DNA of 52,328 bases, taken from positions 1 through 52,328 of IMG/VR virus record IMGVR_UViG_3300048902_000276; one strand, written 5' to 3'. The stretch is from a virus. Lineage: Duplodnaviria > Caudoviricetes. Below are positions 1 to 52,328 of this stretch, piece after piece. The notes below the pieces were generated by a model, which searched no databases, was not told the DNA's origin, and saw only the letters and a program-made list of their open reading frames with translations. The position numbers were made by a program, and so were the translations under genes. Within the stretch, counting starts at the first letter, position 1; each line of letters opens with the position of its first letter.

Positions 1-206
1 CCCAGGCCTTCGACACCACGTCCCGCGACGAGATCGTGCAGAAGAAGGCCGAGATCGGCCGCATCACCCAGGCCGAAGAGATGTCCAAGTGGGGACATCT
101 GACGGTGCGGGTCGAGGGCGGCGTCGCCGCTCCGGTCGACGGTCACGTCTGCCCGGCCGACATGGCGAAGCTCGCCGTCGGCGCCTTGGTCAAGGTCTCG
201 CTGTAG
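1..206 (+). CDS. 3' part of hypothetical protein (truncated by window)
   Basis: Open frame from base 3 (QAFDTTSRDEIVQKKAE...VKVSL) to TAG at 204-206; strong GC3 bias. Confidence 0.65.
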   Translation, partial: QAFDTTSRDEIVQKKAEIGRITQAEEMSKWGHLTVRVEGGVAAPVDGHVCPADMAKLAVGALVKVSL

Positions 207-277
207 TCCTCGCCTCGGAGCGGTAAAGCAGCTCAGGGCGCAACCTCCATCCAACCTCGCACCCGGGAGAAAGAACG

Positions 278-724
278 ATGTCGATCTACACCGCAGTGGG
301 CACCCAGACGGCCGGTTCGGCGACCGCGCTGAACGTCATCGCGACGGCGGCCGTTCGGCCGCGCGTCCGTCGCTTCCGCTTCTCGAATCAGGGCACGGTC
401 TCCGTGGACAGCAACTTCGTCATGCAGACGAAGCGATGCACCACGGCGGGGACCTCGACGGCGGTCACGCCGGCGCCCAAGGACCCGAACGATCCCGCGT
501 CGACCTTCACGGCCGGCAGCGCGCACACGGCCGAGCCGACCTACACCGCGAGCACCACCGTCGAGGACGTCGGCGTCAACCCGCGCGGCATCTACGTGTG
601 GACGGCGGTCGATCCGGAGGACGAGATCATCATGCCGGCCACGGCTAGCAACGGCGTCGGGTTCTTCGTCAACGCGCTCGGCGGCGCCACCACGGTCCGC
701 GTCACCGCCGACGTCCGCCAGTAA
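278..724 (+). CDS. Probable virion structural protein, Thr/Ala-rich beta-strand type
   Basis: GGGAGA RBS; leader resembles that of the major capsid gene; strong codon bias; composition typical of virion beta-sandwich proteins. Confidence 0.55.
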   Translation: MSIYTAVGTQTAGSATALNVIATAAVRPRVRRFRFSNQGTVSVDSNFVMQTKRCTTAGTSTAVTPAPKDPNDPASTFTAGSAHTAEPTYTASTTVEDVGVNPRGIYVWTAVDPEDEIIMPATASNGVGFFVNALGGATTVRVTADVRQ

Positions 725-738
725 TCGGTTGCCCGCCG

Positions 739-1101
739 ATGCTCGACGTCGTCATCCCGATGCTGGACATGTCGCCCGCGTTGCGGGCCGTGTCCAGCTT
801 CGTCGCGGCTCATCCTCGGCTGCGCGAAGTGGGAACTCAGGCCATGGAGGCCGACATGGACAACGGCGGCGTGCTGAAGGCGCGCGCCATCCGAATTCAC
901 GTTGATGGCCTGCCGGACAGCGAGGACGTTTTCCTGTGCGACACGGACGGCGACGTCTGGGCCATCAAGGAAAACGGCGATCAGGGCGTGCTCTGCCTGT
1001 GCAGCTCGACGGCGACGCAGGCGGTGCGCGCGTTCAAGGCGATCTTGGGTCCGGTCGCGAGCGGGACGGTCGCGTCCGTGCCCGGTGGGATCATCGTCTG
1101 A
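739..1101 (+). CDS. Hypothetical protein
   Basis: ORF with GC3 bias; stop overlaps next ATG (TGATG). Confidence 0.65.
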   Translation: MLDVVIPMLDMSPALRAVSSFVAAHPRLREVGTQAMEADMDNGGVLKARAIRIHVDGLPDSEDVFLCDTDGDVWAIKENGDQGVLCLCSSTATQAVRAFKAILGPVASGTVASVPGGIIV

Positions 1102-1409
1102 TGGCGAAGCGAGGCCTGAAGCACGCGGGCGGCTTCGTCGAGATCTGGGGCGTCGATGGCGCGAAGGAAGAGCACGAGACGTTCACGTGCTGCCACTGCA
1201 ACAACCCCTTCAGAAAGCCCGGCCCGAACGACACGCAAGTCGGATTCTGCCGTCAGTGCTTCAGGGACGAATGCCTCGGCTGCGCGGTGAAGTTGAATGG
1301 CCGGTGCGTGGCGTTCGAGCGCCAGATCGACCAATACGAGAAGATGCAGCAGGGCAAGGACGCGGACGTGCGGATGCTCCAGGCGGCTGGCGTGCTGGTG
1401 GTGGTGTGA
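1101..1409 (+). CDS. Cys-rich putative Zn-finger protein
   Basis: MAKRGLK... with CCHC, CRQC, CLGC motifs; ATG coupled to upstream stop. Confidence 0.7.
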   Translation: MAKRGLKHAGGFVEIWGVDGAKEEHETFTCCHCNNPFRKPGPNDTQVGFCRQCFRDECLGCAVKLNGRCVAFERQIDQYEKMQQGKDADVRMLQAAGVLVVV

Positions 1410-1410
1410 C

Positions 1411-1785
1411 GTGCCTCAGGCCCGTGATCCGCGCGACGTCATCGTCGCCAAACAAGCCGCAGACCTAACCGATCTGAGCGTCGGCGACCAAATGCTGGTC
1501 GCCAATCTGTCGGCGTCGTGTGGCGACGTCGACTTCGATCCTCAGACGCAGCTGCCGCGCAAGCTGGGGTTGTTCTACGGATGGGGCTTGATTCAAGAGG
1601 GAGCGCAGGGCCGCGCGGTGATCAACCTGATGATCACGAAGGGCTTGACGGGGGCACAGGTCAAGGCGGCGTGCGCAGGATGGGTTCCCGTTACTCGGCG
1701 GGGTGGGCGCCAAACGAAGACGGTCGCCGACGTACTCGCGGCTGTTAACGCAACGGTCGCCGGAGCCAGCGTCGTCGGCCAATGA
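1411..1785 (+). CDS. Hypothetical protein
   Basis: GTG start 1 nt after upstream stop; ATGA overlap with next gene. Confidence 0.6.
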   Translation: MPQARDPRDVIVAKQAADLTDLSVGDQMLVANLSASCGDVDFDPQTQLPRKLGLFYGWGLIQEGAQGRAVINLMITKGLTGAQVKAACAGWVPVTRRGGRQTKTVADVLAAVNATVAGASVVGQ

Positions 1786-4028
1786 GCAAAAACTTCAAGA
1801 CCGTGACGGGTCCCGGCGGCGTGTTGCTGGACCCGAACGGTTTTTGGGAGAAGATCTCCGGGACGTTGCCGACGGTGCCGGACGACGGCATCGGAATGTG
1901 GGTCCGCCGCGAGGGAACGGGATACTCAGGGTTCGGCGGACGATGCCTCATATTTTTCTTCACGCCGAATGGGACGGCGAACGACGTCACGGTGTGGGTC
2001 GACTTCTCGACCCTGACGTACAAGCTGACGGTGCCGAGCGGCACTTACGACAGCGGCGTGTCGTCCACGCTGAATCAGTGGGACCATGTTGCGCTCGACG
2101 TCGACGGCAACGGCACGACCTCTGACGTTCGCCTGATCATCAACGGTACTGTCGGTGTCACGAGGACGGCGGAGGCGTTCTCGTGGCCGTCGTTGTTCGG
2201 TTTCTTTCTGGCGGCCGATTCGAACGCCTTCGACCCGGACAAGTTTGACGGCAGCATCGACGCGCCGATCGCGTACCAGGCGTCGCAGGGCTCGGGAGCT
2301 GCGAGCTTCTGGAATACCCAGCTAACGACGGGGTTCGCGCCCGTTGTCACCACGGCCGAGTACAGCTACGTGCGGATGGCTCCCGGTGGGAGTCCAACCG
2401 TTGATACGAGCGGTAACGGCAACGACTATACCGACAATGGTACTTCGCAGGATGGCGCATCGCCCGAGCCGACGTTTCCTACTGCGGCAACGATCGTCGA
2501 TCTCGCGCAGGCGGATGCGCAGGCGCGGCTCCGTAGGATCCGCGGCGATGCGTACTTCTCAGGGGTGATGCCGTCTATACCGGCGGCGCCGGCGGGCTCG
2601 GTGGCCTTCGTGGCGGCGGCCGAGCCGCGCGCGCGCGGCCGATCTCCGATGTCGTACGCAGACGTGATCCCGCCGATCTTCTCGAAGTCGACGGTGGAGG
2701 TGGCGCCGGTGGTGGCCATGGGGAGGCCGCGACCGCGCGGGCCATCCGATCGAGGCGATGTCGTACCCCCGCTGTTCCGCCTGCTGGGCGGCTTCGAGGA
2801 GGTCATCGCGTCGGCCTGGCCGAAACCGAAAGGCCCGAGCGACAAGGGCGACGTCGTCCCCCCGCTCTTCAGGTTGCTCGGGGGCTTCGAGCCGGTGCTG
2901 GCGCCAGGCTGGCCGCGCCCGCGGGGGCCGAGCGATCGCGGTGACGTCGTCCCGCCGCTGTTCCAGCTGCTGGGCGGGTTCGAGCCGGTGTTGGCTGGCG
3001 GCTGGCCCAGGCCTCGGGGACCGAGCGACCGCGGCGACGTGGTGCCGCCGCTGTTTGTCCGGCTGGGCGGCTTCGAGCCGGCGATCGCGCTCGGCTGGCC
3101 GCGCCCGCGCGGGCCTTCTGACCGGGGCGATGTGGTGCCGCCGCTCTTCCGCCTGCTGGGCGGCTATGAGCCGGTCGCCACGAGCTGGTGGCCGCGCCCG
3201 CGCGGGATCGGCGAGGGGACGCTGGTGCTGCGCTCGGTGGCGCTGCCGGGCCCGACCCCGTGGGGGCCCGATCTCGCGCTCGCGGCGCGCGCCTGGCGGC
3301 CGCCGGGCCTGGGGACGGTCTCGACGGACCCGCTGCGCTCGCCCGTGAACCCGGCGCCGACGGCGTGGGGCTACCCGCTGGGCGGCGATCCGGCGGCGCG
3401 CCGGCCGCGCGGGCAGGCCTTCGGCGCCGACCCGCTGCCGCCGGTGCTGGGGTTCGCGCCGAGCTTCGAGCTGGCGATCGCGCTCGCGCAGCGGGCGCCG
3501 CGCCCGCCGACGCCGGGCGACGCCCCCCTGGTGCCGCCGATCTTCCTGCCGGCGGGCTATGAGCAGGCGTCGGCCGAGCGCGGGCGCCAGTACCGCGGCG
3601 CGGCGGCGGGTCTCGAGGCCTTGGGCGCGGTGAAGGCGGCGCTCTGGGCCGAGCAGGCGATCGCCGATCGCGTCCTGCGTCGGATCGCGATGCCGGCGCC
3701 GGACATCCTGCCGGTGGCGCCGCCGCGCGGAATGCTGGTCGAGCCGGTGGAGGCGCGCCGAAGGCTGTGGCGGCCGCCGGCGCCGCCGGCGCCGGAGTCG
3801 CCGAGCTGGCGCTTTGGCCCGCCGCCGCCGGTGCTGCCGTGGGGATACGACACCTTCCGGGCAGACCGGATGCAGCCGAACCCGAAGCGGCTGATGATGG
3901 ACGCGGCGACGGCGGTCTTCCTGGCGATGTATCGTCAGCCGATCATCATGGTGCGCTCTGGGTCGACGAAGGCGGAGCGCGTGGACGGCAGTAGCGGCCC
4001 GACGCGGGCCGAGAAAGTCAGCCCATGA
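1782..4028 (+). CDS. LamG/concanavalin-A-like N-terminal domain plus Pro/Arg-rich repeat region; putative fibre or decoration protein
   Basis: WDHVALDVDG...VRLIINGT...FDGSID pattern typical of LamG-like domains, followed by 31-aa repeats. Confidence 0.6.
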   Translation: MSKNFKTVTGPGGVLLDPNGFWEKISGTLPTVPDDGIGMWVRREGTGYSGFGGRCLIFFFTPNGTANDVTVWVDFSTLTYKLTVPSGTYDSGVSSTLNQWDHVALDVDGNGTTSDVRLIINGTVGVTRTAEAFSWPSLFGFFLAADSNAFDPDKFDGSIDAPIAYQASQGSGAASFWNTQLTTGFAPVVTTAEYSYVRMAPGGSPTVDTSGNGNDYTDNGTSQDGASPEPTFPTAATIVDLAQADAQARLRRIRGDAYFSGVMPSIPAAPAGSVAFVAAAEPRARGRSPMSYADVIPPIFSKSTVEVAPVVAMGRPRPRGPSDRGDVVPPLFRLLGGFEEVIASAWPKPKGPSDKGDVVPPLFRLLGGFEPVLAPGWPRPRGPSDRGDVVPPLFQLLGGFEPVLAGGWPRPRGPSDRGDVVPPLFVRLGGFEPAIALGWPRPRGPSDRGDVVPPLFRLLGGYEPVATSWWPRPRGIGEGTLVLRSVALPGPTPWGPDLALAARAWRPPGLGTVSTDPLRSPVNPAPTAWGYPLGGDPAARRPRGQAFGADPLPPVLGFAPSFELAIALAQRAPRPPTPGDAPLVPPIFLPAGYEQASAERGRQYRGAAAGLEALGAVKAALWAEQAIADRVLRRIAMPAPDILPVAPPRGMLVEPVEARRRLWRPPAPPAPESPSWRFGPPPPVLPWGYDTFRADRMQPNPKRLMMDAATAVFLAMYRQPIIMVRSGSTKAERVDGSSGPTRAEKVSP
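2727..3206 (+). repeat. 93-bp (31-aa) tandem coding repeat, 5 full units plus 1 partial
   Basis: Units begin at 2727, 2820, 2913, 3006, 3099, 3192; consensus PRPRGPSDRGDVVPPLFRLLGGFEPVxAxxW. Confidence 0.95.
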
Positions 4029-4426
4029 CAGCGACGGTGCTCGACGAACCGGACATCCTCCTTGGCCCCGGAGACACGGCGCCGGTCTACACGCAGCGGC
4101 TCACTTGGGCGTCGGGCGATCCGATCAACCTGAACAGCGCCACGGGCTTCATCCGCGTGCAGCTCCGCTCGCGTAAGGAGGCCTTCTTCGACATCCCGAT
4201 GGCGCCGGTGGCGCAGCCGTTGCCGAACGATCCGAACCTCGGGCTCATCACGATCGACTTCAGCGGGCACACGAGCAACTTCGAGGCGGGCGAGAACTAC
4301 GACTACCGCTTCATCCTGCAGCTCGCGGGCGGCCGCCAGGCGAGCGTGCCGGACGGGCGTCTGCCCGACACGGGGCGCGAGTTCTACCTGCTGCGCGTCG
4401 CCGAAGACTTCGTCGTGGTGCCGTAG
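4025..4426 (+). CDS. BppU-N-like (baseplate upper/fibre adaptor) domain protein
   Basis: GDTxP...GDPINLNSAT...G.I.IDF...G.Y.Y.F pattern. Confidence 0.5.
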   Translation: MTATVLDEPDILLGPGDTAPVYTQRLTWASGDPINLNSATGFIRVQLRSRKEAFFDIPMAPVAQPLPNDPNLGLITIDFSGHTSNFEAGENYDYRFILQLAGGRQASVPDGRLPDTGREFYLLRVAEDFVVVP

Positions 4427-4427
4427 C

Positions 4428-5261
4428 GTGCGTCACTACGTGACGGCGTGCCGGGGCTGGCAGCTCCCTGTGCTGCTGGCCTCGATGGAGGCGCACTGCT
4501 CGCCGTTCATGCTGCACGTGCTGGCGTGGGACTGGGACCGCACGAGCGATTTCGGCCGGGCGAAGGTAACGACGCGCGCGCAGTTCCTCGAGCGCCACCC
4601 TGACTACGCGTCGGCGCGGCTGCCGGGCGGTCCCCGCCGCGTGATCGACGAGGTGGTGACGGCGCGCTGGCGGTTCGTCTGCGACGTCATGGCGGAGGTC
4701 GAGGCTCCGGTCACGATGATCGATGGCGACATCTGGTTTTGGTCGAGCCCCGCCGCCTACTTCGCCGAGGTGAAGGGCAAGCCGTTCGCGGTGACGCCCC
4801 ATCGCTTCGCGCCGGCTGCCGCGGGGCTGCCGGGCGTGCGGATGGAGACGCACCGGCAGTACGGCGCCTTCAACTCCGGCTTCACGTACTTCTCGGACAT
4901 GAACGCGGCCGAGCGCATGGCGGCCCTGAACTATGAGTGGTCGAGCACGGGCTTCCTCCGGCTGCCGAGCGGTCGCGAGATCTTTGGCGACCAGGGCTGG
5001 CTGGAGATGCTGGTCGACGAGCTGGGCGGGCACGTCGTGCAGCACGCGGGCGTCAACGTGGGCCCGTGGAACGTGCATGGCCGAGACGTCTACACCGGAG
5101 ATGGCGGGCAGCTGATGTACGGCGAGTGGCCCCTGGTCGCCTACCACTACTCGTCGTTTCGCTTGGGCGAGCAGGCGGCCAACCCTGAGTACCAGATCAC
5201 GGCGCAGCAGGAGTCGCTGCTATACACGCCCTACCGGGCCATCGTCGAACTGATGCGCTGA
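4428..5261 (+). CDS. GT-A fold glycosyltransferase
   Basis: DxD motif IDGDIWFWSSP, TPHRF, FNSGF, GDQGWL, NVGPWN, YHYS. Confidence 0.75.
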   Translation: MRHYVTACRGWQLPVLLASMEAHCSPFMLHVLAWDWDRTSDFGRAKVTTRAQFLERHPDYASARLPGGPRRVIDEVVTARWRFVCDVMAEVEAPVTMIDGDIWFWSSPAAYFAEVKGKPFAVTPHRFAPAAAGLPGVRMETHRQYGAFNSGFTYFSDMNAAERMAALNYEWSSTGFLRLPSGREIFGDQGWLEMLVDELGGHVVQHAGVNVGPWNVHGRDVYTGDGGQLMYGEWPLVAYHYSSFRLGEQAANPEYQITAQQESLLYTPYRAIVELMR

Positions 5262-5262
5262 C

Positions 5263-5290
5263 TTGCGCCGCGATACACACTGTGTATCAT
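5263..5290 (+). promoter_or_regulatory. sigma70-like promoter with 17-bp operator (copy 1)
   Basis: TTGCGC-16nt-TATCAT; palindrome GATACACA-C-TGTGTATC at 5272-5288; ATG 7 nt after -10. Confidence 0.7.
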
Positions 5291-5297
5291 CGCGCGC

Positions 5298-5963
5298 ATG
5301 GCACACATCAACTGCGATATACCCGCCTTCGACTGCTGGATCCGGAAGCCGTTCCTGTACGACGGAGACCATAGAGAGGAAGGCTTCGTCAGGGCCCGGG
5401 CGTTCGCGATCGCCTCGTTGCCCGGGCGGGCGGTTGGTTTCCACGTGATGACGGACGCCGGCGCTGTCATCTGGCGGATGCCGGTGCATGCCCTGGCCCT
5501 GCGTCAGGATGCTCCGCCGCGGCCGCTCGATCACCTGCAGCTCTGGCAGTGCCTCGACATCGACGTCGGCGTCTCCGAGCTCGGGTATCTCAGCGAGCGC
5601 CGCTGCATGGTCATCCTCAAGGACAAGACGCGCTTGGAGGGGAAGTACATGTTCACGATCGACTGGGGCGAGGGTGACGGCCGGCTGGCGGGCGACAGCG
5701 GTCACAAGTGCGGCCATGTCGTGGCGCTCGATGACGGCAACATCGCGATCCAGCCGAACAACCGGATGCTGTGGGCTGACCCGGCGACGATCACGAAGCC
5801 CTTCGCGGTGACGCCCGACTACAGGACGAACACGCGGATCTGGACGTGCGAGGGCAAGGCGCGTTGGGCGACAGAGGACAGCGACCAGATGTTCTATGGC
5901 GTACGGGAGAGCGCTGCGCCGTTCGGCGCCGATGGCTCGAAGACGGTGCGCGGGGCGAAGTGA
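5298..5963 (+). CDS. Conserved phage hypothetical protein
   Basis: IPAFDCWIRKPFLYD...SLPGRAVGF...LQLWQC...HKCGHV...IQPNNR resembles a family I recall from other phages; function unknown. Confidence 0.7.
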   Translation: MAHINCDIPAFDCWIRKPFLYDGDHREEGFVRARAFAIASLPGRAVGFHVMTDAGAVIWRMPVHALALRQDAPPRPLDHLQLWQCLDIDVGVSELGYLSERRCMVILKDKTRLEGKYMFTIDWGEGDGRLAGDSGHKCGHVVALDDGNIAIQPNNRMLWADPATITKPFAVTPDYRTNTRIWTCEGKARWATEDSDQMFYGVRESAAPFGADGSKTVRGAK

Positions 5964-6151
5964 ACCGCGACTACCTCATCCCGGCGGCGGTGGCGCTGTT
6001 CGCGGCTGCGGCGATTCTGCTGCTGGCACTCGGCTGCGGCGACGATCGTCCGCTGCCCATGACCGACTGCAACCCGGGGCTAGACGGCGGCCCGGCATAC
6101 TGCGAACGCACTGGCGGTGCCGTCCCGTCGTGCAAGGAGTGCCCACCGTGA
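5960..6151 (+). CDS. Small Cys-rich lipoprotein
   Basis: GTG start; hydrophobic signal ending LALG-C; four further Cys. Confidence 0.6.
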   Translation: MNRDYLIPAAVALFAAAAILLLALGCGDDRPLPMTDCNPGLDGGPAYCERTGGAVPSCKECPP

Positions 6152-6417
6152 CGACACCCGCCCCGCCCCCTCGAGACCCCTTCTACACGGACACGGCCGA
6201 CCCGGCGCGCGTGTTCCGCCAGATGTTCCCGCCGCTGATGTGGATCAAGGACGGCGACGATGAGGCGTGCCCGCCGCCGCTGCCGTGGCAGCTCTTCTCG
6301 GTGCGCGAGGACCTCCGGCTGCTCACGCGGAAGGTCGACTCGCCGATCATCCTCGCGGGCGTAGCGCTCGAGGCGGTCGCCAAACTGCGCGGCACGTTCG
6401 GCAGGGGCGGACGATGA
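6148..6417 (+). CDS. Hypothetical protein
   Basis: GTGA/ATGA overlaps at both ends; AGGAG upstream. Confidence 0.55.
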   Translation: MTTPAPPPRDPFYTDTADPARVFRQMFPPLMWIKDGDDEACPPPLPWQLFSVREDLRLLTRKVDSPIILAGVALEAVAKLRGTFGRGGR

Positions 6418-6842
6418 CGCGTTTGCGGCATCCCGTCGACGGCATGCCATCCCCGGCGGCGCTGAAGCAGTCGCTGGAGACGGAGGTGGTTAGCGTGCTC
6501 GGCTACACGGAGCCGGGTCTGGCCACGTGGGTCAACGATGGCCTGATCGGCGTCTCGATCCGCCCGATGGAGACGAGGGTCATCATCCGCGGCAGCGTCT
6601 ACATTTCGCCCGCGATGGATGTGCGCCAGGGACAGCCCGTCATCGCCTTCGACGACGGCAAGCTCGGCGCTGGGCGCGCGGGCAAGGGCCGGCGCCTGGT
6701 CAAGGGCGCGCGCTGGGGCTCAACGGCGAAGGCCTGGAGCATCGCCCTGCTCCACCTCAGCGGCATCGGCGCGAACAAGCGGACGCCCAAGGTGGCGAAG
6801 AAAGGTCCTCGGAGGAGGGCGGCTGGTTCCCCTGGCCGCTGA
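6414..6842 (+). CDS. Hypothetical basic protein
   Basis: ATGA-coupled ORF, GC3 bias. Confidence 0.6.
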   Translation: MTRLRHPVDGMPSPAALKQSLETEVVSVLGYTEPGLATWVNDGLIGVSIRPMETRVIIRGSVYISPAMDVRQGQPVIAFDDGKLGAGRAGKGRRLVKGARWGSTAKAWSIALLHLSGIGANKRTPKVAKKGPRRRAAGSPGR

Positions 6843-6983
6843 GTGACACGCCCGGCCGGTGGCGTGGATCTCCTCATGAGCGAACCGGCGGACGACGAGG
6901 GGGCGGTGGCGCAGCGTGACCTCCAGCGCTGCCGCCCCCCGGCGGGCCTTACTGGTAGGGTGGAGGTCAAAACGGAGGAACCG

Positions 6984-7541
6984 ATGCAACGATCTCGCGC
7001 AACGTTCGGAGAGAAAGCAGCGCTCTACATCGCCATCTTCGCAGGCCTCAGCACGGTCGGCGTCATCATCCACGGCTGCGCGACCGCCCAGAAGGCAGGC
7101 GGCGCCGTGGTCGCTGTCGTGCGCCCCTGCGCCGACCAGGTGACGGCGGCCGAGCGCCAGGACGCGGTTGACGCCGTGTTCACGAACGCCGACCCCAAGG
7201 ACGCCAAGGCCGCGTTGACCACCATCGGCGAGCAGGTGGGCCTGTGCGTGGCGCGCGCGCTGTTCGGCGAGCTGGCCGACGAGCTGGCCAAGCTCACGGG
7301 CGTCAAGCTGGCCGCGCCGAGCGGCGTGACGACGGAGATGGGCATCCAGCGGCTGCAGTCGTGGCTGGCGGAGCACGCGGGCGACGGCGGCGCCGCCGAC
7401 AGGTCCCCGCCCCGCGGCCGCCGGCTGGCTGGCCCGCGCTACGCGGCGAGCTCCGGGGCGCTGCGCGCGAAGCTGCAAGAGGTCTTGGGGCAGCGGCCGT
7501 CGCCGTTCATCCCGGCGTCACCGCGGCGCGCGCCGGCGTAG
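6984..7541 (+). CDS. Putative lipoprotein
   Basis: GGAGG RBS; hydrophobic stretch ending IIHG-C. Confidence 0.6.
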   Translation: MQRSRATFGEKAALYIAIFAGLSTVGVIIHGCATAQKAGGAVVAVVRPCADQVTAAERQDAVDAVFTNADPKDAKAALTTIGEQVGLCVARALFGELADELAKLTGVKLAAPSGVTTEMGIQRLQSWLAEHAGDGGAADRSPPRGRRLAGPRYAASSGALRAKLQEVLGQRPSPFIPASPRRAPA

Positions 7542-7575
7542 GCGCCCCCGCCCCGAAGCTGTTCAACCAAAAGAA

Positions 7576-8289
7576 GGGCCGGCTTCCCCTTCCACCGCTC
7601 CGTCGGGCTCGAGACTGGCGGGAGACGCCCGGCGTAGCGGCCGCCCTGATCAGGCGGTGCGCGCGGCGGGCGGAGGTGGGAGGGGAGCCGGCCCGCCGTG
7701 TTTTGACGCGCTGGTGTCAGCCCCTCGGCCTTGGTCGACATCACACAAACAACGGGGGTACCACAGGCGGTTGAGAGCCGTGGCACCCCCCTCAGCCAAG
7801 AGTCTCAGCCGCGGCCTTCGTCAGGATAGCGGCCCAGCGCTCGGCGACTCGACACGGCAGATCGTGCCAGCTCACCCAGCTCTGCGCAAGGCCCCCTCGG
7901 CTGGAGGTGCCGGTGGGGTAGGGGGGCATTGTTCCTGTTTCGGGACCTCGTTTGAGGGGGAGGATGGTCCCTAGATCACGGGCGGGGCTCGCGCGCGTAA
8001 GGGATGTAGGACATGTCCGTCTGGGGCAACGAATCGGATATGGGTCGGCGCCGGCTGGCGATCGGGGGCCAGATCGCGGAGGATGGGCGGCTGTTCATGT
8101 CCGATCGCCAGCGCAAGACCCAGCGGCCCGTGGGGGCGAGCTGTGCCGGGACCGACCCACCCTCGTCGGGGGCATGGGTAGCGCTGCAGCGGCGGCGCGC
8201 AGGGGCGGTCCTGTGATGCGACAAGCGCAGCGAGCGGCCTGACCGTAACCGAAGAGGCCCGGACGCGTCCTGTGCTCCCGGTTCGGGAG
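7576..8289. ncRNA. Candidate large structured non-coding element (ncRNA or origin)
   Basis: No codon-biased ORF; many nested inverted repeats (7576-7596/7675-7694, 7754-7790, 8041-8048/8152-8159, 8054-8065/8101-8112). Confidence 0.4.
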
Positions 8290-8317
8290 TCTGGGAAGCC
8301 CCCGCTTTTGGCTGCGG

Positions 8318-8345
8318 TTGCGCTTCGACATACGTTGTGTATCAT
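8318..8345 (+). promoter_or_regulatory. sigma70-like promoter with operator (copy 2)
   Basis: TTGCGC-16nt-TATCAT; GACATACGTTGTGTATC at 8327-8343. Confidence 0.7.
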
Positions 8346-8366
8346 CGCGGGTTGGAGGTCACGACG

Positions 8367-8867
8367 ATGACGAACAACGTGATGAGAGCGGTCGAGATCG
8401 TAGCGAGGCGCCTGAAGGACGTGGAGAAGAGCAACGACTCCATGGTCTGCAAGGCAGAGGGCATGCTGCAGGTGGCTCTGGAGGCGATGGAAGGCGCTGC
8501 GAATCTGCTCGGGGATGACCAGGCTGAGCCGGCGGCGGCGCTCGTCTTGACGGGTGTCGCCGGGGTTCCGCCGGAGGACATCGTCGCGCCGCTTCCCGGT
8601 GCGGAGGCGCCGGGCCTGTTCATCGCGGCGCTCATCTTGGACGAACCGAGAGAAGCTGGCACGCCGACGAAGGCCGACCATCTCTGGATCGACGAGTCGG
8701 ACGACATTTCTATCCACCGCACGTTTGAGGCGGCCGCGGCGCGCGCGCGCAAGTCAGCTGAGGAGAATCCGGGGGACGCCGGCTATCCCGTCATACGCAA
8801 GGGCGTCGTCGCCAAGGTGGTGCGGTCATTCGGCGCAACGAAGACGATCGTAGTCGAGGAGGCCTGA
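8367..8867 (+). CDS. Hypothetical protein
   Basis: GGAGG at 8354-8358 before ATG 8367. Confidence 0.7.
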   Translation: MTNNVMRAVEIVARRLKDVEKSNDSMVCKAEGMLQVALEAMEGAANLLGDDQAEPAAALVLTGVAGVPPEDIVAPLPGAEAPGLFIAALILDEPREAGTPTKADHLWIDESDDISIHRTFEAAAARARKSAEENPGDAGYPVIRKGVVAKVVRSFGATKTIVVEEA

Positions 8868-8870
8868 GCC

Positions 8871-10001
8871 ATGCCGATCAAGATGGAGCTGCTGGCGATC
8901 CAGAACTTGGACCAGCTGATCCGCGACCTCCAGGACAGCCCGGCGCTGCGAGAGCTGGCCGTGGAGATCGAAGCGGTCGCGCAGCGCGCGCGCGTGCGGG
9001 CCGCCAACCTCGGACCCGTGCAGCTCGCGGCGGAGACGTGCGCGGGCGTCGTCACGCGGGAGGAGATCGAAGCTCTCCCACCGAACCTGCGCGGCTACAT
9101 CAGGGCCTTCTGGAACGAATCGCCATCGGCGCATCTGCTGCGCGACGGCCGCCCGGACGACGACGTGGCCGACGTCAGCGATCCAGACGAGCCCCGCTTC
9201 TTCTGGGAGCTGATCGAGGGCGACAACCCGCGCGGCATGCGACCGTACAAGCTGGTGGTGAGCGGCGACTCGGCGGAGGAGGTAGAGGCCGGCGCGCATG
9301 CCTACCTGGTCGCGCAGTGGGCGATCACTTCCCGCGCGCTGGACGACGGCGCGCTGACCGAGCTCGCAAAGCGGTTCGCGGGTTCGGTGGTCGACGAGGA
9401 GCACATGGAGCACGCCATCCTTGGCGCGCTGGAGGAGTACCGGGACCGGCTGGCGCCGGAGCTACGGCCCGCGCCGACGGTGCGGTGGTACACCCGGTGG
9501 CGCCGGCGCAAGGACGGCACTATGGCGTGGGTCTCGGACATTGGAATCCTGCTGAAGGAAGAGCCCGGTGGCAGGTCGTGGAAGTTCGAGACGGAGGCGC
9601 AGCTGCGCGCCGAGTGGGAAGAGGAGCTGCGGCCGGCGGTCGGCGCGGTGGGCATCGATAAGTCGATCGCCGAGCCGAGGTCGAGCGACCAGCCCGCGGC
9701 GCCGGATCTCCCGACGGCGTTCGAGCAGGCGATCATCGCGATCGGCGTCGAGACGGCGCAGGAGAACCAACGCCGGGGGAACCTGGGCCAGCCGAAACCT
9801 CAGCTCGGGCCGCCGGTGCCGCGCGGACACTGCAATCGCTGCGACCGCTGCGGATGGGAGATGGTGCTGGAAGGCGCGACGGGAGCGGCTGGCGGGTGCT
9901 GGCCCAGCAACTGTTCGCAGCGGCCCATGCCGGAGAAGCGCACGACGTGCGCGGGCTGCGGAGCGCCGTTCGAGCCGGCGCCGGAAGGCGGTGCGCCGTG
10001 A
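8871..10001 (+). CDS. Hypothetical protein with C-terminal Cys cluster
   Basis: GGAGG RBS; CNRCDRC...CWPSNC...CAGC. Confidence 0.7.
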   Translation: MPIKMELLAIQNLDQLIRDLQDSPALRELAVEIEAVAQRARVRAANLGPVQLAAETCAGVVTREEIEALPPNLRGYIRAFWNESPSAHLLRDGRPDDDVADVSDPDEPRFFWELIEGDNPRGMRPYKLVVSGDSAEEVEAGAHAYLVAQWAITSRALDDGALTELAKRFAGSVVDEEHMEHAILGALEEYRDRLAPELRPAPTVRWYTRWRRRKDGTMAWVSDIGILLKEEPGGRSWKFETEAQLRAEWEEELRPAVGAVGIDKSIAEPRSSDQPAAPDLPTAFEQAIIAIGVETAQENQRRGNLGQPKPQLGPPVPRGHCNRCDRCGWEMVLEGATGAAGGCWPSNCSQRPMPEKRTTCAGCGAPFEPAPEGGAP

Positions 10002-11305
10002 ACCCGGACGGCGGTTTGAGCTGCGGCGCCACGCTGATGCACGTGGGCCGCAAGAACCCGTGGGGTGCGTATCTCGTGTACGACGCGCGTGGCACCGACG
10101 CGCACGTGCTGGTGTGGGGGGCGCCGGACTGGCGGTACTTCTGCACCATCGCCTGCGCGGCGAAGGGCGAGCACGTGGCGCCCAAGGCGGAGGGCGGTGG
10201 CGAGTTCTTGGAGGTGTTCGCCGAGGCGCGCAAGACGCTGGCGGCGCAGGGGGTGATTATCGACGCGGCGGCTGACCCGCATCGCCTGCATTCATGCGCT
10301 GCCCACGGGTGTCCGCCGCCGGATGAGCCGGCGCAACCCGTACGTGAGCAGGGGGATGGCGAGACCGACTACGGCGCCGAGCACATGGGGGCGCGCGAGT
10401 TCGCGGTGTCACGGGCCGATGCAGAACGAGCAGCCGCCCAGCGGCCCCCAGCCGTGCTGCCGGTGGAGACGCCGCCGGTTACCGTGCTCGATGAGAATGG
10501 GTGCCGACCGGCATCGTTCGATGAGTTCGTCGGAGCCGCGCAAGCCGTCGCCCAGCAGCCCAGCCCCACCGCCGGGCCGGGGCCGATGCCGATTGGCGGC
10601 CTAGAGGACGCGCTTCGTTGCGGCCGAATCTGGGCCGAGTCGGGGAGCCTGCACATGTCTGTCCCTGAGCAGTCGGCGGCTGTCCTGGCGCGCGAGGTTA
10701 TCCGGCTGCGTGCCGCCGCCCCACCCCCATCTGCCGGGGGGCCTGCGGGGGATGCGACGGGGATTTGGCGCGGCCAGCCCGGTGGCGAATTCGAGGGCTG
10801 CGTCGAGGTTCAGAAGGGCCGCTCGTTCATCGAGACGCGACCGATCAAGAACGGAATCGCGATGCTGGTCGTCAACGGAGAACTACATCCGCTGACCGCC
10901 GCCGAAGCGCGCGCCCTGGCCGAGCCGTGGACAACGGCACCACCACGGAAGACGCCCGACGGGGAGGCTTTGCCGGCCGACGGCCCTCACATGAACGTCC
11001 CCGATGGGACGTTCAACTGGTACTGCGCTCGTTGCAAGATCTGGTCAGGCGAGTTCGAAACCATCTCCGAATGTGAGAGGGATTTCGCCGAACACGTCTC
11101 GCGCCATGCTCTCGCCAAACCAACCGGACACTTGGAGGTGGCGGTGCGGGCGCTGGATAGGATCGATAAGCACGACCCGCACAAACGCAGGGCGCTCTGC
11201 GCCGACTGTCTCCGCGACCCTGGGACCGGACACGACGAAGCTTGCCTGTTCACCATCGCCTCCCGCGCTCTCGCCGCTATCCGCGCAGCGAAAGGAACGC
11301 CATGA
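9998..11305 (+). CDS. Hypothetical mosaic protein with Zn-finger-like motifs
   Basis: GTGA overlap; CARC...H and CADC...H..C motifs. Confidence 0.6.
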   Translation: MNPDGGLSCGATLMHVGRKNPWGAYLVYDARGTDAHVLVWGAPDWRYFCTIACAAKGEHVAPKAEGGGEFLEVFAEARKTLAAQGVIIDAAADPHRLHSCAAHGCPPPDEPAQPVREQGDGETDYGAEHMGAREFAVSRADAERAAAQRPPAVLPVETPPVTVLDENGCRPASFDEFVGAAQAVAQQPSPTAGPGPMPIGGLEDALRCGRIWAESGSLHMSVPEQSAAVLAREVIRLRAAAPPPSAGGPAGDATGIWRGQPGGEFEGCVEVQKGRSFIETRPIKNGIAMLVVNGELHPLTAAEARALAEPWTTAPPRKTPDGEALPADGPHMNVPDGTFNWYCARCKIWSGEFETISECERDFAEHVSRHALAKPTGHLEVAVRALDRIDKHDPHKRRALCADCLRDPGTGHDEACLFTIASRALAAIRAAKGTP

Positions 11306-11847
11306 AAAGCGCGAGGCGTGATCCAGACGCCGCCACGATGCGGAACCTCATTGAGAAGGCGCGTCGCCGCACTGACAGCGGCTCGACCCTGGAGTTCGCT
11401 GAGGAGTGCGTGCGCCTTGGATTTAGGGCCGGGAGGGACGCCGCTCTCCGCGCAGCCCCCGCTGGGGAGATGGACCCCGACCCGATGGACAGACCCGGAC
11501 TCCCCTATGCCGAGCAATGCCACTGCGGCTCGGGAAAGGTCCCGCACCGATTCGGCAAGCACGAATCCTGCGAGAGCTACAAGCACCACTGCGACGGCTG
11601 CCATGAGCGCCGCGCGTGCACACTGCATGACTGCATCGCCTCTTTCAACGCCGGGGAGATGGTGAGACGGGAGGACGTGGCCACCGCGAAGCTGGAGGCC
11701 ATCGGCGAGTTGCTGGCGCGAAACGGGTGCGACTGTGATTGTGACTGCGACAGCGACGGACACGGGGACGACTGCATGCCCTGCTTCGCGTGCCAGGTCC
11801 AGGGAGCGATGACGGACAAGCCCACCGCTGACCGAGGTGGACGGTGA
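11302..11847 (+). CDS. Cys/His-rich hypothetical protein
   Basis: ATGA overlap; CHCGSGK, CDGC, CDCDCDC, CMPCFAC. Confidence 0.65.
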   Translation: MKSARRDPDAATMRNLIEKARRRTDSGSTLEFAEECVRLGFRAGRDAALRAAPAGEMDPDPMDRPGLPYAEQCHCGSGKVPHRFGKHESCESYKHHCDGCHERRACTLHDCIASFNAGEMVRREDVATAKLEAIGELLARNGCDCDCDCDSDGHGDDCMPCFACQVQGAMTDKPTADRGGR

Positions 11848-12812
11848 GCCTGGTTGACCGCATCGGCGCCCGCCGCGTCGTCGCCAGCGTGAGCGGCGGC
11901 AAGGATAGCGCCGCCCTGTCACTGCACCTGCGCGAGCTGGGCATCGACCACGACCGCGTCTTCCTCGACACCGGCTGGGAGCACCCGAAGACATACGATT
12001 ACCTGCGCGGCCAGCTGACCGACGCGCTGGGTCCGATCCACGAGGCGCGCGCCGTCGTGCCGCCGCCGGCCCCGGAGGTGGTCGCGCGGCTGCGCCCGCT
12101 GGTCCGCGCCGCCGTCGAGGCGGGGTCGGCGTTCGTCTGCCTGATCCTGAAGAAGGGGATGTTCCCGGCGCGCACGATCCGCTTCTGCACCCAGGAACTG
12201 AAAGTCAAGGCGATGCAGACCTACGTCGCCGAGCGCGTCGCCGCCGGCGAGGACCTCATCAACGCGGTCGGGATCCGGCGCGCTGAGAGCGGGGCGCGGG
12301 CCGCCGCCAAGGAATGGGAGTGGTCGGACGGCTTCGACTGCGAGGTCTGGCGGCCGCTCGTTGACTGGACCGAGCAGGACGTGATCGACATTCACCGCCG
12401 GCATGGGCTGCGTCCGAACCCGCTCTATTTGCTGGGCGCGTCGCGCGTGGGCTGCTGGCCGTGCATCCACGCCCGCAAGAGCGAGATCCGGTTCATCGCC
12501 GAGCATGACCCCGAGCGCATCGAGTTGATCCGGCAGCTTGAGCTTGACGTCTGCGACCTGGCCCGCGAGCGGATCGAGGCGCGCGGCAAGACGATGGAGA
12601 ACCCCCCGGCTTTCTTCCAGGCGCCGATCGGGCGCCGCAAGGGCCCCGACGGCAAGACGATCCACGTCGGCACATGCTGGCCGATCGATCGCGTCGTCGC
12701 ATGGTCGCGTACCATCCGCGGCGGCAAGGAAGAGGACCGACAGGAGAGACTGTTCGCCGACCAGGCAGGGTGCATGCGCTGGGGTTTGTGCGACACGCGA
12801 GGCGAGCCATGA
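11844..12812 (+). CDS. PAPS/APS-reductase family protein (PP-loop, Cys-containing)
   Basis: SVSGGKDS PP-loop, DTGWEH, RFCT, GIRRAES, RVGCWPC. Confidence 0.9.
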   Translation: MSLVDRIGARRVVASVSGGKDSAALSLHLRELGIDHDRVFLDTGWEHPKTYDYLRGQLTDALGPIHEARAVVPPPAPEVVARLRPLVRAAVEAGSAFVCLILKKGMFPARTIRFCTQELKVKAMQTYVAERVAAGEDLINAVGIRRAESGARAAAKEWEWSDGFDCEVWRPLVDWTEQDVIDIHRRHGLRPNPLYLLGASRVGCWPCIHARKSEIRFIAEHDPERIELIRQLELDVCDLARERIEARGKTMENPPAFFQAPIGRRKGPDGKTIHVGTCWPIDRVVAWSRTIRGGKEEDRQERLFADQAGCMRWGLCDTRGEP

Positions 12813-13017
12813 AGAGCATCCGAGCGTGGTGGCGGAAGCGGCGGGAATTATCTGACCTACGTCACGAACTGGAGGCCGCGCGTGGTCTCATGTGGGCCGT
12901 GCGCGAAGTTCCCGATGTACGGGCCGGAGCGCCGGATGGGTCGGCCATACGGCTATCGGCGTGGATTGCCGACGTTGAACAACGGATTGCGAAGCGGCGA
13001 GGCGAGCCATGAAGAGC
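12797..13017 (+). repeat. 21-bp perfect direct repeat at two gene junctions
   Basis: GCGAGGCGAGCCATGAAGAGC at 12797-12817 and 12997-13017. Confidence 0.9.
12809..13012 (+). CDS. Small hypothetical protein between direct repeats
   Basis: MKSIRAWWRK...RRGEP; ATGA overlaps at both ends. Confidence 0.6.
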   Translation: MKSIRAWWRKRRELSDLRHELEAARGLMWAVREVPDVRAGAPDGSAIRLSAWIADVEQRIAKRRGEP

Positions 13018-13401
13018 GCGAGGGAGGGGTTCGTAGCGCCGAAGCCGCCGGCGGCGGCGCCACTCGCCAAGCCTCGGCGCGTGCAGCTCTCGCGCGCGGC
13101 CGGGGCGAGGTTGCCGCCCAATACGGTGATAGTTTCGCGCCCGACTCGGTGGGGCAATCCGTGGAGGCTGCAGGATGTGAAGTTCCAGCACGCGGACGGC
13201 ACGCCGGCGCCGTTCGATGAGGCGGAGGCGCGGCGTCAGTGCGTCCGCAATTTCGAAGCGGCGCTCTTGAACGCGCTCGACTCTGTGCCGTTCCAGATCA
13301 AGGACGTCGTGCGCGAGCTGCGCGGCAAGAACTTGGCGTGCTGGTGCAAGACCGGCGAGCTGTGCCACGCGGATGTTTTGCTGGCGCTCGCGAACGCGTA
13401 G
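13009..13401 (+). CDS. DUF4326 domain protein
   Basis: SRPTRWGNPW...ELRGKNLACWC...CHADVL signature. Confidence 0.85.
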   Translation: MKSAREGFVAPKPPAAAPLAKPRRVQLSRAAGARLPPNTVIVSRPTRWGNPWRLQDVKFQHADGTPAPFDEAEARRQCVRNFEAALLNALDSVPFQIKDVVRELRGKNLACWCKTGELCHADVLLALANA

Positions 13402-13432
13402 GCGCGGTTATCGACGGGGAAACGGGGCTGAG

Positions 13433-13460
13433 TTGACGCGAGACATACAACGTGTATGCT
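13433..13460 (+). promoter_or_regulatory. sigma70-like promoter with operator (copy 3)
   Basis: TTGACG-16nt-TATGCT; GACATACAACGTGTATG at 13442-13458; ATG 7 nt after -10. Confidence 0.75.
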
Positions 13461-13467
13461 CGTGTGC

Positions 13468-13740
13468 ATGGCAATTTACGGTCGGTTCGGTGGCAAGGTG
13501 ACGATCGTTCGGCGGGCCACGCTGGACGACGTCACGAAGTTCGAGAAGCGCAAGCCCGATCAACAGGACCGCGATGCGATCCTCATCGGGTCGTACGTGA
13601 TCGCGAAGGAGGTCGACACGGGGAAGGAGCGGCTCTACAGCCAGGCCTTCCTCCGCGCCGACCGGGGTTCTGTCGAGATCGGCGAGGAGATCGACGGGCT
13701 GCCCCCGGAGACCCCGGGGCGTATCTACGTCAACGACTGA
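13468..13740 (+). CDS. Hypothetical protein (probably leaderless)
   Basis: MAIYGRFGG...; GC3 bias. Confidence 0.65.
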   Translation: MAIYGRFGGKVTIVRRATLDDVTKFEKRKPDQQDRDAILIGSYVIAKEVDTGKERLYSQAFLRADRGSVEIGEEIDGLPPETPGRIYVND

Positions 13741-13791
13741 AACGAGGTGCCGCGAGGGGGGCGCGGCGACCATCAACCAAAGGAGGCGACG

Positions 13792-14016
13792 ATGGGAACG
13801 GAGGACAGGATCGCGAAGCTGAAGGAGCGGCAGGCGGCCCGGCAGGCGCAGCGCGAGCAGTTCAAGAAAGGATACGACATGCGTCGCACGCGCTGGGTGC
13901 CGCCGCGGGATGCGCTGCTGCAGAAGGCGCCGGCGGGACCGAAGGGCGACAACGCTAAGGACATCGAGTGGGTGCGGCGGCAGCGCCGCATCGAGGCGAC
14001 CGAGGGAAGGGAGTGA
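13792..14016 (+). CDS. Hypothetical basic protein
   Basis: AAGGAGG RBS. Confidence 0.65.
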   Translation: MGTEDRIAKLKERQAARQAQREQFKKGYDMRRTRWVPPRDALLQKAPAGPKGDNAKDIEWVRRQRRIEATEGRE

Positions 14017-14188
14017 GGCGCATCGTGCAAGCCCTGGTGGCGGCGGCGGCGTGGCTGGGTGGGCTGGCGCGCGCGGTGCTGCGGCCGCGCGCGCCGGTCG
14101 AAGAGTTCGTGCGGTGCCGGCACTGCTCGGGCGATGCGTTCGACGACCGGCACGTGCTGCGCGGGCGGTGCCCGCACTGGCGGCCGTC

Positions 14189-14671
14189 GTGAGCAGCTCG
14201 CCGCTGACGCTGGCCGAGCTCCGACAGGCGGTCGACGAGGCGCTGGCCGCCGGCTACCGCGTCGTCTCGCACGTCGAGATGGGCGTCCGCTTCGCGAACG
14301 GGCGCTGGCGCTCGATCGCGGGCCGTCCGCTGTCGCCGGTGGGCGCGCTCATCCTCCACGTCCAGGGACAGCAGCCGCTGCCCCAGGCGGAGCTGGAGGC
14401 GGCGCGCACGGCATGCCGCGGCTCGATGATGTTCGTCATCGGCGTCCAGCAGGGGATCGCCCAGACGCTCGACGACAGCTGCCTGCTCGACCCCGACGGC
14501 GCCGCCTACTGGGACGGCTTCCAGGTCGGCGACAGCGTGCGCCACTACATCGACGAGCCCGACATCGCCAGCGCCTTCGAGGCGGAGCTGGCGGAGTGGG
14601 AGAGCGGGCCGCCGACGCAACAGGATCCAAAGGGGAGCGCGTGGTTCACGCCTTCCGGTTCCAAACACTGA
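14189..14671 (+). CDS. Hypothetical protein
   Basis: GTGA-coupled to small ORF 14013-14192; GC3 bias. Confidence 0.6.
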   Translation: MSSSPLTLAELRQAVDEALAAGYRVVSHVEMGVRFANGRWRSIAGRPLSPVGALILHVQGQQPLPQAELEAARTACRGSMMFVIGVQQGIAQTLDDSCLLDPDGAAYWDGFQVGDSVRHYIDEPDIASAFEAELAEWESGPPTQQDPKGSAWFTPSGSKH

Positions 14672-14683
14672 ACGGAGGTCACG

Positions 14684-14908
14684 ATGACGACGGAAGCAAC
14701 GAAGCCAGGATGGAAGGAAGAGATCTACGTCCCGCTGGAGGCCGACTGGGAGCGCGGCAAGACGCTCGCGAGCTGCAAATGCGACGCGGCCGACTGCCGC
14801 GAGTGCGAAAACTTCGAGTGCGAGGACATCGAGATCGGCGCGAACAAGGATCTCGCCTGCACGTGCCCCTGCCACTCGACGCCCGCGGCCGAGGAGGCGG
14901 TGGAGTAA
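14684..14908 (+). CDS. Acidic Cys-rich small protein
   Basis: GGAGG RBS; CKC, CREC, CTCPCH. Confidence 0.65.
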   Translation: MTTEATKPGWKEEIYVPLEADWERGKTLASCKCDAADCRECENFECEDIEIGANKDLACTCPCHSTPAAEEAVE

Positions 14909-15325
14909 ATGACTTCGCTGGGGCTGGCCCTGCGAACGGGCATCAACCAAGTCGAGGTCGCGGCTTGCAGTGCGGGGACGCGGACCAGCCCCTGCAACTC
15001 GAGTCACGTCGAGCCGCTGCTGTGCGACTGGTGCCGCAAGCCGTTCCTGCGCTGCGACGCGCACGGCGGCTGGCGCGGCATGCGGCGCGCGCTGGCGGGT
15101 CACAAGGGCCAGTGCTCGGCCCGGCCGGCGGCGGAGGCGGAGCTGCGCGAGCGCCAGCAGCGCTGGCTCAAGGCGACGGCGAAGGAGGTGCTGGAGGACA
15201 TCGCGCTCGGCGAGCACGGCACGGTGGACCTCGAGATCGCGCTGCTCGATGAGTCCGTGGCGGAGCGCAACATCGACGCCGTGGTGAAGCTGCTGGAGCT
15301 GCGGTTGCCGGAGTACCCGAGGTGA
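14909..15325 (+). CDS. Putative Zn-binding protein
   Basis: CDWC...CDAH; adjacent to upstream stop. Confidence 0.55.
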   Translation: MTSLGLALRTGINQVEVAACSAGTRTSPCNSSHVEPLLCDWCRKPFLRCDAHGGWRGMRRALAGHKGQCSARPAAEAELRERQQRWLKATAKEVLEDIALGEHGTVDLEIALLDESVAERNIDAVVKLLELRLPEYPR

Positions 15326-15400
15326 CGGCAGCGGCATCGACGTTCACTGCGAGAGCGACGGGTACGGTGACATGGTCTGGCCAGAGGAGGTCGAAACCAC

Positions 15401-15592
15401 ATGAGCGAGAAGGCGATGATCAGATGGCTGAAGGAACGCGGCTGGATCCGAGACGGAGACACGTGGCGACTACAGACGATCGCGCGCGTCCACCAGGCGG
15501 CTACGATCGCGGGCGCGATGGCGATCCAGGAGCGCCTGGAGGCGGGGCGCAAGGCGAGCGGGCACCGCGCGATGCCGGGGAGCGGGCTGTGA
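15401..15592 (+). CDS. Hypothetical protein
   Basis: GAGGAGG RBS. Confidence 0.55.
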   Translation: MSEKAMIRWLKERGWIRDGDTWRLQTIARVHQAATIAGAMAIQERLEAGRKASGHRAMPGSGL

Positions 15593-15620
15593 TCGACCCC
15601 GTCATCTACGGAGAAAACCC

Positions 15621-16070
15621 GTGAGCCACACCTTCAAGAAAGGGCCGATTTTCGACTGGGAGCGTCCGCCGTCCTGGCGGACGCTGACCCCGGAACAGAC
15701 GGCGCGCTATGAGAAGTTCCGTCGCGAGCACCCGCCCCTGTTCACTATCGACGAGAACGGCGCGACGTTGGCTAACGGGAAGCGCATCGCGCCCGACGAA
15801 AACGGGTTCATTACTATCGAATTCGACCTGCAGCGTCTGCCGTGGTGGCGGCGCGCCGCGCGCTGGATCCTAGGCGTCGCGAAGCTCCTGCTCTTCATCG
15901 CGTTCGTCTCTTCGTGCGGGCGCTCGCCGTTGCCCGCCGATCGCGCGACGTGTTCCCCGCTCTGCGCGGGTTGCCGGCCCGAGGTCGATCGGGTGACGTT
16001 CTGCTCGGTCGACGCCGGTGCGTGCATCGGGATTGACTGCGTGACGTGTTCCGAGTGTTTCGGGAGCTGA
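15621..16070 (+). CDS. Membrane or lipoprotein-like protein with Cys-rich C-terminus
   Basis: GGAG RBS; internal hydrophobic helix ending VSS-C followed by 8 Cys. Confidence 0.55.
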   Translation: MSHTFKKGPIFDWERPPSWRTLTPEQTARYEKFRREHPPLFTIDENGATLANGKRIAPDENGFITIEFDLQRLPWWRRAARWILGVAKLLLFIAFVSSCGRSPLPADRATCSPLCAGCRPEVDRVTFCSVDAGACIGIDCVTCSECFGS

Positions 16071-16072
16071 CG

Positions 16073-16659
16073 ATGAAGAACCACGACTTCACGGTCGCCG
16101 CGGGCATGGGCCTGCACCGCTGCGTCGACTGCGGCGCGCTGAACGTCGCGAACAACATCGGCAAGGAATGCACGCCGGACGAGGGCTGGGAGGATCGGAT
16201 CGGGGCCCGGCGCGCGGGCATCGACGACGAGCTCCGGCTACGCGCGAGGGAGGAACGGCAGCGCCGCGAGCAGCCGATCCGCCCGCCGCCGCCGGACGGG
16301 ACCGAGGGCACCCGCCGGCGCGCGGCCGCCAGCTGGAGGCGGCGGTGAAACGCCACGCTTGGAACTACGAGCGCGACGTCGGGCGCAGCTCGGGCCGGTA
16401 CAAGGTGGTCGCGTGCCGGAACTGCCGCGCGCAGCGCCGCTTCAAGGGCGCGGGGCTCGTGTACCGCGCGCCCGGCGGTCGCTGGTCGGTGGTGCGTCCC
16501 GTCTGCGGACTGGGCCCGGATTCTCTGCCCAGGAGGGTGTACAGGCTTCTGCTGCGAGCCCGCCATGCGCTGCGCTTCGAACCGAACAAGGCTTCGATTG
16601 AGGTCAAAGAGCTGTGCCGAGACATCGATCGTATGCTCGATCCAGGAGGAGAACCATGA
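16073..16659 (+). CDS. Two small Zn-ribbon-like ORFs (16073-16348, 16345-16659)
   Basis: CVDC and CRNC motifs; GTGA coupling. Confidence 0.5.
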
Positions 16660-17360
16660 CGCCCGAGACACGTGTCAGCCCTATCATCCCTATCGACCGT
16701 GCGCGCCGGGTGCGCGAGATCGCCCGCCAGATGGACCCCAGCACGGCGCGCGTCGCCGACTTCCTCGAGCAGCTCGGGCCGAAGTGGATCGCGCTCGCGG
16801 TGGCGGCGCTGATTGCGGCGGCCGCGGTCGCGTTCGGGCCCGGCTGCGGCAACATCGAGGTCGACGAGGACCCCGACGCGCGCGCCCTGGTCGAGCGGCG
16901 GGGCGAGGCTATCCCGCCGGCTGGCGCGGGCGGATCGGGACTCGGCGGCGCTCAGCAGATCGAGCCGGGGACCGGCGGCGCGCTGGTCGCGAGCGGGATG
17001 GGCGGCGCGGCGGCACACGGCGCTGGCGGCGCGATCGACGGCGCCGGCGGCGCGCCAGCGGCGGGATCCGGGGGCGCGGGGCTGGCCGGAGCGCCGGGTG
17101 GCGCGCCCGGGACCGGCGGCGCGGCCGCGATCCCGCCGCTGCCCCCCTGCTCGACGGACCCGGCGGCGCCGCCGGTGGCCTGCCCGGGCGGCAAGCTCTA
17201 CCCGGGGACGACGACGGGCTGCTTCTCATGCGCGTTCCGCGCGGGCTCGCCGGACATCGGCAGGGCGTGCATCCGCGGCGCCACGGCGCAGGTATGCTCG
17301 GGCGGCATCTGCCAGGCCCCGACCTACCAGGCCTGCGTAGACTGCGGGGGCTGCTCGTGA
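16656..17360 (+). CDS. Myxobacterial-style lipoprotein (Gly/Ala linker, Cys-rich C-terminus)
   Basis: AGGAGGAG RBS; hydrophobic helix ending GPG-C, GAGG repeats, about 11 C-terminal Cys. Confidence 0.65.
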   Translation: MTPETRVSPIIPIDRARRVREIARQMDPSTARVADFLEQLGPKWIALAVAALIAAAAVAFGPGCGNIEVDEDPDARALVERRGEAIPPAGAGGSGLGGAQQIEPGTGGALVASGMGGAAAHGAGGAIDGAGGAPAAGSGGAGLAGAPGGAPGTGGAAAIPPLPPCSTDPAAPPVACPGGKLYPGTTTGCFSCAFRAGSPDIGRACIRGATAQVCSGGICQAPTYQACVDCGGCS

Positions 17361-20022
17361 GCTGGGCGCCGGATGGCTCATGGATACCGCCGTGGTGGAA
17401 GGCGGGGCGCCGCTACTTCCTCCGCATCGGCCAGTTGGACATGTGGGGGTCGCTCGAGTTCATCACGGCGACCGACTTGGTCTTCCGCAACGTCGTGTCG
17501 TCCGCGTCGCAGTCGGGGAGTCTGCCCGCCCTATCCGTCGAATGGGGCGATACGCAGGCGGAAGTGATCGTGTCGCGCGCGGCGAACTTCATCGCAGTGT
17601 GCATCCCGTGCGGATGGACGCCGCCGTCCGACTGGAAGCCACCCGAGGAGCGCCGATGAACAAGCGGCAGCGCCGTCGGCGGCGTTACGTGATCGCGAAG
17701 CGGCGGCGGCGATGGCGGGTGCGGTGCTTCGACGTTCGCGATGCCGTCCTGACGATCAATGGAGTCAGGGTCAACGGCTGGGTGGGCGAAATCGAGGTCG
17801 ACGTCTGATGCCCTGCCACCCGATCCACTTCCCCGGCGGCGGTACGGGCATCGTCTGCACGGCGCCCATGCGCCGGCGCCGATGCGGCGTTGACGGCTGC
17901 CATAGCTGGTGGTGCGAGGTCCTCTGCGACTGGCCGGTGCCGGGCAAGGGCAAGGGTGGCAAGCCGAAGACGTGCGATCGCCCGGTCTGCGAGAAGCACC
18001 GGGTGAAACTGGGCCCGGACCTCGACCACTGCTGGACGCACGTCCAGATGGCGGCGGGAGACCGCCAGGTGCTGGCGGCGGAGCTGCGGCGGCAGGCGAG
18101 CCACTTCCAGGAGGCGACGGCGTTCATCAATCACCGCGACGGCTGCGCGCTCTGCCGGGGCGAGACGAAGCCCGAGGCAATGTGCGCGCTCGGGCGCGAC
18201 AAGCGGGCGGCGTACCGGATCGCCTTCGCCAGGGCGAACGGCCTATCGCCCGCGGCACTGGGGGTGTGATGCGCGCGGATATCGATGCTATCGCGCGGCC
18301 GCGGTGGAAGGTCGTGATCAACGCGATCTTGAGAGCGGTACAGCCATGGCGGCGGAAGTGGGTCATCTACTCGGTGATCGAATGCACATCGCCCCCGCGC
18401 GTGCTGGGGTATGGATTCGGACGCGTGCTGCACGAGGATGGGCCCCGATGATCCGCTTTCACCGCTGCGCGCTGTGCGGGCGCTTCATGAAGCGGTGGCG
18501 GCGCCGGCGCATCCATCGTGTGTGCTGGCGAAAGGCGGAGCGCCGCCATACATTGCATGTTCGGCGGTGATGTGATTGGATGGCGCGCATGGATGAGACA
18601 AAGGCTACGCCGATTCTGGATCAGCTGAGGGTGCTCACGGAGCAGCTCCGCGGACTTCTCTTGAACCCTGAGCCGGGGCTGCTTACGTGGAATACGTTCG
18701 CGGTTCGCAAGTGGGCCGAGATCGTCGACTTGTGGCATCGCGAATCTGCGGTCACGGAGGTGGAGACGCAGGCGAAGTTGCTGCACGAGCGCGAGCACTG
18801 CATCGTCTGCCGGACTGACATGATCCCGGTCAAGCCGGGATGGGGCGAGCTGTTCGAGGAGTCGCGCGAGCGCCACCGCGCCGTCGTTCGCTACAGGTGG
18901 GAGCCGGTGCTGTGAGCAAGCGAACTCGCCCGCGCCGGGCAGCGAAGCGCAGGCGCCGTCGCCACGCCCGAAGGGCTGCGCTGGCAATCGCGTCCCGCCG
19001 GTGCTGCATCAACGCGGCGAACAGGATGGCGGAGCGCTTCGGCGTGATCACCAACTACGCTAGCTGCCGGAACCATGGGGTATTCCAGATCGAAAGGATG
19101 GCCCGTGGCTAGCGACGCCGACATCGTGCACGACCTTCCGTTGCTCGAGGAGTACTTCCTGGCGAGCGGCATCCGCCGGCGCTTCGAGGTCCCGTGCGGG
19201 CGCGGGCGGATCGTGTGGGACCGCTGCGGAGGCCTCACGCGGAAGAGCCGCGCGTGGCGCATCATGGAAGAGGAGCCGCGGCGCGCGCGCTTCCACCCGT
19301 TCCGGCGGCCGCTGGCCCCCCACGTCGAGCATCCGATGATCGTCGACAGCCCAGCCGAGCTGGTGCGGCCGCTGGTGAAGCTGATCAACCTCTTCTGCGA
19401 GGAGGCGAAGCGGCTGACGGCGCGGATCGAGGAGGCATCGGAGCGCTTCGACGATGAGGTGCTGCCGCGGCTGCGCCGGCTGGAGGAACGCCAGTGGGCG
19501 GGCGCGTGGAAGAAGTGAGCGCGAAGCCCGATGTGCTCTGTGAGCATCGCGCCCCGCGCGCCGAGTGCCCGAAGTGCAGCTCGAAGGGAGTGAAGCGGGT
19601 CAAGGTCGGCCACCGCCCAATCGGCGCGGGCGAGATGGTCGTGCTCCGCGGCACCCGCTGCGCCTGTCGTATGAGACGCCGCGAGTACCGATGTACCTTG
19701 GGAGGTAGCGATGGACCAAAAGCACAAGCTGGAGCGAATGCAGGCAGGAATCCGAGCAACTGACGAGCCGACAACGAAGGATGGTAGCGCCGAACGGGCG
19801 GCCGCAATGAGGGAGTGGAGGAACCACGAAGGTACGAAGGTGTTGTTGCGGGCGCTGTGGCGGGAGCGCGATGGGGTGGAGTCGACGATCAATGGACAGC
19901 GACTCGACACGTCCCGGGACATCCTGACGGACGAAAACGCGCGGGCGAGCCTCCTGAGAAACATGGGCAGCCGCGACGGCTTCGACTTCGTGATCGAGGC
20001 CGTCCAGAACACGGGCGGATGA
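17357..20022 (+). other. Cluster of small hypothetical genes (e.g. 17357-17659, 17808-18269 Cys-rich, 18580-18915, 19105-19518, 19711-20022)
   Basis: Chain of short ORFs, mostly ATGA/GTGA-coupled; no recognisable family. Confidence 0.5.
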
Positions 20023-20073
20023 TCTACGTCAGAGGCAGGCGGAGGCTGCAGCTCCATCCGGCCTTCGCCTGTT

Positions 20074-20102
20074 TTGACACGGAGACACACAATGCATATG
20101 GT
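20074..20102 (+). promoter_or_regulatory. sigma70-like promoter with operator (copy 4)
   Basis: TTGACA-17nt-TATGGT; GACACACAATGCATATG at 20084-20100; ATG 6 nt after -10. Confidence 0.7.
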
Positions 20103-20108
20103 GCTCGG

Positions 20109-20558
20109 ATGCTCGCACTGACTATCAAACAGCCGTGGGCGGCGCTCATCGCCGCCGGGATCAAGGGGGTCGAGAACCGCACGTGGTCGATGCGCGTGGT
20201 GCTCGGCCGGCGCATCGCCATCCACGCCGGCATGACGTACGACGAGGACGGCGAAAGCTGGGCCATTGAGCGGCTGCCGTACGCGCGCAGCAGCCGCATC
20301 GTCATGAACAGCCGGGACACGCGCGGCGCGATCGTGGCGACGGCAGTGGTGCAGGAGTTCATCCAGCGCCGGCCGCGCGCGGCGCCGGCCCGGATCTCCG
20401 ACTGGTGGTGCGGTCCCGTGGGCTGGGTGCTGCGCGACGTCTGTAAGCTGGAGGTCCCGATCCAGTGCAAGGGAGCGCAAGGCCTGTGGACGGTGCCGCG
20501 CGACATCGCTGCCCAGCTTGATGCGCTCGCGGGAGATTCGCGGCCGGCGCGGAGGTGA
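20109..20558 (+). CDS. ASCH domain protein
   Basis: ALTIKQPWAALIAAGIKGVENRTW...IAIHAG...GAIVA...KGAQGLW. Confidence 0.9.
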   Translation: MLALTIKQPWAALIAAGIKGVENRTWSMRVVLGRRIAIHAGMTYDEDGESWAIERLPYARSSRIVMNSRDTRGAIVATAVVQEFIQRRPRAAPARISDWWCGPVGWVLRDVCKLEVPIQCKGAQGLWTVPRDIAAQLDALAGDSRPARR

Positions 20559-20573
20559 GCGTACAATCCCTGG

Positions 20574-20885
20574 ATGGCAGAGGACGGCGAGCGCCGGAGG
20601 GTGCTGCGGTCTTGGGGTTTGCGCTTGGCGGTCAACGCGGCGGTCGCTGGCGTTGCTGCGGTGTTCGCGGCGGCGCGCGAGGTCAGCTCATCCCGTACAG
20701 ATCAGATCGCCAGCGCCCGCGCTGAACAGGTCCTGAAGGACGCGCGCATCGCGCAGCTGGAGGCGGAGGTGTCGGCGCTCCGCCAGACGGTGGCCGATCT
20801 GACCGCGTGGCGCATCCGGCACCAGCAGTTCAGCGACGACTACGTTGACCACGCGCGGGAGCGCGAACGGGAGCGGAAGCGCTAG
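20574..20885 (+). CDS. Membrane-anchored coiled-coil protein
   Basis: N-terminal hydrophobic helix then heptad-like IAQLEAEVSALRQTV; TACAAT 6 nt upstream. Confidence 0.55.
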   Translation: MAEDGERRRVLRSWGLRLAVNAAVAGVAAVFAAAREVSSSRTDQIASARAEQVLKDARIAQLEAEVSALRQTVADLTAWRIRHQQFSDDYVDHARERERERKR

Positions 20886-21590
20886 TCGTCGACGGCCTTC
20901 GTGAACGCGTCGCCGCTCTGGTAGCGGTTGTCTTCGAGCTGGTGCTTGTCGGTGAAGGCCTTCCGCTCGTCGTAGCTGCGGAAGACGACGATCATGTAGA
21001 AGTCCTGGCTATCGGCGGCGAGGGCGGCGTCCTTCGCCTCGCGCAGGCTCTTCTCGTGCTCCAGTATCTTCTCGACGGCCTTCTCGACGTTCCTCTTCGC
21101 CTCTTCGTCGTCGGCTGGCGCGCCCACGACGTCGCCGAACAGCTTGTAGATGTCCGCCTCGTCATAGCCGAGCGCGGCGGTGTCGAGGCCTTCGGAGATG
21201 AGCGCCTCGAGTTGCTCGAGATCGAAGTCCCCCTGGGCGGCCGTGTTGTTGAGCCAGGATGTTGGCCTCCTTCTCCTGCTTCAGCGTGAGGCGCACGGTC
21301 GCGACGGTCAGCGTGTAGTCGCTGCACCGTTTCGGGTAGCCCATCGACTTGTCCATCTTCTTCAGGCGCTGGTGCCCGCCGACGAGGTTTCCCGTCGTCG
21401 CGTTCCAGGTGATGGGGACGAGCATGCCTGTCTTGTCGATGCCGCCATCGAGCTTGCGCCGCGCCTCGGACGTCATCATCCGCGGGTTGTAGGTCGCCTC
21501 GTTGAGCTGCGAGCGCTTCACCTTCTCGGCGGTGAAGGCCTCGATGCCGAGGTGGGGGAGCGGGGCTTCGTCAGCTGGCGGGCTTTCCAT
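20882..21590 (-). pseudogene. ParB/Srx-like protein interrupted by +1 frameshift (or sequencing error)
   Basis: YNPR...L..GI...G...PITWN...LVGGHQRL; removing one base at 21254-21255 restores ANILLNNTAAQGDFD and joins ORF 20882-21127 (235 aa). Confidence 0.8.
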
Positions 21591-22272
21591 GGCGATCCTT
21601 GGTCTTGGGGAGGCCGAAGAACTTCCGTCGCCAGACGACGGCTTCGGCGTGGGGGAACAGCTTGAGCAGGCGCGCGAAGTCGCGCGGGTGCTGGTCGTGC
21701 AGCCAGAGGATATCGTTGACCTTGAGGCCGACGCCGCTCATCGCGGTTCCAGACGACGACGGCAGCGGGATGCCGTGGATCTTCAGGTAGCCGATGACGT
21801 GGTCCTTCGACCAGCCGGCGATGGGGCGCAAGATCTTGTCGCCGCGGGTCTTCGCGAACGCCATCAGGCTCGCGCGGTTCGCGCCGTCGGATCGCTTCTG
21901 GCCATCGGCGATCCAGGCGATCCCGGTCTCGCGGCGGACGAGCTCCTGAATGGTGGCGAGCGAGGCCTTCGGCAGCTCCTTCTTCCAGTGCGTGTCGCAG
22001 TACATGCCCGCGCGCATCGCTTGGATGGCCGACCAGTGGAGGTACCGGCGCACCGTGATCCCCCATCTTGACTTCGCGAAGGCGAGCGACTCTTCGTACA
22101 GCTCCAGCCCCGGCACGAATTCCATGATGAAGGCCTCGACCTTGCTGAACGTCCTCACGCAAAGGTCCATCACAGCGAGGGAGTCTTTGCCGCCCGAGTA
22201 GGCGACCACGATCGAATCGAGACGCTCCCGGGCCTTGTTCAGTTCCAGGAGCGTCTCGTCGATGTACTGCAT
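21571..22272 (-). CDS. PAPS-reductase-fold PP-loop protein lacking the Fe-S Cys motifs
   Basis: VAYSGGKDS, GQKRSDG..R, RPIAGWS..V..YL. Confidence 0.85.
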   Translation of the reverse strand: MQYIDETLLELNKARERLDSIVVAYSGGKDSLAVMDLCVRTFSKVEAFIMEFVPGLELYEESLAFAKSRWGITVRRYLHWSAIQAMRAGMYCDTHWKKELPKASLATIQELVRRETGIAWIADGQKRSDGANRASLMAFAKTRGDKILRPIAGWSKDHVIGYLKIHGIPLPSSSGTAMSGVGLKVNDILWLHDQHPRDFARLLKLFPHAEAVVWRRKFFGLPKTKDRHGKPAS

Positions 22273-22275
22273 CGG

Positions 22276-22359
22276 CTAGCCGGAGCCTCCGCCCTTCGCC
22301 TTGCCCCCGCCCTTGCCGCGCTTGGCGCCCTTCGCGCCCTTTCTTTTTGCCTTGGCCAT
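22276..22359 (-). CDS. 27-aa Lys/Gly-rich peptide MAKAKRKGAKGAKRGKGGGKAKGGGSG
   Basis: GAGGAG RBS upstream of ATG; fills the gap between terL and the PP-loop gene; below ORF-track cutoff. Confidence 0.75.
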   Translation of the reverse strand: MAKAKRKGAKGAKRGKGGGKAKGGGSG

Positions 22360-22378
22360 GTGCTTCTCCTCGGTGGGA

Positions 22379-23863
22379 TCAGCCCCCTGTTGCGGTTTCG
22401 GAACCAGATTCGCCTTGATCTCTGTAGGCGTCAAACATGTTGAAGCCCCGGACCAGCTGACGGAACGCGCCAGCGCTCGCGTCCACGGCGTCGTCGTGGA
22501 TCTCCTTCTTCGGGAATCCTTCCATCTGGTTGAAGTAGTGCTCGTTCCACGGCGCGCGGATGACGTCGACGTTGCCGCCCTGCCACTGGCTCGCGAACGG
22601 GTCGGCGCGAGTCTCCTTGTCGCCGGTCTCGACGTCGGAGAACAAGCGGTAGCCGACGAGCAGCTTCACGTAGCTCGCCACTTGGTCTTTGCCGGCCTGG
22701 CCGGGGTCTTGGGGGATCCCGATCTTCACTTCGGAGCCGTCGAGCCGCGCGGTCTTCAGGATGTCCTTGCGCACGTCGTCGGAACGCTTGCGGAGCGCGA
22801 GCGCATGCAGCACCACGAAGCGGCCGTTGGAGCGCTTGCCGATCTTCACGCCGTACGTCCAGTCGGGATCCTTGTTCGTCTCGCTCGGCTCGGTGGCGGC
22901 GAGGTCCCAGCGCCGGATGATCTGGACGAGGTCGGTCGGGACGGCGTCGAGCATCGTGACCTCGATGCGCTTGAAGTAGTCGCCGGCGGCCGCGCGGATC
23001 TTCCAGTTGCCGTCGAGAAGACGCGCGCGCAGCACGCGCGTCATGGACATCAGGTTGCCGCGGTAGCCGGGGTTGGCGCGCTCGAGGATCCTGTTCTCCT
23101 CGAGCTTGCCGGGGATGAACGTGAGCGACTTGATCAGCTCTTGGCTGACGCGCTCACGTGGCAGTCCGGTGTTCCGGACGGAGGTCTCGATCGCCTCGTG
23201 GACGTCGGGGCGCTTCTCCAGCTCGGCGCGCGTGTCGGCCCAGATGATCTCGTCGCCCAGGCGGATGAAGTAGCGGTGGACGCCGGCGCGCTCTGGGATC
23301 GGCAGGCCGTACCGGGGCGAGTCGGGGTCCTGCTCGATCCACCAGGCGATCAGCTCGGCGACCCAGCTGTCAGCGTCGGGGTTGCAGCTCGCGATGATGT
23401 ACGGGCGGACGCCGCACGTGCTGCGATTCCTCGACAGCATGTACCAGAACATCGCCGCCGTGAAATGCGTCAGCTCGTCGAAGATGATCAGCGGCAGCTC
23501 CGAGCCCTGCCAGTTCTCGACGGTCTTCTCGTGTTCGAGGTGCGACATCTTCACGTAGGCGCCCGACGGCCAGGTCCACGTGAGGTCTCCGACCTTCGGC
23601 TTGGCGCCGAGGAGCGGGTAGAGCCGGCGCGACTGGTCCCACAGCGCGCCGGGGTTCGTGATCTGCGGCGTCGTGCGCCGGAAGAAGACGGCCGAGTAGT
23701 CGGGGATGTGCGTCCACGCCGCGGCCGCCATCAGCTCGACGAAGCTCTTGCCGCAGCCGGCGGCGCCGCCGGCGATGGTGATGTCGGCGCCGCTGCTAAG
23801 GACCTTGGTCTGGAACCCCCGCTGCGGCCCGATGATGCGAGGAGGGGTAACGACGGTGGGCAT
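22379..23863 (-). CDS. terL: Terminase large subunit
   Basis: GPQ motif, Walker A GGAAGCGKS, Walker B LIIFDELTHF, ASCNP, nuclease WDLAA...HDDAVDA. Confidence 0.95.
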   Translation of the reverse strand: MPTVVTPPRIIGPQRGFQTKVLSSGADITIAGGAAGCGKSFVELMAAAAWTHIPDYSAVFFRRTTPQITNPGALWDQSRRLYPLLGAKPKVGDLTWTWPSGAYVKMSHLEHEKTVENWQGSELPLIIFDELTHFTAAMFWYMLSRNRSTCGVRPYIIASCNPDADSWVAELIAWWIEQDPDSPRYGLPIPERAGVHRYFIRLGDEIIWADTRAELEKRPDVHEAIETSVRNTGLPRERVSQELIKSLTFIPGKLEENRILERANPGYRGNLMSMTRVLRARLLDGNWKIRAAAGDYFKRIEVTMLDAVPTDLVQIIRRWDLAATEPSETNKDPDWTYGVKIGKRSNGRFVVLHALALRKRSDDVRKDILKTARLDGSEVKIGIPQDPGQAGKDQVASYVKLLVGYRLFSDVETGDKETRADPFASQWQGGNVDVIRAPWNEHYFNQMEGFPKKEIHDDAVDASAGAFRQLVRGFNMFDAYRDQGESGSETATGG

Positions 23864-24399
23864 CAGCCCTGCTCGCCGCCGCCCTCGTCTTCTCGCGGCG
23901 GGTCGAGGTCGGGCGGAGCTTCGGGTAGCTCGCTCGGCTCGGGGCCCTCGACGTCAGCGTCTGCAGCGCCGGTGTCTGTGCCGGCGCCGTCCTCGGACAG
24001 AATCTCGCCGGGCGCTGGCCCGCGGCCGTTGTACGGCACGTACATCACGACGGGCGCGACGCCGCCGGCGCCGGTGATCTCGAGCTTTTGCTTGCCGTCG
24101 CCGATGAGGACCTCGGCGATCAGGCGCTGGCTCAGCGGGTTGCCCTTCATCGCGGTGACGTACATCGCGAACATGACGTTGCGCCAGCGCTCGACGTGCT
24201 CGCCGTCCTTGTTCGAGAAGTCCTTGTCGCGCTCGCGAAAATACTTCTTCATCGCGCTGATCCAGCGCGAGCCGTTGATCCCCTTCTTATTGCGAACCTC
24301 GCCGGGCTTGATCGGCTTGAGGTTCTTCTTCCACTGCGGTTCTTTCGGAGGTGACGCCCCATCGTCACCTCCGCCCGGTGGCTTCGCGTAATCGGGCAC
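23863..24399 (-). CDS. terS: Terminase small subunit (DUF5681-like)
   Basis: NLKPIKPGEVRNKKG motif, KLEITGAGG; directly upstream of terL. Confidence 0.7.
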   Translation of the reverse strand: MPDYAKPPGGGDDGASPPKEPQWKKNLKPIKPGEVRNKKGINGSRWISAMKKYFRERDKDFSNKDGEHVERWRNVMFAMYVTAMKGNPLSQRLIAEVLIGDGKQKLEITGAGGVAPVVMYVPYNGRGPAPGEILSEDGAGTDTGAADADVEGPEPSELPEAPPDLDPPREDEGGGEQG

Positions 24400-24402
24400 G
24401 GG

Positions 24403-25938
24403 CTACTCCTTCTGCTGTTTGTTCTCCGGCGGCTGCTGGTTGCCAGCGCCGCCCTCGGCGCCCGCGGACAGAGCCTGACGCGCCAGCTCGGCGTCGTTCT
24501 CCTGCTGCTCGGCCACGGCCTCCGCGTCCTCGACATCAGCGGGCTCGAGGACCTCGTACGTGCCGTCGTACTTGAGCTGGCGGGCGATCACGCCCACGTC
24601 GATCGCGCCCATCTCCTTGTAGACCTTGTCGCGGTTCGCGCGGTTCACCTGCGCGGTGCTCTTCTCGACGTCGGTCAGCTGCCAGAGCGGGTTGAAGACG
24701 ATCTTGAAGTGCTCTGGCATGCGGCCGAAGACGGAGCGGAGCAGGATGTTGTAGAGCCGCATTAGCTGCGGCAGCATCTTCGTCTTCTGGTCCGCGTGGA
24801 TGCGGTCGTAGTAGTTGCGGAGGTCGCTCTCTCCGGTGGCGCTGAGGCCCGTGGGCGACTGCGCGAAGAACCTCGTGACGGGGATGTCGGCGGCGCCGGC
24901 CAGGTCCAGCATCGCCATGCGCCAGACCTCGGGGATTCCGCCGAAGGCGATCTGCTTCTGCTGGAACTTGTCCTTCACGTCCAGCACGAGCGTGTTCGTG
25001 ATCGACTTCAGCAGCGCGGCATCGCGGAAGCGCGCCTGCGCGATCTGCAGGCCGTTCTTCGAGGTGAGCAGCTCGCCGAGGCCTTCGACGAGCTGAATGT
25101 CGACGTTCGCCTCGTCCATCAGCGCCATGATGGCGGCGCGCGCGTGGTCGTAGTCCTTGCAGTTCTCCATCACGCGCTGGACCTCGGACGCGTGCCAGTA
25201 GCCGTTGCGCTGGAACGCGTAGTAGGGCAGCTCGTAGCCGTCGAAGCGGATGACGCGCGTCCAATGCACGATCGGCTGGAAGCTGCCCGACGATCGGATC
25301 TGGTATGACGACGGGTAGCCCATGTTGGGGCTCTCCGGGTCTTGGTCGAGGGGCCCGGTCGCAGCGATGCGCCAGCGATCGAGCACGTGCAGGAAGATCA
25401 GGTCGTCCTTCCCGATGCGGTCGATGTCGAGCGGCTGCGACATGTCCTGGTCGTTGCGGAAACCAGGAACGATCGCGCAGCCGCCGTAGAGCCGCGCCCA
25501 CTTCCTGGCCTGGAAGACCTTCAGGGGGATCAGGAAGTTTTCCTCGGCGGCCTGGAGCGCGTCACGGCCGCCCTGGTCCTTGTCGTAGCCGTCCCACGAC
25601 GGCGTGATCCACTCGCGGACGCTGTCCTCGGCCGGGATGTTGACGGTTTTCCCGGTCGACCAGCTCGTCTGGTACATGTTGTCGAGCGTGATCTGGCTGA
25701 TCTGCCCGACGGGCGCGTAGTCGGTGTACGTCCGCTTGTCGCGCGAGGTCCCGATCCCGGAGGCGAGGTTGATCAGCTGGTCGAAGCCAGGGATCCGGGC
25801 GCGCGCGAGCTGCAGCAAGTTGGCGGCGGCCGGAAGCTGCGGGGGAGACGGTGCGGGCGGCGGCGCGACGTCGAGAGCGCCGAAGGCGGCGCGGGCGACC
25901 CCGTTCACTCTGGCGCGGAGACCTTCGAGCATGGGCAC
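24403..25938 (-). CDS. Portal protein (DUF1073 family)
   Basis: MYQTSW...IPAED..REW, WARLYGG, HWTRVIRF, GAADIPVTRFFAQSPTGLSATGESDLRNYYD, FNPLWQ. Confidence 0.9.
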   Translation of the reverse strand: MPMLEGLRARVNGVARAAFGALDVAPPPAPSPPQLPAAANLLQLARARIPGFDQLINLASGIGTSRDKRTYTDYAPVGQISQITLDNMYQTSWSTGKTVNIPAEDSVREWITPSWDGYDKDQGGRDALQAAEENFLIPLKVFQARKWARLYGGCAIVPGFRNDQDMSQPLDIDRIGKDDLIFLHVLDRWRIAATGPLDQDPESPNMGYPSSYQIRSSGSFQPIVHWTRVIRFDGYELPYYAFQRNGYWHASEVQRVMENCKDYDHARAAIMALMDEANVDIQLVEGLGELLTSKNGLQIAQARFRDAALLKSITNTLVLDVKDKFQQKQIAFGGIPEVWRMAMLDLAGAADIPVTRFFAQSPTGLSATGESDLRNYYDRIHADQKTKMLPQLMRLYNILLRSVFGRMPEHFKIVFNPLWQLTDVEKSTAQVNRANRDKVYKEMGAIDVGVIARQLKYDGTYEVLEPADVEDAEAVAEQQENDAELARQALSAGAEGGAGNQQPPENKQQKE

Positions 25939-26101
25939 AGGCTACTCCTGATCGGGTGTCAACCGGAAACTCGCGGCCGAGCTGACCCCGTGCTACAAGG
26001 GCGGGGCGATCGGCGGGCAGCCTCCCCCCGCCGGCGGCGTGCCCCCAAAGACGCGCCGACGGCGGGGGCGGCACTCCAGGCGTTTCCGGTCCAGTCCTTA
26101 C

Positions 26102-26117
26102 TGTTCCACGTGGAACC
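26102..26117. promoter_or_regulatory. parS-like palindrome
   Basis: TGTTCCACGTGGAACC, 14-bp perfect palindrome core, close to bacterial parS consensus TGTTNCACGTGAAACA; intergenic. Confidence 0.7.
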
Positions 26118-26121
26118 GTAA

Positions 26122-26151
26122 GTGACATGACGTGACAGTACGTTACGTGAC
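26122..26151. repeat. Six phased pentamers ending in AC
   Basis: GTGAC ATGAC GTGAC AGTAC GTTAC GTGAC. Confidence 0.6.
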
Positions 26152-26186
26152 GCGTACCGGGATCAGGTGTAGCGTGGCTGGGTCTC

Positions 26187-27053
26187 GTGGCACACCTCCT
26201 GCTATCCCGCATGCTTGCGCAGCACGCGCGGCAGCACCCGGCGGCCGCTCGCAGCGGCCTGGTCGTCCTGCATGGGACAGGGCCCAGCGAGGCGGACGAG
26301 CTGTGGTACCGGAAGCGCCTGCGTGAGCAGGTGCGCCGGCTGGACGCCGCCTCGATCGAGATCGGCTACGAGCTCCACGCGACGTGGCCACGCGCGCACG
26401 ACGGCCGCGTCCAAGACGCCGACCCCGCCGACGTCGATCGCCTGATCGAGCGGGCGGCGGCGCGCATCGACATCGCCCTGCCGGCCCGGCGCATCGCCGC
26501 CGGCGCCGTCAAGAACTCGGCGAAGACGACGGACGCTCGGATGGCGCGCGCGATCGAGTCGGCGCTGGGCGTGGACATCGCCCCCCTGCTGGACGAGGGG
26601 GCGCTGGCGGGCGCGATGCAGCGGGCGCTGGTCGCGAACGTCGGGCTGATCACGACCATCCCGTCGCGGCACTTCGCGCAGCTGCGCGCGCGCATCCTCG
26701 AGACGTTCGCGCGCGGCGCGCGCTGGGAGACGCTGGCCGAGGAGATCCGCCGGCAGACGGGCGTCACGCAGGACCGCGCCAACCTGATCGCGCGGGACCA
26801 GACGTCGAAGATGAGCGCGGCGCTGAACGAGGCGCGCCAGACGGACCTCGGCATCGAGGAGTACATCTGGGCCGACGCGGGCGATCGGCGCGTGCGCCCC
26901 GAACACCACGCGCTGAACGGCACGCGCCAGAAGTGGGCGGCGCCGCCGCTGGTCGAGGGCGAGCACGTTCATCCCGGCGAGGCGATCAACTGCAGGTGTC
27001 GCTCGCTGCCCGTGATCAACCTGCGCGCGCTCGAGAGGAGGGCCGCCGCGTGA
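26187..27053 (+). CDS. Head morphogenesis protein (SPP1 gp7/Mu F family)
   Basis: RANLIARDQT..., YIW..AGDRRVRPEH..LNG, HPGEAINCRC. Confidence 0.9.
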   Translation: MAHLLLSRMLAQHARQHPAAARSGLVVLHGTGPSEADELWYRKRLREQVRRLDAASIEIGYELHATWPRAHDGRVQDADPADVDRLIERAAARIDIALPARRIAAGAVKNSAKTTDARMARAIESALGVDIAPLLDEGALAGAMQRALVANVGLITTIPSRHFAQLRARILETFARGARWETLAEEIRRQTGVTQDRANLIARDQTSKMSAALNEARQTDLGIEEYIWADAGDRRVRPEHHALNGTRQKWAAPPLVEGEHVHPGEAINCRCRSLPVINLRALERRAAA

Positions 27054-27055
27054 CC

Positions 27056-28384
27056 ATGGTGAAGTGCTCCGTCGTTGACCTGTACGCGCTCGATCTCGCG
27101 CCGACGTCGCGCGTGATCACGGATCAGGGCTACCTGATCGCGCCAGCGGTGCTGGCGAAGGCCGGCAACGTCCAGCGCTACCTCGCCCGCGAGCTGGGGC
27201 TGGACAAGTCGCAGGGCATGGCCTCGGACGCGGTCATCAACCTCTTTCGGCCCGTCGATGAGGTCTTCAGGCCGGAGACGCTAAAGAGCTTCGACGGTCT
27301 GCCGCTCACGCTCGACCATCCGCCGAAGGGAGTGGACGCCGGGAACTACCGAAAGGTGGTGCGCGGCGACGTCCAGAAGGTGACGGGCGGTGGCGACTCG
27401 ATGCGCGGCATGGTCTACGTGCGCGACGCTGAGGCGGTCGAGGCGGTCAAGAGCGGCAAGACGCAGATGTCTTGCGGCTACGACTTCGAGGCTGACTTCA
27501 CCCCGGGAACGACGGCCGACGGCGTCCCCTACCACGGGGTCATGAGAAACATCGTCGGCAACCACCACGCGATCGTGGACATCGCCCGGGGCGGCTATGA
27601 ATGCCGCATCGGAGACCAACAACCAGGAGCGACGAACATGGCAATCACGAGAGTCATCGACGGTGTCACCCTCAGCTTCGCGGACGACACGAGCGCATCG
27701 TTCTGCGAGCGCATCATCGCGGAGGCACGCAAGAGCGTGCAGGACGCGCAGGCGGGCCAGCGCACGGCCGAGGGCAAGCTGTCCACCGCGGAGAAGGCTC
27801 TCGCCGACATGGGCGAGGCGGGGAAGAAGCTGGCGGCCGACCACGCCAAGACGGTCGCCGACCTCGAGGCGAAGCAGGTGAAGCCCGAGATGATCGAGGC
27901 GCTCGCCACCGAGCGCGCGGGCGTCGTCGCCGACTCGGCCCTGCTCTTCAAGGACCTCGTCGTGAAGGGCAAGACGGTGCCGCAGATCCGGCATGATGTC
28001 CTGACCCAGGTGATCGCGAAGGACGGCGCGCCGAAGACGCTCGCGCTCGCCATCCTGGGCGGCGTCGCGCTCGACAAGGCCGACGGCGCGATCGTCCGCG
28101 CCGCGTTCGATGCGGTGGTCGCGGCCCACGGGCGCACGGCCCCGGCGGCCGGCGGCGGCAACAGCAGCGAGGCCTTCGGCGCTGCGATGGGCAGCCCCGG
28201 CACCTACGCCGCGGGCGACGGCACCAGCGCGGGCGACGGCACCACGGCGCGCGCGGCTGACGAGAAGCTGGAGGTCGGCATGGTGTACGACAGCAACGAG
28301 CTGGTCGGCCTCGACGCCCGCATGGCGGCCACGGCGCTGCACTTCCAGCCGAAGCCGCCGGGACAGGAGCAGCAGAAGCAGTAG
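27056..28384 (+). CDS. DUF2213 prohead protease/scaffold
   Basis: GYLIAP, RPVDEVF..ETLKSF...PLTLDHP, MSCGY, NHHAIVD.ARGG..CRIGD; coiled-coil C-terminal half. Confidence 0.85.
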   Translation: MVKCSVVDLYALDLAPTSRVITDQGYLIAPAVLAKAGNVQRYLARELGLDKSQGMASDAVINLFRPVDEVFRPETLKSFDGLPLTLDHPPKGVDAGNYRKVVRGDVQKVTGGGDSMRGMVYVRDAEAVEAVKSGKTQMSCGYDFEADFTPGTTADGVPYHGVMRNIVGNHHAIVDIARGGYECRIGDQQPGATNMAITRVIDGVTLSFADDTSASFCERIIAEARKSVQDAQAGQRTAEGKLSTAEKALADMGEAGKKLAADHAKTVADLEAKQVKPEMIEALATERAGVVADSALLFKDLVVKGKTVPQIRHDVLTQVIAKDGAPKTLALAILGGVALDKADGAIVRAAFDAVVAAHGRTAPAAGGGNSSEAFGAAMGSPGTYAAGDGTSAGDGTTARAADEKLEVGMVYDSNELVGLDARMAATALHFQPKPPGQEQQKQ

Positions 28385-28465
28385 CGCTCCGGGGAAATCT
28401 CTCGCCGCGTGGGCTGCCCGCCCGTCCGCCGCCCGAGAACCCAAACCACACGATAGGAGCTGAAG

Positions 28466-28978
28466 ATGGCAATTCCAACCCTCGCAACGGCCGGCGGCCG
28501 GACGTTCAACGCCGGCTACGCTGGCCAGATCGCAGACAGCGAGCCGGCCCAGATCGACTCGTTCACGAACACGTCGGCCACGGCGGTCGACTTCGGCCGC
28601 GTGGTCGTCCGAGACACGAACGACCGCAGCTGCAAGGTCATGGCAGCGGACAGCGACCAGCTGCTGGGCATCAGCGTGCGCCACGCGCTGCAGCCCGCAT
28701 CGACGGACGGCAACAACACCGTGAACTACCCTCAGTACCAGAGCGTGCCGGTCATGCGGCTCGGCGTCATCTTCGTCATCGCCGCGGAGAACGTGCGCCG
28801 CGGTGATCAGGCGCTCGCGCTGACCGCTGGCGGCGGCACCATCGGCGGCAGCCAGGGCGGCGTTGCCGGCGCCGGACGCATCGACATCCCGGGCGCGGTC
28901 TGGGAGGACACGGTCTCGTCGGGCAGCGTCGGCCGCCTGCGCATCAACACGGTCGGCACGCGCCGCACCACCACCTAA
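28466..28978 (+). CDS. Head decoration/cement protein
   Basis: GYAGQIAD...FGRVV...LGISVR...VPVMRLGVIFV; position before major capsid gene. Confidence 0.75.
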   Translation: MAIPTLATAGGRTFNAGYAGQIADSEPAQIDSFTNTSATAVDFGRVVVRDTNDRSCKVMAADSDQLLGISVRHALQPASTDGNNTVNYPQYQSVPVMRLGVIFVIAAENVRRGDQALALTAGGGTIGGSQGGVAGAGRIDIPGAVWEDTVSSGSVGRLRINTVGTRRTTT

Positions 28979-29027
28979 TTCCGCCGTCGACGGCCAACCC
29001 ACAACACCAAGGAACGGGAGAACGATC

Positions 29028-30128
29028 ATGAAGATCAGAGTCATCCGGGCAGCCGACACGGCGACGGGCCAGCCGATCCTCGCGAAGGTCAGCGAGGACC
29101 GCTACCAGACCATCTACGCCGGCTTCGCTCGCATCAAGGACACGCTGTTCGACGGCACGTCCTTCAAGGCGATCACGGGTCGCGCGATGCAGACGCAGGA
29201 CGCGCAGGAGGCGCTGGTGTTCCTCGTCTCGCAGCTCACGTACGAGGAGACGGAGCTGCAAGCGCGCTACTACCAGCCGATGCAGTACAAGGACTTCGTC
29301 CCGATCTCCTACGCCGCGGGACCGTACGTGGACAGCATCACGTACTACGTCTACGACAAGGTGGCGAAGGCGCAGTTCACCAGCGCCGCGTCGAACGCCA
29401 TCGAGTACAGCGACGTGGGCATCGCGCAGAAGACCTTCGGCGTTCACAACGCAACGGCCGGCTACCGCTACACGCAGGACGAGCTTCGCAAGAGCGCGTA
29501 CCTGAAGCGGCCGCTGCCGGAGCTGCGCATGGCGACGGCGATGGAGGCCTTCGAGCGCCTGACCAACGAGGTCATGCTGCTCGGGAACACGGCGAAGAAC
29601 CTGACGGGCCTCTACAACAACGCGAGCGTCTCGCACGCGACGACGCCGAGCACGAAGAAGTGGGACGGCTCCGACGCCACCCCGATCACGTTCCTGCAGC
29701 TCAACAGCGACTTCAACTTCGGGCTCTACACGGCCTGGGTCGCGTCGGGCTACAACGTGGTCCCCAACTCGGTCGTCATCCCGGCCGGCGCCTACCAGTA
29801 CATGGCGACGACGCCGGCGTCGACCTCGATCCCGGACCAGACGATCCTGGACTTCGTCAGCGTGCACAACCTGTACACGCAGAAGTACAAGCGGCCGCTC
29901 TTCATCGACTCGGGGTACGACCTCGCGACCGCCGGATCCGGCAACACGGGGCGCACGGTGTTCTACGACAAGAATCCGACGACGCTGGTCGGCCACATCC
30001 CGATGCCGCTCACGTTCCTCGCGCCGCAGTACGACGGCATCGAGGTGAAGATCCCGGGCGAAGGCAAGCTGTCCGGCGTCGAGGTGAAGCGCGTCACCAA
30101 CATGTACTACATGGACGGCATCGTCTAG
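29028..30128 (+). CDS. Major capsid protein (DUF2184, HK97 fold)
   Basis: FLVSQLTY.E, GYRYTQDEL, GLYNN, IPMPLTFL; synteny. Confidence 0.88.
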   Translation: MKIRVIRAADTATGQPILAKVSEDRYQTIYAGFARIKDTLFDGTSFKAITGRAMQTQDAQEALVFLVSQLTYEETELQARYYQPMQYKDFVPISYAAGPYVDSITYYVYDKVAKAQFTSAASNAIEYSDVGIAQKTFGVHNATAGYRYTQDELRKSAYLKRPLPELRMATAMEAFERLTNEVMLLGNTAKNLTGLYNNASVSHATTPSTKKWDGSDATPITFLQLNSDFNFGLYTAWVASGYNVVPNSVVIPAGAYQYMATTPASTSIPDQTILDFVSVHNLYTQKYKRPLFIDSGYDLATAGSGNTGRTVFYDKNPTTLVGHIPMPLTFLAPQYDGIEVKIPGEGKLSGVEVKRVTNMYYMDGIV

Positions 30129-30155
30129 CCGCCCACCCCCGGCTACCCATAAAAC

Positions 30156-30194
30156 GGCCGTGCGGCGCTGGTCTCGCGTCGGCGCCGCACGGCC
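30156..30194. terminator. Strong hairpin after major capsid gene
   Basis: GGCCGTGCGGCGC / GCGCCGCACGGCC 13-bp stem; no U tract on + strand, short U run on - strand. Confidence 0.5.
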
Positions 30195-30213
30195 CAACGC
30201 ACAGGAGAAGGAC

Positions 30214-30486
30214 ATGCCCACCGATCAGCAGCAGCAGCCACGAATGGTCCGCGTGAAGAATTACGCGGAGAACCCCTTCGACTTTCCCCAGGGGTCGGAC
30301 AGCACGAAGCGGATCACGTTCCCGCGCGGCATGACGCCGATGGGCGACGACGCGAAGGGCGGATTCCGGCCCGGCGAGGTCATCGTCAGCGAGAGCGTCA
30401 TCAAGGCCATGAAGGAGCACCGCGTGGCCCGCGCCTGGTTCGACAACCGCAGCGGCTTGGTCGTCGAGCAGATCGAGGAGAAGTAA
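30214..30486 (+). CDS. Small virion-associated protein
   Basis: AGGAG RBS; position after capsid gene. Confidence 0.6.
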   Translation: MPTDQQQQPRMVRVKNYAENPFDFPQGSDSTKRITFPRGMTPMGDDAKGGFRPGEVIVSESVIKAMKEHRVARAWFDNRSGLVVEQIEEK

Positions 30487-30501
30487 GCGGCAGGCGCCAC
30501 C

Positions 30502-30894
30502 ATGGCGGATGACGTCCTCACGGTCGACCAGTTCTTCGCGACGATGCCGGCGTTCAAAGACGCCTCGGTAGCGGACGTGCAGCGGCTGATCACCACACAC
30601 GATCGTCTGTTCAATATCTCGCGCTTCGACGAGGTGAATGACTACGTGTGGGCGGCTTCCAACGTGGTGGCGCACTACCTCACGCTCGAGGACCGGAACG
30701 CGAAGGGCGTCAAGGCGCCCGCCGGAGACATCACGGACAAGATGGCCGGGCGCGTGCGCGTCGTGCGCGCGGCGAGCATCCTCGAGAAGCAGCTGGATAA
30801 CCCGTTCCTGGCGACGCCGTTCGGCCGGGAGTACCTGCTGTGCCTCAGAAAGGCGCGCGTCGGCGCCGTGGCGTCGGGGGACATGTCGCCGTGA
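30502..30894 (+). CDS. Head-tail adaptor (DUF4054-like)
   Basis: FFATMPAF, VAHYLTL, TPFGREYL. Confidence 0.75.
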   Translation: MADDVLTVDQFFATMPAFKDASVADVQRLITTHDRLFNISRFDEVNDYVWAASNVVAHYLTLEDRNAKGVKAPAGDITDKMAGRVRVVRAASILEKQLDNPFLATPFGREYLLCLRKARVGAVASGDMSP

Positions 30895-31367
30895 AGGTCA
30901 GCGTCAAGGTCACGCGTGACACCCGCAACGCGGGGCTGGACGCGCTCCGCCGGCGGGTCGAGAACGGTAAGGCGGAGGTCTTCGTCGGCGTGCCGGCCGG
31001 CAAGACGGCGCCCAATGGCACCCCGCTGGCTGCGGTCGCGGCCTTCAACGAGTTCGGGACCGAGGACATCCCGGAGCGGCCCGCGTTCCGCCGCGCCATC
31101 GGGAGCGCGGCCGGGCGCGCCGAGCTCCGAGGACTCTCGAAGCGGCTGCTCGGGTCCGTGGTCAAGGGCAAGATGACGGAGGACGTGGCGCTGGAGGTCC
31201 TCGGCCAGGCGGGCGCGGCGCGCGTCAAGGACGAGATCCGGAACGGCGATTTCGAGCCAAACGCGCCCAGCACCATCGCGAAGAAGGGGAGCGACCACCC
31301 CCTCATCGACACCTCGCAGCTCATCAACGAGGTCACGTACCAGGTCCAGAAAGGTCCCCGCCGATGA
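30891..31367 (+). CDS. Neck/tail completion protein
   Basis: VFVGVP...NEFGT..IPERPAFR...PNAPSTIAKKGSDHPLIDT. Confidence 0.8.
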   Translation: MKVSVKVTRDTRNAGLDALRRRVENGKAEVFVGVPAGKTAPNGTPLAAVAAFNEFGTEDIPERPAFRRAIGSAAGRAELRGLSKRLLGSVVKGKMTEDVALEVLGQAGAARVKDEIRNGDFEPNAPSTIAKKGSDHPLIDTSQLINEVTYQVQKGPRR

Positions 31368-31723
31368 TCGACTTCAGCGAGCTGATGGACGACGAGGAGC
31401 TTGGCGCCGCGCCGTTCACCCTGATCCGCGAGACGGTCACGCATGACGCCGAGGGGACGCCCACGACGACGCAGCAGCGGCTGGCGGCGACGGGGCTGGT
31501 GCAGCCGCCGTCCGATGACCAGATCCTGATGCTGCCAGAGGGCAACAGGACGAACAACCTGCTGGTGTTCTACACGGCGACGCTCGTCCAGGTCGGGGAC
31601 CAGAAGACGAAGCAGCCCGACGTCATCCAGTACCAGGGGCGCACGTTTCGCGTGGTGCGCGTCGACTCGTGGGGCAACGCGGGCTACTACGCCGCCATCG
31701 GCCAGGAGTTCGTCCCGGCATGA
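31364..31723 (+). CDS. Head closure/head-tail connector
   Basis: VQPP...LPEG.R...PDVIQYQGRTFRV; synteny. Confidence 0.7.
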   Translation: MIDFSELMDDEELGAAPFTLIRETVTHDAEGTPTTTQQRLAATGLVQPPSDDQILMLPEGNRTNNLLVFYTATLVQVGDQKTKQPDVIQYQGRTFRVVRVDSWGNAGYYAAIGQEFVPA

Positions 31724-32319
31724 GCAGCAGCGTCCCCACGCTCGACGACGTCAACCTGGCCATCCGGAACCTGATCCGGTTCGCGCTGGAGCTGCCGGAC
31801 GGCACGGTCATGAAGGCCGACGACGACGTCCCGGCCGGCGCGCAGACGACCCGCATCGCCACGGTGCGGATCATGGGCTCGGACGACGCTGGCTGGGCGC
31901 AGTCGAAGACGGAGCCGGTGCCGGGCGATCCGACGGCGCTCATCGAGGCGATCATGGTGCCGACGGTCTTCACGGCGTCGGTCAATTTCTATCGCGGCGC
32001 CGGCAAGACGGCGGCCGGCGTCCCGATCAGCAGCATGGACCCCGTCTCGCGCGCGTCGGGGCTCGGGCGGGCGCTCCAGCACAGCCGGGCGCTGGAGGCG
32101 ATGCAGCGCATGGGCCTCGGCATCGTGCGCTACAGCCAGGCCCGCAACCTGACGGGCCTGGTCGCTGGCGTGCGCGAGCCGCGCGGTCAGGTCGACGTGC
32201 TCTTCCAGGTCATCAGCCGTGACGCCTTCCAGGTCGCCGTCATCGCGAGCGCGCAGCTCACGATGCACGCTCAGCAGGGCAGCTCCCTCACCACCCAGAC
32301 CATTGAGGTATCGCAATGA
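31720..32319 (+). CDS. Tail terminator-like protein
   Basis: Position before sheath; SVNFYRG motif. Confidence 0.65.
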   Translation: MSSSVPTLDDVNLAIRNLIRFALELPDGTVMKADDDVPAGAQTTRIATVRIMGSDDAGWAQSKTEPVPGDPTALIEAIMVPTVFTASVNFYRGAGKTAAGVPISSMDPVSRASGLGRALQHSRALEAMQRMGLGIVRYSQARNLTGLVAGVREPRGQVDVLFQVISRDAFQVAVIASAQLTMHAQQGSSLTTQTIEVSQ

Positions 32320-33833
32320 CGACCCTTCCTCTGTCCGACGTAATCAACGCCTCGATCAACGTGTCGCCGACGGCGGCGACGGCCCAGGGCTTCGGTAAGG
32401 GCCTGCTCCTCGGCATCGCGAACGCGCTGCCGCTCGAGGAGCGCATCCGCGAGTACAACGGCCTGACGGCGGTGGCGGTCGACTTCGCGACCACGACCCA
32501 GGAGTACCTCGGCGCGCAGGCCTACTTCGCTGACCGCTCGCCGGCCAAGCCGTCGAAGCTGCTCATCGGCAACTGGTTCACGAGCGCACAGGCCGGGCGC
32601 CTGAAGGGCGGAAGCCCGGTCGATACGACCATGGCGACGTGGACGGCGATCGGAGCGAACGGCGGATTCGACATCGTGATCGACGGCGTCAACCGTCAGA
32701 TCTTCTCGATCAACCTCAGCGCCGTCACGACGATGGCGCAGGTCGCGGCGGCGATCCAGACGCGGCTGCAGGTCGCGCTCGCCGCCACTACCTGCACGTG
32801 GGACCCGGTCAAACTGGACTTCGTGATCACGAGCCCGACGACGGGCACGAGCTCCAACGTCGGCTACGCGCTCCCGCCGACTGGCGGCAGCACGCCTACG
32901 GACATCTCGGCGCTGGCCAAGCTCACGGTCGGGTCGCCCGGCGTCCTGAGCGTGAACGGCATCGCCCTGGAGTCGGTCACGGACGCCCTGAACGCGTCGC
33001 AGCTCTTCAACCCCTCGTTCTACGGCGTGCAGCTCGTGGGCACGGCGAGCACCCAGAACGTCAAGGACGCGATGGCGTGGGCGGAGTCGACGAGCGTCCT
33101 CTACTGGTTCACGACCAGCGACAGCAACGGCCCGCTGGCGGGCGTGTCGACGGACCTCGGGGCGTACGCGAAGGGGCTCGGCTACAAGCGCACGGTGTCG
33201 ATGTGGGACGCGACGAACCCGACGCTGTTCCTGTCGATCTCGGGGCTCGCGCGCATGGCGGTCATCGACTTCTCGCAGCCGCGCAGCCTGAGCACGCTGA
33301 AGTTCAAGCAAGCGCCGGGCTTCGCCGTCACGTCGGCCAGCTCATCGCAGATCACGAACCTGAAGGCGAAGAACTACAACGTGTACGTCCAGCGCGCGGA
33401 GCTGGGCGGGACGCCTGCGACCATGTTCGAGGAGGGGACGGTCGCCAACGGCCGATTCATCGACGAGGTGATCGGGCTCGACTGGGTGACGAGCACGATC
33501 CGCGCGGCGATGTTCAACGTCCTCTACCAGGCGCCGGGATCGATCCCGCTGACGGACGAGGGCTCGCAGATCATGCTCCAGGCGCTCGACGCCGTCCTCG
33601 AGCAGGGCGTGTCCAACGGCCTGATCGCGCGCAACGGCGTGTGGCGCGGGCTCGGCTTCGGCGAGCTGAAGACGGGCGGGTTCTTGCGCACGGGGTATTA
33701 CTCGTACGCGCTTCCGACGGCCCTGATGGCGCAGGCCGATCGCGACGCGCGCACGGCGCCGCCGATCACCTTCGCGTTCATCGGCGCCGGCGCGATCCAC
33801 AAGGTCAACGTCACCGGCAACTTCCAGAGATAG
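32316..33833 (+). CDS. Tail sheath (DUF3383)
   Basis: ERIREY...TLKFKQAPG...NYNVY...FIDEVIGLDW...IPLTDEG...GAIHKV. Confidence 0.9.
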   Translation: MTTLPLSDVINASINVSPTAATAQGFGKGLLLGIANALPLEERIREYNGLTAVAVDFATTTQEYLGAQAYFADRSPAKPSKLLIGNWFTSAQAGRLKGGSPVDTTMATWTAIGANGGFDIVIDGVNRQIFSINLSAVTTMAQVAAAIQTRLQVALAATTCTWDPVKLDFVITSPTTGTSSNVGYALPPTGGSTPTDISALAKLTVGSPGVLSVNGIALESVTDALNASQLFNPSFYGVQLVGTASTQNVKDAMAWAESTSVLYWFTTSDSNGPLAGVSTDLGAYAKGLGYKRTVSMWDATNPTLFLSISGLARMAVIDFSQPRSLSTLKFKQAPGFAVTSASSSQITNLKAKNYNVYVQRAELGGTPATMFEEGTVANGRFIDEVIGLDWVTSTIRAAMFNVLYQAPGSIPLTDEGSQIMLQALDAVLEQGVSNGLIARNGVWRGLGFGELKTGGFLRTGYYSYALPTALMAQADRDARTAPPITFAFIGAGAIHKVNVTGNFQR

Positions 33834-33845
33834 GAGAGGGCTCCA

Positions 33846-34310
33846 ATGAAGACTACTTCGTTTGCCAACTGGCAGATCATCGTCAACGGAGTCCGCATCT
33901 CGGGCTTCAGCGACGACGACGACGCCTTCATGGCCGAGCGCCGCAACGATGCGGCATCGGACAAGGTCGGCGTCGACGGGCACATGTTCGTCAACGTCTC
34001 GGCCGACAAGAGCGGGGAGATCACGCTCAAGCTCTTCGCTGCGGCGTCGAGCAACGCGTACCTGAACAGCCTCTACGGGACGATGGAGTCTGGTCCGGCA
34101 ACGATGGTGCCGATCCAGGTGCGCGCCATCGATGCCTACCGGCAGGACGTGGCGGCCGCGCAGGCGGGCTACCTGAAGAAGCTGCCGGCGCTGTCCCGCG
34201 GCGGGACGGTCCAGGTCCAGCCCTGGGTCATCGTCTGCGAGCGGCTCGACATCGTCTTCGGCGATCCGAGCTTCGCGGGCTTCGCGACCGCAGTGGCGGA
34301 GGCGATCTAG
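33846..34310 (+). CDS. Tail tube (DUF3277-like)
   Basis: ISGF...VGVDG...DKSGEITLKL...SNAYL. Confidence 0.8.
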   Translation: MKTTSFANWQIIVNGVRISGFSDDDDAFMAERRNDAASDKVGVDGHMFVNVSADKSGEITLKLFAAASSNAYLNSLYGTMESGPATMVPIQVRAIDAYRQDVAAAQAGYLKKLPALSRGGTVQVQPWVIVCERLDIVFGDPSFAGFATAVAEAI

Positions 34311-34313
34311 CCC

Positions 34314-34856
34314 ATGCCCAGCCCGCCGCGCGTGTTCGAGTACGGAGGCCGCCAGTACGGCCTGGTGAAGATGGCGCCGACGACGGCCGTTCAGGTGAAG
34401 GCGTTGCTGGCCCGGGCCCTGGGGGAGCCCGTGCTGTCGGCGCTGGTCACGTGGCAGAAGAGCGGCGGCGGGGGCGGCGGCAAGGGCCTCGCCGCCGCGA
34501 TCAGGGGCGGCGGCGTCGCGGCTCTCGGCGACGACTTCGCCATGGTGACGACGGCGATCGCCATGGTGACAAAGGCGCTCGACCCGAAGGACCTCGTCGA
34601 GGTCATGAGGCTTACGCTTCGTCGCGTGGTCTACGGCGAGCCCGGCAGCCGCGCCGGGCAGCCGATCGGCGACAACCTCGACGCGGTCTTCGAAGATCGC
34701 GAGAAGGACATGTGGGTCGTGTGGTGGGAGGCCACCAAGGAGAACCTGGGGGGTTTTTTTCCCGAAGACCTCTGGAAGGCGTTCGCCGCCGATCTCGCCA
34801 GACGGTCAGCCTCATCGGATACGCCAACGTCGACCCCCTCATCGCCCGGCCCCTGA
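34314..34856 (+). CDS. Tail assembly chaperone
   Basis: Between tube and tape measure; ENLGGFF with slippery GGGTTTT. Confidence 0.75.
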   Translation: MPSPPRVFEYGGRQYGLVKMAPTTAVQVKALLARALGEPVLSALVTWQKSGGGGGGKGLAAAIRGGGVAALGDDFAMVTTAIAMVTKALDPKDLVEVMRLTLRRVVYGEPGSRAGQPIGDNLDAVFEDREKDMWVVWWEATKENLGGFFPEDLWKAFAADLARRSASSDTPTSTPSSPGP

Positions 34857-35026
34857 TGCGGCACCCGGCCCCCCTCTGCCAGCTCTGGGAGCTGCAGGAG
34901 GGAGGCCGATACGACATCGACGACCTCTTGTACATGCACGAGATGATGGACGTCGAAGACGAGAACTTGAGCCGGCTCAACGAGCGGCCGCCCGATAAGC
35001 CGCGAGGAAACAGGCGCAGCAGATGA
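34751..35026 (+). CDS. -1 frameshift extension of tail chaperone (GT-type)
   Basis: G GGT TTT heptamer at 34751-34757; -1 frame reads ...RPLMRH..LCQLWELQEGGRYDIDDLLYMHEMMDVEDE to TGA overlapping the tape-measure ATG. Confidence 0.7.
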   Translation, partial: GFFSRRPLEGVRRRSRQTVSLIGYANVDPLIARPLMRHPAPLCQLWELQEGGRYDIDDLLYMHEMMDVEDENLSRLNERPPDKPRGNRRSR

Positions 35027-36783
35027 TCACGACGGGCTCCAACATCATCGATTCGTTCTTCGTCGCCCTCGGCTTCCAGGTCGACACGTCCGGCCTGGAC
35101 GAGATGGCGCACAAGAGCGCCACGGCGAAGACGTCGATGCTGTCGTGGGCGAACGCCCTGAAGGTGGCGCTCGGCGGCGCCGTCTTGAAGGGCATCGCGC
35201 ACGTCAACAGCGCCCTCGAGCAGAATCGGATCGCGATCGGCGGCATGCTGAACGCGCTCGGTGTCGACCAGGGCTTCCAGGCTGGGCTCCAGGACGCCGA
35301 CGACATCATCCAGCAGATCACGCGGGACGCGGCGAAGCTGCCCGGCACGGCCGAGGACTACATCGAGGTCTTCAAGCGCGGCCTGCCGTTCGTGCAGGAG
35401 GCGATGGGTAAGGGCGCGACGGCGCGCGACATCGCCAACTTCACGAACCGGCTGAGCGCGATCTTCGTCCCGGAGCTTGGCGCCGGCGTCGTCGGCGGCG
35501 AGCTGGACATGATCCTGGCCAAGGAGGGGCGCGCGTCGAAGCGGCTGCCGCTGTTCATGCGGCTCTCGACGATCATGTCGACCCTACCCGGGCAGGCGAA
35601 TCTGACGGCGCAGTCTTTCAACGCGATGTCGCAGCACGCGCGCTTCGAGCTGATGGTCAAGGCGCTGGCCAAGATGCAGCCGATGCTCGACGCGCAGACG
35701 GAGACGTGGGAGGCGGTCGCCGGCGCCGTCGAGTCCACGCTCAAGATGCTCGTGCGCCTCGGCTCCTCGAGCCTGTTCGCCGGCATGAAGCAGGGGCTCC
35801 AGGCGATCAACGACTTCTTCTACAAGGACTCGGGCGAGCTGACGCTGAAGGGCCAGCTCTTCGTGTTCTACATGCGGCAGCTCGGCGACATCTTGGTCAA
35901 GATCGGCCACGACGGGCTCGTCCTGGTGAAGTGGTTCATCGATGTGCAGGAGTCTTCGCGTCTCGCCAACGTCGCGCTCGCGGCGTTCGTCGTCGGCGTG
36001 ATGGGCCTGGAGAAGGCGCTGCGCTTCGGGATGATCGGCGTCTTCGCGCTCGCGATCGACGACCTCATCAAGTTCGCCGAGGGGGGCAACTCGGTCACGG
36101 GCCTCATCGTGAACAAGTGGCACCCGGCGCTCTACCTGATCATCGGCGCTGTCGGCCTGCTCGGTGCGAAGATTTTCGGGCTGATGCCCCTGCTCAACAC
36201 GACAGGGATGATCATCGGAACGCTCGCCGGTAAGTTCGGCATTCTTATCGGCCAGATCGTGGCGACCACGGTGCGGCTCGGTCTGATGGCGGCGGCATGG
36301 ATCGCGGCGAACCTTCCGATCGTCGCGACGGTCGCTGCGCTCGCCTTGGTCGGCGTCGCGCTCTACGAGCTGTACACGCACTGGGACCAGGTTATCGCCA
36401 AGATGAAAGAGCTGTGGGCGGGCTTCGTCGAGACGATCAAGAGCGCCCCCCACGACATCAAGGTCGCGCTCGGATTCGGTTCGGACTCTGACACTGCAGC
36501 GCTCGCGCAGAAGCAGGCCGCGTATGGGCGCGGTGACGCGTCGTACTCGGGCGCGGGCGGCGACGTCATCTGGCGCAATCCCATCACGGGGCTCGAGGAG
36601 ACGCACGCGCCGGGGTGGACGCCGCCCGCGGCCGGCGGCGGCGTCGACCAGTCGCGCACGACCAGCACGACGATCACGAGCCACGTCGGCACGGTCAACA
36701 TCGTCACGAACGATCCGGCGAAGATGGCCGAGGAGTACCAGCGCAAGGTCATCCGGAACGGCCAGGGGAGCCTGCACCTGTAA
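35023..36783 (+). CDS. Tape measure protein
   Basis: IIDSFFVALGFQVD N-terminus, helical and hydrophobic segments, LYTHWDQV; synteny. Confidence 0.85.
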   Translation: MITTGSNIIDSFFVALGFQVDTSGLDEMAHKSATAKTSMLSWANALKVALGGAVLKGIAHVNSALEQNRIAIGGMLNALGVDQGFQAGLQDADDIIQQITRDAAKLPGTAEDYIEVFKRGLPFVQEAMGKGATARDIANFTNRLSAIFVPELGAGVVGGELDMILAKEGRASKRLPLFMRLSTIMSTLPGQANLTAQSFNAMSQHARFELMVKALAKMQPMLDAQTETWEAVAGAVESTLKMLVRLGSSSLFAGMKQGLQAINDFFYKDSGELTLKGQLFVFYMRQLGDILVKIGHDGLVLVKWFIDVQESSRLANVALAAFVVGVMGLEKALRFGMIGVFALAIDDLIKFAEGGNSVTGLIVNKWHPALYLIIGAVGLLGAKIFGLMPLLNTTGMIIGTLAGKFGILIGQIVATTVRLGLMAAAWIAANLPIVATVAALALVGVALYELYTHWDQVIAKMKELWAGFVETIKSAPHDIKVALGFGSDSDTAALAQKQAAYGRGDASYSGAGGDVIWRNPITGLEETHAPGWTPPAAGGGVDQSRTTSTTITSHVGTVNIVTNDPAKMAEEYQRKVIRNGQGSLHL

Positions 36784-37455
36784 ATGGGCGCGGACGTCGC
36801 AAGAGCTTGGATCTTCGGCGGTGGGCAGACGCCCTTCACCTTCGACGCGGTCTTCACGGAGCGGCACACGCGGCGGCTGACGATCACGCGCAACCCCCTC
36901 GAGATCGGCAACGTGGTGACCGACCACTCCTTCATGGAGCCGGCCGAGCTCCAAATCGAGGCGGGCGTGGGCGACTTCTCGCTCCGCGCGAAGGATGCGA
37001 ACGGCAACCCGAGGACGGACGTCTTCACGGCGGCGGCCCGAGCGCGCTCGGAGGTGGCCTGGGCGATGCTCAAGAACCTCCAGGCGAGCGCGGAGCCGTT
37101 CACCGTGGACACGGGCATCGACCGCTACGACAACATGCTCGTCGCTGAGCTGAGCGCGCTCCAGGACGCGCCAAGCGCGAACGGGCTGATGTTCACGGCC
37201 CTCCTGCAGGAGTCGCTCTTCGTCTCGACGTCCACGGTGGACTACCCGCCGCGCGCGCCTGGCAAGCCATCCCGGCAGGCGGCGAAGAAGACGACGGCTG
37301 GCGAGAAGCAGGCCACGACGCCCGACAGCGCGGCGAAGCAGGACTCCATCCTGTTCTCGTTCATCCCGAAGGACAGCCCCGCCGGCGTCGCCATCGGCGA
37401 CGTCAACCCTGATTCGAGCCCGGCGCTGAAGCGCCTGCTGGGCCCGGGGTCATAG
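36784..37455 (+). CDS. Baseplate/tube initiator (Dit-like)
   Basis: FDAVFTE.H...IT.NPLE.G.VVTDH...PF.V.TG...YDNML. Confidence 0.75.
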   Translation: MGADVARAWIFGGGQTPFTFDAVFTERHTRRLTITRNPLEIGNVVTDHSFMEPAELQIEAGVGDFSLRAKDANGNPRTDVFTAAARARSEVAWAMLKNLQASAEPFTVDTGIDRYDNMLVAELSALQDAPSANGLMFTALLQESLFVSTSTVDYPPRAPGKPSRQAAKKTTAGEKQATTPDSAAKQDSILFSFIPKDSPAGVAIGDVNPDSSPALKRLLGPGS

Positions 37456-37458
37456 GCC

Positions 37459-38345
<887 letters not shown>

Positions 38346-38349
<4 letters not shown>

Positions 38350-39287
38350 CGGCGTCGACGCGTCAGTACCTCCGGAAATGCCAGGTCGTGATCGGCGACG
38401 CGACGACGGGCAAGAACGCGCTCGTGGTCGAGGACCTCCGCGTCACGTTCGAGGTGACGAAGACGATCGGGGCGGCCCCCAACACGGCCGTGGTCCGGAT
38501 CTTCAACCTGAACCCCGACAACGAGGGGCGCGTCAAGGGTGAGTTCAACGAGATCTTCGTGAACGCCGGCTACCAGGGCCAGCAGCTCGTGATCTTCCGC
38601 GGCAACATCGTGGACGCGCGCCGCATCCACGAAGGCACGGACTACGTCATGGAGGTCCAGGCGGCCGACGGGGACCGCGACCAGCGAAAGACGATCATCA
38701 ACGTCACCCTCGAGAAGGGGACCTCGACGCAGGACCTGATCAACCACATCACGGGGAAGTTCACGACCACGAAGCAGGGGCACCTCGCCATCAAGAACAC
38801 GACGCGCGGCCGCGGCGAGGTCTTTTCGGGCCCGGCGACGCAGATCCTCGGGAACGTAGCGCTGGAGAGCGACGCGCACTGGTCTATCCAGGACGGCTTC
38901 CTCGAGATCGTCCCGGTCGACTCGACGCTACCGACGGAGGCGATCGTCCTGCGTTCGGACACGGGCCTGCTCAAGGCGCCGGAGCTGAATGACAAGGGCG
39001 TGCGCGCGCTGACGCTGCTCAACCCCCGCATCAGGGTCAACGGCAAGGTCCTGATCGACAACAACGATCTCAAGGCGAAGGTCTTCAAACAGCGCGACCG
39101 GAAGCCAGGGGCGAAGAAGCGGAAGGCGACGGTCAAGCGGCTCGCCAGGCTGGACCCCGACGGGGTGTACAAGGTCTACAAGGTCATCCACCGCGGCGAC
39201 ACGCGCGGCAACGGCGTGGACTGGACGACGGAGGTCCACTGCATCGCGCTGGGCAAACCGATCCCGAAGGGAGCGCAGGCGGCGTGA
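38346..39287 (+). CDS. Baseplate hub
   Basis: RQYLRK...LRVTFEV.K...PNTA..RIFNL...AGY...WSIQDG...TGL...LLNP...GDTRG..W. Confidence 0.8.
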
Positions 39288-40027
39288 ACGGCGAGCTTGC
39301 CCTGCAACTTCAGCGCGACGAGCAGCAGGAGGCGCGGCCCGAGGTGGCGGCGCGCGCGGCCGCAATGGCGCTCATCAAGGAGGTCCACACGTGCTTGCCA
39401 GGCCGGATCGAGAGCTTCGACTCGGCGACATGCACGGTGCGCGCGACGCCGCTCATCCAGCGCATCTTCGTCGGCTTCGACACGCCTTTCACGATCCCGG
39501 TCTGCGTGGATGTGCCGCTACTGGTCAACGGCGGCGGCGGCATCCGACTGACGTTCCCGGTCGCACAGGGGGACGAATGCCTGCTCCACTTCAGCGAGCG
39601 GGCGATCAACTTCTGGCACGAGCACGGCGGCGAGCAGCTCCCGTCGAACTACCGGACGCACAGCTACTCGGACGCGTTCGCTGAGGTTGGACCCTTCTCG
39701 CTGCCCAACGTTCTCAGCCCCGCCATCTCGACGGACGCGGCCGAGCTCCGGACGGCTGACGGGGCGACGAAGATCGCCCTGAAGAGTGGCGAGATCGACG
39801 TTCAGGCCGACGCCGTGGTTTTGAACGGAGGCAGCGCTGGAGTGGCCCGCACAGGCGACGCGGTGAAGCTGACGATGCTACCGGCGGACGTCCTGAACCT
39901 CGCGACGGCGCTGCTGGCCACGGGACAGTTCACGCCGACGGGGAGTAGTCCGACGCCGCCGCCGCCGGTCGAATTCGACCAGGGCGAGATCACGGGCGGC
40001 TCTGGCAGCGTAAAGGCGGGTGACTGA
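39284..40027 (+). CDS. Baseplate spike (Gp138-like)
   Basis: HTCLPGRI.SFD...DVP...GGG...TFPV..GDECLLHFSER.I..W. Confidence 0.85.
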   Translation: MNGELALQLQRDEQQEARPEVAARAAAMALIKEVHTCLPGRIESFDSATCTVRATPLIQRIFVGFDTPFTIPVCVDVPLLVNGGGGIRLTFPVAQGDECLLHFSERAINFWHEHGGEQLPSNYRTHSYSDAFAEVGPFSLPNVLSPAISTDAAELRTADGATKIALKSGEIDVQADAVVLNGGSAGVARTGDAVKLTMLPADVLNLATALLATGQFTPTGSSPTPPPPVEFDQGEITGGSGSVKAGD

Positions 40028-40413
40028 TGGCGACGCCAACGGTGCGACGGCTCGTGAACGGCGACATGACCTTCGGGCGGGGCATGCGCAATATCGCGAC
40101 GGGCGCTGAGTCGACGATGCAGCGCACGAAGTGCTACCTGCTCGGCGTTCTGGGGGAGTGGTTCCTCGACCAGGCACGGTTCATCCCCTGGTTCCAGCCG
40201 GAGACGTCGGAGATCCAGCCGATAATGGGCGTCCCTACGGATCTCCGATACTCTGAGGGGGTGATCAGAGCAGGAGTCCTCGCGGTCGACGGAATCGCGT
40301 CCATCACGTCGTTCGCGATGACGCGCGACCCTGAGACGCGCGGGGCCCAGGTAACGATCGGCTTCATCACTGACGACGGCGACGCCGACACCATCGAGGT
40401 CCTGTTCTCATGA
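40027..40413 (+). CDS. Baseplate wedge (gp25-like)
   Basis: VRRL..GDMTFG.G...GEWFLD....PW. Confidence 0.75.
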   Translation: MATPTVRRLVNGDMTFGRGMRNIATGAESTMQRTKCYLLGVLGEWFLDQARFIPWFQPETSEIQPIMGVPTDLRYSEGVIRAGVLAVDGIASITSFAMTRDPETRGAQVTIGFITDDGDADTIEVLFS

Positions 40414-41582
40414 GCACACCGGCCTTTATCGACGACAACGGCTTCCATCGCCCGCGGCTCGACCAGATCATCGCGGACTTTGAGGCCGACTGGCAGGGCA
40501 TCTTCGGGACGGACATCGACCTTTCTCCCGAGTCGCCCGACGGTCAGATCGTCGGAATAATCTCGGAGCGCATCGACGACATCTTCCAGCTCATCGAGGC
40601 GACGTTCAACGCGCGCTCGCCCGCCGGCGCCAGCGGCGCGCAGCTCGCGCGGCTCGCGGCGCTGACGGGCTGCCTGAAGAAGGGCGAGCAGTTTTCGACG
40701 GCGCCGATCACGCTGACGGGCACGCCGGGCACGGTGGTGCCGGCGGGATCGCTCATCGCGAACCAGGACGACAACACGGCCGTGTTCCAGACAACGAGCA
40801 ACCTGACCATCGGCGGTGGCGGCACGATCTCGGGAACGGTGCGCGCGACGGTGACGGGCCCGGTGCAGGGTCCGGCCAACAAGATCACGGTCATCAAGAC
40901 CCGGGTGAACGGGTGGACGGCGGCAACGAACCCGTCGGACGCGAGCCTCGGCCGCCTCGGCGAGACCGATCCGGAGCTGCGCGTGCGGCGTGCTGAGTCG
41001 GTGGCGATCCCATCGCAGGGCATCGTCGATTCGATCGCGTCGGAACTCGGCCAGGTTGCGGACGTGACGGACCGCCGCGTCTACGAGAACTTCACGGGCG
41101 CGCCGATCGCCATGCATGGCGGCGGGACGCTCGCGCCGCACGCGATCCAGGCTGTCGTCGATGGCGGTGATGCGACCGATATCGCGAACGCCATCTGGCG
41201 CACAAAGAGCGGCGGCTGCGACCTCGTGGGCGCGCAGACGGTCACGATCACGGACACGCAGGGGCTCACCCACGGCATCCACTTCGACCGCCCGACGGAC
41301 GTCACGGTCTACGTGGTGGTCAACATTTCGGGACCGATCAGCACGGCGACTGGCAACGCGATTGCTGCCGCGATCGTAGCCTTCGGACAGGACCGCTTCC
41401 GGATCGGTCAGGACGTGATCTGGTCGCAGCTCTTCATCCCGATCAACGAGGTGGGCGACTTCAACGTCCTCTCGATGTTCCTGGGCTCTTCGCCGTCGCC
41501 GTCGTCGACGACGAACCTGACGATCGGGTTCGCGAGCCGATCGCGGTGGGACGTCGCACGCATCACGGTGGCGGGGACATAG
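40410..41582 (+). CDS. Baseplate J-like protein
   Basis: SPDGQ, GT.GTVVPAG, ETDPELRVRR, VYEN.T, PHAI..VVDGG. Confidence 0.9.
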   Translation: MSTPAFIDDNGFHRPRLDQIIADFEADWQGIFGTDIDLSPESPDGQIVGIISERIDDIFQLIEATFNARSPAGASGAQLARLAALTGCLKKGEQFSTAPITLTGTPGTVVPAGSLIANQDDNTAVFQTTSNLTIGGGGTISGTVRATVTGPVQGPANKITVIKTRVNGWTAATNPSDASLGRLGETDPELRVRRAESVAIPSQGIVDSIASELGQVADVTDRRVYENFTGAPIAMHGGGTLAPHAIQAVVDGGDATDIANAIWRTKSGGCDLVGAQTVTITDTQGLTHGIHFDRPTDVTVYVVVNISGPISTATGNAIAAAIVAFGQDRFRIGQDVIWSQLFIPINEVGDFNVLSMFLGSSPSPSSTTNLTIGFASRSRWDVARITVAGT

Positions 41583-41585
41583 GCC

Positions 41586-42194
41586 ATGCCGACCTCGACT
41601 TCACCGATCGCAGGGGCCGACGACCAGAAGGCCCTGGCCGCGAACCGCGTGCTCCTCCAGTACAAGGTCGCGGCGCCGAATCTCAACGCGTTCATCGCCA
41701 CCATCGCTGACCGATGCCAGGAGGCAGCGAACGCGCTGGTGACGACGCCGACGCTCGACGACCCCAGCATCGCCGCCGGCCACAACCTCGACGTGACGGC
41801 CGAGATCGTCGGGCAGGCACGCGAGCTCCTAAACGGCGACTTCGTGACGGACGCCCAGCTGCGGCTGCTGATCCAGGCCCGCATCGCGCGGAACACGTCG
41901 CACGCGACGGGCGAGGATCTGATCGCCGGCTTGGCCCTGATCTTCCCGGGGGCGCCCATTCGGTACTTCGACCTGGGCGGCATGACGATCAGCTACCTCA
42001 TCGGCGCAGTGCTCACGGCCGATGATGTTGCGGTGCTGAGCGGGGACATACTTCCCCGTCCGGCCGGCGTGGAGATCAATCCAAGAGCCTACTTCGACCC
42101 GGCTGCGTACTTCGGTTTCGCAGAGGACCCCAACGCCAAGGGGTTTGCGGATGACGTTGTTCGCGGGCCTGGCAAGCTCGCTGAGGGGTTCTGA
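41586..42194 (+). CDS. Baseplate wedge (DUF2612-like)
   Basis: LLQY...A.G.NLD...IVG..R...LI.ARI..N...LPRPAGV, YFGF. Confidence 0.75.
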   Translation: MPTSTSPIAGADDQKALAANRVLLQYKVAAPNLNAFIATIADRCQEAANALVTTPTLDDPSIAAGHNLDVTAEIVGQARELLNGDFVTDAQLRLLIQARIARNTSHATGEDLIAGLALIFPGAPIRYFDLGGMTISYLIGAVLTADDVAVLSGDILPRPAGVEINPRAYFDPAAYFGFAEDPNAKGFADDVVRGPGKLAEGF

Positions 42195-42197
42195 ACC

Positions 42198-43295
42198 ATG
42201 CCAGTCACGAAGCCTCCAGTTGCTAGACCCTGGGCCGACACCGGAAGCAAGACGGCCCCCAGCGACAGCCGGCGCAACACGGGATACGTCCTCAACGACA
42301 TGCCTGACCGCCCAGAGCTGAACTCGCTTCTGAACGAATGCACGGACGGCGTCCGCTACCTGATGGCGCGGGGCATCTCCGACTGGGACGCTGCTGAGAC
42401 GTACGTCGGCGGCGCCATCGTGCGCGACTCGGTCGACGGGTTCCTATACGTCCTCGAGTTCGCCAGCCCAACGGGCACCCGTCCGGGCCTCGACACGGCG
42501 CACTGGTCGCGCTACTTCGCCCGCATCCGTGCGCGGCCGGACCAGCATCAGGAGCCGATCGTCACGTGGATCAACGCTCGTGGCCTGCAGCGCTGGGGCC
42601 TCGGGCATAGAGGCTACCCGGCTGGACAGGTCTACCAGTGGAACGAGAACTGGGACCTTCCGTTTGCGGCGCAATTCGGATCAACGGCGCGATGGCTCGC
42701 GAACACGAACAGCGGCGCCATCGCGATCTTAGACCCTGGAAATATCGGGTTGCAGGCCCCTCTCTTCAGGACTGTCCGGTGTAACCCGCCTACTGGATCT
42801 GCCGGTCCGACGTTCATCGGGAAAAATGTCGCTGCGGAGCTGTTCACGAATGACGACATGGACGTGGAGATCGAGACCCCGGTGGCGATGGGCACTGTCG
42901 GCGCCAACAGGACGTTGGTCCAATTCGGCATCGGGGTCGGGTTCAATACGAGCCCCGGCGTCTTCTTCAGCAAGGGCCAAGGAGACACGAACTGGCAAAT
43001 CGTGTCCGCGAGCATCCCAACGACGATCGACACGGGCGTGCCGCCTGTCGCGAACACGTACCAGCGCCTGAAGATCGAACTCACTGGCGTCAATTGCGTG
43101 GACAGCGGAAACGCCAGGGTGAATTTCTATATCGATGGCGCACTTGTCGGCCACATCGACAACCCGATCCCGAACGGACAGAGCTTGATTCCGTTCTTCG
43201 GAGCTTCGACGCAGACGACAGGAGGGGCATCTGTGTTTACGTGCTGCGGTCCAATGCGGTACCGCAGCAACCTCTTCCCCGGCAACGTTTTCTAG
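42198..43295 (+). CDS. Tail fibre protein
   Basis: WA..G...N.LLN...YL..RGI..WD...Y..GAIV anchor; lectin-like C-terminus (VNFYIDGALVG). Confidence 0.75.
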   Translation: MPVTKPPVARPWADTGSKTAPSDSRRNTGYVLNDMPDRPELNSLLNECTDGVRYLMARGISDWDAAETYVGGAIVRDSVDGFLYVLEFASPTGTRPGLDTAHWSRYFARIRARPDQHQEPIVTWINARGLQRWGLGHRGYPAGQVYQWNENWDLPFAAQFGSTARWLANTNSGAIAILDPGNIGLQAPLFRTVRCNPPTGSAGPTFIGKNVAAELFTNDDMDVEIETPVAMGTVGANRTLVQFGIGVGFNTSPGVFFSKGQGDTNWQIVSASIPTTIDTGVPPVANTYQRLKIELTGVNCVDSGNARVNFYIDGALVGHIDNPIPNGQSLIPFFGASTQTTGGASVFTCCGPMRYRSNLFPGNVF

Positions 43296-43296
43296 G

Positions 43297-44691
43297 ATGC
43301 CCAACGCGCGCACAGTGCTCGAGGGGACCCTGGACGCGGCCAACAACCGCGTCGAAGGACTCCCCGTGGGACGGGATGGCGCGGACGCGCTGGCGGTGGG
43401 CCAGGCGCTGAACGCCACGCCGGTCTCGAACTGGTACCTCGACCCAAGCAACAGCAGTGGCGTGGCGTCGGACTCGAACGACGGTCTGTCGCCGACGACG
43501 CCATTGCTCAATCCGGAGGAGCACTGGATTCGCGTCGGTCCTTCGATCTTGAGCACGGCCCCCGTCGTACACGTGATGTCTGACATCCCGTCCGGCCGGC
43601 GCCTGATCATCGGGGGTAACGTCAGCTACGCCACTGGCGGCGGCTCTGTCAGCTACCAGGGGCCGATGGGTGCCGCACAGCAGCTCTTTGCTGGAACGTT
43701 CACGAGCGTGGGTGTACCGAATAAAACGTCCGGCACGGTATCTGGGCGCCCGGCGAACAGTTGGTGGGAGGTGACGGATACGTCGATCCCGGTCAGCTGG
43801 AGCACGGCTGGTCCTGGCGGGACGTCGCTGATCGGGAACTGGATCGTCATCCGCGACGGGATCGGCCAGGTGCGCGCCAGCGGCCCAGTCATCGCCGACC
43901 TCGGCAGCAAGACGGCCTTGCTGGGCGCGCTTGGAACGACCGGACTGACGAGGGCCAGCTACGTCAGCACCGACCCGGGGCAGATCGTGAATGGGTACAC
44001 GTACGTGGTGTACCGCCTCACGCAGGTGAACGCGGTGTACGAAGTCGTGGGCGCGTACGCCTCTGTCGACTTTTTCGGGCTGGACTTCGGAGCGCAAAAT
44101 TTCGACGGCTCATCGTCCAACTTCATCACGCGTTTCTGCTGCAAATGGCGCGGCCCCTACTCGAAGACCACAATCGGCACCGACCACCAGAGCTACATCG
44201 AGGGCACCGGCGGAACCATTCTGTACGGGCGGGCAAGCGATTTTACGCAGTTGACTCTGAAAGGAGGGTTCCTGTCAGTGGAGGCCTCAGGCGTTCCAAT
44301 GTCCGGAACGCCTGACGAGCCGGCGTCGCAGTCGAACATCATCTGCTACCAGTCGGCGGGCCTGATCTTCGAGTCGGGAACGACGTGCCGGATCGACGCT
44401 GATATCGGCATGCTGTCGTCGACGGGGCGGGCAATCTCGGTCGACAACAACACGCAGGTCCTCCACCGTGGGCTGCTCTGGGGTCGCGACAACATCGATC
44501 AGCTCTTCCACGTCGAGGACCCTGGTTGCTGGTGGTTCTACAACCCTGATACGCCGCCGATCATCACGACGTCTCTGTCGGCCTCTGTCGCGACAGCGAT
44601 CGGCACGAGGCTCCATGACTTGGCGCAGATCATATCCGACGGGGGCCAGGCATACTCACAGGGCATGGGCATCGTTCCAATGATGACGTAA
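43297..44691 (+). CDS. Tail fibre/spike-associated protein
   Basis: WYLDPSN.SG..SDSNDGLSP.TPL motif; beta-rich; in fibre region. Confidence 0.6.
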   Translation: MPNARTVLEGTLDAANNRVEGLPVGRDGADALAVGQALNATPVSNWYLDPSNSSGVASDSNDGLSPTTPLLNPEEHWIRVGPSILSTAPVVHVMSDIPSGRRLIIGGNVSYATGGGSVSYQGPMGAAQQLFAGTFTSVGVPNKTSGTVSGRPANSWWEVTDTSIPVSWSTAGPGGTSLIGNWIVIRDGIGQVRASGPVIADLGSKTALLGALGTTGLTRASYVSTDPGQIVNGYTYVVYRLTQVNAVYEVVGAYASVDFFGLDFGAQNFDGSSSNFITRFCCKWRGPYSKTTIGTDHQSYIEGTGGTILYGRASDFTQLTLKGGFLSVEASGVPMSGTPDEPASQSNIICYQSAGLIFESGTTCRIDADIGMLSSTGRAISVDNNTQVLHRGLLWGRDNIDQLFHVEDPGCWWFYNPDTPPIITTSLSASVATAIGTRLHDLAQIISDGGQAYSQGMGIVPMMT

Positions 44692-44695
44692 CAAG

Positions 44696-46717
44696 ATGTC
44701 TTACAACTTCACCACGAACGTAGACTTTGAGGGCCACCTGGCGAGAAACGCCGGGACGCCGCTGCTGGGAACCGACCTGGCAACGAAGGCGTACGTCGAC
44801 GCGGTGGTCACGGGCCTCCAGATCAAGGGCGCATGCGATGCGCTGTCCAGCACGAACATCGCCACGCTGAGCGGGCTGGCAACGACGGTCGACACGGTGG
44901 CGCTCAACACCGACGGCATGCGGGTATTGCTGATCGCGCAGACAAGCGCCATCAACAACGGTCCATGGCTAGTGCATAGCGGAGCCTGGACGCGCCCCGC
45001 GGACTTCGCTGCTGGCTCGCACGCTGCGGGCGCGTTCATGTTCGTCTCCGGCGGATCCACTTGGATCAACTCGAGTTGGGTGTGCAATTCGCCCGGTGGC
45101 TCGGACGTCGTCGGTACGAACACTCTGACGTTCACGGAGTTTGCGAACGCTGGTAACATCACCGCTGGCGCTGGCCTGCTGAAGACAGGCAACGTCATCG
45201 ACATCATCTGCTCCGACGGATCGATCTCGGTGGCAGCGGACAGCATCGCGGTCGGCGTGCTGGCCAACGATGCGCAGCACGGGAACCGCGGCGGCGGTGC
45301 CTTGCACGCCAACGCCACGACGAGCGTCGCAGGGTTCATGTCGTCCACCGACAAGACGACGATCAACACGGCGACGTTCATCACGCGGAGCACGACGGCC
45401 GCACCTGGTGCTGGATTCTCGCTGGCCGCACTCGGCGCCGGCCTTCTTCAGCAGACGGTTTCTGGAAGCGTGGCGACGCCGGCGGCTGTGTTCATTTCCG
45501 CCGGGCGAATACCGATCGGGACGTCCGCTGGCACTGTCATTACGACTGCTGACCTGGTGTATGACACCAGCGTAGACCAATTGCAGCTCGGCGGAGACCT
45601 GAGCGTCGCTGGGCAGAGCTCCACGAACATCATGCAGTTGATCTCCCTGTCAGGAGCTGGGCAGGGAATGGTCAAGGCAGACATCGGCGGATTTCTCGTC
45701 ACTGCCGGTGCCGGCACCGACTTCGAGGTGCCTCTGACGTTCAACACTGGCGTCACCCGCTCAGGCAACGTCGTTCAGAACGATGTCCTGACAGGCAAGC
45801 TCGGCAACCAGAGCTGGAAGGGCGGACTCGCTAACGGCGACTCACTCCAGATCGATGCCTCTTTCGGATCGAACGGCGGTCCCTTCACTATGCGGGCGTC
45901 GAAGCACATTTGGGCGATCGTGTCTCCTACCTCGAACATGACGGCCGGCACTGAGGAGATCGGGCACGATTTCCAGGCGCGCACGCGGACGTGGGCGGCC
46001 GGCGCGTTGACCACCCAGCGGGAGATCGTCTTCAAGCGACCGACCTACGCTTTCGCCAGCGCTTCGACGCTGACCAAGGCGACGACGGTCTCCATTACAG
46101 GGGCTCCTGCAGCTGGGCCCAACGCGACGATCACCAACGCATATGCCCTGGAGGTGGAGGCCGGCCCGGTCCGCTTCGCCAGCGATCTCACTGTAGGAAA
46201 CTTCCTCACGGTGAACCAAATTTCGACGCTGACAGGGCACGTGGACATGAATGGCGGTGGCAGCGTCAACGGCGCGGGCAACGGTTTCTTCGTGAATGGG
46301 ACGGGCGGCGGTGTGACGTTCGCGGTGACGAACAGTGGCGACTGCGATCTCCAACACGACGTCAGCGTCGGGCGAAACCTATCCGTGACCGGGACGATCA
46401 CGGCTACCGGGAGCGCGACGCTCAACGCCGGCGGCAACGTCTTCCATCAGCTGACGGTGAACGCGTTCGGAGACCCATGGGCAATCGATGCCCTGGGCGA
46501 CGTTCGCGTCCGGACAGACTTCATGGTGCAGGACACGACCTTCGGGACGGCGTTCGAGGCGAAGGTGACAGGCGCCGGAGTGAAGCAGCTCGCTTTCTAT
46601 GGCGCGACGCCGTCCGCGAAATTGACGGTCAGCGGATCGCGTGGCGGCAACGCCGCGTTGTTGAGCCTCGTAACGGCGCTGAACACCCTGGGCCTCATCA
46701 ACGACACGACGACCTGA
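44696..46717 (+). CDS. Long fibre-like virion protein
   Basis: DLATKAYVD...TNI.TLSG...RVLL.AQT...NG...GAWTR..D; Gly/Thr-rich. Confidence 0.7.
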   Translation: MSYNFTTNVDFEGHLARNAGTPLLGTDLATKAYVDAVVTGLQIKGACDALSSTNIATLSGLATTVDTVALNTDGMRVLLIAQTSAINNGPWLVHSGAWTRPADFAAGSHAAGAFMFVSGGSTWINSSWVCNSPGGSDVVGTNTLTFTEFANAGNITAGAGLLKTGNVIDIICSDGSISVAADSIAVGVLANDAQHGNRGGGALHANATTSVAGFMSSTDKTTINTATFITRSTTAAPGAGFSLAALGAGLLQQTVSGSVATPAAVFISAGRIPIGTSAGTVITTADLVYDTSVDQLQLGGDLSVAGQSSTNIMQLISLSGAGQGMVKADIGGFLVTAGAGTDFEVPLTFNTGVTRSGNVVQNDVLTGKLGNQSWKGGLANGDSLQIDASFGSNGGPFTMRASKHIWAIVSPTSNMTAGTEEIGHDFQARTRTWAAGALTTQREIVFKRPTYAFASASTLTKATTVSITGAPAAGPNATITNAYALEVEAGPVRFASDLTVGNFLTVNQISTLTGHVDMNGGGSVNGAGNGFFVNGTGGGVTFAVTNSGDCDLQHDVSVGRNLSVTGTITATGSATLNAGGNVFHQLTVNAFGDPWAIDALGDVRVRTDFMVQDTTFGTAFEAKVTGAGVKQLAFYGATPSAKLTVSGSRGGNAALLSLVTALNTLGLINDTTT

Positions 46718-46729
46718 TAGGATCGTCCA

Positions 46730-47053
46730 ATGCGCAGAGCGAAGCACCCAAAGAAGAAGTCAGGCCTCTCGCCAGGAGAGTCGCCGGACGCCGTTAACGC
46801 GTCGACGGCGGCCCGGAACAGGCTGCTCAACCTGCAGATACAGGTCGGGTTCCGGAAGAAGATTCCGGTAGTTGCTCTTCTCACGACGGAGGGCCTGAAT
46901 CGAGTCGTTGATGCCTTGGCCGGAGAGATTCGCGGCTACTTCGTCTCGCTGGTGATGGAGGCGTCGGCGCGGAGCTGGCCTGAGATCATCAAAGACCTTG
47001 AAGCAGTGGCGGCGACAGCAGATGGCAAGACGTCACAGTCGGGAGGGCCATGA
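46730..47053 (+). CDS. Hypothetical protein
   Basis: ORF coupled to next gene by ATGA. Confidence 0.5.
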   Translation: MRRAKHPKKKSGLSPGESPDAVNASTAARNRLLNLQIQVGFRKKIPVVALLTTEGLNRVVDALAGEIRGYFVSLVMEASARSWPEIIKDLEAVAATADGKTSQSGGP

Positions 47054-47523
47054 GCAATGCAGTTGAAGACACGCCTACGGGTGCGGACGCCGCCGTCACA
47101 ACTGAGCAGCTCGGGCAACGCAGCCTTGGTCGCGAAATCGCGCGCACCATGGAATCTCTCGGAGAGCTGGCGCGTGTTCAGGAACGAGGTGGAGTACCTA
47201 ACGATGCAGCTGCTGCTCGAATCGCAGCGATCGAAAGGCGCCTCGGAGACCTCGCCCACGAAACCGCTCGCTATCATGAAGCTCTTGCCGATGACACGCG
47301 GGCGCTGATCGAAGAGCAACACAAGACGCATCGGGAGCTGGTGGCGATCCGGGATGACGTGCGCGTCGGCCGCCTGCGCCCCAGCCACGTGATGGCGCTG
47401 GCGTGTGCTTGCGGCTTGGCTGCGGTCGCCGCTTTCACAGGCACGTGGGCCTTTCTGGGGCCATTCGCTGGCGGAATCGTGACCCTCGTCGGGCGTGACC
47501 TGTTTCGGCGCCGGAGGGAGTAG
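47050..47523 (+). CDS. Coiled-coil protein with C-terminal transmembrane segment(s); holin-like candidate
   Basis: Hydrophobic C-terminus followed by RRRRE. Confidence 0.45.
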   Translation: MSNAVEDTPTGADAAVTTEQLGQRSLGREIARTMESLGELARVQERGGVPNDAAAARIAAIERRLGDLAHETARYHEALADDTRALIEEQHKTHRELVAIRDDVRVGRLRPSHVMALACACGLAAVAAFTGTWAFLGPFAGGIVTLVGRDLFRRRRE

Positions 47524-47572
47524 GGCGGGCGCATGACGGCACCGGCGCGGCCGCGGTGGTAGTCTCGCCTCG

Positions 47573-47863
47573 GTGCGGGAGCTGCTGGACCTCAATCCGC
47601 GGTGGGTCGGCGACGGCGATGGCCGCCTGGCGGTGGGGATCTCGTTCGAGTGCCCCGGCGCCTGCTGCGCGGCGAAGTTCATGAAAGAGCGCCTCGCGGT
47701 GCTCTTCTGGAACCCGATCACGGGCGGCGATCCGGTGTCGGGCACGCGCCACTTCCGCCGCGCGGGCGAGACGTTCACGACGTTGACGCTCAAGCCTGCA
47801 ATCGATTGCAGCGCTGACGGCCACTGGACGGGCTGGATCAAGGACGGCAAGGTCTACCCATGA
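47573..47863 (+). CDS. Small Cys/His protein, DUF6527-like
   Basis: FECP..C...TLTLKPAIDC...HWTGWIKDG; TGGTAGTCT extended -10 7 nt upstream of GTG. Confidence 0.5.
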   Translation: MRELLDLNPRWVGDGDGRLAVGISFECPGACCAAKFMKERLAVLFWNPITGGDPVSGTRHFRRAGETFTTLTLKPAIDCSADGHWTGWIKDGKVYP

Positions 47864-48366
47864 GCGTCACGCTAGGGCTCGACTCGGCATCGAAGACGGG
47901 CTGGGCCGTTCTCGACGGCGAGCGCCTCATCGAGCACGGGGTGATGTCGACGCGCGCCGAGGACCGAATCGACGCGCACAAGGTCGACACGTTCGCGGCG
48001 ATGGCGGTCGGACGCTTCAAGCCGGACGTCGTCGTGATCGAGGACGCGTACCTCGACAAGAACGTCCAGACGGTGAAGTTTCTGTCGCGACTCGCGGGCC
48101 ACTGGGAGCACGCCTTCGGTGTGCGCGGCGTACACACCGAGCTCGTTCTGGCTGACGTCTGGCAGCAAGGGGTCCTTGCCGGTCTGATCTCGCGCAGCTC
48201 GAATCGCGCCGAGCGCAAATACGCCGCCGGGCTCTGGGTCTCGCGGACGTTCCGAGGCCTCAAGGTCGATGTCGACACGGCCGACGCGATCGGCATGGCC
48301 ATGTTCGTTGCCCGTCGAGACGCGTTCGCGGCACGGGTCGCGGCGGCGCGCGCGCGCGCACGCTAG
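47860..48366 (+). CDS. RuvC-like Holliday junction resolvase
   Basis: LGLDSASKTGWAV, VVVIED, DTADAIGMA acidic catalytic motifs. Confidence 0.8.
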   Translation: MSVTLGLDSASKTGWAVLDGERLIEHGVMSTRAEDRIDAHKVDTFAAMAVGRFKPDVVVIEDAYLDKNVQTVKFLSRLAGHWEHAFGVRGVHTELVLADVWQQGVLAGLISRSSNRAERKYAAGLWVSRTFRGLKVDVDTADAIGMAMFVARRDAFAARVAAARARAR

Positions 48367-48433
48367 AAAACGCGCTGTCAAGCGGCGTCAGCGACGGTAA
48401 TGCTACGTCGCGTCATGGCATGGCGGGGTCGAT

Positions 48434-48462
48434 TTGACTCGGGGACATACATTGTGTATTCT
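48434..48462 (+). promoter_or_regulatory. sigma70-like promoter with operator (copy 5)
   Basis: TTGACT-17nt-TATTCT; GACATACATTGTGTATT at 48444-48460. Confidence 0.75.
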
Positions 48463-48511
48463 TGGTGGAGTAGTCGAAATTTCACGGCTACCCCAACCGA
48501 AAGGACACACC

Positions 48512-51500
48512 ATGAAGCCCAAGAAAGAGACACGCGAAGAAGCTGTGGCGCGCGCGGCGAAGCTGGAAGAGCAGAACTGGTCTTACTCCATCTGCATGTC
48601 GGAGCTTGTCAACGGCAAGGTCCGATGGTTCGGCGGTCCACGCGGAATTTACGGTCACATGCTCGGCATCGTCCGCCCGTGGGCGGCGTGCGGCGGCTTC
48701 GTGATCCACGTGCATCGATCGGGCGACACGACGCGGACCGAATGCCATCATCTTGATCGGCTCGGAGAGACCCTCCAGGCGGTGCGAATCGCGGCGGGTA
48801 CGTCGGGCGACGTGGCCGAGGAGGCGGACGCCCTTTGCGGGCTGTTCCGCGAAGCGCGCGCCTACCGGGACATGATGTATCGGCACAAGCCGAACCACGG
48901 CGCGCCGAACCCGTTCCGGCAAGGGACGCGGGTCAAGACGGCGGATGATCCGTCGATCGGCGAGATCGTGGACGACACCTTGGCCGACGTCGGCGTGGTG
49001 TTCGTCGCCTGGGGCGGCGGTGCCGTCCTCCGCGCCGAGATCGCGACGCTGGAGGTTGTGTCGTGAAGTTGCCGAGCAAGGTCATCGTGCGTGACGTTCC
49101 GCAGACGGTGGTCGCGGCGTTCTCTGGCGAGCCGTACGATCTGGGCCGGCGCGGGCACCAGATCTGCTTTACGCTGCTGACGGAAGAGGGGCAGTGGGAC
49201 CGCGCGTCGGTCTGCCCGATCGGCGGTGAGCCGGTCTGGGTCTGCACGTACGAGGGCGAGAAAATCCCGTGGCGGTTCACGCCATTCTCGGAGCTGGGCG
49301 AAGGGCTGGAGGCCCACACGCGCACGCTGCTGCAGCTCAACTTCGCGCCGATGGCGTTCGAGCAGAAGGGAGCTTGAGCCATGAAGACCAAGACTCGGCT
49401 ATCGGCCGCCCAGCTCGGGGCCCTTGGGTTCCTGCTGTCGTGCGTGCAGGGCCGCTATTCCAAGATGGAGGTCTTGCCCGTTGCCTCGACGTCGACGATG
49501 ACGGCGCTTTTTCGGGCCGGGCTCGTTGCGGACAAAGGGGACGACATCGCGATCACTGAGGCGGGCCGACAGGCGTTCGCGACGGGGCGGGTGCAGCCAT
49601 GAAAATCATCAAGCGAAGCGAGATCGTCTACCGCACGTCGTACACGCTGTGCTTCGACCTCTACGAGTACGGCTGCGGCTACGCGTTCGACTGCGACGAA
49701 CGCGGTAACGTCGACGTCGAGAAGTTGCCCGATCCGGCCAAGGCGAGCTACGCGCAGTGCCTCATGGGCAGCATCCGGACCAAAAAAGGCTGGGAGTCGT
49801 TGCTGCCTCCGCGCGTGGAGCAGCGCGAGCACCATTATCGGCAGCCGTCGATCGGCGTCTGCCACTGCGGCCGCCACGTCGAGCTGGGCAGCTTCACGAA
49901 CACGTGTGATCGCTGCGGACGCGACTACAACAGCGCGGGCCAGGAGTTGGCGCAACGCTCGCAGTGGGGCGAGGAAACGGGGGAGACGGCGGCCGACATC
50001 GCCTTCGCGGATTCCGCGTTGGTCAACGCTCTCGACGAAGGGGACTGAAGCCATGGCGATCGTCTACGGTCAATCGTACTTGCGGCGCACGTTGCGCGAC
50101 TGGTCCCAGGCTGCCGGATCCGAGCCGATCCGCGTGGCCGCGATCGGTTCGATGATCTACGCGTTCGGGTCGGAGCTGGCGATGTTGCGGCTCTACCGCT
50201 ACTACAGAGGCGCCCCAAACGTCTCGGCGGAGGTCAACCGCGGGGACCAGCGCGACAAGGGCTCGTGGTACTTCCGCTTGCAGCTGAAGAACGCTGAGAT
50301 CAGCTTCGGCCACGACTGGATGGAGATCTGAGCCATGGTCACTCGAAGGCGAATCGTCGGACGAATCGAGAAGTCTCCGAGCGGGGGCGGATTCCTGGTC
50401 ACGGTGTGCATTGAGACGCCGAAGCATCGCGGATGGGCTCCGGGCACACCATCTGACACGGATGCGGCGATCGAAGCGCTGGTGGCAGCGATGGTCGCTG
50501 CCGGCGCGCGGGCTGACCGAAAGCTGCTGGCGCAGTTCGCCCGGCAGGACTTGGCGGCCAACCGCTGCATGCGCGCTGAGATCGTCTCGGTGCCCGCGCC
50601 CAGAAAGGCGGTGCGTCGATGAGCCTCTACATCCACGAGTCGACGCCGTTCGCGGACGTCGACCCTGACTTCGTGGTGCGGACGTGGCGCGAGCGCGAGC
50701 CGATCCGGAGCGCGCGCTTCAGCATGCCGAAGGAACCGGGCATGTTCGCGGTGCTGCATCCGTCCACGAAGCGGCCGGGGATCTGGCAGCTCAGCTACTT
50801 CGACGCCGGCGGCGCGGTCGGGGACGCCGAGTTCCGGACGCTTCGGGAAGCGCTGCGCGAGCTGCCGCCGTCGCTGTGGGTGCTCGACCGGGAGCGGCTT
50901 TGAGCTGGCTGGCGCGCCGCGCGCGGCGCAACTTCGCGCGCGAGGTCGGGCGGGTGGCGGTCAAGATCGTCAACCGCGGCGCTGCGGTCTACGGCGACTA
51001 CAGCGCGGGCCGGTACACGCCGGCGGTCCCGGCGGAGCACGCCTTCGCGGTGCTCAATCGGCAGGGATCGCCGGTCATCTTGGCGCACGACGCCTTCGAG
51101 GTCGCGTTCGCGGTGGTCACGCTGGCCGCCGGATGGATGACGCTCGAAGGCCTCGAAGCGCCGCTCAAGTACCACACCGATGCGGAGCGCGCGGCCGAGC
51201 GCGCAGAGGAACGCCGCCGCGACTACTGGCTGTTCGGCAACAGCTACTGACCCACAAGCCAAGGAGACCAACGTGACCAAGACAACCAACGATAGGACGA
51301 GAACGATCACGCTGACGAGCCGCCCCCCCGTCCGCATCGTCGAGGACGAGTGGCCCATCATCGCGCAGGCGAGCGGATATACCGGAGAGCACGAATGTCA
51401 GGCCAACAGGACTTGGACGATCAAGGTGCGAAAGCACGCCGACGGACGTCACCTGGTCTACGGTGTCCTCCGAAGGGGTCCGGGCGGCATGCCGATCGGA

Positions 51501-52271
51501 TGGCGTGGCTGGGCGGGCGGGTCGTTGCTGGCGGCGGATGCCGGAATCAGCGCCGTGATCAGCTCCATTCACGGGTGCGCCGCGGGGATTGGCGACCACG
51601 CGCTGGCGGAGGAGGCGATCGCCGACCTTCCGCCGGAGTCTCTATGATGGGCAAGGCGATAGCGAAGAGCGTATACGGCATGGAGATCGAGGCGGGCGAT
51701 TTCGTCGTCCGCCGCGATGGCGTGCCCAACTACGGCGAGGTCCAGGACGACGGACAGATCCGCTGGATCGGTATCGAAAGCGAACGCGCGACGCGCACGC
51801 TGTTCGGCGACGGCAAGGGCCTCGACATCTACGCTGGCCCCCAGGCATCGCTGCAGGCGTGCGAGGCCTTCGTGGCGCTGAAGTGGGCGGTGGACACGAA
51901 GCGCGCCGAGCTCCGACAGCAGCGCGATCGGCTGACGGCGAAACTGGCCCAGGTGAACGAGCAGCTCCTTGCGCTCGGGGATGACGCCGGTGTTCAAGCC
52001 TAGCGACGACGAATACGAGGACGAGCGCTGCGACGGCCGGCTGTCTGTGGTGCCGCCGTTCGCACGCTGCGGAGAGCCTCGCCTCGATGACGGCACGTGC
52101 TGGTACTGCGACACGCGCCGCTGCATCATCTGCAATCGCGAGGTCCGATTCGTGGACTTCTCCTTCTGCGATGGCGTCTGCTACGTCTGCGTCGCCGACG
52201 CGGAGGTGCCGCCGGGCGCGCCCGCGTACGACGCGGCTCCGGGCCAGAGGCTGGTCGATGCAGCTGCGTAA
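48512..52271 (+). other. Early-type cluster of small genes (48512-49066, 49063-49377, 49381-49602, 49599-50048 Zn-ribbon, 50053-50331, 50335-50622, 50619-50903, 50900-51250, 51273-51647, 51644-52003, ~51981-52271)
   Basis: Tightly packed ORFs downstream of promoter copy 5; no confident family. Confidence 0.6.
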
Positions 52272-52328
52272 GTATTCGCTCGCCGAGGACGCGCGCCGCC
52301 CAAAACGGGGGGGGCGCGTGCGGGGGGT

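Follow-up and report, generated by a model that had tools for sequence, protein, structure and literature searches.

The window, by which we mean the whole 52,328-nucleotide stretch of viral DNA (Caudoviricetes) analysed here, encodes three closely packed genes immediately downstream of the large terminase gene terL, for a mini-protein of 27 amino acids, a PP-loop enzyme of the PAPS-reductase family and a ParB/Srx-like protein, with an ASCH-like gene facing them from the other side (Table 1). An initial annotation had noticed that an ORF missing from the supplied gene track lay directly after terL behind a GAGGAG ribosome-binding site, that an enzyme with a PAPS-reductase fold, an SGGKDS motif and no CxxC followed it after 3 nt, and that this enzyme overlapped a ParB-like gene with a GGHQR motif. 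We read all of these features in the same way, the overlap amounting to 20 bases.

Table 1. Features of the cassette and its neighbours, with positions in the window.
Feature	Position	Strand	Basis
ASCH-like gene, convergent with the cassette, possible fourth member	19815..20558	+	Pfam ASCH, phrog_3193
C-terminal part of the ParB-like gene, other frame	20882..21254	-	translation, tblastn
ParB/Srx-like N-terminal domain (GGHQR), first part of the frameshifted gene	21255..21590	-	phrog_9353, PADLOC, tblastn
233-aa PP-loop ATP-pyrophosphatase-fold enzyme, PAPS-reductase family	21571..22272	-	Pfam PF01507, AF2 model, Foldseek
27-aa polycationic mini-protein, Gly-rich C-terminal tail, end GGGSG	22276..22359	-	ORF and translation
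TAG stop of the mini-protein ORF	22276-22278	-	
GAGGAG Shine-Dalgarno-like site	22366..22371	-	six bases 5' of the mini-protein ATG at 22359
Large terminase terL, upstream neighbour, same strand	22379..23863	-	Terminase_6N 6.6e-23, Terminase_6C 2.7e-11 (Pfam)

The 27 codons of the mini-protein ORF predict a peptide with a net charge of +10 and a pI of 12, in which Gly accounts for 37% of the residues and Lys plus Arg for another 37%. G or C stands at the third position in 23 of the 27 codons. The peptide aligns with a "MAK...GGG" set of relatives, of which it is a member, and ends in GGGSG rather than GG. The stretch that encodes it was identical in contigs from two sequencing runs belonging to two studies. 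No RNA run was found that contains the stretch, and runs X3 and X4 include only small parts of it. Of the 468 small ORFs in the window, 4 combine a basic body with a Gly tail, the remaining three being out of frame within long genes. Family models gave no match, in searches of ten mini-proteins against Pfam and PHROGs and of two against NCBIfam and PADLOC, and for two mini-proteins the ESM Atlas returned a single match, at 0.78, to an unnamed cluster. The mini-protein and enzyme ORFs are in a common frame, with only TAG and CCG between them; this in-frame arrangement, like the frameshift described below, was absent from the initial annotation.

The enzyme is matched by Pfam PAPS_reduct (PF01507; 38.7 bits against a cut-off of 22.5, residues 21-170) and by phrog_424 (5.1e-11), and its family comprises 518 representatives at 50% identity (E<=1e-30). 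SGGKDS occupies residues 26-31, where S26, G28, K29 and D30 are invariant across 26 sequences. An SGGxDS loop in the sequence and a Rossmann-like PP-loop fold in the AF2 model (pLDDT 91.1) place the protein among the PP-loop adenylating enzymes. The best Foldseek matches to this model were TtuA, TilS, LarE, NcsA and APS reductase, at a TM of about 0.5, with the TtuA-TtuB complex 5gha and NAD and GMP synthetases also found; the TtuA-type matches had an rmsd of 14-17 Å over the full alignment. A profile of the enzyme searched against the PDB gave Cap9 (9nto) as the best match at 2.1e-6, over positions 133-174 only, and TtuA as the second at 4.5e-6. The protein is basic (pI 9.7, net +11). It has no CxxC, and its two cysteines, at 38 and 92, leave the C-terminal third free of Cys. 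Across the family Cys38 hardly varies, and Cys92 is fully conserved within the close clade.

Several more specific identities were considered for the enzyme and rejected. True PAPS/APS reductases (CysH) have as their hallmark a catalytic Cys in a C-terminal ECGLH-type motif, and the NCBIfam models cysH and PAPS_reductase scored 20.1 and 19 bits against cut-offs of 165.1 and 254.2. Matches to the DNA-sulfur enzymes DndC, SspD and BrxP were confined to PADLOC BrxP at residues 13-48 (6.7e-6) and DndC at about 21-45 (0.004), in a protein with two Cys. TtuA/NcsA thiolases are defined by CxxC zinc fingers and three Fe-S cysteines, and the enzyme has no CxxC. The QueC family, which includes Cap9 and QatC, was excluded by the lack of a PF06508 match, by a PADLOC QueC match of 0.0034 at residues 19-53, and by the C-terminal position of the Gly tail. 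Searches of the 52-kb record, which is an estimated 57% complete, found no ThiF-type E1, cysteine desulfurase or JAB peptidase, which leaves the PP-loop enzyme as the sole candidate there for adenylation.

The GGHQR ORF (21162-21590, minus strand, 142 aa) is matched by phrog_9353 at 4.2e-30, and ParB-like PHROGs match it as well. GGHQR is invariant in its relatives, and the fold of the ParB N-domain together with a GxxR box places the protein in the ParB/Srx superfamily. Pfam ParB_N stayed under its cut-off for these proteins (16.5-19.1 bits vs 26.3), a profile of nine relatives matched ParB (4umk, 5.5e-5) and Spo0J (6sdk, 9.5e-4), and Foldseek returned ParB, Noc, KorB and sulfiredoxin. The N-domain of the family gives a match to the ParB domain of methyltransferases, both phage and type II (PADLOC MTase_II, 1.7e-21; phrog_498), with 2.8e-9 for the part in the window. 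ParB/Srx-fold proteins of this kind otherwise occur in phages as fusions to DNA methyltransferases. No family matched the C-terminal half of about 130 aa. Alignment to relatives by tblastn spans residues 3-120 of the 142-aa ORF, and a one-base frame shift breaks the gene near 21254-21257. In relatives a single protein of 232-293 aa spans this point, and tblastn finds both parts contiguous and in one frame (for example 1081-1374 and then 1375-1713 in locus L003). Contigs of run X1 have no indel across the site. With its ParB-like gene frameshifted, the copy of the cassette in the window may therefore not be fully functional.

The initial annotation had proposed, as a test set in advance, a search upstream of enzyme homologues for conserved short peptides rich in Lys, Arg and Gly with Gly-rich C-termini. 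Such an ORF occupies the slot directly upstream of the enzyme homologue in 49 of 62 related loci (enzyme match at tblastn E<=2e-16; the duplicate sequences L004/L076 and L095/L096 are each counted twice), compared with 4 of the 303 control slots that precede the other long ORFs of those loci and none of 55 distant loci from the PAPS family. These 55 were drawn from 80 loci with a weak enzyme match (E>=1e-10), the other 25 being omitted, most of which match just a short N-terminal stretch of the enzyme. The lack of any small basic ORF upstream of homologues, named beforehand as the outcome that would speak against the proposal, is thus not what the loci contain. Gly is the last residue in 43 of the 49 tail ORFs, and the other six carry 1-4 residues past the Gly run. 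Among 71 database relatives of the mini-protein, all already called by public gene callers, the reading frame stops exactly after GG in 68. Mini-proteins range in length from 23 to 65 aa, and an alignment of the Arg-rich set is invariant only at M1 and at three Gly of a final GGxGG. A second tail ORF follows in tandem in three loci (L009, L037 and L001), and in the enzyme tree the style of peptide tracks the enzyme clade. The remaining 13 of the 62 loci have no detectable tail ORF, and nine of these keep the ParB-like gene, which follows the enzyme in 50 of 52 loci and so bears out its proposed partnership. The mini-protein is predicted to be small, disordered and strongly basic, conserved only in its charge and in a Gly-rich tail that nearly always ends in Gly.

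It might be supposed that the ORF has no separate product, being a chance reading frame in DNA of 68% G+C, a by-product of a ribosome-binding site, or an extension of the enzyme reached by read-through of the TAG. The coincidence of frames across a single stop codon would fit this, as would a GGAGG within the tail codons, 13 bases before the enzyme ATG, and the three other ORFs in the window that satisfy the same description by chance. Against it stand the excess over control slots and the public gene calls given above, and tail ORFs also occur in loci of 33-42% G+C (for example L007, L030 and L035). An origin of the Gly codons in a ribosome-binding site was rejected because many tails are too far from the enzyme start, with gaps of -17 to +133 bases and 15 of 49 tails stopping at least 25 bases before it, because the Gly codons chosen are GGC (112), GGT (54), GGA (27) and GGG (19), and because a tail of this sort was found at just 1 of 102 ordinary gene junctions. 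The same spread of gaps means that the frame relation of peptide and enzyme varies between loci. Read-through was rejected since the 25 homologues in the alignment all begin where the enzyme's own Met stands and carry no basic extension; in addition, 17 N-terminal extensions inspected in the best 150 representatives included no Gly tail, and a search for longer enzyme forms (E<=0.001), which is weak evidence, found no fusion of peptide and enzyme. We regard the absence of a separate product as scarcely credible. On this comparative evidence the predicted mini-protein is a real, selected gene, more than a chance ORF, and its association with the enzyme predates the division of the enzyme family into two clades.

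The link to packaging is looser than it appears in the window. Co-transcription with the packaging motor, as first proposed, suits this locus, where 19 bases separate terL from the cassette on the same strand, but it does not generalise, the enzyme being found in 0 of 14 loci with a related terL. A comparison of the cassette loci with three proteins of the window, terL, the portal and one of 178 aa, recovered a single weak match, to terL in L037, and a packaging module shared among cassette loci was rejected on these two results. The cassette thus moves between packaging modules. In other phages the cassette lies upstream of terS-terL. The pair of enzyme and ParB-like genes adjoins terS-terL in the cultured phages Lactobacillus LR1, Riemerella RAP44 and Bacteroides BS-TP2, in keeping with the link to packaging genes first proposed, and BS-TP2 has the whole cassette, its enzyme and mini-protein being gp53/gp54. 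In the cultured phages LR1 and JNU_P7 the enzyme has a degenerate loop, SMGKDS, and there is no tail ORF. The convergent gene in the window is matched by phrog_3193 (2.6e-33) and, too weakly to pass the cut-off, by Pfam ASCH (E 0.0016-0.0037). ASCH-like genes occur in the flanks of 23 of the 62 family loci, against 1 of 14 terL-related loci, a small matched control, and none of the 80 distant loci, suggesting a moderate association with the cassette and no stronger one. Taken at the level of sequence, then, this is a conserved phage cassette of a predicted basic Gly-tailed mini-protein, a PP-loop enzyme and a ParB/Srx-fold protein, often with an ASCH-like gene nearby.

Parts of this arrangement are found in known systems. 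TtuA with TtuB, and NcsA/Ncs6 with SAMP2/Urm1, likewise combine a PP-loop enzyme acting on nucleic acid with a small partner that ends in Gly-Gly. The likeness to TtuA-TtuB stops at a TM of about 0.5. The cassette enzyme has no Zn-finger or Fe-S cysteines, no E1-like activator was found on the record, the partner is a low-complexity polycation of 23-65 aa and not a beta-grasp protein, and the context is packaging and ParB, not tRNA. A carrier of the ubiquitin-like or ThiS-MoaD type was rejected, the C-terminal Gly being present but no family match and, on the 57% complete record, no ThiF being found; a 27-aa peptide of this Gly, Lys and Arg content would have no room for a beta-grasp fold. Pup is a disordered small protein with a C-terminal GGQ or GGE that is ligated by the glutamine-synthetase-like PafA, and the mini-protein resembles it in being small and probably disordered, with Gly-Gly close to the C-terminus; in L006, one of the relatives, the last residues are GAGQ.

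Cap9 of type IV CBASS and QatC of QatABCD are described as PP-loop enzymes that modify the unstructured Gly-bearing tail of a partner (10.1101/2025.04.06.647259; PMC13279940). These resemble the cassette in pairing a PP-loop adenylating enzyme with a Gly-tailed partner. They belong to the QueC family (PF06508), act on the N-terminus of the partner through an adenylated deazaguanine carboxylate and serve in host defence, whereas the cassette enzyme is of the PAPS-reductase family, is phage-borne, and has as its partner a mini-protein with a C-terminal Gly tail. In DndB-DndC, SspD and BrxP, a PAPS-reductase-domain enzyme stands beside a ParB-superfamily protein with DNA as the target (PMC10853773, PMC12914056), but the cassette has no Fe-S cysteines, cysteine dyad, DndD/SspC/BrxC ATPase, DndE or desulfurase, and these phosphorothioation modules have no Gly-tailed peptide. 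IbrA/IbrB-like pairs, the "PAPS reductase + ParB-like nuclease" of phages, consist of the same two genes; viromes list IbrA with IbrB/ParBc (PMC4490671), and mention of a small Gly-tailed ORF was not found in the literature searched on such pairs. ParB-fold proteins serve DNA-modifying enzymes (PMC12704722, PMC12839542). The cassette shares its N-domain with the ParB-domain methyltransferases of phages, considered here along with DpdB, the ParB-like ATPase of Dpd, but has no methyltransferase or transglycosylase, its partner enzyme being a PP-loop protein. YejK-type nucleoid proteins that occur with PAPS reductase in PANGU-like clusters (10.64898/2026.04.06.716658) are large proteins, and were rejected as a different system. 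A literature search whose scope stopped short of the supplementary tables of the ParB survey (PMC12704722) and of the Dnd/BREX surveys gave no account of any Gly-tailed peptide that accompanies a PAPS-reductase-like enzyme in phages.

The explanation we favour, tentatively and at somewhat short of even chances, is that the PP-loop enzyme adenylates the C-terminal Gly of the mini-protein and that the tail is passed to phage DNA or to a protein. The flexible tail would enter the PP-loop active site, its free C-terminal carboxylate would be adenylated (ATP giving acyl-AMP and PPi), and the activated tail would be passed to an amine, the likeliest acceptor being an exocyclic base amine in phage DNA held by the ParB-like protein and the alternative a protein lysine. 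The product would be DNA tagged with polycationic peptides at about the time when it is packaged. A link of the N4-acyl-cytosine type, which is possible, would explain the ASCH neighbours, because proteins of the ASCH type are amidohydrolases of N4-acylcytosine; they could read or remove the tag. The intact SGGKDS loop and the fold, that of adenylating PP-loop enzymes which act on nucleic acids or take Gly tails, count in favour of tail activation, as does the basic character of the enzyme, common in enzymes of nucleic acids. Counting against it, 13 of the 62 loci have no detectable tail ORF, the tail in the window ends in GGGSG and not GG, peptide and enzyme are both strongly basic and so have no charge complementarity beyond the tail, and the six tails with residues past the Gly run would need trimming in a cassette that has no peptidase. 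To our knowledge, enzymes that activate a C-terminal Gly are E1-like, ATP-grasp or glutamine-synthetase-like, and none is of the PAPS-reductase family.

Co-folding, a check also proposed at the outset, gave weak support. The enzyme with a 52-aa ORF and ATP scored 0.35 (runs 0.39, 0.31 and 0.35) against 0.00 for the best control, and the runs shared at least 62% of contacts, with a partner pLDDT of at least 46. Of 80 solved complexes 58 reached the mark, as did 2 of 110 mismatched pairs, but at scores of 0.60 or less those reaching it were 7 of the 80 solved complexes and both mismatches. A weak pass of this kind is wrong more often than not, except where the guess was already a likely one. The model had no interface and therefore did not place the tail at ATP.

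A rather unlikely, though serious, alternative is that the mini-protein is a non-covalent cofactor or regulator, a DNA-binding polycation in the manner of protamine or DndE whose Gly tail docks and is not used chemically. It could recruit or gate the enzyme and the ParB-like protein on DNA, or condense DNA for packaging, with the enzyme alone modifying DNA or a nucleotide. Its extreme composition (net +10 in 27 aa, pI 12) and a sequence that varies freely outside charge and tail, as in non-specific DNA binders, would suit such a role. So would the nine loci that keep the enzyme and ParB-like gene with no detectable tail ORF, and LR1 and JNU_P7, where the absence of a tail ORF accompanies the SMGKDS loop. 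Simple DNA binding does not explain, however, why 68 of 71 relatives have their stop codon directly behind Gly-Gly, why the tail alone is invariant in the Arg-rich set or why the peptide stays unfused, and tandem tail ORFs resemble consumable tags more than a regulator.

A role as sulfur carrier, in which the Gly tail would become a C-terminal thiocarboxylate and the enzyme would adenylate a site on DNA and insert sulfur, as a thio-base or phosphorothioate, seems to us improbable. It would have parallels in TtuA with TtuB on tRNA and in DndC, SspD and BrxP on DNA. TtuA (including the complex 5gha), NcsA and LarE are among the best structural matches, and the conservation of Cys38 and Cys92 points the same way. 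DNA phosphorothioates are made by the PAPS-reductase-domain proteins DndC, SspD and BrxP, and DndB, the partner of DndC, is a ParB-superfamily protein (PMC12914056 and PMC10853773, respectively). The enzyme, however, has no Fe-S or CxxC motifs and two Cys only, and the PADLOC matches to BrxP and DndC are confined to the PP-loop stretch. No cysteine desulfurase or E1 was found on the record, and the three cassette genes include no ATPase like DndD, SspC or BrxC. Known sulfur carriers are beta-grasp proteins, which a low-complexity peptide of 27 aa cannot be; this role also has no need of a strong positive charge and leaves the ASCH neighbours unexplained.

Activation and transfer of the tail, the reading we prefer, has a narrower form that we consider unlikely: a one-enzyme, E1-free tagging system that would ligate the C-terminal Gly of the mini-protein to the bases of the phage's own DNA (for example as N4-peptidyl-cytosine), with the ParB-like protein as a guiding clamp and the ASCH amidohydrolase reversing the reaction. 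If true, "DNA peptidylation" would join the known DNA hypermodifications as a new class, and it would both neutralise charge to allow packaging and protect the genome against nucleases of the host.

When genes for "PAPS reductase" and "ParB-like nuclease" adjoin a phage terminase, annotations usually class them as hypothetical or as auxiliary metabolic genes. A conserved and mostly unannotated Gly-tailed mini-protein turns this gene pair into a testable system with a candidate substrate, and since BS-TP2 has been cultured with the whole cassette, bench tests are feasible. The finding also suggests that enzyme-adjacent ORFs of under 60 codons can be missing partners. If the tail is activated and transferred, the cassette would represent a third prokaryotic route of C-terminal Gly activation, beside E1-like and Pup-ligase chemistry, and possibly the first case of DNA modified by the attachment of a ribosomal peptide, with a bearing on how phages escape restriction, BREX and Dnd-type defences and on how their DNA is packed.

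A basic, Gly-tailed ORF such as the one ahead of the 233-aa PP-loop enzyme in the window was found upstream of most relatives of this enzyme. Loci encoding relatives were gathered from viral contigs, species genomes and metagenomes, and 62 were retained at a tblastn E-value of at most 2e-16 (including the duplicate pairs L004/L076 and L095/L096). A tail ORF was counted where an ORF on the same strand had 15-130 codons, a net charge of +4 or higher, three or more Gly among its last eight residues, and a stop between 143 bases before and 30 bases after the enzyme start. Such ORFs were present in 49 of the 62 loci, with none fitting this definition in the other 13, and in 29 of the first 37 loci under a stricter definition. 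As controls, the slots upstream of other ORFs of at least 150 codons in the same loci yielded 4 in 303, and loci having distant PAPS-family matches only yielded none in 55. Forty-three of the 49 tails terminate in Gly, and the other six have a Gly run followed by one to four extra residues. The loci span 33%-69% G+C, and hosts named in genome records include Bryobacteraceae, Terracidiphilus, Gemmata, Clostridia, Coriobacteriia, Desulfovibrio and Dechloromonas. The window's mini-ORF is identical in Logan contigs of two sequencing runs from separate studies, X1 and X2, and the GAGGAG site, three-base gap to the enzyme, SGGKDS loop and lack of CxxC described in the initial annotation are all there. 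It is thus very improbable that the mini-ORF is an artefact, even though it shares a reading frame with the enzyme ORF, with only TAG and CCG between them (window 22270-22278, minus strand); the shared frame looks coincidental, because gaps and frames vary among relatives.

Two other origins of the tail were considered and rejected. Its Gly codons might simply supply the enzyme's ribosome-binding site, but 15 of the 49 tails stop at least 25 bases before the enzyme start, GGC or GGT accounts for 166 of the 212 tail Gly codons, and a comparable tail occurs at 1 of 102 ordinary long-gene junctions in the same loci. Read-through of the TAG, which would make the peptide an extension of the enzyme, is argued against by all 25 aligned homologues, which begin at the enzyme's own Met, and by a peptide-enzyme gap that varies from -17 to +133 bases. 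No Gly tail was seen in the 17 N-terminal extensions inspected among the best 150 enzyme-family representatives, and a search for fused, longer enzyme forms returned none, which is weak evidence. In L044, a locus of a Dechloromonas MAG (2947-3020), about 16 residues of basic, Pro-rich sequence seem to extend the enzyme ORF at its start, and a separate Gly-tailed ORF still lies upstream.

The peptides come in two styles, the window's (18 aligned) with a MAK start, many Lys and Gly residues and a terminal Gly run, and an Arg-rich style (21 aligned) ending RRKS-x-GG-x-GG, whose alignment is invariant at nothing but M1 and three Gly of the terminal GGxGG. Searching with a profile of this Arg-rich style retrieved 71 protein clusters among 5.8 billion, annotated at source as "hypothetical protein" at most and devoid of Pfam domains. 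An exact GG C-terminus was found in 68 of the 71. The retrieval is partly circular, since this motif is part of the profile; the profile does not dictate where the stop codon falls. On the enzyme tree (FastTree, midpoint-rooted) the Lys/Gly style is largely confined to the window's clade, and the Arg style to the other one, and since peptide style follows enzyme clade, the pairing is old. In some relatives there are two basic mini-ORFs with Gly tails, in tandem or on either side of the enzyme.

The enzyme scores above the Pfam cut-off for PAPS_reduct and far under every cut-off of the NCBIfam equivalogs for CysH, APS and PAPS reductase, TilS, LarE and NadE. Its AF2 model is confident (pLDDT 91.1, pTM 0.87), with TtuA (including the TtuA-TtuB complex), TilS, LarE, NcsA and plant APS reductase as the best PDB structural neighbours (TM ~0.5), and the best PDB matches by sequence profile were Cap9, TtuA and CysD. 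Based on these Pfam, fold and profile matches, the enzyme is a PP-loop ATP pyrophosphatase without a close solved relative. It belongs to a moderately large family: of 1.84 billion representatives, 518 match at E<=1e-30 and 1,173 at E<=1e-10. The SGGKDS loop is intact and invariant in the enzyme alignment, which argues for ATP-to-AMP chemistry. The C-terminal catalytic Cys of CysH and the Fe-S cysteines of DndC, BrxP and TtuA are absent, and the QueC model is not matched. In Lactobacillus phage LR1 (L072) and phage JNU_P7 (L147) the loop is degenerate (SMGKDS) and no Gly-tailed ORF lies upstream, an ASCH gene taking its place in JNU_P7; the co-occurrence in these two phages hints that the peptide and the canonical loop are lost together. 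The closest database homologue, P0002 (399 aa), shows ~95 residues duplicated internally and a long, basic extension at its C-terminus, features that may have arisen in assembly or gene calling.

Of the 52 loci whose downstream sequence was long enough, 50 carry a relative of the ParB-like gene, in most starting ~600-900 bases past the enzyme start, and 41 have the tail ORF, the enzyme and the ParB-like gene together. The window's copy is interrupted near 21254-21257 (minus strand) by a frame shift of one base; in nine relatives a single protein of 232-293 aa spans this point, reading EKE-x-N-I/L-x-(L/F)-N-N at the break. Because X1 contigs carry the same sequence across the break without an indel, the frame shift cannot be put down to a single assembler, although X1 may be the window's own source sample. 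A profile places the N-domain in ParB/Srx (4umk, 5.5e-5), its fold matches ParB, Noc, KorB and sulfiredoxin (model pLDDT 75.8), and its best match is the ParB domain of phage and type II DNA methyltransferases (PADLOC MTase_II 1.7e-21, phrog_498 2.4e-29). ParB-methyltransferase fusions are reported to be frequent in phages (survey, PMC12704722), and the ParB-like proteins DndB and DpdB are reported partners of DNA-modifying enzymes (PMC10853773, PMC12839542). This resemblance to domains serving DNA-modifying enzymes is the main reason to think that the cassette may work on DNA.

With four tblastn queries (the window's ASCH-like ORF plus, from each of JNU_P7, Riemerella phage RAP44 and Bacteroides phage BS-TP2, the gene upstream of the enzyme), ASCH-like matches were found in the flanks of 23 of the 62 enzyme-family loci, in none of 80 distant loci and in one of 14 terL-related loci. 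Most lie either immediately beyond the ParB-like gene in convergent orientation, the arrangement seen in the window, or directly upstream. Only the JNU_P7 copy passed the Pfam ASCH cut-off, those of the window and RAP44 falling just under, and the BS-TP2 copy is ASCH solely by its depositor's annotation. ASCH proteins such as YqfB have been described as amidohydrolases of N4-acylcytosine derivatives (PMC6972931, 10.64898/2026.02.27.708502), and these neighbours offer a lead to the type of bond that might be formed.

The conserved gene set, intact adenylating loop, ParB fold and free, conserved Gly terminus are the observed basis for a mechanism, which we infer, in which the peptide tail would enter the PP-loop site, its C-terminal Gly would be adenylated, and the acyl-adenylate would be captured by an amine on DNA or on protein. 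For a DNA acceptor, an N4-acyl-cytosine type of link would fit ASCH. There are two precedents of the same logic: the QueC-family PP-loop enzymes Cap9 and QatC are reported to target a partner's unstructured Gly tail, but an N-terminal one, and TtuA accepts the tail of TtuB, which ends in Gly-Gly. A role for the peptide as a sulfur carrier, as the latter pairing might suggest, seems quite unlikely. No E1, desulfurase or JAB peptidase was found on the record, which is an estimated 57% complete.

Enzyme and peptide are both basic (pI 9.7 and 12), so a common nucleic-acid substrate fits better than a tight protein-protein complex. A non-covalent, polycationic cofactor is a rather unlikely alternative role for the peptide. 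When the enzyme was co-folded with ATP and the ORF in its 52-codon form, the score was 0.35, the highest of three controls reaching 0.00; this weakly suggests an assembly of the three, and the output gave no interface. Counting against tail adenylation and transfer are the 13 loci lacking a tail ORF, the six tails with extra residues, the loop-degenerate enzymes retained by LR1 and JNU_P7, a 44-aa basic ORF in RAP44 with the C-terminus NGAI, and the broken ParB-like gene of the window.

The window is an entire IMG/VR virus record (52,328 bases, 67.7% G+C) that is classed as linear. On its minus strand the order is portal, 178-aa ORF, terL, mini-ORF, enzyme and ParB-like gene; 14 terL-related loci have the 178-aa gene, terL and portal in that order. 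Because of this difference from the order at 22379-25938, the window's packaging module is considered rearranged, with the cassette in the usual portal position. The cassette is 3' of terL in the window, unlike in the cultured phages LR1, RAP44 and BS-TP2, where enzyme and ParB-like gene lie just upstream of terS-terL-portal. A downstream terL was also found at L012 and L024 by Pfam (2 of 10 neighbour ORFs tested) and at L037 by tblastn. Since all 14 terL-related loci lack the enzyme and its position differs in the window, the cassette shifts among packaging modules, yet it tends to settle beside them.

Coordinates of cassette genes and neighbours in the window and in related loci
Feature	Sequence	Position	Strand	Remarks
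Portal gene	window	24403-25938	-	Pfam Phage_portal_3 8.7e-92
178-aa ORF	window	23863-24399	-	no family
Large terminase (terL)	window	22379-23863	-	
27-codon mini-ORF	window	22276-22359	-	
233-aa PAPS_reduct protein (enzyme)	window	21571-22272	-	
ParB-like gene	window	20882-21590	-	ends at 20882
ASCH-like ORF	window	19815-20558	+	phrog_3193 2.6e-33
Second mini-ORF	L009	3629-3847		between enzyme and ParB-like gene
Paired mini-ORFs	L037	2700-2819 and about 2827-2952		
Paired mini-ORFs	L001	2732-2860 and 2864-2989		
Full set	BS-TP2 (L146, PQ571275.1)	1867-5586		cultured phage

Phage annotations already include the pairing of enzyme and ParB. Neither the Gly-tailed mini-protein in its role of constant companion nor the link to ASCH turned up in Pfam, PHROGs, NCBIfam or PADLOC, or in the literature searched, supplementary tables aside. 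We rate the cassette as akin to two known kinds of system, a PP-loop enzyme whose partner has a Gly tail, and DNA modification guided by ParB. Phage BS-TP2 encodes an ASCH protein (gp52), a 53-aa hypothetical protein ending in Gly (gp53), a PAPS reductase (gp54), a ParB-like protein (gp55), DUF5681 (gp56) and terL (gp57), and BrxP-type phosphorothioation has been reported in strains of its host species (PMC12914056). BS-TP2 thus provides a cultured system carrying the cassette, and a DNA-peptide link, if real, would be categorically new.
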